A DNA stretch of 34,304 nucleotides, filler included, from an uncultured virus (IMG/VR IMGVR_UViG_2049941000_000096) (Duplodnaviria > Heunggongvirae > Uroviricota > Caudoviricetes). It is 13 parts of one record of this genome, joined end to end, with 100 filler letters (N's around TTAATTAATTAA, not from the genome) between each part and the next. Parts side by side here need not be neighbours in the genome. Positions count along the whole stretch, not along the records: positions 23,543 to 24,950 come from IMGVR_UViG_2049941000_000096; 12 more parts are not named here. One strand, given 5' to 3'. Positions within the stretch are counted from its first letter, which is position 1, and every line of letters starts with the position of its first letter. This document shows positions 1 to 34,304 of the stretch, one piece after another. The translations under genes and the position numbers were made by a program. The notes beneath the pieces were generated by a model. The model had not been told where the DNA came from and made no database searches. It saw only the letters and a program-made list of their open reading frames with translations.

Positions 1-438
1 CAGCATTTCCTTAGAGTTCCTGTGCGTATAGCATTAACAGGAACACCGGCAACGAACAGACCTTGGGATGTATGGTCTATATTACATTGGTTGTTCCCCG
101 AAGAGTACAGAAGTTACTGGAATTTTGTAAACGAGTACTTTGAGGAAGAAATAATATGGGTAGCAGGCAATCCACACAGGCAGCCCGCTCGCTTCAAGCG
201 GGGTATGGAATACATACTTCAGAAGAAACTTGACGCTAAGTGTGTACAGCACAAACGCAGCGAGGTAATGAAGTGGCTTCCTAAAGAGGAAGAACCTACT
301 GAAGTAATTCTGCCTGCTACACCAGAACAGCTTAAAGCTATTGATAGTCTGATAAACTACTTTGAATACAAAGATATAGTAACCCAGACTGTGTTAGATA
401 ATCTGATCCGTATCAGACAGATATGCGCAGCACCTAAG
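1..438 (+). CDS. SNF2-family (SF2) helicase, internal fragment
   Basis: Frame 1 is open from base 1: RIALTGTPATNRPWDVWSILHWLFP (SNF2 motif III, LTGTPxxNxxxDLWSxL) and IRIRQICAAP (RLRQIC box). Truncated at both ends. Confidence 0.9.
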
Positions 439-484
439 ATNNNNNNNNNNNNNNNNNNNNNNNNNNNNNNNNNNNNNNNNNNNN

Positions 485-496
485 TTAATTAATTAA
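485..496. other. Artificial scaffold linker TTAATTAATTAA (stops in all six frames) inside N runs; recurs at 826, 1673, 2557, 4158, 8901, 22101, 23487, 24995, 27488, 29875, 32184
   Basis: The identical 12-mer is always flanked by about 44 Ns on each side. It marks concatenation points, so adjacency across it is not biological. Confidence 0.97.
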
Positions 497-541
497 NNNN
501 NNNNNNNNNNNNNNNNNNNNNNNNNNNNNNNNNNNNNNNNA

Positions 542-781
542 ACAAGAATACGTTGGGTATGGAGCAGACTTCCTGAACAGATAATAATATCTCCAGAAGT
601 AGGTAACTACATTATAGAGAAGTCAAATGAGCTGAATAAAACATATGATTGTCATATAAAGATATTCGGTACAGAGTGCTGGAAAAAGCTCAGCAGGCTT
701 GCAATAGCTATAGCAGGATACACAGTATCAACTGATGATACATACAATAACATAGTAGTAACTAAAGAACATGTTGATTAT
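542..781 (+). CDS. Lid-domain fragment of the MCM-type helicase (belongs in the gap at 28096-28105)
   Basis: Manual translation (not in the ORF track): TRIRWVWSRLPEQIIISPEVGNYIIEKSNELNKTYDCHIKIFGTECWKKLSRLAIAIAGYTVSTDDTYNNIVVTKEHVDY. This matches the MCM lid pattern LxRLAxAxA...V...(D/H)V. Confidence 0.7.
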
Positions 782-881
782 NNNNNNNNNNNNNNNNNNN
801 NNNNNNNNNNNNNNNNNNNNNNNNNTTAATTAATTAANNNNNNNNNNNNNNNNNNNNNNNNNNNNNNNNNNNNNNNNNNNN

Positions 882-1628
882 CCTTCTCATATCTACAATA
901 TTCAGGAATACTCTGATAGTATGCATTAAAGCTAGGGAATCCAAGTACAGGACGTTCCATTCCTGTTACATTCATAAGCGTTCCATCTTTATTTGCATAT
1001 AATCCCTGCTGTATTAATGCTCTTGCCTGCTCATCAGTATATCCCATCTTCTTCAGAGCTTTCATTGTCCTACCAAAAGCACCCTTCTCATACTTAGTAT
1101 AATCAGGTACAGTATTCCAATAAGCATCCCATTCAGCATCTTTCATTGTATTATATGAATATACTCTAGCTCTTATTCTACCAGGAGCATCTATAAGCAT
1201 ACCATTTTCATCAAGTATATATCCATGTAATAACATATCACATGCTTCTTCAAACGTATACCCAGCTCTCTCTAAATACTGTCTTGCTTCTTTCCATTTA
1301 CCAGGCGGGTAATAAAAAGATTGATTTATAGTATCCCAATAAGCATCCCACNNNNNNNNNNAGTTTTTCCAGCGGGTAAGCATATTAGAAAGCACAGCGC
1401 CTGCTACAGGAATCATAGCTATAGCTTCACCCTGTGTACTCTTATTATATAAATAGCCCTCATATAAATCAGCAATGTCTTTTGAAGTAATTTCACTTAT
1501 AGGTATTTTCTTTAAACCTTTTCCCTTAGCATAGTTTATAAGCTCTGAATGGTCATACGCATAAGTAACTAAGTCTATATAACCCTTCCAAGGACTATAA
1601 AAACTATCATACAATGGTGTACACTTAA
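882..1628 (-). CDS. Giant internal virion/ejection protein, C-terminal part with ~70-aa tandem repeats (fragment)
   Basis: Open frame ...PLYDSFYSPWKGYIDL...WDAYWDTINQSFYY...WDAYWNTVPDYTKYEKGAFGRT...FNAYYQSIPEYCRYEKG. It continues into 2143. Confidence 0.6.
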
Positions 1629-1728
1629 NNNNNNNNNNNNNNNNNNNNNNNNNNNNNNNNNNNNNNNNNNNNTTAATTAATTAANNNNNNNNNNNNNNNN
1701 NNNNNNNNNNNNNNNNNNNNNNNNNNNN

Positions 1729-2143
1729 CTAAGCTTATACTGTAACGGTTTAGGAGGTTTAGGTGTATATGTTCTACGCCTACCGCGTCCACCATAAAAT
1801 CTTCTACCACCTTTACGTTTACCACTATAGCCACCGCCACCTCTGCGACCTCTACGAGCATAACTATAAGTCTTACGAGGTCTGGTAAGTCCTGAACAAT
1901 CAATAAGTACGCTGGGCTTACCTTCATTAGATATTATAATCTGTCCACCATATCTAGCTAACAGAGTATTAATATTTGTTACAGTAATATCACTACCATC
2001 AGCATTACGTCTAGCACCTAATGTCTGTAATAAACTTTGAGCCATAGACAGATCCATAAGATAAGCACCCTGCTGTATAAGCATAAGACTGGTCTCATAA
2101 TCAAATCCTAAACTCTTAAGTGCTGCATAAGTTCTCTTGAAAG
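1729..2143 (-). CDS. Giant virion protein, near-C-terminal fragment with Arg/Gly-rich basic tract
   Basis: FKRTYAALKSLGFDYETSLMLIQQG completes the repeat cut at 882. It is followed by RRGRRGGGGYSGKRKGGRRFYGGRGRRRTYTPKPPKP. Confidence 0.6.
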
Positions 2144-2153
2144 NNNNNNNNNN

Positions 2154-4113
2154 CATTGTACATCTGACCGAATCTATTAATGCTGTTATAATTTCCAGCC
2201 AGTACATCATTTATACTGTACTGGAACTGTCTGTTTACACCGTTTAAATTAAGGTTATCATTTATTATACGAGTGTTTTCAGCAGCACAAGCATTGTTAA
2301 AAGCTTGTTTAATACGCTCGCCTACTTTTTCATCAGCAGCTTCTATTTGAATGAGCTTACAATTCTTACTAAACTGTGAGTTGCAATCAGTAAGACTCTC
2401 TGTGAATGCTCTAAAGTTTGCATCTTCAGACTGACGTATAAGCGCAGAACCTTTAGATTCCATTAATCTATATATAGTAGCCTGACGCTGCTGCATAGGA
2501 ATACGCATAAGTNNNNNNNNNNNNNNNNNNNNNNNNNNNNNNNNNNNNNNNNNNNNTTAATTAATTAANNNNNNNNNNNNNNNNNNNNNNNNNNNNNNNN
2601 NNNNNNNNNNNNATGAATACGTTCCATATTCTCAATTTTATTAAGTTTGAAATGTCCGAACTTATTATAGTCTACCCACTTAGCATCCTGCTGTGTATTA
2701 ATTATTTTTTTAATGTTGAGCATAGGCTGACCTTCAGCAGTAGCATCAACAACGTTTTTCATAATAGCACTTCCTGTGCTTACATCAGTTATGTTTAAAT
2801 CATTAAATAATTTTTCACACTCAGTAGCATCTATGTATGTTCCTAACGATATACCAAAATCATTATAAGCACTTGCTTTAAGACTTTCAGTAACCTCATT
2901 AGCCTGCTTTACAATATATGCAGCTTCTTCGTCAAGGAACTCATTACTAAATGAATAGTCTTCAAGAGCTTCAGAGATGAGCTGAGAAGACATACATTTA
3001 GGATCGTAAGCAATATTTTTACTTACATTGAGTGCAGCGCTTTGTGCATCAGCTGACTTATAAGCAAGTGTACCATTNNNNNNNNNNTTCGTTTGCTGTT
3101 ATAAATTTAGATACGACATCTTTAGGATTATCGTTACCATGCTCTTTAAAGAACTTATCAAAATTATCATATAATTTATTAATAGTTTCTGTAGATNNNN
3201 NNNNNNNNNNNNNNNNNNNNNNNNNNNNNNNNNNNNNNNNNNNNNNNNNNNNNNNNNNNNNNNNNNNNNNNNNNNNNNNNNNNNNNNNNNNNNNNNNNNN
3301 NNNNNNNNNNNNNNNNNNNNNNNNNNNNNNNNNNNNNNNNNNNNNNNNNNNNNNNNNNNNNNNNNNNNNNNNNNNNNNNNNNNNNNNNNNNNNNNNNNNN
3401 NNNNNNNNNNNNNNNNNNNNNNNNNNNNNNNNNNNNNNNNNNNNNNNNNNNNNNNNNNNNNNNNNNNNNNNNNNNNNNNNNNNNNNNNNNNNNNNNNNNN
3501 NNNNNNNNNNNNNNNNNNNNNNNNNNNNNNNNNNNNNNNNNNNNNNNNNNNNNNNNNNNNNNNNNNNNNNNNNNNNNNNNNNNNNNNNNNNNNNNNNNNN
3601 NNNNNNNNNNNNNNNNNNNNNNNNNNNNNNNNNNNNNNNNNNNNNNNNNNNNNNNNNNNNNNNNNNNNNNNNNNNNNNNNNNNNNNNNNNNNNNNNNNNN
3701 NNNNNNNNNNNNNNNNNNNNNNNNNNNNNNNNNNNNNNNNNNNNNNNNNNNNNNNNNNNNNNNNNNNNNNNNNNNNNNNNNNNNNNNNNNNNNNNNNNNN
3801 NNNNNNNNNNNNNNNNNNNNNNNNNNNNNNNNNNNNNNNNNNNNNNNNNNNNNNNNNNNNNNNNNNNNNNNNNNNNNNNNNNNNNNNNNNNNNNNNNNNN
3901 NNNNNNNNNNNNNNNNNNNNNNNNNNNNNNNNNNNNNNNNNNNNNNNNNNNNNNNNNNNNNNNNNNNNNNNNNNNNNNNNNNNNNNNNNNNNNNNNNNNN
4001 NNNNNNCAGTATCTCTATTATACTTACCGATTTTCTTAAAATCAGAATTAAGAGCATTCTTCAATGCGTACTCATATTCTGCAAGAGCGTCGCTACATCT
4101 TGTAGCAAATGCT
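2154..4113 (-). CDS. Giant virion protein, internal fragments (2154-2512, 2613-3077, 3088-3196, 4007-4113)
   Basis: AT-rich, helical-looking open frames with no starts or stops, same strand and composition as the other giant-protein pieces. Their order is uncertain. Confidence 0.45.
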
Positions 4114-4213
4114 NNNNNNNNNNNNNNNNNNNNNNNNNNNNNNNNNNNNNNNNNNNNTTAATTAATTAANNNNNNNNNNNNNNNNNNNNNNNNNNNNNNN
4201 NNNNNNNNNNNNN

Positions 4214-5734
4214 GCTGTTTAGCTACGGGAGCAGCTTTTTCAATATTTTCTGGACTTGCAAGTTTATTTATTTTCCATTCACGTATAAGCTTATTTGCTT
4301 TAGCAATACCTGTAACAGCACCGGCAGCAGGGCAAGTAAGTTTAAACATAGCACGCTGTGCATTATCAAGAATATCATCTAAAGAACCAAGCGCTGTAGA
4401 TAACACAGTACCCTTCTCTACAAGAAAACTTCTCCTTGCAAGACTACCTGAGTTAGCTACAGTTTCTTCAGCATGTTTTAAAAACTTCTCGTAATGCAGC
4501 GCATCAAAACCTTCTATAACTTCATCAGCATACTTACCATCTACAAACGCTCCACCGAATAACTTAGCACGTTCTTTTGCAGACTGTCGTACAGTATTTA
4601 AGAAATCATCTCCACCCTCTTTTAAAGTTTTATTAATAGCCTGCTTTACATCTCTTTTAATATAGCTCTGTACAGACTTACTTTTAACAAACTGTTCAGC
4701 AGCTTCCTGTGAAATATCTGAACGAACCATAGCCTGTACAAAGGAATCTGAAATAGATTTTGCAACAGCTTTAGTACCGCCAAGTTTAAGCGCAGCATTA
4801 ACACCAAGCTTACCAAGGCTAAGAAGTGAATCAGCATCAGTAAGCATACCAACCATTAAGGAAGCAAAGAATCCGTAATGTTCACCATTTTTATGGCGTA
4901 AATCTGTACCATCAAGATAAATATAATCACTACCATACGTGTCCTGATAGTTGGTTTTGAGAATAGCCATAGCTGCTTTACCAGCATCCATGTCTACACG
5001 ATACCCTTCACCATAAATATACTTAAGAGCTTCCTGAATTTTTTGATATTTAGGATCTTCCTTATAACGTTCAGGGTGTGCTTGCATTCTCCAAGCAACA
5101 AACATATCAGTAAATGTATGCATGTCAAATATAGTAAGATTACCTAAGAAGTTGTTTACGACAGTATTCTTACCCCATTCATATGCTTCATGATACATCT
5201 CTAATGCTTTTGTACGTTGAGCTATTAAATCTTTTAAATCGTCAGAACCGTACTGCACAGTAGTATCATATCCCTGATATGCTCTACTATCTATATAATN
5301 NNNNNNNNNATCTTCTATAGCAGGCTTAAAAGGACTTATACCTTTAATAGCTGAAGAAGCAATACCATTATAAGCAGTATTTTCTTTTACAAGTGTAGAA
5401 CCATCCATAGTATACGCAGCAAAGTTACCAGAGGGATTTGTAAACATTAAACGCTTAGCTATCTGACCTATGCCTTGACCTTTTTCTGTCTCTACATAAT
5501 ACGGAGCTTTAGCATTATAATCATCAACAACTTTTCCCATCTGCTCAACAGTATCATTTAGACTAGCGATGGTATCTAAATTCATAAATGCTGCGCTGTC
5601 TTTACCAGCTTCTCTACGCTTAGTAAGCTCAGCAAACTCAGCAAGCATAAGTGCTTTATCAGTAGCTCTTGCTTCTTTATTCCTATCAAAATTAGGTGTG
5701 CTGTAGGGACGCTGAGGAGTATATATGATTGAAT
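4214..5734 (-). CDS. Giant internal virion/ejection protein, N-terminal portion (fragment)
   Basis: About 500 aa open frame with the glycine-rich hydrophobic stretch YGFFASLMVGMLTDADSLLSLGKLGVNAALKLGG typical of podoviral ejection proteins. It lies after a smaller Ala/Gln-rich virion gene. Confidence 0.55.
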
Positions 5735-5744
5735 NNNNNNNNNN

Positions 5745-6720
5745 ATGTCCTATACTGTTATATATCTGCTGTAATACTTTAATCTGCTGTGCTTCTTCTT
5801 CAGGAGTAAGCTGCTTCTTGGCAGTAGACTTCTTACCTGCGGCAGCTGCTTCAGCTTCAGCTTTTGNNNNNNNNNNTTCGATAGCAGCTTTAGCTTCCGC
5901 TTCTGTAGGCGAAGAAACAGCTGAACGGTTAAGTCGTGCATCAGCGGTAAGCTGATCCTCAAGAGTTTTATTACCCTTGGTAATTCCTGCTGTGTCTTTA
6001 CTTCCTCTTGCTGTTTCAATTGCAGCCTCAAGTGCAGCAATAGCTGACTGACTGTTGTTGTACACACCAGCTCCCGTACCGGCAAGTGCTGCAAGAAGGT
6101 TAGCATCTGCTGTGTATTTACTGGCTTCATAACCAGCATAGTCGGTANNNNNNNNNNTAATACCCTGGTTATATGCAAGCTCAGCAGTCTTCTGCTGTAC
6201 CTCATCATTGTAAAGCTGATGAGCAAGGCTACCGATCGTGTTAGCCATATCATTACTATAGTTAAGAGCATCAACAGTATCCTGACGCATCTGCTGTGCA
6301 TACTTATTAGTAAGCTCTTGCCTGGCTGCAGCAAGGTTTGTAGCTTCTTCATTAGCTGTCTGTGTAGTGCCAAGGATAGCTGAAAGCATGTTGGCTGCCT
6401 GCATACCTTTGTTAGCTCCAGCTGATACAGCGCTACCATACTGCTGTCGAATGGTATCCAGCACTGTATTCTGTGCATTAGCCAGATTATTATAATACTG
6501 TCGTTCAGCACCAGAGTTCTGCTCCATGCGCAGCGCAGCAAGAGTAGCATCCTGATATATCTTTTCTATTTCATCTCTATCGTATGTGAAATTCACACCA
6601 AGAGTTTTTGATAGATCATTGACATCTCGGATACGCGAGTCTACTACACTTGTGTAGTTAGGACGTACATATCCATCAGTAGGTCTTGGTGTAGTGTTAT
6701 ACACAGTATTAAGAGTATCT
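5745..6720 (-). CDS. Ala/Gln-rich internal virion (DNA ejection/pilot-like) protein(s), fragmented
   Basis: Helical Ala/Gln/Asn-rich sequence (GSAVSAGANKGMQAANMLSAILGTTQTANEEATNLAAARQ). The ORF-track fusion 4158..6755 runs through N gaps and is probably several genes. Confidence 0.55.
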
Positions 6721-6730
6721 NNNNNNNNNN

Positions 6731-7061
6731 ATTGGCATTTAAAAACATCTGCCAATGAAGTACGTACTGACCTCTGCTACCTCTTTTAAGTACCGGGTAA
6801 TACTCAGCAGGCTCAAGTGCAGGCTTAAACACAACAATTCTATTAAGCACTTCACTATCCCACTCGTATAATTTAAAGCGATTGATGATTTCTATAAGCG
6901 TAGTAGCGTATGTAGGACTGGTCGCATAACCATCTTTCTTAACATTATTACAAGCCTTGACATAATCTGTCTCACCACGAAGATTCTTATATCTGGCAAA
7001 TCTGTTAAACAAACTGCTGTGATCGTTAACACTTTCCTGCCATGAAGGATACTTCCTGAAT
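6731..7061 (-). CDS. Endolysin: GH73 glucosaminidase domain plus start of a peptidoglycan-binding domain (fragment)
   Basis: FRKYPSWQESVNDHSSLF...RYKNL...GYATSPTYATTLIEIINRFKLYEWD (GH73 FRxYxSxxES and GYATxPxY motifs), then PVLKRGSRGQYVLHWQMFLN (PG_binding_1-like). Confidence 0.9.
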
Positions 7062-7071
7062 NNNNNNNNNN

Positions 7072-7286
7072 AACATTTTAATAATAGGATTATTGCGCAG
7101 ACTGTTAACTCTGTTTAGTTGCTGTTGAGAAATCTGCTGTGTATTATAAAGATGCTGTATAATAGCATCAGGATTAGATTCATCTATATCATCTGGCACA
7201 CTGTACGTACTCCGTACGGCTTCCATAGGATTATTCCTGTACTGCTGATATACATTTACCATACTGTTGACCATAGGGTTATTCAT
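7072..7286 (-). CDS. Small Asn/Gln-rich hypothetical protein of the accessory cassette (3' truncated)
   Basis: RBS AAGGAG, then MNNPMVNSMVNVYQQYRNNPMEAV...NPDAIIQHLYNTQQISQQQLN. Confidence 0.7.
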
Positions 7287-7287
7287 A

Positions 7288-7398
7288 TCATTTCTCCTTC
7301 TTCCAAAAGAATATAGGTGTTTCTGAACCACTGTCCCAGGTATCGTAATAATTTCCGTGTTTAACAGCAATTGTATGCGTACTCTTCAAACTTCTGAG
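7288..7398 (-). CDS. C-terminal fragment of a hypothetical protein with an H...YYDTWDSG motif (possible papain/C39-like fold)
   Basis: Manual translation THTIAVKHGNYYDTWDSGSETPIFFWKKEK*. The stop lies 2 nt before the next ATG. Confidence 0.6.
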   Translation of the reverse strand, partial: LRSLKSTHTIAVKHGNYYDTWDSGSETPIFFWKKEK

Positions 7399-7440
7399 NN
7401 NNNNNNNNTTTTAAGTGTATCACAAGTTATTGGTTAATGC

Positions 7441-7471
7441 AATAAAATAGGGCGTACTGTGTACGCCCTAT
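7441..7471 (-). terminator. Intrinsic terminator after the 7488-7856 gene
   Basis: Perfect 11-bp stem ATAGGGCGTAC/GTACGCCCTAT with a 3-nt loop, followed by TTTATT on the minus strand. Confidence 0.85.
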
Positions 7472-7487
7472 CAAAACTTTTTCAAAA

Positions 7488-7856
7488 CTATTTGAGCTTG
7501 TTTGCACAGTCCATTAGAACTCTACGCTCATCCTCATCCACAGCAGCCTGTGCCATGTATTCGAGTTTATCTACCAAAGAGTTTCTGGACGAAGCTCTGC
7601 TGTACGCGTAAGACCGTCCTCTATCCTGACTATAACGAAAGTTATCTTCACTATAACGTCCATCATTGTCTCTGTCACGCATAGCATAACTGCTGTGCGA
7701 TCTACCACCGGTCATACCTTCCGCTGCAAGAAGATTCTTTTTCATATGCGCAAGTGTATCAGCGTACTGTACATCTGCCATAGATAAGTTACCTCTCTTA
7801 GCCTTATCTTCAAGCTCCTCAAGTTCTGTACATGCAAAATTTATTAACTCGTGCAT
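7488..7856 (-). CDS. Hypothetical protein of the accessory cassette (helical N-terminus, RD/YS-rich middle)
   Basis: Complete 122-aa ORF with RBS AAAGGAG; contains RDRDNDGRYSEDNFRYSQDRGRSYAYSR. Confidence 0.8.
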   Translation of the reverse strand: MHELINFACTELEELEDKAKRGNLSMADVQYADTLAHMKKNLLAAEGMTGGRSHSSYAMRDRDNDGRYSEDNFRYSQDRGRSYAYSRASSRNSLVDKLEYMAQAAVDEDERRVLMDCANKLK

Positions 7857-7871
7857 CTCGTATTCTCCTTT

Positions 7872-8327
7872 CTATGCTATTCGTTCTACCGTTATTGAAG
7901 CCTCACGCCTTACAGTTATTGAAGGAGTAGGCGTAACTGCCGCATCATCTTCAGTACCGTCTGTGTAAACACCAGATACAGATACACAGCAACCACAAGG
8001 TACTGTGATAGTTACCATTGTGCTTATGTGTCCGTATTCCTGGACAGCCTGAGGAGTGAATATTGCGATGCTCTCAGGAACAACTGCACCGTTCACAGTT
8101 ATACCTAAGGCGATAGCAGTCACAGCCCCACCTTCAGGGACCTGTACATTAGCCTGCAGGGTTACATTATATCTGGCAAAACGATTAGGAGTACTACCTT
8201 TGAGATTAAGAATTCCTGAAGTAAGAGGCACAACACTGCCCGTATTACACGGAATAGAAACACTGTTAAACGGTATGGTATTGTTTAAAGCTACCTGATT
8301 ATCGCTTGTTGTTACATATCTCGCCAT
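7872..8327 (-). CDS. Beta-rich Cys-containing protein (possibly BclA-C/C1q-like jelly-roll) of the accessory cassette
   Basis: True start MARYVTTS at 8327 after GAGGTG. Alternating beta pattern, ARYNVTLQANVQVPEGG and VPCGCC. The fold is an inference. Confidence 0.7.
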   Translation of the reverse strand: MARYVTTSDNQVALNNTIPFNSVSIPCNTGSVVPLTSGILNLKGSTPNRFARYNVTLQANVQVPEGGAVTAIALGITVNGAVVPESIAIFTPQAVQEYGHISTMVTITVPCGCCVSVSGVYTDGTEDDAAVTPTPSITVRREASITVERIA

Positions 8328-8347
8328 AGTACACCTCNNNNNNNNNN

Positions 8348-8856
8348 AATCCCTGTGAGATAAAGGCGTTCTGTGCAACCTGAGACTCACGGAATGAAGC
8401 CATGTTAAGCTGATTCTGAAGCTCAACTATCCTGTCATTCTTAGCATCGAGCTGTGCCTTAACGCCATCCAGTTCGAGCTGGCATAACTTGTCAAGGATT
8501 TTCTGGGTGTCCTGCATAGATGCTGTACGAGTAGCACAAGCTTCTCTTGCAATGCTTGCATCAATACCAGCAAGGTACTGATTAACAGTAGTGAATCCCT
8601 GTGTAGTAGCCGTCTGTGCTGCGAAGCTACGTTCCATATCAGCCATCTGGGTATTGCAGATCTGAGTAGAAATACCTGAGATACCATCACGGATAGATGT
8701 GATTCCATCACTGAGCTGTGCATCTCTGAAGCCGCTGGATACGTTGTTATTAATTCCCTGCTGACCATTCATAAGCCAAGGGAAATCATAACCAAGCATC
8801 ATGTTTCCAAAGCCGCCATAGCCGCCTCCGAAACCACCCCAGCCGCCTCCTGCGCA
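8348..8856 (-). CDS. Gly-rich/coiled-coil hypothetical protein of the accessory cassette (fragment)
   Basis: CAGGGWGGFGGGYGGFGN...ACATR...TQKILDKLCQLELDGVKAQLDAKNDRIVELQNQLNMASFRESQVAQNA. Confidence 0.75.
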
Positions 8857-8956
8857 NNNNNNNNNNNNNNNNNNNNNNNNNNNNNNNNNNNNNNNNNNNN
8901 TTAATTAATTAANNNNNNNNNNNNNNNNNNNNNNNNNNNNNNNNNNNNNNNNNNNN

Positions 8957-9143
8957 ATGAATTATCATAATAAACAACAGCACTATAATAACCATCATTA
9001 TTAGCGCCTCCTCCGAATACAGCAGAAGATTCTGTAGAAGTAGAAGCTCCTACTGAATACTTAGCTATTAAAGGACTGGCTGTTCCATAATAACTTATTC
9101 CACCACGTCTTCTAAATTGAGGTTTTACTTTGAACAATGCCAT
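8957..9143 (-). CDS. Hypothetical virion-module protein (3' truncated)
   Basis: ATG at 9143 after GAGGTAGGTG; open up to the scaffold end. Confidence 0.55.
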
Positions 9144-9161
9144 AAGTTATCACCTACCTCA

Positions 9162-9564
9162 TTAAGGAGTTACTGGACGAGTTATAGGAGTCCTAAGAGT
9201 TATACGAACGAACACTGATGCTGCTGTATCTACCTTAGGGAGTGTTACTACGCAAGTCCCGGCAGCACAGGCTACGTTCTCAGGAATTATATCCCAATCT
9301 TCTACAAATGGATCTATAGCAGAATCAGCTTCTATAGCTGCATTTGTGAACGTAACTAATGNNNNNNNNNNTTGTGTTACCTACTGTTATCTGCTGCTTA
9401 CGAATTCCTGTACTGGATGCTGTACCGGTCCAGCCAAAAGATACTGTAGGAATTCCAGTAATAGCAGTTTTAAGTTCGTTTACAGCACCACACAAAGTCT
9501 GAGCAGTTGTCTGTAACGCATCTGTTCCTATCTTTAATAAATCATCAAGTTTAAATGCAGACAT
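9162..9564 (-). CDS. Tail-associated protein(s), gapped
   Basis: MSAFKLDDLLKIGTDALQTTAQTLCGAVNELK (LxTxAKxxxGAINEL fibre-type motif). The distal piece reads LVTFTNAAIEADSAIDPFVEDWDIIPENV...RPVTP*. Confidence 0.55.
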
Positions 9565-9574
9565 ATCATACCTC

Positions 9575-10616
9575 CTACCAGTTAAGGTATTTTTCACCAT
9601 TTACTGTTGTGATATAAACTCCATTAAGTTCTTCCAGTAAATTACCTATAGTTTCATGTATCTCATGCATAGCTGCCGGTATTGAATTAGGATACATAAT
9701 ACCAGACTTACTGAACGTGTNNNNNNNNNNNNNNNNNNNNNNNNNNNNNNNNNNNNNNNNNNNNNNNNNNNNNNNNNNNNNNNNNNNNNNNNNNNNNNNN
9801 NNNNNNNNNNNNNNNNNNNNNNNNNNNNNNNNNNNNNNNNNNNNNNNNNNNNNNNNNNNNNNNNNNNNNNNNNNNNNNNNNNNNNNNNNNNNNNNNNNNN
9901 NNNNNNNNNNNNNNNNNNNNNNNNNNNNAAGGTCATCTAAAGTAGTTGTATCATCACACTTAACTACTTTAAGATTACCAAGTAAGCTTGCAGAAGCATG
10001 TGCACCTAAGCCATCAGGATCAATCAATCCTGCACTACTCATATTTACAGCATACTTAAAAGTTTCACACACAGCATCACGTACATCTGTACTTGCATTA
10101 CCGTTAGGATATACAAATACATCAGCATCAAAACTGTTTTCATCCATATAGTCATATGCTGCGGGAACAACTGTTTCAGCAGTAGCAGTTGTCACAGTAG
10201 CTCCATCTGTAGAATATGCAACTATATCATTACCTTCTGATTTAAGTGTATTTAATTGCCCCAGTGTTGAATATGCTGAGGTGGTACCTACAAGATTTGT
10301 AGCTATAGCATATGTAGCTTTGAAATACTTAGCTGTAAGTAGTGTGCGCAGACCAGCTATGCCAGATACAGTCTGTCCTATGTTAAGCAGTGTAAACATA
10401 GGATAGTTAAGCTGCCTGCTCGTCTTGTTAATAACTGAAGCAGCAAGAGCCGAAATTTCCTGCTGTATAACTTCTGTAAGAACTTCTTCTATCTCTTCCT
10501 CGCCTATATCTCTGATAGCTTCAGGAATAGCTTCATTCTGCATATAGTCTAACCAAGATGAATTATAATCACCCTGGGAAATAAGCAGATTGAGAATGGC
10601 ATTATATTCCTGTGCA
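9575..10616 (-). CDS. Virion-module protein with a degenerate polysaccharide deacetylase (CE4/NodB-like) domain; 5' truncated
   Basis: PMFTLLNIG...LLTAKYFKATYAIATNLVG...STLGQLNTLKSEGNDIVAYSTDG...VFVYPNG...VRDAVCETFKYA follows the NodB scaffold. Confidence 0.65.
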
Positions 10617-10626
10617 NNNNNNNNNN

Positions 10627-10975
10627 TAATATGGTTCTGAGCTGCTGATAGTGTGCTTCATCTTCTACTGTCCAGGACGCAGTATTATTTATAGCGTTAT
10701 CGTAATGCTGTTGACGTTCAGCCCAGCCTTTACCATAACCTATAAGTTTATTCTGACTCTCATTACTAAGTGCTACAAGAGAATTATATCTATTGATAGC
10801 ATTATTAAGATTTTCAAGATTTTCAGGAGTACGCTGTTTAGAATGAATTTCTTCTAAACGTGTTATTTCATCGTGTGCAAGCTTTATTGTAACATCAAGT
10901 TTTTTACTTCTGGTAAGCTCGTTAGTAATTTTATCTTCATAATATGCTGTGTTTGCAGCACGCTTATTCTCAAGA
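10627..10975 (-). CDS. Misplaced AT-rich coding fragment, probably part of the giant virion protein
   Basis: Open frame LNKRAANTAYYEDKITNELTRSKKLDVTIKLAHDEITRLEE...QQLRTIL flanked by 10-N gaps; composition resembles the giant-protein pieces. Confidence 0.4.
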
Positions 10976-11000
10976 GTAGCTACATGCTCANNNNNNNNNN

Positions 11001-13059
11001 TATAAATATAACACCGTAGTTAGGGTCTGTGGGGTCAGTAACCTGAGAAACTACGTGTTTATACATAGGAACTTTTTCAACATCATCTACTACAAATGCT
11101 GTGTTAAACTTAAGAACTGCAGTACTCAGAAGGTTCACACAGAACTGAACTTCTCTGAACCGTTTCTTCATATCCTCTGCAAAATCTCTGTAGCCAGTAG
11201 CAAGAAGCTGCCAGTTACCAAATGTACATTTGTCTCCACCATCAAGCTTTATATCATCCGCAGGACGCTGTGGATCTGCCTGAATAAGTGAAGCACACAC
11301 AGTATCGGCTGCTGTGTACAGATGAACAAATATATTCTCACCGGTAACTGTGGACTTATAAACACAATCTCTTAAAGGAGTGGTCTCCCAGGTATAGACT
11401 GTCCAAGCCCTAAGTACAGTATCGTAGTTTAAGCTGATGTCGAAATAATAAGTCCTATCAACATCTGCGCCTTCAGATCGCTGCACAGCAACTTTGTATA
11501 TATTCCTTATCTGAGTGTTCGCTATGCATACATTATAATCTACAAAGCTAAGCGATATGGGATTATGATATCCGTCAAAGGATAAATCATAAACCTCATT
11601 GAGTATCTTAGCCAGTGTTGCACTAAGATTATCAAACATCTGCTCAACCATTCTGGACACAGGAGCAAGCTGAACACTGAAGCTGGCATTAAGCTGATTA
11701 TTCGGAACAACCATATAGAAGTAGTTACCAGATTTAAAGTACACCNNNNNNNNNNCCATCATCATTAAGCGTAAGCTTATATAAAGCAGTAGTAGTAAAT
11801 ACCAGAAGTGCTTTCATATAAGGTATAGCGCAGATGATATCATTACTGAATATCTCACAGTTATTAGGATACGGGAAGTACGCAGGATTATTTATCTCAG
11901 AAACAAACAGTGTACTCTTCGCACCATTCACACCCCAAAGTATAAGTCTCTGCTGCCATGTACACATTCCAGTAGCAGTAGTAATATCATAAGCCACAGG
12001 AGCAACATTCAGCATAGAAGTATCTGAAGTGTTTGTCAGATAATAAGAAGCAAGTGTTGTTACCTGGTTAGGTGTAAGGTTATCATCCTTAGTAACGAGC
12101 TTCTGAAGAACTTCGTCCTGTTCCCAGGCAGCATCCTGTGCATCCATCTCAGACTTCTTATAAAGCCTGACGATTATTGAGAAAGTCTTATAAGTAGGTG
12201 TATATGCAAAAGTAATATCTGCACCAGGTGTGTATTCTGTAGACCCACGTACTTTCTGAATAACCTGGGCATTAGAGTTACTGTCTAAGTCCTGAATCTC
12301 CCACTGTACAAGATATTTATCACTGTTATCTACATCAATTTGAGGATACTTGTAGAATAACTTAAATACCATAGGTGTGCCAGCTCTTGCTGTGAGCAGA
12401 AGATTTCCAGATTCATCATAAGGAAGAACTCCTGTAAGCTGTATCGCACCGGTAGCTGACACAGTATTTGTAAATGTGTAAGGATTAGCCTTAAGCATAT
12501 TGTACCCATAGTTCATAGCCTGTGTAGGCTGAACTTCATGAGGAGCAATGGATTCAATATGCCATGTAAATGCTGTGCCATCCTGATTAAGCTTCATATA
12601 TATTCTGCCAAGCTTATACTCGTTAAGGAGAGTTTTAACCAAGACATAGGTGTTTCCTTCTAAGGAGGCATGCAGACCATCACGGGCAGTTGGATGATCC
12701 GTATATAAATCCTGCATTTGTAGAATACTGGGTTTTACGAGTAACGAACCTGTCAGTGCGTTTTGTGCAGTCGTATCATACGCTGCAACAAGGTAGTGGT
12801 TATTATATTCAAGCATAAGCTTGGCAGTAGCAATATCGGAATTCTTACACAGAATAAAGTAATTGCACAGATATGCATCTGTTTCTGCGTAATTAGAAAC
12901 ATACGCAGCATCCGCATGGTGTACGAAATAATCCATATTCGTACCAGTGCTTATAGATGCTACGTTGCTGTGTATGTCATGAAATCCGCCACGAGGAACA
13001 AGAGATGTTCCATCATTCTTAAGGTCAAAGTTTATAAGAGCCTTAGCGTATCCTGATGG
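11001..13059 (-). CDS. Podoviral tail tubular/nozzle (DNA-stabilisation-like, beta-propeller) protein, gapped
   Basis: N-terminal piece NFDLKNDGTSLVPRGG; WQQRLILWG...TLFVSEINNPAYFP...LLVFTTTALYKL; C-terminal YDTVLRAWTVY...KKRFREVQF. It lies after the adaptor gene. Confidence 0.7.
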
Positions 13060-13436
13060 NNNNNNNNNNNNNNNNNNNNNNNNNNNNNNNNNNNNNNNNN
13101 NNNNNNNNNNNNNNNNNNNNNNNNNNNNNNNNNNNNNNNNNNNNNNNNNNNNNNNNNNNNNNNNNNNNNNNNNNNNNNNNNNNNNNNNNNNNNNNNNNNN
13201 NNNNNNNNNNNNNNNNNNNNNNNNNNNNNNNNNNNNNNNNNNNNNNNNNNNNNNNNNNNNNNNNNNNNNNNNNNNNNNNNNNNNNNNNNNNNNNNNNNNN
13301 NNNNNNNNNNNNNNNNNNNNNNNNNNNNNNNNNNNNNNNNNNNNNNNNNNNNNNNNNNNNNNNNNNNNNNNNNNNNNNNNNNNNNNNNNNNNNNNNNNNN
13401 NNNNNNNNNNNNNNNNNNNNNNNNNNNNNNNNNNNN

Positions 13437-14633
13437 AATACCATTAAATGCTGTGCTGATAGCTGTACTTATATCAGAAGAATCTGCCTTACCACTCCAA
13501 GCAGTCTTCTCAGTATCAGTAACAAGTCTATGTGTAGCATCATCATTAAGGTCAGCAAGATCATCAGGTATTGTAGGCAGACCTGAAAGGTCGCCGTACG
13601 CTCCACTTGTAGCTACTGAAGCCAGAGATGAACTGTCAGCTTTTCCTGCAACAGCTGTCTGAAGAGCTGAGATATTATCAGCATTAGCTTTACCCTTACT
13701 ACCTTCATATGCTGTGCCTGCTGTTTCACCAAGAACAAGTCCTGCATCAAGCTGTGCGTACGCAGAACCACCCCAACGATAAGTTTTATTGGTAGCAAGG
13801 TCAGTATATATCTTACTAGCTTCAGGAGTAATCTCCGTTTCAAAGGTAGATTCCTCATAGAACTTACCATCAATTGCGTTATAGTATCCTTCAACTACAT
13901 CATCAACATAGCTTGGAAGTTCAGTAGCAGGAACTTTACCATTTACAAGACTTGCCTTAGCCGCTAAGTCAGTGTTCAGCTTACTTGAAGACCATGTAGT
14001 GTACAGCGATACTTCATCATCCTGTATTACTTCACTACCGAGGTCTGCATAATACTTGGCATTGTTATGATATGTCGGATCTGTAGATGGTACAGGAACA
14101 CCATTACGTTCACCAACTGCCCAGGCTTCTGCATCCTGCTCATTCTGCTGTGCATCCAGAACAGACTGAGCGGCTGCGCCTGCTGAACCAGCAGCAGCAT
14201 CTTTACTGTTACTGGCAGCTAAAGCAGACTGTGAAGCAGCGGTAGCTGAAGATGAGGCAGCACTGGCGTACCCTAAAGCGTCCTGTGCATACCCCGAAGC
14301 TGTAGAAGCATAACCAGATGCTTCTAAAGCAGAACCAGCAGCAGCTTCAGCAGCGTCTTCACAAGCTTCTTTAGTCTGTGCAAGACCACCTACCTGTCCC
14401 CAAAAGAACGCCTGACTAAGCTCCACAGCAGAAGTCTTATAATCTTCAAGGGCTCTGTGTATAACTCCACTGGTACAATGCTTATCACTGCGCAGTGTAG
14501 GATATCTATCATATTCAAGTGCTTCCTGCTTAGCATTCCAGTATGCACGTTCTACATCTGTAACACCATAAGCAGGAATAACTACAGGGTCATTTATTAC
14601 TTCAGGTTCTTTATAGTTCCTATCCCAACGCAT
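13437..14633 (-). CDS. Tail fibre/spike-like protein (3' truncated)
   Basis: Ala/Ser-rich stalk, AEAWAVG...HNNAKYYA, TWSSSKL, NGKVPATELPSYVDDVVE...KTYRWGGSAY and LASVATSGAYGDLSGLPTIP; all are recurrent phage fibre motifs. Confidence 0.75.
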
Positions 14634-14642
14634 AGCAACCTC

Positions 14643-15077
14643 CTACTCTATATCTACAACAAGACCACGATCACCAAAGATATCATTCTCAGGATCTCCT
14701 ACAATAAATCCCTGGTTATCGTCATCCTGATATTCTTCAGGAATCTTGTACAGCATATCCCGCTGCATAATAAATTTGCCATTCTCAAAATCAGCAAGAT
14801 ACTGAGGAGCTGTCTGAAGTCCTTCTTCATCCATAACATAGAAGTGCCATGCAGCTCCCGGTATAACTACAGTCCTGATGTATTTATCGGGAAAATAATC
14901 ATACACAGCATCATATGTGTCTATAACAGGAAGATCTGAGAACACAGGATAAGTTGTGTTAAGCTTTGCATTTATCCCATCTACTGCGGCATCTAAATGC
15001 GGCAGCATCTCTTTAAGGGATAGTGTTTCGCCAGCAAGGGCTTCATTGAAAAGCTTTTGAATCTGTGTAATTAACAT
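14643..15077 (-). CDS. Head-to-tail adaptor/connector-like protein
   Basis: Complete 144-aa helical ORF two genes after the capsid; LDAAVDGINAKL...FPDKYIRTVVIPGAAWHFYVMDEE. Confidence 0.6.
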   Translation of the reverse strand: MLITQIQKLFNEALAGETLSLKEMLPHLDAAVDGINAKLNTTYPVFSDLPVIDTYDAVYDYFPDKYIRTVVIPGAAWHFYVMDEEGLQTAPQYLADFENGKFIMQRDMLYKIPEEYQDDDNQGFIVGDPENDIFGDRGLVVDIE

Positions 15078-15090
15078 GGGCTTTCTCCAA

Positions 15091-15122
15091 TAATAAAGGG
15101 GCTGAACTTATGTCCAGCCCCC
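15091..15122 (-). terminator. Intrinsic terminator after the capsid operon
   Basis: Minus strand GGGGCTGGAC-ATAA-GTTCAGCCCC followed by TTTATTA. Confidence 0.8.
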
Positions 15123-15128
15123 TTCAGC

Positions 15129-15530
15129 TTAAACCTTCTTAATCAAATCCCGTTCGCCTGCGTACGATTCGATGTTATCAGATATTGCTGACATCCTTTT
15201 CCGCATGTTTATCTGCTCATCAATTCTGGATATCCTATCCATAAATACTGCTGCGAACGATTCAGGAATCTCATACTGCTGTCCATCCAACGGAACATAT
15301 ATAGCGATACCATTTATGATTATCGGCATATTGTTTCCGAAATACGGACGGTACATCGGGGAACCCTGTACAGGAACTTTAGGTTCATTCTTGTAGATAT
15401 CTACAAGTCTCCTGTTCTGTGCCTGACGCTGGTTCACCTTCACAGTGAGCTCCGCATTCATAGCGGCTGTGTCTACTACGGGTTCGGTAGCGTCTACCGA
15501 AAACGCAGTCTTAGTTTTTCTTGCTGCCAT
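15129..15530 (-). CDS. Hypothetical protein following the major capsid gene
   Basis: Start MAARK at 15530 after GAAAGGAAAG; motif IIINGIAIYVPLDGQQYEIPESFA. Confidence 0.7.
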   Translation of the reverse strand: MAARKTKTAFSVDATEPVVDTAAMNAELTVKVNQRQAQNRRLVDIYKNEPKVPVQGSPMYRPYFGNNMPIIINGIAIYVPLDGQQYEIPESFAAVFMDRISRIDEQINMRKRMSAISDNIESYAGERDLIKKV

Positions 15531-15572
15531 CTTTGTACTTTCCTTTCGTGGGTTAGTACCCACCAGCCCAAC

Positions 15573-16859
15573 TTACACGTTGAGCTGAGTAGGTACGTTG
15601 ATGTAATCTACAACTGCTTCTGTTCTTACTGAACCGAAACCTACGCTGTTGATCTTGAATCCGATGGACTGACGCTGGTCGATAGGATCGAGTACGCCTG
15701 TAGAGCCGAGAGGCTTTACATACATCTTAGCGTTACCTTCGCCTGCAAGACCTGTCCTAGCCAGTGCATCCTTACCAAGAATAAGCGAATGCTGGAACTT
15801 CAGAAGTGAAGAGCCTGTATCAAGCAGAGTTGCTGCGCCTGCATCATAATCGGTATGTGCAGGAATATAAGATGCAGCCTTTCCTGTACGAGAATCATTC
15901 TCATATCCTGCTGCGATTGCAGCTGCAGCTGCTGTACACTCAGTCTCCTTGAATACGAAGTAAGTGCTGTCAGCAGTAACTGTGGTATAATCCTGATCCG
16001 GGAACTGCTCTACTGTGTAACCAGACTTGGTAGGAGCTACATAGCCACCACCTGACGATACAGCATTAAGGATCTGATACTGGATGAAGTACATCTTATT
16101 GTCTGCCTTCTTGTACGTGCAAGTCGTAGGACAATTCATTACCTCATAGAACTCGAATCCAAACAGAGGGATAAGAGTGCCGTTATCATAGATCTGTGCT
16201 GTAGTCTGGTTTATCTTCATGTAGTTCTGGATATACTCATCATCAAGCATATCGTAAACGAACTCAGGAGATACAAGTACATGGAATCTACCGTTTGAAC
16301 GAGGCTTAACGAGCTGCTTCTTAAGAGACAGTCCGATAAGTCTGAGGTCAGCGATCTCGGGCTTAGACCAAAGCCTAAGTGCTCCAGCGTTAGCTGCGCC
16401 ACCTGCGAAGAACTTCTGTGCAACTGTAAGCAGTGTGTGCTGTGCAAGAAGATCAAGAGTCTCGATAGCTACGATTGAATACTCCTTAGAGTAATGTGCA
16501 ACAACCGGGTCAACTACCTTGAAGTCTACCTTATCGGTGAACTCCATGTAACGACCATACTGGTCTGCCTGCATTTCGTACTTCTCTACCGAACCCTTAT
16601 CTGATACGGGAGGTACACCTTCCTGAAGCGGTACAGTGTGTGCGCGAAGAGGAGCCCACCTACGAACCGTAAGCTTATCAGCTTTCTCCTGAATAGGCAT
16701 CTCATCTGCATACCTGTAGTAAGAATACTCATTTGCATCAAGCCTGATTGTATCTAACAGCTGCTTGCTGTAGAATATCTCAGGTGCGATCATGCCTGCG
16801 CCATAATCATTGACCCAGTTTACAACCGCATTAATGTCTGCTGTTGAATTAAGATACAT
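15573..16859 (-). CDS. Major capsid protein, N4-gp56 family (HK97 fold)
   Basis: FYSKQLL, PLQEGVPP, QYGRYMEFTD and C-terminal KPLGSTGVLDPIDQRQSIGFK (GSxGxxDPLxQRxxxGWK signature). Complete 428-aa ORF with RBS GGAGG. Confidence 0.92.
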   Translation of the reverse strand: MYLNSTADINAVVNWVNDYGAGMIAPEIFYSKQLLDTIRLDANEYSYYRYADEMPIQEKADKLTVRRWAPLRAHTVPLQEGVPPVSDKGSVEKYEMQADQYGRYMEFTDKVDFKVVDPVVAHYSKEYSIVAIETLDLLAQHTLLTVAQKFFAGGAANAGALRLWSKPEIADLRLIGLSLKKQLVKPRSNGRFHVLVSPEFVYDMLDDEYIQNYMKINQTTAQIYDNGTLIPLFGFEFYEVMNCPTTCTYKKADNKMYFIQYQILNAVSSGGGYVAPTKSGYTVEQFPDQDYTTVTADSTYFVFKETECTAAAAAIAAGYENDSRTGKAASYIPAHTDYDAGAATLLDTGSSLLKFQHSLILGKDALARTGLAGEGNAKMYVKPLGSTGVLDPIDQRQSIGFKINSVGFGSVRTEAVVDYINVPTQLNV

Positions 16860-16895
16860 AACGTTTTCCTCCTATAATAGTTTGTGTTTGTTAGT

Positions 16896-17590
16896 TTATA
16901 CTTTCACATCGTTCAGCAACGCTGTAAGCCCTGCCACGGTTGAAATCTTCTGAGGTTCACCGCCTGAGCCACCCTGTTGCTGAGTAGGTGTTGAACTTGA
17001 CTGGTTAGCCGNNNNNNNNNNAATGGATTCTTTCCTGCCTGGTCTAACTCTACAGCAAACTGTTTTAGCTGCTCCTGTGTAAGACCGTAGGTATCCATGA
17101 CCTTCTGAAATCCTATGGCTGCAGTATCCCTGCGCTGCTGCGCTTTGAACTGCTCACTATCCCGACGAAGCGCTTCAAGTTCCTGAAGGATTTCTACCGG
17201 AACGTTCTGACGCTGTGCCATCTTCTGTATGGCATCGTCATTGAGCTTAGCTACCAAGTCCTTAGAATCAGAGTAATCGACCCCATTTGCTTTTGCAACT
17301 TTCCCAAGAAGTTCTGTAAGCTGGTTGATCTCCGTACGCATCTTTCCGAATGCGAAGTTCCGCTTGTCTTCTGCTGAAAGCTGCTGCTTCTGAGCCTCTT
17401 CTGATTCATTGGAATTCTGCGCCCCCTCAGTATCTTCATCACCCTGGGATTCATCTCCCGCTGGTGGTGTTTCGGGTGGTGTGCCTGCTTCCATCTTATC
17501 TAAAAGACTGTCAAGCGCCTCCATCCCTGATGGTTCATTACCCTCATCGGACGCAGCATATGGAGTAACGAACAACATGCTTTTGCTCAT
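16896..17590 (-). CDS. Capsid scaffolding protein (gapped)
   Basis: Acidic low-complexity N-terminus, NFAFGKMR, coiled coil, C-terminus ...GGSGGEPQKISTVAGLTALLNDVKV*. It lies directly upstream of the capsid gene. Confidence 0.8.
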
Positions 17591-17682
17591 ACAAACCGTT
17601 TCCTTTCTTTGTGTGGTGCGGCTGTCACCAACAAACACATCCTATTATAATATGGGGAGGATGGACAACCTCTGTTATCTTT

Positions 17683-17711
17683 ACTGTACAACAGTGGATT
17701 AAACTTGTCAA
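17683..17711 (-). promoter_or_regulatory. Sigma70/sigmaA-type promoter for the scaffold-capsid operon
   Basis: TTGACA (17711-17706), 17-nt spacer, TACAGT (17688-17683), immediately after the portal terminator. Confidence 0.6.
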
Positions 17712-17720
17712 TATCTAAAT

Positions 17721-17759
17721 AAAATAAAACACACCAGGAGTCGCGAACCTGGTGTGTTT
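17721..17759 (-). terminator. Intrinsic terminator after the portal gene
   Basis: 12-bp inverted repeat AAACACACCAGG/CCTGGTGTGTTT with a T-rich tail (TTTTATTTTATTT) on the minus strand. Confidence 0.85.
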
Positions 17760-17823
17760 CACTTGGAGTGGCAGAAATCTATGTCGGAAAATCAATACCA
17801 ACTACACTTATTATAACACAGGA

Positions 17824-19701
17824 TTACATCATTGGCAACATGGTTCCACCCTGTTCAAGCTGATTCATCTGTTCCTGTACAGCATTATCTCCACCAGGCT
17901 GTGCCTGTCTAGCCATAGTGTCAGCTGTAGCAGCAATAGCTTCTTCAGGAGCAACGCCATTGTCAACAAGCCCTGCGTACTGTGTAACAACCTGAGATAC
18001 CATAGTAACCCAGTTCTGTGAACGCTGTACACCCATACGCTCCTGCATGTACTCACGCATGGGAAGGTCCTGCATCATCAGCCATTCCTCAGGAGTTATA
18101 AGGTCTACGTCAATACCCTGTCCCTGATACTGCATCTGCATCTCCATNNNNNNNNNNNNNNNNNNNNNNNNNNNNNNNNNNNNNNNNNNNNNNNNNNNNN
18201 NNNNNNNNNNNNNNNNNNNNNNNNNNNNNNNNNNNNNNNNNNNNNNATTAGCAAGGAATCCCATAGACTGCACTGCCTGCTGTGTAGGCTGAGGGAANNN
18301 NNNNNNNTCTGGACTTATTCTTAGGAAGCTCTGAAGAGATCGCCATCTCGTAACTGAATATCGTATCGGGATCAAGCTTAGGGAAATCTATGGTAACAGT
18401 TTTCCACTCCAGTGTACGAGGATTCTGAATGAAGTAGCTGCGCTCCCAGGAATATGTAAGGAGGTTTGTTACTATAAGATAAGTAAGCCTCTTACAATAA
18501 CGCTCGTAATTTTCAACCTTGGGCGCATCAATCATAGTAACCTGGTCAAGCATATTCTCGATACCACCGGTCGTAAGAACAGATCCTGTGTCACGCCCAG
18601 TGTACCGGTCATCTACACCTGTTATGGATTTCACATCGTTAGCAAGGAATCCCATAGACTGCACTGCCTGCTGTGTAGGCTGAGGGAACTGCTGGTAATG
18701 TACAGCCTTCGATGCATCTCCCTGTACGATGAAGGTACGGTCAGCATCGTTACCATGCTTAACGAATGTGGCTACGTTAATACCAGACTGTCCGTTTACA
18801 AACCTGGGAGGACGCTGGTTCTTATATTCACTCGTCAGGATTATTGAAGACATTATATTGTACGCAAGGTTATTGCTGAATATCTTTGCACACTCGGATG
18901 TTCCGAACAAATCTCCTGCAGGAAGATTACAGTACAGCTCAGCGAACGGGAATGTTGCAGGCTTGATATCCTGCTTGCACAGTAGCACGTACTCATTGTT
19001 CACAAGATGTATCTCGTGTATCTTCCCATCCTTATTTACCCAGTAAGAGTAAATGGTGTAGTAACCCTTCTTGCCCTGTGCAGACTTAGATACATGGTCA
19101 GTATTCATGGTAATCATATCGCCTGTGGCATCGTGAGNNNNNNNNNNCACCATGCTGCTGTGTCAATATCCTTGGCAAACGGATCCCTCATAAACTTCAG
19201 CGGGTCAATGTTCTTAAGAACTACTTCACCCTTCCTGAACGCATCTCCTGTCCCAATTATGATATTATTATCCCAACCTACCTGGGTGATACCGTAATTA
19301 AGAAGTGCTGCACGCTCTCCTGCCTGCATCTGATATCCTGCAATATCCAGTGTACCCCAAAGGTTATCCATAGCTATGTTCAGCTGCTCTACGATATCCT
19401 TATCCTTATCAGATGTAGGAATAAGCTTAGCTGACTTACCTACTGTGTAGATTGAAGCCAGTATATTATTCTTAACATAAGACACATAATTGGTATCAGG
19501 CAAAATCTGATACTTAGGAAAAGCAGCACGTACAGCTTCCCATAGTTTACCCCTGTCCGTAGCGTCGAGCTTTCTCGCTCTGCGCTGTGCAGCAGAATAC
19601 TCAGACTTACCAATATTGAAATGCTCAGTAAGTTTTTCAATGGTGATACCCTCAGGTAGTCCATTCTTATTCACATCCTTATCCTTACCTGCCATCGTCA
19701 T
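17824..19701 (-). CDS. Portal protein, podoviral (P22-like), gapped
   Basis: AALLNYGITQVGWD, IDPLKFMRDP, FPFAELY, DVKSITGVDD...TGG, and a Gln/Met-rich C-terminal barrel. It lies between the terminase and scaffold genes. Confidence 0.88.
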
Positions 19702-19927
19702 TATCCTCCATTATCCCTGTGAACTCCTTATTAATAAACTCAATAACATCCTGGAAGTCGGGTGCTTTATCTTTCTCAGCTTCCTCATATGCTTTCTCAA
19801 GGTCTTCCTGAGAAACTGTTGGCTGCTGTACAGAAATTTCCGGTTTAAAAGATCTTGCTAATATTTGAGTACACAGCAGAACTGTGCCACATATAATAGT
19901 TGTACATATAATAGCTGTCATTACCAT
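19685..19927 (-). CDS. Small protein with an N-terminal hydrophobic segment
   Basis: 80 aa, MTAIICTTIICGTVLLCTQILA followed by an acidic tail; overlaps the terminase stop and the portal start. Confidence 0.65.
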   Translation of the reverse strand: MVMTAIICTTIICGTVLLCTQILARSFKPEISVQQPTVSQEDLEKAYEEAEKDKAPDFQDVIEFINKEFTGIMEDNDDGR

Positions 19928-21091
19928 TCCGTCCTTTCATAAGGTTCAACAATAGGTTCATCATCTCTCAGCTGAGGCNNNNNNNNNNNNNNNNNNNNNN
20001 NNNNNNNNNNNNNNNNNNNNNNNNNNNNNNNNNNNNNNNNNNNNNNNNNNNNNNNNNNNNNNNNNNNNNNNNNNNNNNNNNNNNNNNNNNNNNNNNNNNN
20101 NNNNNNNNNNNNNNNNNNNNNNNNNNNNNNNNNNNNNNNNNNNNNNNNNNNNNNNNNNNNNNNNNNNNNNNNNNNNNNNNNNNNNNNNNNNNNNNNNNNN
20201 NNNNNNNNNNNNNNNNNNNNNNNNNNNNNNNNNNNNNNNNNNNNNNNNNNNNNNNNNNNNNNNNNNNNNNNNNNNNNNNNNNNNNNNNNNNNNNNNNNNN
20301 NNNNNNNNNNNNNNNNNNNNNNNNNNNNNNNNNNNNNNNNNNNNNNNNNNNNNNNNNNNNNNNNNNNNNNNNNNNNNNNNNNNNNNNNNNNNNNNNNNNN
20401 NNNNNNNNNNNNNNNNNNNNNNNNNNNNNNNNNNNNNNNNNNNNNNNNNNNNNNNNNNNNNNNNNNNNNNNNNNNNNNNNNNNNNNNNNNNNNNNNNNNN
20501 NNCGGTGCACACCACATCCCGCCAACAGGAATGTCCTGTGTCTCAGCATAGAAGAGCTTAGACAACTCCTCAATGTTCTTGTTGTTAGTAACGCTCTCTT
20601 TATAGATTACAACCTTGCCATGTTGTTCGTCAATAGCTGCAAACAAATAAACAAAGTCATCACTCAGTCCGTAGTCAGCCGCAACAATCCGCTTCCATTC
20701 CTTAGGAATGTCGTAGTGCGGAACAATGCAATTCCCAGCCGCAGGGTAAACCAGTCCCTCAGCATAGGAAAAGCTGGAGAAAATGTAACGGTTTATCCAC
20801 CAGCCGGGTTTGTTCTTGCACAGCGTTTCAATAAAGTTCGGTGGCAGGAACGCATTGCAATTNNNNNNNNNNTAAGGTTGTAGGAACGGAGCTTGTCAAC
20901 ATCATCAAGGGGTCTGAACATGATCCTGGCTCCGTTAATAAGGTCGATGTAAGACTTCTGGGTATTAATGTACTTGACAAGAGCCTTGGGGAGGTCAGAC
21001 TCGATATCTCGTTTGATGGTTTGTTCGTACTGAGAACTAACGTTTGCTCCAATGAGAACATTGGCGTTGGGAGTGATGAACACGTGTTTAT
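19921..21091 (-). CDS. terL: Terminase large subunit (fragments)
   Basis: ATPase part LINGARIMFRPLDDVDKLRSYNL; NAFLPPNFI...EGLVYP; nuclease motif WKRIVAADYGLSDDFVYLFAAID. It lies upstream of the portal gene. Confidence 0.88.
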
Positions 21092-22157
21092 NNNNNNNNN
21101 NNNNNNNNNNNNNNNNNNNNNNNNNNNNNNNNNNNNNNNNNNNNNNNNNNNNNNNNNNNNNNNNNNNNNNNNNNNNNNNNNNNNNNNNNNNNNNNNNNNN
21201 NNNNNNNNNNNNNNNNNNNNNNNNNNNNNNNNNNNNNNNNNNNNNNNNNNNNNNNNNNNNNNNNNNNNNNNNNNNNNNNNNNNNNNNNNNNNNNNNNNNN
21301 NNNNNNNNNNNNNNNNNNNNNNNNNNNNNNNNNNNNNNNNNNNNNNNNNNNNNNNNNNNNNNNNNNNNNNNNNNNNNNNNNNNNNNNNNNNNNNNNNNNN
21401 NNNNNNNNNNNNNNNNNNNNNNNNNNNNNNNNNNNNNNNNNNNNNNNNNNNNNNNNNNNNNNNNNNNNNNNNNNNNNNNNNNNNNNNNNNNNNNNNNNNN
21501 NNNNNNNNNNNNNNNNNNNNNNNNNNNNNNNNNNNNNNNNNNNNNNNNNNNNNNNNNNNNNNNNNNNNNNNNNNNNNNNNNNNNNNNNNNNNNNNNNNNN
21601 NNTAAACCTTAATCCTTTTTGTTTTTATGAAAAAATTGATGGATGGTTACTGGTGCGCAAAAAGAACAAACAACAACAGAGGGGGCTTATATTATATCAT
21701 CACGTAGTGGTATATTTACCGGTTTTAAAACCCACCCCTCTTCTACGACCACGACTACGCCCCCTACGTACGCCACGCGCATCCATGCGCGAGGGCTGAC
21801 ATCTGCCATACTACTCCTTGCCCACCCACCGCCCTAATATCGCGACCGGTCTCAGCCCGGTCGAAGGTTCCCCACCACGTAGTTAGTTAGTTAGTTACTT
21901 CATTGACTCCGTTAGTCAACGATGTGCCCCACCACTTTATCGTTGAATAACGCACGTTATCTCAAAAACCCCATATTTTGTGACAAAACTTTCGGACTCG
22001 AACATACGTTAGATATTTTCTCTGCTCCTCTCTTTTATAAATTTTTTTCTTGTTGTNNNNNNNNNNNNNNNNNNNNNNNNNNNNNNNNNNNNNNNNNNNN
22101 TTAATTAATTAANNNNNNNNNNNNNNNNNNNNNNNNNNNNNNNNNNNNNNNNNNNNG

Positions 22158-22415
22158 TGTACTTATTCAGAAAACACACAGCATGCACACAAAACCGGGC
22201 TTCAAACAAAAACTTCTGATAAAGTGGTTGTTAGAGGTGACGGAAGTGTATATAAGTCGTTGACGGAGGCAGCGACAAAAAACGGAATTACGAAGTCAGC
22301 AATAAGCAAAGTAATTCATGGAACTCGAAAATCAGCAGGCGGTTGGACTTGGAAGGAGGTAGAAGATGCCGCGAATGTACACGAAAATAACACCACAGAT
22401 AGTCAAGAAAGTTAA
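22158..22415 (+). CDS. HNH homing endonuclease, C-terminal fragment with NUMOD1/IENR1 DNA-binding domain
   Basis: CTYSENTQHAHKTGL (end of the HNH motif, WxTxSENxxHA), then YKSLTEAA...ISKVIHGTRKSAGGWTWK (I-HmuI-like tail). Confidence 0.85.
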   Translation, partial: CTYSENTQHAHKTGLQTKTSDKVVVRGDGSVYKSLTEAATKNGITKSAISKVIHGTRKSAGGWTWKEVEDAANVHENNTTDSQES

Positions 22416-22564
22416 AGGCTATCTCGAAGATGAAAGAGGCTTCTCTAAAAAAGAAATAGCTAAAATCGTAGGAATCAGCGATCATTCGGTAGCAAGGATT
22501 GAACAGGGATTATACGACCCCCCGGTTGAAAAACCTGAAGCAACACAGTCGGAGGACTCGTCAA
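22366..22564 (+). CDS. Small HTH DNA-binding protein (3' truncated)
   Basis: RBS GGAGGT; GFSKKEIAKIVGISDHSVARIEQG. Confidence 0.75.
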
Positions 22565-22696
22565 NNNNNNNNNNTGTGTAGTAGATACTTCCCTAACTTG
22601 TTTAGCAAGCATCTTAGAAGAGTACACACCGATACATACGCATAAGCGTTGTATATACAACCTATTAACCATGCATGTAAAAAGGAGGAAAAAATC

Positions 22697-23012
22697 ATGC
22701 GCGTAGTTATTAATTCTAACATTCTCACAGTAGAAACTGACATTCCTGTAGCTGTAGTTGAGCGCGGCATCGCAGATCTCACCGCTTACGATGAGAAGAA
22801 GAACCCGCTGTACGCAGTAAAGCTTAACAAGGATGGCAACGGCAACCTCAGCCAGTTCGGACTCTCAGCTAACTCCATCATAGATGGTAAGCTGGCAGTA
22901 GTGATCGTTGAGGAGATCGGATTTACCCGCGAGGACTTCATCAAGAAGTACGGTAAGGGTGTTGTAGCAGCACAGAAGTTCTGCCCGATCATTACAGGAA
23001 TTATATCATCAC
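22697..23012 (+). CDS. Hypothetical protein (3' truncated)
   Basis: RBS AAGGAGG, start MRVVINSNILTVETD; strongly biased codon usage (AAG, TTC, ATC, GGC) suggests high expression. Confidence 0.8.
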
Positions 23013-23079
23013 NNNNNNNNNNATAAAACCCCCTCCCAGAAAAGATTTAAAGGGGAGGGGTGCACACAGGAGGTATAAC

Positions 23080-23265
23080 ATGGAAATAAAAGACAGACTC
23101 AAACAGCTACGCAACCTCACAGGAATGACACAGCATACATTTGCTGATAGGTTTAACATTCCACACAGTACATATGAGCAGTGGGAAATGGGTATACGTA
23201 AGCCCCCTGTGTATGTAGTAGATATGATAGAAACCATAGTTCATTTGGAAAGAGGTGATTGGTAA
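23080..23265 (+). CDS. XRE-family HTH transcriptional regulator
   Basis: LKQLRNLTGMTQHTFADRFNIPHSTYEQWEMGIRKPP; RBS AGGAGG. Confidence 0.9.
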   Translation: MEIKDRLKQLRNLTGMTQHTFADRFNIPHSTYEQWEMGIRKPPVYVVDMIETIVHLERGDW

Positions 23266-23408
23266 TGAGATACTTGTACATGAACAAAACCACAGGAGAA
23301 CTTTATCCTAACTTATGGTGTGCAATTCGCACGATCATCCATGACATGATTTATAACCCCCGGTGCAGAACACTGAAGATGTTCTGGTTGCAACGAGGCG
23401 ATTTCTAA
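23265..23408 (+). CDS. Small hypothetical protein (47 aa)
   Basis: TAATG overlap with the XRE stop, RBS AGAGGTG; MRYLYMNKTTGELYPNLWCAIRTIIHDM...; followed by another RBS and ATG. Confidence 0.55.
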   Translation: MRYLYMNKTTGELYPNLWCAIRTIIHDMIYNPRCRTLKMFWLQRGDF

Positions 23409-23543
23409 GAAAGGAGTGATACAAATGTTATGTGATACATGTNNNNNNNNNNNNNNNNNNNNNNNNNNNNNNNNNNNNNNNNNNNNTTAATTAATTAANN
23501 NNNNNNNNNNNNNNNNNNNNNNNNNNNNNNNNNNNNNNNNNNA

Positions 23544-24271
23544 AGAATAGGAATTCCTGAAGTACACATATATGACTTCGACACAGTAGATGCACATAAC
23601 ATAACCAATCAGATGTTTCTGTACAATGATATAGGTATGTCCAAGGTTGATGCCTGTGAAGCAGCTATGAAAGGTATTAATCCAGACATGAAAATCCATA
23701 AACATCCAGAAGGTTTACAAGAACCTTATGTAGTAAATGGANNNNNNNNNNGCGAAAACGAAGAGAAACAGATGTGCATAGCAAATGACTACGATCGTTA
23801 CGACGATGATGGTTCTGCGTACAGCAGCAATCCAACAGACCCGGACATTGACTCAGTTCGTACTATCTTTGAGACAATGATTGACCGCACAGCAGAACGC
23901 GGGTCTAAGTCACTCTACAATACCTGCCTGTCAATACACACTATAATTGACAGAACCCTTGGAGATATGTTATTAATGAACTNNNNNNNNNNGCAACTCC
24001 GATGTCAGCATGCGGTGTAGAACTGAGTGTAGTTTACACAGTAAAAGCAATAACAGCATTCGGTATAGCAAACATGGTTAAGTGGCTGCAAGATGCAGAT
24101 TACAAAACTATGGCTATAGTGAATATGGATACATTCACAGTAGATGCATTCAAAGCAAAGCCTAGGAAAAAGAAATCCTTCTTCGATGAATTCAATAAGA
24201 AGCTTGGTATAAAGATAACTGTCAACATTGAAGCTCCGAAGGAGCAAACAGAGGATTTTGATACATTATAA
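23544..24271 (+). CDS. ThiF/MoeB/E1-family adenylyltransferase (pieces 23544-23741 and 23993-24271; 5' truncated)
   Basis: RIGIPEVHIYDFDTVDAHNITNQMF...DIGMSKVDACEAAMKGINP (DxDxVxxxNxxxQ and GxxKV motifs). The C-terminal piece ATPMSACGVELSVVYTVKAI carries a Cys at the crossover-loop position. Confidence 0.88.
23753..23982 (+). CDS. Unrelated coding fragment inserted between the ThiF halves (probably a misplaced contig)
   Basis: The only long open plus-strand frame is ENEEKQMCIANDYDRYDDDGSAYSSNPTDPDIDSVRTIFETMIDR...; it is bounded by 10-N gaps and has no ThiF motifs. Confidence 0.4.
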
Positions 24272-24347
24272 TAAGGTAATCTTTTAAGTACCAGCCCAAT
24301 ATGAAATTTAAAGCCACCCCCTGCCTGGGTGAGAAAGGAACAACATC

Positions 24348-24950
24348 ATGGTATACTTAAACTACTTGTCTAAGACAAGAAACAAAATCGGTATGACACC
24401 AGAAGAACTTCAGAAAGAAATAGAATACAACAAAGGACGTATAGCTACTAAGGTACTACCCAATGCCAACCGGATCAAGTACAACTCAAAGACAAATGAT
24501 ATCCTCTGTAACCTTAATAATTTTGTCTATGCTATGAATATAAACTATCCTGATATATCAGGTATGTACCGCACATTCCAGATCCCTAAGCGTTCAGGAG
24601 GCTTCAGAGAAATATGTGCACCTGATGATACACTTAAAATGATCCAGGAACACATTCTGGAAATATTCACCAAAAAGCTTAAGGTTTTACCGCACAATGC
24701 AGCACATGGATTTACAAAGCATCGCAACTGTAAGACTGCATTAGAGGTACATAAGGCACATGGATCACGTTGGTTTCTGAAGCTGGATATAAAAGACTTC
24801 TTCCCCAACACAACTACCGATATCATAAAGGATGCCATGAAACAGGTTTATCCTTACTGTCTTATGACAGAACAGTGTATGAACAAGATGATTACTATAT
24901 GTACATTAAATGGTGCAACTCCGCAGGGCGCACCTACATCACCTATGATA
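24348..24950 (+). CDS. Retron-class RNA-directed DNA polymerase (reverse transcriptase), 3' truncated before the YxDD motif
   Basis: YRTFQIPKRSGGFREICAPDDTLKMIQ, HNAAHGFTKHRNCKTALEVH (region X-like, ALxxH for NAxxH), FLKLDIKDFFP and LNGATPQGAPTSPMI; RBS GAAAGGAA. Confidence 0.93.
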
Positions 24951-25052
24951 NNNNNNNNNNNNNNNNNNNNNNNNNNNNNNNNNNNNNNNNNNNNTTAATT
25001 AATTAANNNNNNNNNNNNNNNNNNNNNNNNNNNNNNNNNNNNNNNNNNNNTG

Positions 25053-25226
25053 GTAGCTACTTCACAGGAAAATGTAAAACCTAAAAAGTTGATTCATGTG
25101 ATGTTGCAGGGAACCTACGACGTTCAAACATACAGGCTCGTTGAACGTAACGTAGATGAAACTGCAATCATCAATGATTATAAAAACTATATCCAAGAGA
25201 GGAGAAAGAACAATGGCAAACAATAA
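25053..25226 (+). CDS. C-terminal end of the SNF2 helicase (partner of 1-438)
   Basis: KLIHVMLQGTYDVQTYRLVERN resembles the SNF2 terminal motif (xxLxxxGTxDExI); its stop overlaps the next gene start. Confidence 0.6.
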   Translation, partial: VATSQENVKPKKLIHVMLQGTYDVQTYRLVERNVDETAIINDYKNYIQERRKNNGKQ

Positions 25227-26179
25227 CTTAAGCGGAGTGTTATCATTCCGTGATGCCACAAGACAGCAGGCTAAAGCCTCTATCTTAATCGAGGGATTGA
25301 GTGGTAGAGGAAAGTCAGGTTTAGCACTGTTGCTCGGACATGCATTGGCTGGTAATGATTGGTCAAAAGTATATGCCGTTGATACTGAGAATAGATCACT
25401 TGATCTGTTTGAAGGTATTAACATGAGCAATGGAGCTAAGTGTGAACCATTCAAGAAAGTAGACCTGCTCCCTGCACATGGATACGCACCTTCAAACTAT
25501 CTGATGTGTAAAGAAAATGCAATCACTGCCGGTGGTGAAGTAATCATCAATGATTCAATCACCCACATGTGGCAGCAGGAAGGTGGTGTGCTTGACATAG
25601 TTAGTCAGGTACAGCTGAAAGATAGTAAGCGGTACAATAACTACACAGCATGGGGCGCACCTGAAGTAAAGACTGAGAAGCAGGCTATCTACAACGTGGT
25701 CAGAGATGCTCGGATCCATGTAATCNNNNNNNNNNGTACGTGTTAAGGAAAAGTTTGAGATTAACTCAGACCACACGCTTACATCTCTCGGTGAACAAGA
25801 ACAGCAGATGCCTGATCTTAAGTATGAGCCTGACCTTGTGTTACAGATGCAGAAAGCAGGAGCTATGAATGGCACAGCGCCGGTAGCTAAGGTAATTAAG
25901 AGTAGGTATGCAATCTTCCAGGAGGGTGAGATATATCAGTTCACCGATGCAAACATCCAGAGTCTTGTAGACTACCTTAAGGAAGGTACTGATCCTAATG
26001 AGCTGTTTGAAAAGCAGCGCAAGGATTACATCCAGACCATTAAGAATATTCTTGATGGAGATGTANNNNNNNNNNCCATGTTTGCTACCTTAAAGGAGCA
26101 GCAGGGTTATAAGGATACCAAGCTGGTAGACTTACCGCTTGATGTTCTTCAGACACTATTAGGTATTTTATTAGCATAA
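25213..26179 (+). CDS. AAA_24/Sak4-like ATPase (putative single-strand annealing recombinase), gapped
   Basis: Start MANNN at 25213; Walker A EGLSGRGKS, AVDTENRS, Walker B IINDSITHMW, and YEPDLVL. Confidence 0.85.
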
Positions 26180-26189
26180 GGAGGCTAAC

Positions 26190-26628
26190 ATGATTAATTT
26201 TGATACTTTACCCACCAGTAACGAGTTCAAGCTCGAAGCAGATGTATATCTGGCACACATTGAGAAGGCAGAAATGCGTAAGCCTAAGGATACCAGCAAG
26301 CCTGCGTATCTTAGTCTTCAGTACAGGCTGACAAGACATAACGGTAAGAAGGCAGGCGTTATGTTTGATGCACAGTATGAATCAGACAAGCAGCTGATCA
26401 AGTACAAGCTCGGCAGGTTTCTTAATGCTTGTAAGATTCCGCTTAAGGGACAGATGGAGCTTGAGGATATAGCGACTCTGGTAGTCAACAAGGACATAGT
26501 TGTTGATACCATAATTGACGAGTCAGGTACACAGCCCAGGCTTCAGGTTGACTTGTTCGGTCGCGAAGCTTACTATCCTGTAGAGCAGTTCGATGAGATA
26601 TGGAATCTCGCACATCCTGAAGGTAACG
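26190..26628 (+). CDS. Phage single-stranded DNA-binding protein (DUF669-like), 3' truncated
   Basis: LEADVYLAHIEKAEMRKPKDTSKPAYLSLQY...YKLGRFLNACKI; typical position right after a Sak4-like ATPase. Confidence 0.7.
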
Positions 26629-26638
26629 NNNNNNNNNN

Positions 26639-27057
26639 ATAGACTATGAATATATGGTATACGCACACCAATGTCTAAAGAGTTACATACTCCAGCGTAG
26701 ACAAGACCTGTGTAGGCTCGCAGGGATGGATGTGAAAGCAACACAATCTGTCAAAATATTACAGCTGTTAAATGAAATGGATGTACCTGTAAACACCACA
26801 AACGCTGACGAATTAGGACGTACCCTATCAGATTTGAAGCACTCTTCTCCCGGGCATCCTGCCATAGAGTTCATAGAAACTCTTCAGGAATTACGTACAC
26901 TTGAGAAATGGTACAGCACTTACATCATGAGATTTATTAGAGATTACCGTGAAGAGGACGGTAAGATATATACAACCATTAATCAAGCTGGTACAGTAAG
27001 CGGAAGAGTTACATCAGACTTTCAGCAGTTCCCTAAAGATGGGATAGTAGGTATGCA
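26639..27057 (+). CDS. Family A DNA polymerase, thumb/palm middle fragment (belongs in the gap at 29059-29068)
   Basis: IDYEY...ELRTLEKWYSTYI...IYTTINQAGTVSGRVTSDFQQFP (TxTGRLSSxxPNxQxxP equivalent). Confidence 0.9.
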
Positions 27058-27067
27058 NNNNNNNNNN

Positions 27068-27229
27068 GTGGAAATGACGCACATCAGTTTCAGTACATAC
27101 TATGATAAAAGTATATTAGACATACATTCAGAACCTAGATTCGATACTATTCAATATACTGAAATGATGAAAGTATTAAAATTCTTTGTAGCAACTAATG
27201 AAATCTTTGTAGGAGGAACGCTCAAATGA
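27068..27229 (+). CDS. C-terminal fragment of a hypothetical protein
   Basis: VEMTHISF...EIFVGGTLK* with an ATGA overlap into the next gene; its fusion to polA in the ORF track crosses an N gap. Confidence 0.5.
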   Translation: MEMTHISFSTYYDKSILDIHSEPRFDTIQYTEMMKVLKFFVATNEIFVGGTLK

Positions 27230-27443
27230 ATATAAACTTTACAGACCCACGCATGGTAATGTGTCAACAGGAGTATAACAAACTCGATCCTGAAGAACGT
27301 ATAACCATGTCTCACTTTGATCTGGCACAGCACACAGCAATAGACCAGATAGAACCTTGGATTGATTTCCTCAAAGATCCCCGTGTAGCAGACAGCATCA
27401 ACGAAGAGCTTACAATCTATAAGGAAGCACAGCAGCGTAAGCT
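27226..27443 (+). CDS. Hypothetical helical protein (3' truncated); possibly small-terminase-like
   Basis: RBS AGGAGG; SHFDLAQHT...WIDFLKDPRVADSINEEL is HTH-like. The function is a guess. Confidence 0.5.
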
Positions 27444-27545
27444 NNNNNNNNNNNNNNNNNNNNNNNNNNNNNNNNNNNNNNNNNNNNTTAATTAATTAAN
27501 NNNNNNNNNNNNNNNNNNNNNNNNNNNNNNNNNNNNNNNNNNNGA

Positions 27546-28338
27546 AATGACCAACTGATAAAAGTAATTGATCTTGCTTATCACACACCACTTGCGTTTA
27601 ATCTGGGACAGTTTAAAAATGTCAGAGGATATCTTGATACACTTGTCGTAGGTGAATCAAGAGTAGGTAAGTCAAGCACAGCAGAAGCACTGAGAACTAC
27701 ATATCAGCTCGGTACATTTACATCACTCGCAGGAAATAGTGCTACTGTACCTGGTCTTATAGGTGGTAGTAATAAAACTCCTGGTGGTGGAATGCAGACC
27801 AAAGCAGGACTCATTCCTCAGAATCACAAGGGTATGATTATATTTGAAGAGTTCGGTAAATGTAATAGTAATATCACAGCCGAGCTTACAGATATCCGCA
27901 GCAGTAATGAAGTAAGGATAACCAGAGTATCTGGAATACTTACACTGCCTGCTATGGTAAGGATGATATCTCTGAGTAATGTGAAATCAACAGGATCTGA
28001 GATAAAATCAATAGCGTCATATCCTAACGGTATTTCAATAATAACTGAGCTTGTGTCTACAGCAGAAGATATAGCTCGGTATGATATAATGTGTGNNNNN
28101 NNNNNTTCCTCAGCTTTTAATAATGCTGGAGCAGGAATCAAAACCATCAAGAAACTCTTTGATGGCAGCTGTAGGCTTAGACGCAAATACATATAATGGA
28201 TTTATGTCTCAGCTTATAAGAGGAAGTTTTATAAAGTTATCTGGAATGGATGTACTTCCTACAGAACGATTCAGACTTGGTATGGCTAAGATAAACAGAA
28301 ATGGAAGCCTGGTTAAATTAGGAGAGACAAATGCTTAA
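27546..28338 (+). CDS. MCM-type AAA+ replicative helicase (5' truncated, gapped)
   Basis: Walker A LVVGESRVGKS, ATVPGLIGG, KAGLIPQNHKGMIIFEEFGK (Walker B), pre-sensor-1 hairpin VRITRVSGILTLPAMVRMISLSN, arginine finger ARYD, and a winged-helix-like C-terminus. Confidence 0.85.
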
Positions 28339-29829
28339 ATGTGAATGGACACATACAACCATTACAAATGAAAAAGATTTAAGTAATATGGTAGTTAACT
28401 ACCATCCATCTGATGTAGTAGCTGCTGGGTTTGACACAGAAACTACAGGACTACACATCATATATGACACTCCTTTCTTAATGCAGTTTGGATGGGTGAC
28501 AAGGGATATGAAAGGTTATACCTATGCCATAGATCTTGAAGCCCATCCAGACCTTGGAAAAAGAGTCATTTCTGTGTGGCATGTGCTTGCTATACAAGCT
28601 CCTATATATCTTGGACATAACGTTAAGTTTGATTTACACATGCTTATTAACATTGATATTCCATACACAGCAGATAACATATCAGATACAATGATATGGA
28701 TAAGACTTGGTTCTGATGCAATCCCTGAGCGTAAAGGTGGAAGTCCTTTAGGTCTTAAACCGTTTGCCAAGAAGTACATTGATTCCAGTGCAGCAGATAT
28801 GGATAAGCTACTCCAGGAAGAACGTACAAAGATTTCTAAAGAACTTAATGCATTATTGAAGAAACGCCTGGGATGGACTAAGAAAGTCATAGACGAATTC
28901 TTTAATGATAAAGTACATACTAAAGAAGATTTACCTGAGAATAAAAAGAAAGCATATGAACTCTGGTATGAGAATGATCTTCCAGAATATCTGAAAGGTA
29001 AGATCACAGGAGCAGTAAGTTCAGATGACATACCTTATAACGTACTTAACAGAGATAANNNNNNNNNNGCAATAGTATATCTGGATTATTCACAGATAGA
29101 GTTGCGTCTTCAGGCTGCCTATACCATAGGCATAGGTCATCCTGACACAAACCTTTGTCGTGCATACAGTCCTTATAAGTGTCATCTGGCAGACGGAACC
29201 CCATACGATGTCAATAATCACTGGTGTATAGAACATGCGTACGACCGAGAATGGTATTATGACGAGAATCCGACAGAGAAATGGACTCCGCTAGACGTTC
29301 ACGGGGCAACTACAAAGATTGCTTTTAACATAGATGAATCTCATCCAGACTTTCATACACTCAGATACAAAGGAAAACGTGTAAACTTTGCAAAGAACTA
29401 TGGAGCACAGTTCAGCAAGATTAGAGAAATGTTTCCTGAGTATGACGATAAACAGGTACACAAAATAGATGATGCATATTATAAAGCTTTCCCAGGTGTA
29501 AAAGAATATCATAATTTCTGCTACACAGTAGCTAACCAGAAAGCTTATATGCAGAATATGTTTGGTGTGAAATATTATGGAGCGTCTGGACATAATCTCA
29601 TCAACATGCTTGTGCAGGGTACAGGAGCTTATTACTTGAAATGGAAAATAGTTCAAGTAGATGAGTACCTGAGAAAGAATCATTATAAATCTAAACTGAT
29701 GATGCAAATACATGATGAGCTTCAGTTTAAGAAACACAAGGATGATGACCCTAAAATCTTCTTTGATATAAAGAAAATCATGGAAGATTGGGAAGATACA
29801 ACAGTTCCTATAGTTGCCGATATGGAAGT
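28331..29829 (+). CDS. polA: Family A DNA polymerase with 3'-5' exonuclease (gapped, 3' truncated)
   Basis: Exo I FDTETTGL, Exo II GHNVKFDLHM, motif A YLDYSQIELR, motif B RYKGKRVNFAKNYG, NMLVQGTGA, and motif C QIHDEL. Confidence 0.95.
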
Positions 29830-29930
29830 ANNNNNNNNNNNNNNNNNNNNNNNNNNNNNNNNNNNNNNNNNNNNTTAATTAATTAANNNNNNNNNNNNNN
29901 NNNNNNNNNNNNNNNNNNNNNNNNNNNNNN

Positions 29931-30988
29931 ATTCTAAGCTTATCGCTCATCTTATCTGCTTTCTCATTCTGTGAAAAGGCAGCTGAAAGAGTATAAGCAC
30001 CTATCATACATGTAGCAACAAGGTCTAATTCTTCTATAAATGAATTACCAAGTTTAATATAGTGTGTACCATTTAAGTCTAAGTTACCGGCGTTAAATGT
30101 TCTAGGTACACCAAGATAACTGTCTACTGCTTCATCTGTTATCATATTTGCTATAGGTGCTATGTTCTGCTCATAATAATTATCATAAGCCTTATCCGCA
30201 CCACGCTCATATAAATAATATTCTTTCTGCCTGTACTTAAGTAATATATCATGGATTTCCTGTGTAGTCCTGGATCCGTCACCGTTATACTGAGCTGCAC
30301 GCCAAGCTGTCTTAACTGCAAAAGAGTTTGCATGGTCAAACCAATACAGCGCATTATAAAGCTTGTACTGTGTAAATGGCATGAAGTCTTCTATTTTACC
30401 AATACCTGCATAGTGGAACTGAGTAGCAGTAACATGCTGCATAGCTTCTGCTTCTGAAGCACCGCCCTCAATAAACGTCTGATATATTGCAAGTCGTGCG
30501 CGAGTCTCTGCATTATTAAATTGACTTCTGTTAAAGTTAAGTACAGGAAATCTGGATATCTGATCTCCCCATGAAGTTACAGTAGGGTTGTAATTATAAA
30601 ACTCTTTGCTGAGCGTATCTAAATCTATCTGACCGGATACAACTTCTTTATGAAGATTCTTATACACAGCATCCATAGCTTTATCATGTATCTCGACCAT
30701 ATGTTTTTCAAGCTGTGCATTAGTCATGCCATAGTATTTAGTAGAACCATACACACCATCAAAGGTTTTACGTACTTTCTTTGCAACATCCACATCAAGG
30801 TTAAGAGCATCCATAAGCTGCTGTTCAGAAGCCTGATGTAATTCTCTGATAGTCATGTCTGAGACTAATGAATCTCCACCGCATGTGTGTTCATATCCAT
30901 AGAATATATTGAACCTATCAAGACTAAAATTCTTAAACTGCTCAGGATGTTCAGAATAATACTTGGCAATTGTTTCTTTATTTACTAT
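29931..30988 (-). CDS. Giant virion protein fragment (large polyvalent-protein-like C-terminal region)
   Basis: FNNAETRARLAIY...EAEAMQHVTATQFHY...FMPFTQY follows the ExxxRxxxY...EA...FDY...PF pattern of large phage ejection proteins. Confidence 0.6.
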
Positions 30989-30998
30989 NNNNNNNNNN

Positions 30999-31067
30999 AT
31001 AGCACAATTTGCAGATAAAGAATATTGTCCTGATTGTGGTGCAAAAATGAAAGGAGAAGGTACATGA
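30999..31067 (+). CDS. C-terminal end of a small zinc-ribbon protein
   Basis: IAQFADKEYCPDCGAKMKGEGT* (YCPxCGAKM motif) with an ATGA overlap into the resolvase gene. Confidence 0.7.
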   Translation: MAQFADKEYCPDCGAKMKGEGT

Positions 31068-31594
31068 AAAAGAAGTATAGGTACACAATGGGTATTGATC
31101 CTTCAGGAGCTTATAAGGAGGGTAAAGGTACAACCGGTTGGTGCATCCTTGATAACCGAACTAATAAATTACTCCGTGTAGGAACAATATCTGCGAAGAA
31201 CTACGACTCAGAGGTCGAGTACTGGAATGCTCACATAGACAGAATCAAGTGGGCACACAGACACTACAAAAGCTTAGCCATAAGTATAGAGGATTATATT
31301 CTATACAAGAGTTCAGCTATGGCTCAAGTTAATAGTCAGCTTGAAACTGTACAGCTACTAGGGATCATTAAGTATTTCTGTTATTACAATGACTTAGAAA
31401 TATTTATCCGTCCAGCAGTAGCTGTAAAGAAACGCTGGTCAGATGATATCCTTATATTCAAGGGAATCATTGAGAAGATTGGTGCAAGATACATGGTCCC
31501 TGACAGTCACCAATCAATATGTGAGCATGAACGTGATTCAATAAGACACGCTGTACACTTCAACATATTTGAAAACGAGGAGGTAAATAAATGA
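31064..31594 (+). CDS. RuvC-like Holliday junction resolvase
   Basis: Start at 31064 after AAGGAGAAGG; MGIDPSG...TTGW, ISIEDY, and HERDSIRHA give the RNase H-fold acidic residues. Confidence 0.8.
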   Translation: MKKKYRYTMGIDPSGAYKEGKGTTGWCILDNRTNKLLRVGTISAKNYDSEVEYWNAHIDRIKWAHRHYKSLAISIEDYILYKSSAMAQVNSQLETVQLLGIIKYFCYYNDLEIFIRPAVAVKKRWSDDILIFKGIIEKIGARYMVPDSHQSICEHERDSIRHAVHFNIFENEEVNK

Positions 31595-32139
31595 AAGACC
31601 AGGATTTAGAAGCTTTAGGATTAAAGATCGTATAGGTAACGAGTTCNNNNNNNNNNTGCCAAGTTTAATAAGGAAGAGTTCATAACTATCCGCAGGAACT
31701 CTTTCGGAGCATCGGATAGTTCAATACTCTTAGGAGTTAATCCTTTTTCAGACAGGGATAAACTTATAGAACAGAAGTGCGCTAAAGCAGTTACACAGGA
31801 AGAACTGGAAGTTGGTGAGAAGGAAAACGTACGTAAAGGTGCAGACCTTGAGCCGCTGATCCTGAATAAGTTTGAGCATTGGTCTGGATTTGACACATAC
31901 AAACCTGATGCTATGTATCAGATAGAGATACATCCTCAGCTCACAGTAAACTTTGATGGTGTAATCTGTCTGGATAAGACTTATATTCCTGTAGAAGCTA
32001 AGTTCGTAAGTACTTATGCTACAAAATACTGGAATAAGAGCAAAGCAATCAAAGCACCACACGAAGGATTCCCTGTACGCTGTGCAGGAAGAGATATTCA
32101 AACACATATAAAAGACACTGCTGAAGCATACGGGATCCC
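31591..32139 (+). CDS. YqaJ/lambda-exonuclease-like recombination nuclease (gapped, 3' truncated)
   Basis: RRNSFGASDSSILLGVNPF, KGADLEPLI and HPQLTVNFDGV...VEAK (PD-(D/E)xK). Confidence 0.88.
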
Positions 32140-32239
32140 NNNNNNNNNNNNNNNNNNNNNNNNNNNNNNNNNNNNNNNNNNNNTTAATTAATTAANNNNN
32201 NNNNNNNNNNNNNNNNNNNNNNNNNNNNNNNNNNNNNNN

Positions 32240-34304
32240 GAAGTAGTAGTAGCCCAGTCTGAAAGCTCAAGCATCATACCTGAGTCAAGTATTACTGTAT
32301 TATCAAGAATCTTTTCAAAAAATTTATCATCAGTCTTATTACTGAAAAGCTTCGGAGTATAGTCTACTACAACATACTTATTGTTTTTATCAAGCACAAG
32401 TTTACATACGTGTACATCATTTGCAGCGATCTGCTTTGTTATGAATTCACGCTGGTCTTTTGTATAAAGTCCTTTAAGTACACCAGCATCTCTGAGAAAG
32501 TTACTGGTCTTCATATATTCATTATTCATAACACTACCAAGATCATGCACAGCAGATATATTATTACGAAGTTGCTGTGTACTCTGTGCCAGATTGCTGA
32601 GGAAATCATCTGTGTAGTACGGGTTTACAAACTGCTTTACTTCTGCGCTAGTCCACATACTACAGTTGTACAACTCATTAGCCCAAGGCTGAAAGTTTTC
32701 ATTAATATCGAGTATAGCATCGACATCACTGAAGAATGTATTCTTAAGTGCTGTGCAGTGATTCTTGTTCATAAGAGTCATATCGCTGGCACCGAATGAA
32801 GAATGACNNNNNNNNNNTTAATGAATATACAGGAGCAGAACCAGTATCTATAACAGCTTTTATACTGTGTAAAAATGATTCAGCATTACTTACGTAAAGA
32901 TTTACCTGATCCATTTTAAAATGTTTAAAAGTATACTGATACTCAGCGCGGAATGCATCTATAATATTTTTAGCATCATTACTGTACTCATATATAGGTT
33001 CAATGTTCTTTTCTATATTGGCAAGCATTTCCTCGAAATTTACGAAGTTNNNNNNNNNNNNNNNNNNNNNNNNNNNNNNNNNNNNNNNNNNNNNNNNNNN
33101 NNNNNNNNNNNNNNNNNNNNNNNNNNNNNNNNNNNNNNNNNNNNNNNNNNNNNNNNNNNNNNNNNNNNNNNNNNNNNNNNNNNNNNNNNNNNNNNNNNNN
33201 NNNNNNNNNNNNNNNNNNNNNNNNNNNNNNNNNNNNNNNNNNNNNNNNNNNNNNNNNNNNNNNNNNNNNNNNNNNNNNNNNNNNNNNNNNNNNNNNNNNN
33301 NNNNNNNNNNNNNNNNNNNNNNNNNNNNNNNNNNNNNNNNNNNNNNNNNNNNNNNNNNNNNNNNNNNNNNNNNNNNNNNNNNNNNNNNNNNNNNNNNNNN
33401 NNNNNNNNNNNNNNNNNNNNNNNNNNNNNNNNNNNNNNNNNNNNNNNNNNNNNNNNNNNNNNNNNNNNNNNNNNNNNNNNNNNNNNNNNNNNNNNNNNNN
33501 NNNNNNNNNNNNNNNNNNNNNNNNNNNNNNNNNNNNNNNNNNNNNNNNNNNNNNNNNNNNNNNNNNNNNNNNNNNNNNNNNNNNNNNNNNNNNNNNNNNN
33601 NNNNNNNNNNNNNNNNNNNNNNNNNNNNNNNNNNNNNNNNNNNNNNNNNNNNNNNNNNNNNNNNNNNNNNNNNNNNNNNNNNNNNNNNNNNNNNNNNGTA
33701 CAGCTTTCTGTTTGTAACAGTCCCCTGTGTAAAGTCAATAGCTTCTACTTTAGCACCATAAGATCTCCACTGATCGAATAGTAAAGCAAGGTTAGTATCT
33801 TTCAAACCTTCCCAACCAGGCTCTATAACAAGACCGCCTAAACAGTTACGTGCCATGTGTGCTTTAAATGCTTCTTCATTAAGTTCAGCAACCGCTGCTA
33901 TAGACTGACTACGTATAGCAGCTCCTGTACTTGCTTTAAATTCATTAGCTGCTGTGACACCACTGTTTACAGCTATACGATTTTTCATTTCAGACGTATA
34001 GTGTATATGAATATTAGGGTCTTCAAAATAATTTTCTGCTTCTATATCAAGCTCTATTATTTTAGAACGTTCAGCTTTACNNNNNNNNNNGCTTTAAGTA
34101 TGTAAGCGTATCTTCATTATACTGCATAACTTCATTAAGACCCTTCGTTGAAGAGTCTACATAGTTTCGTACTGCTGTACCAAGACTTCCATATAGATAC
34201 ATAGCTACAGTTGCACTACGTATGGTCTTTTTATATATGGTGTACATTGAGCCAAGCCACTCAGGTACATTTGAAGTCTGGAGTTTAAGCGCACAGGAAG
34301 TAGT
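32240..34304 (-). CDS. Giant virion protein, internal fragments (32240-32807, 32818-33049, 33699-34080, 34091-34304)
   Basis: Mostly open minus-strand frames. The piece starting at 34304 (TTSCALKLQ...LGTAVRNYVDS) overlaps the end at 32240 (DWATTT) by ACTACTTC; it meets a stop near its contig edge (~34120). Confidence 0.55.

Follow-up and report, generated by a model that had tools for sequence, protein, structure and literature searches.

A retron-class reverse transcriptase encoded beside a putative ubiquitin-like conjugation cassette in uncultured phages

Retrons are bacterial anti-phage systems, the Bil and Cap2 ubiquitin-like conjugation operons belong to bacterial immunity, and the type I-A retrons have taken over Septu. 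Here we describe a locus in which a retron-class reverse transcriptase (RT) and a putative ubiquitin-like (Ubl) conjugation cassette, both of kinds known from bacterial defence, are found together as conserved phage genes. The locus was read from a stretch of 34,304 nucleotides, filler included, that belongs to an uncultured virus (IMGVR_UViG_2049941000_000096) and is referred to below as the window, and from relatives of its RT in other viral sequences.

The nearest described retrons are those of type II-A (St85/Sen2/Ec86) and type I-A (Ec83, Ec78), which the phage RT resembles in profile and fold family. As in retrons, the ncRNAs of the relatives carry a1/a2 inverted repeats with a G beside each, and YADD is mostly kept. 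Unlike known retrons, the system is carried by phages, its RT has a 78-residue N-terminal extension and reads TAxxxH and NLG where NAxxH (region X) and the VTG triplet (thumb) are named as retron RT motifs in excerpts of PMC7736814, and in the subgroup to which the window belongs the RT is followed by as many as three ncRNA genes in tandem. Neither an NDT, nor ATPase/HNH, nor any other listed effector accompanies it, the constant neighbour being the Ubl cassette, and the remaining conserved neighbours do not look like retron effectors. The initial annotation of this DNA had named no characterised type of retron whose partner is an E1, and we likewise found no description of a retron paired with a Ubl cassette in the literature searched; neither the main text of Mestre 2020 (PMC7736814) nor that of a 2021 RT review (PMC8632793) contains the word ThiF, ubiquitin or JAB even once. 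Viral genomes, chiefly those of digestive systems, do contain retron-like RTs according to a metagenome survey (hLife 2024, PMC13681634), which leaves their function open; ThiF, ubiquitin and ncRNA do not occur in its excerpts.

On the conjugation side, the BilABCD operons (type I/II Bil), bacterial antiviral ubiquitin-like conjugation systems according to excerpts of PMC10557695 and PMC11601596, also combine a Ubl, an E2-like protein, a JAB and an E1, and as there the JAB of the phage cassette probably trims the tag. Relative to what those excerpts describe, the present cassette differs in being phage-encoded, in an E1 of ~225 aa with a single adenylation domain rather than IAD-AAD-CYS, in an E2-like domain held within a ~500-aa protein, in a tag that lacks a conserved C-terminal Gly, and in the extra 125-aa protein (c0-long) and the retron that lie next to it. 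Going by the excerpts of PMC11601596, a minimal E1 of the homodimer type would be expected here as in the Bub operons (6E/DUF6527), and a fusion of the Ubl to another protein, present in two of our loci, would require cleavage by the JAB as in BubAB; in contrast to Bub, JAB and E1 are separate genes, and the E1 has an invariant Cys where BubCD has no catalytic cysteine. A small ThiF of ~245 aa on mobile elements (plasmids, ICEs) is likewise known from PRTRC (TIGR03736), but scores against that model were 35.8-47.4 bits, far from the cutoff of 144.75, and neither ParB nor any other PRTRC model was found among the neighbours.

The ThiF-RT junction and its surroundings in the window

Twelve N/ttaattaattaa linkers and numerous 10-N joins connect the pieces of the window, a scaffold in which they stand in scrambled order and are not colinear when placed by tblastn. 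The genes and fragments described here between 22697 and 26155 are on the + strand. An internal part of ThiF, about residues 37-102, lies at 23544..23741 (Pfam ThiF, E 1.4e-10, 41.2 bits against a cutoff of 28.1; 68% identity to the ThiF of locus L005), the N-terminus with its GxGxxG having been lost in the linker at 23443-23542; the middle of the protein is absent from the window too. The C-terminal part occupies 23993-24271, is 60-67% identical to the ThiF proteins of L001 and L005 over their residues 164-240, and ends in a TAA stop at 24269-24271. Between these two parts, bounded by 10-N joins, is a misplaced fragment (23752..23982, frame 23754-23981) that is not part of ThiF: it gives no Pfam ThiF match and is 58% identical to residues 60-135 of a protein (L003:1-435; tblastn, E 1.6e-26) encoded far upstream in locus L003.

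Directly following the ThiF stop is a spacer of 76 nt (24272-24347), and the RT begins with the ATG at 24348 and remains open for 201 codons up to the gap at 24951. As had been noted initially, the C-terminal part of ThiF and the RT are thus read directly on one gap-free contig, on the same strand and 76 nt apart, there being no N within 23993-24950. The accompanying claim that no terminator intervenes is borne out by a consensus scan, in which the + strand of 23993-24950 is free of terminator-like sites. The spacer holds a small hairpin (24314-24332) and a ribosome-binding site, AAAGGA, at 24334-24339, and a similar element precedes the RT in L001 and L003. On the - strand of 23993-24950 the same scan gave three terminator-like sites.

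The stretch 23993-24950 is not chimeric, and the junction is bridged in independent assemblies, so that the linkage is no artefact of scaffolding: a single contig of 2282 nt from a run of another study (X5) spans the whole stretch, and record 6 of X7 (23993-24382) and record 4 of X2 (24112-24950) cross the junction, where X1 and X2 are possibly the source sample of the window itself. This is a rumen phage, and the runs in which its DNA occurs come from metagenomes of the gut, several bovine ones among them; none of the runs listed is an RNA run. With a gene for a major head protein in the window (PHROGs, phrog_1357, E 1.6e-24), the element is of phage origin, in agreement with the first reading; isolated phages gave no DNA similarity to the window. 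The C-terminal half of the RT, the ncRNA and most of the Ubl cassette are absent from the window. The first cassette gene, c0-long (~125 aa), is represented at 22697..23011 and is cut by a 10-N join at 23013. Past the RT are the C-terminus of an SNF2 helicase (25053-25223) and a conserved ATPase (25213-26155), both recognized by tblastn with phrog_62/phrog_1366 on the L005 homologues; in the relatives these two genes are 2-4 kb downstream of the RT, and SSB, primase and DNA polymerase genes are also near the module.

The reverse transcriptase and its ncRNAs

The RT portion in the window (24348..24950) comprises the N-terminal 201 of about 345-365 residues and matches Pfam RVT_1 (E 4.7e-11; 43.2 bits against a cutoff of 29.6). 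The match begins at residue 79, so that motifs 1 to 4 are preceded by an N-terminal extension of 78 aa, close to the ~70 aa originally given. The sequence beyond motif 4, with YADD and the thumb, is lost in the linker 24951-25050. The motifs quoted in the initial annotation are all found in the translation, namely IPKRSGGFREICAP, AHGF, LDIKDFFP, PQGAPTSP and the variant TALEVH. In the window, region X reads RNCKTALEVH, not NAxxH, and 22 relatives share the pattern TAxxxH with R, C and H invariant. In the thumb, a part absent from the window, the relatives read NWNLG[LIV], not VTG. RYADD was found in 68 of 75 relatives and RYSDD in 2, the simple pattern having matched elsewhere in the other 5.

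The fragment is 65% identical to the RT of L003 (tblastn), and relatives of full length could be used for classification. These score 188-209.5 bits against the NCBIfam model retron_St85_RT, below its cutoff of 235, a difference from St85 and type II-A that goes along with the lack of a nucleoside deoxyribosyltransferase family among the scanned neighbours; their best PADLOC match is RT_II-A (E 1e-54). Against solved structures, the RT profile recovered the RTs of retrons Ec83, Ec78, Ec67 and Ec86 at 108-154 bits, with Ec83 (154 bits) and Ec78 (137 bits) at the top, while group II RTs reached at most 75 bits. Judged by these profile and structure matches of its relatives, the RT is of the retron class, as first proposed. 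The profile scores (108-154 bits for retron RTs) led us to reject a DGR reading.

Behind the RT in 7 loci we identified 14 ncRNA units, with 1-3 tandem units per locus, and other relatives have one unit in front of the RT. The a1/a2 repeats of the 14 units pair perfectly over 8-11 bp and are all different; a G follows a1 in 12 of the units and precedes a2 in all 14. Their folding z-scores lie between -4.7 and -18.4, and their msd parts fold into hairpins of great length and near-perfect pairing, with up to three different copies per phage. Because a MAFFT alignment of the 14 units was too poor, we relied on statistics of end pairing rather than on a covariance model. A loose search for a1-G...G-a2 (8 nt) had proven unspecific, with matches in 61 of 67 loci and in 25 of 65 control regions, and a positional test of the gap ends was therefore adopted. 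Among the 40 loci with a ThiF-RT gap of 200-480 nt, the ends of the gap pair over at least 8 nt in 18, every one of which has the G/G arrangement (18/18), compared with 92 of 1524 pairings with a non-cognate end. The RT of the relatives is thus best explained as the polymerase of a true retron with one to three msr-msd ncRNA genes. Searches of the window itself by motif and inverted repeat found no ncRNA unit; candidates at 16873 and 19892 turned out to be ordinary sequence on inspection. Rfam, applied to 11 loci, returned no retron family, only tRNAs and one borderline abiF RNA.

The putative ubiquitin-like cassette upstream of the RT

In the relatives the order of genes is c0-long, a 75-aa ubiquitin-fold protein, c2 (~500 aa), JAB, E1 and RT, so that the nearby Ubl, E2 and JAB genes that the initial annotation had proposed to look for are indeed upstream of the E1, the second of them as an E2-like domain. 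The E1 is a minimal single-domain enzyme of 214-263 aa (about 225-230) with one ThiF domain, that of L001 matching Pfam ThiF with E 8.5e-22 (77.9 bits). Across 46 relatives G23, G25 and G28 of GxGxxG are conserved at 90% or more, and D109, R114, D132, R134 and C176 are invariant, the nucleotide site being intact; the invariant Cys is present in the window within TPMSACG (codon 24011-24013). The best explanation of ThiF is that it is the E1 belonging to a putative Ubl-conjugation cassette which the phage itself encodes.

The 75-aa protein was modeled by AF2 with a pLDDT of 82.9, and the top Foldseek rows are ubiquitin (E 2.4e-4, TM 0.57-0.65). Its C-terminus reads VK[AST][DNE][NSG][AGN], with a Gly in some members only and no Gly-Gly. 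The C-terminal third of c2 is an E2/RWD-like domain with the motif NPHxxxYxCxG, whose Cys and Gly are invariant. The model of this domain (pLDDT 89.5) gave, by VIA-align, 50 listed matches of which nearly all are E2, UEV or RWD folds with Z of 4-6.6, including 8tyz_C from an entry for a bacterial E1-E2-Ubl complex (Z 5.7) and, as a point of likeness to BubCD, entry 9eav_D (Z 4.8). Foldseek returned no match for the domain at E ≤0.001, none of the 37 c2 members has a Pfam match, and the ESM Atlas offers weak leads to Prok-E2_D (0.78-0.80) that fall under the tool's bar. Each of 40 JAB sequences has the E, HSH, S and D, leaving the JAMM motif intact, and the profile matches RPN11 across this motif (E 1.3e-4). 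Pfam, NCBIfam and PHROGs assign no significant family to the Ubl, c2, JAB or to the downstream genes c10 and c6.

The window copy of c0-long is 70% identical to its homologue in L003 (tblastn, E 1e-43) and can be aligned with 33 relatives. It has no match in Pfam, NCBIfam or PHROGs and no useful one in the ESM Atlas. In two loci (L062 and L063) the Ubl and c0-long form one fused protein, with the Ubl first; in a further departure from Bub, this fusion partner shows no likeness to an E2-like domain by hhalign (probability 0.08%).

Linkage across relatives and competing explanations

Relatives of the RT are encoded in at least 510 viral stretches. Of 81 loci, 76 have ThiF upstream of the RT in the same orientation (75 of 80 when only distinct loci are counted), in keeping with the adjacency seen initially, and the five loci that lack it are all cut by a contig end less than 1300 nt upstream. 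Downstream of the RT, 39 of the 80 loci have the c10/c6/SNF2/ATPase genes; most of the other 41, largely contigs of 60-140 kb, have different genes there, and a few end early. Pairwise identities of ThiF and RT are correlated (r 0.87, a value reached in 0 of 999 permutations), which fits inheritance as a block, although such a correlation can arise from common descent as well as from joint function. When the scan was anchored on a different gene, four of 45 cassette-bearing relatives were found to lack the retron (L096, L111, L113 and L127), in three of which the next gene begins 2-12 nt past ThiF; the RT is therefore not needed by the cassette. Together with the Ubl, E2-like and JAB genes that the E1 has of its own, these four loci speak against the two-gene system of E1 and RT first envisaged.

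The reading that we favor, and consider evenly balanced between right and wrong, is that a clade of phage retrons took a Ubl-conjugation cassette as its partner, by analogy with the type I-A retrons and Septu. The JAB would trim the Ubl, the E1 would adenylate its C-terminus, and the Ubl would pass from the E1 Cys to the E2-like Cys and on to protein targets, while the RT would copy the ncRNAs into msDNA hairpins and the RT-msDNA complex would gate or direct conjugation, the pair possibly serving the phage in conflicts with host defences or competing phages. As the E1 has Ubl, E2-like and JAB genes upstream, its expected substrate is a protein tag and not RT-made DNA; of the original proposal of a module that couples RT-made DNA to Ubl chemistry, the conserved linkage stands and the DNA as substrate does not, and conjugation of protein to nucleic acid is not supported. 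That the ThiF-RT linkage holds in two downstream gene settings argues for a partnership. The variant RT motifs, the non-Gly end of the Ubl and the middling Z scores of the E2-like domain weaken it, and the adjacency could be explained through block inheritance alone. The main competing explanation, a possible one on which we look with some doubt, is in fact of this kind: the two modules would be independent neighbours, the cassette a core phage function that might modify a virion or host protein and the retron a stand-alone unit inserted once between cassette and replication genes and inherited vertically thereafter. The four cassettes cleanly without a retron are what one would expect from it, extra genes are possible between ThiF and RT (c17 or small ORFs in some loci), distant ThiF-like genes without an RT match occur in other phages among the matches listed, and stand-alone (msr-msd)-RT cassettes are known from excerpts of Mestre 2020 (PMC7736814). 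It must contend, though, with a cassette that is present in 75 of 75 distinct loci with enough upstream sequence, down to RT identities of 32-35%, with a pairing that persists where the downstream genes differ, and, in the subgroup of the window, with genes 14-98 nt apart on one strand, free of a terminator in the window. Should the modules cooperate, this would be a retron type partnered with a protein-tagging machine and a bacterial virus equipped with a ubiquitin-like system of its own; with independent modules, too, the phage cassette is notable for its minimal E1, its E2-like domain in a large protein and its non-Gly tag, and the tandem arrays of long-hairpin ncRNAs are material for retron biology and for retron-based tools for DNA production.

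The retron might also serve the DNA metabolism of the phage and have no link to the Ubl genes, with msDNA that lures or soaks up host nucleases or restriction enzymes as a decoy or sponge, or that is used as a primer or a substrate of recombination. The replication genes that adjoin the module and the long msd hairpins would suit such a role, as would an excess of CTGCAG (22 sites in 17.1 kb of ncRNA regions, 147 in 579 kb outside), but the hairpins' base composition and the kinship among the loci may account for this excess, 6-bp palindromes taken as a whole differ only as 17.2 to 13.4 per kb, and the constant position of the RT after ThiF is left unexplained; we think this unlikely. Slightly more of a long shot is a DNA-guided form of tagging by the virus, in which the retron would be the targeting arm and the hairpins, which abound in short palindromes and number as many as three different ones in a phage, would be baits or scaffolds that draw DNA-binding proteins of host defence or rival phages to the E1/E2-like machinery, where they would be tagged and disabled. 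Very improbable, finally, is that ThiF, the beta-grasp protein and JAB carry sulfur in the manner of ThiS/MoaD/CysO, for a cofactor or for the modification of a nucleic acid, in place of tagging proteins. Operons of this type with JAB are described in excerpts of Iyer et al. 2006 (PMC1779556), the E1 is minimal, and its best NCBIfam matches are ThiF/MoeB models; these matches, however, are far under the cutoff (71 against 159 bits), no recognised sulfurtransferase or sulfur-pathway gene was found by Pfam and NCBIfam among the conserved neighbours scanned, the cassette has an E2/RWD-like protein in which one Cys is invariant, and the tag does not end in Gly-Gly.

Outside the uncultured viruses, a scan of bacterial genomes gave 14 loci, all on contigs of MAGs or uncultured assemblies. 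The 8 closest are on short or phage-sized contigs of 2.6-53 kb and the other 6 are distant (23-28% identity), one of them on a contig of 3.9 Mb; there is no close chromosomal copy among the 14. Among phage records, 43 matched ThiF and 10 the RT, and MT835544.1 is, among the matches listed (30 of the 43 for ThiF), the sole record with both.

The ThiF-RT junction in the window

The window is a scaffold whose pieces are connected by 100-nt linkers (N/ttaattaattaa, twelve in all) and by numerous 10-N joins, and the stretch 23993-24950 within it is free of N. It carries on the + strand the C-terminal part of a ThiF gene (23993-24268, stop TAA at 24269-24271), recognised only via two related viral loci, L001 and L005, to whose ThiF residues 164-240 it is 60-67% identical, and the N-terminal part of a reverse transcriptase (RT) that starts with the ATG at 24348, gives a Pfam RVT_1 match (E 4.7e-11) from residue 79 and remains open to the gap at 24951. 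A further ThiF fragment (Pfam ThiF, E 1.4e-10) is found at 23544-23741, also on the + strand. The initial annotation had placed the two genes on one gap-free stretch and one strand without an intervening terminator, and direct reading confirms this; 76 nt separate the TAA from the RT ATG, and a terminator scan found no terminator-like site on the + strand between ThiF and RT. A contig from the public sequencing run X5, which belongs to a different study, spans all 958 nt of 23993-24950 with 95-99% likeness, and the junction is also bridged by record 6 of run X7 and record 4 of run X2. The linkage is therefore real and no assembly artefact, and the stretch is not the chimera that the initial annotation had wished to see excluded. 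A small hairpin (CACCC...GGGTG, 24314-24332) directly 5' of the RT ribosome-binding site may be a regulatory element; a hairpin in the same position before the RT start recurs in L001 and L003 with changed stem letters.

Comparison with the relatives establishes that the scaffold pieces are not colinear. One SNF2 helicase is split between fragments at 1-438 and 25053-25223 and one primase between 542-781 and 27546-28335; because such single-gene fragments are widely separated and do not follow the order seen in relatives, neither linkers nor 10-N joins are a reliable guide to gene order. Fragments of the ORF clusters c10 and c6 at 27068-27444 are likewise distant and out of order, and a stray 231-nt fragment of another gene, 58% identical to the protein encoded at L003:1-435, sits at 23752-23982 between the two ThiF parts. 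Absent from the window are the N-terminal and middle parts of ThiF, the RT past motif 4, the sequence behind the RT and most of the region preceding ThiF. The window is of phage origin: among its genes are one for a major head protein (phrog_1357, E 1.6e-24) and one for a tail-fibre-like protein, and part of a DNA polymerase gene is also present.

A ubiquitin-like cassette in related loci

An IMG/VR scan with an alignment of 22 RTs returned at least 510 stretches encoding relatives, of which the best 80 loci were used (81 when L001, whose contig is identical with that of L002, is counted as well). The full-length RT homologues have 353-390 aa and lie mostly on contigs of ∼50 kb; L003, whose RT is 65% identical, stands closest to the window. 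The survey for ThiF adjacency that the initial annotation had proposed, done here by tblastn with the L001 ThiF, shows a ThiF gene preceding the RT in the same orientation in 76 of 81 loci, or 75 of 80 distinct ones; in each of the five loci without a match, less than 1300 nt precede the RT. ORF clustering of the 80 loci gives the recurrent order c0-long (∼125 aa), c0-short (∼75 aa), c2 (∼450-630 aa), c4 (∼230-360 aa), ThiF (214-263 aa) and RT, so that ThiF closes a cassette.

No family is named for c0, c2 or c4 by Pfam, NCBIfam or PHROG. In c4 the residues of a JAMM motif (E, H-S-H, S and D) do not vary among 40 sequences, and over this motif the c4 profile hits RPN11, the proteasomal deubiquitinase (E 1.3e-4); c4 is thus a predicted JAB peptidase. 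The AlphaFold model of c0-short (pLDDT 82.9) has a beta-beta-alpha-beta-beta-beta order and ubiquitin as its best Foldseek matches (E 2.4e-4), pointing to a ubiquitin-like (Ubl) tag whose C-terminus reads VK[AST][DNE][NSG][AGN], in some cases with 1-3 extra residues. For the last 210 residues of c2 (model pLDDT 89.5) Foldseek gave no significant match, and nearly all matches listed by an all-against-representatives structural search were E2, UEV or RWD domains (Z 4.1-6.6), among them a chain from an entry for a bacterial E1-E2-Ubl complex (8tyz_C, Z 5.7) and the BubCD entry 9eav_D (Z 4.8). The domain contains an invariant Cys and Gly and the motif NPHxxxYxCxG. Since the search tool itself rates Z scores of this size as middling, the E2 assignment is only likely. 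The Ubl, E2 and JAB genes that had been suggested as possible neighbors of ThiF are in this way accounted for among the relatives, the E2 with the least certainty. In the ThiF proteins of the relatives the nucleotide-binding glycines are kept and the adenylation-site Asp and Arg, as well as C176, are invariant; this Cys is present in the window within TPMSACG.

No recognisable family emerged from searches with c0-long, whose start is found in the window by homology to relatives (22697-23011, +). In L062 (2453-3064) and L063 (1665-2309) the Ubl is fused ahead of c0-long, reversing the usual gene order, which implies proteolytic cleavage to free the C-terminus of the tag. The ORF at L057:1280-1951 is also long, with an N-terminal part that is unlike the tag in alignment. 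In the window, the piece that a 10-N join connects to the c0-long gene has small ORFs of 61 and 49 aa (23080-23408) behind a GC-rich hairpin (23028-23060).

The RT and its predicted ncRNAs

The assignment of the RT to the retron class stands, on profile and structure matches alike. Full-length relatives score best with the NCBIfam model retron_St85_RT (188-209.5 bits, cutoff 235), followed by the Ec67 and TIR retron models, and reach 75-92 bits with the group II model; PADLOC places RT_II-A first and RT_III-A second. Among solved structures the best matches are Ec83 (154 bits), 22et (titled only 'Retron', 144), Ec78 (137), Kva2 (128), Ec67 (126) and Ec86 (108), as compared with at most 75 bits for group II RTs and 50 for Drt2. 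Of 75 relatives, 68 have YADD. These matches argue for a retron RT, accompanied by predicted retron ncRNAs. Both classical retron signatures are variant: VTG appears in the relatives as NWNLG, and the variant region X described in the initial annotation is read in the window as RNCKTALEVH in place of NAxxH.

In the subgroup of the window (L001, L003-L008) ThiF and RT are separated by only 14-98 nt, and no conserved ORF is present in the 440-1300 nt that follow the RT. Fourteen ncRNA units of 168-251 nt are predicted there, 2-3 in tandem per locus and one each in L004 and L005, every one closed by a perfect 8-11 nt inverted repeat of a sequence different in each unit. Besides 1-2 small 5' hairpins, each contains one long hairpin that is often near-perfect, and the folding z-scores of the units range from -4.7 to -18.4. 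In retron ncRNA a second G lies opposite the branching G across the stem; here 12 of the 14 units have a G immediately behind the 5' arm, and all 14 have one immediately before the 3' arm. The predicted units thus show the msr-msd architecture with a branching G, a conserved residue described as having a role in RT priming (PMC7736814). A larger subgroup has a ThiF-RT gap of 200-480 nt, the first 50 nt of which pair with the last 65 nt over at least 8 nt in 18 of 40 loci, with a G after a1 and a G before a2 in all 18; among 1524 pairs of non-cognate gap ends, 92 do so over 8 nt. In a third group ThiF and RT are 900-1200 nt apart, with the additional gene c17 in between. No Rfam family matches the ncRNAs in the 11 loci scanned. 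A search of the window sequence found no unit, as expected if it falls in the missing part behind 24950.

The tandem arrays of 2-3 different ncRNA genes behind one RT are at L001:2285-2884, L003:6600-7155, L006:7030-7702, L007:6837-7380 and L008:7074-7469, and their msd hairpins, of up to ∼60 bp and nearly perfect, seem unusually long for a retron. Over the ncRNA regions of 50 loci CTGCAG is enriched ∼5-fold (22 in 17.1 kb vs 147 in 579 kb outside) and GGATCC ∼7-fold, an excess that may be an effect of base composition or relatedness; a restriction decoy is one idea. At L012:7102-7217, beside a tRNA gene and ∼200 nt behind the RT stop, there is a match to the Rfam abiF RNA motif (37.9 bits, gathering score 37).

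Possible coupling of cassette and retron, and known systems

Whether the cassette and the retron are functionally coupled is, in our judgment, an evenly balanced question. In favor of coupling, the cassette is present with every RT relative that has enough upstream sequence, no other conserved neighbor resembles a retron effector, and ThiF and RT are close and on one strand in the subgroup of the window. The pairing is kept both in 39 loci with c10, c6, an SNF2 helicase and an ATPase downstream and in 41 without; these 41 lie largely on contigs of 60-140 kb and mostly have other downstream genes (AAA/STAND-like ATPase, metallophosphoesterase, unknowns), a few being cut short downstream. ThiF and RT identities also co-vary (r 0.87, reached by 0 of 999 permutations); inheritance as a block predicts this equally. 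Against coupling, a scan anchored on the c9 ATPase gave 52 loci, 45 with ThiF, of which 41 have the RT and four (L096, L111, L113, L127) do not; in the last three c10 starts 2-12 nt behind ThiF, so that the whole retron is cleanly absent. Overall, the retron always occurs with the cassette and the cassette sometimes without the retron, a pattern that a single old insertion would give and that is also that of known retrons, whose effectors occur as stand-alone systems as well. Septu, in type I-A retrons, is described as such an effector (PMC12819146).

The initial annotation had proposed a phage module of E1 and RT. A conserved and apparently undescribed phage module it is, made up, however, of a five-gene Ubl cassette and a complete retron rather than an E1-RT pair, and we rate it a variant within known kinds, retron and prokaryotic Ubl conjugation. 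By RT the retron is nearest to types II-A and I-A, and none of the effectors of these types is present. The cassette shares Ubl, JAB and E1, and probably the E2, of the parts list of Bil operons as described in PMC10557695 and PMC11601596, from which it differs in having a single minimal E1 domain and a tag without the conserved Gly. The minimal E1 and the occasional Ubl fusion recall Bub systems as these are described, although the E1 here retains its Cys; the phage ThiF does not reach the cutoff for PRTRC ThiF. In full-text searches no paper turned up that connects ThiF, E1 or Ubl genes to a retron or a phage RT, and 'ThiF', 'ubiquitin' and 'JAB' are absent from the main texts of Mestre 2020 and the 2021 RT review. 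A 2024 survey reports retron-like RTs in viral genomes, as described there without function or neighbors (PMC13681634).

An AAA/STAND-like ATPase, cluster c34 (Pfam AAA E 1.4e-10, nSTAND3 E 4e-8), is found immediately downstream of the RT on five of the larger contigs, for example at L043:5368-6474. More distant ThiF-like genes annotated 'thiamine biosynthesis protein' are found in crAss-like phages (cr85_1, cr126_1, cr128_1), the Flavobacterium FpV4 group and the jumbo Xanthomonas phages PhiXhv-12/15/16, and these may be E1s of phage Ubl systems.
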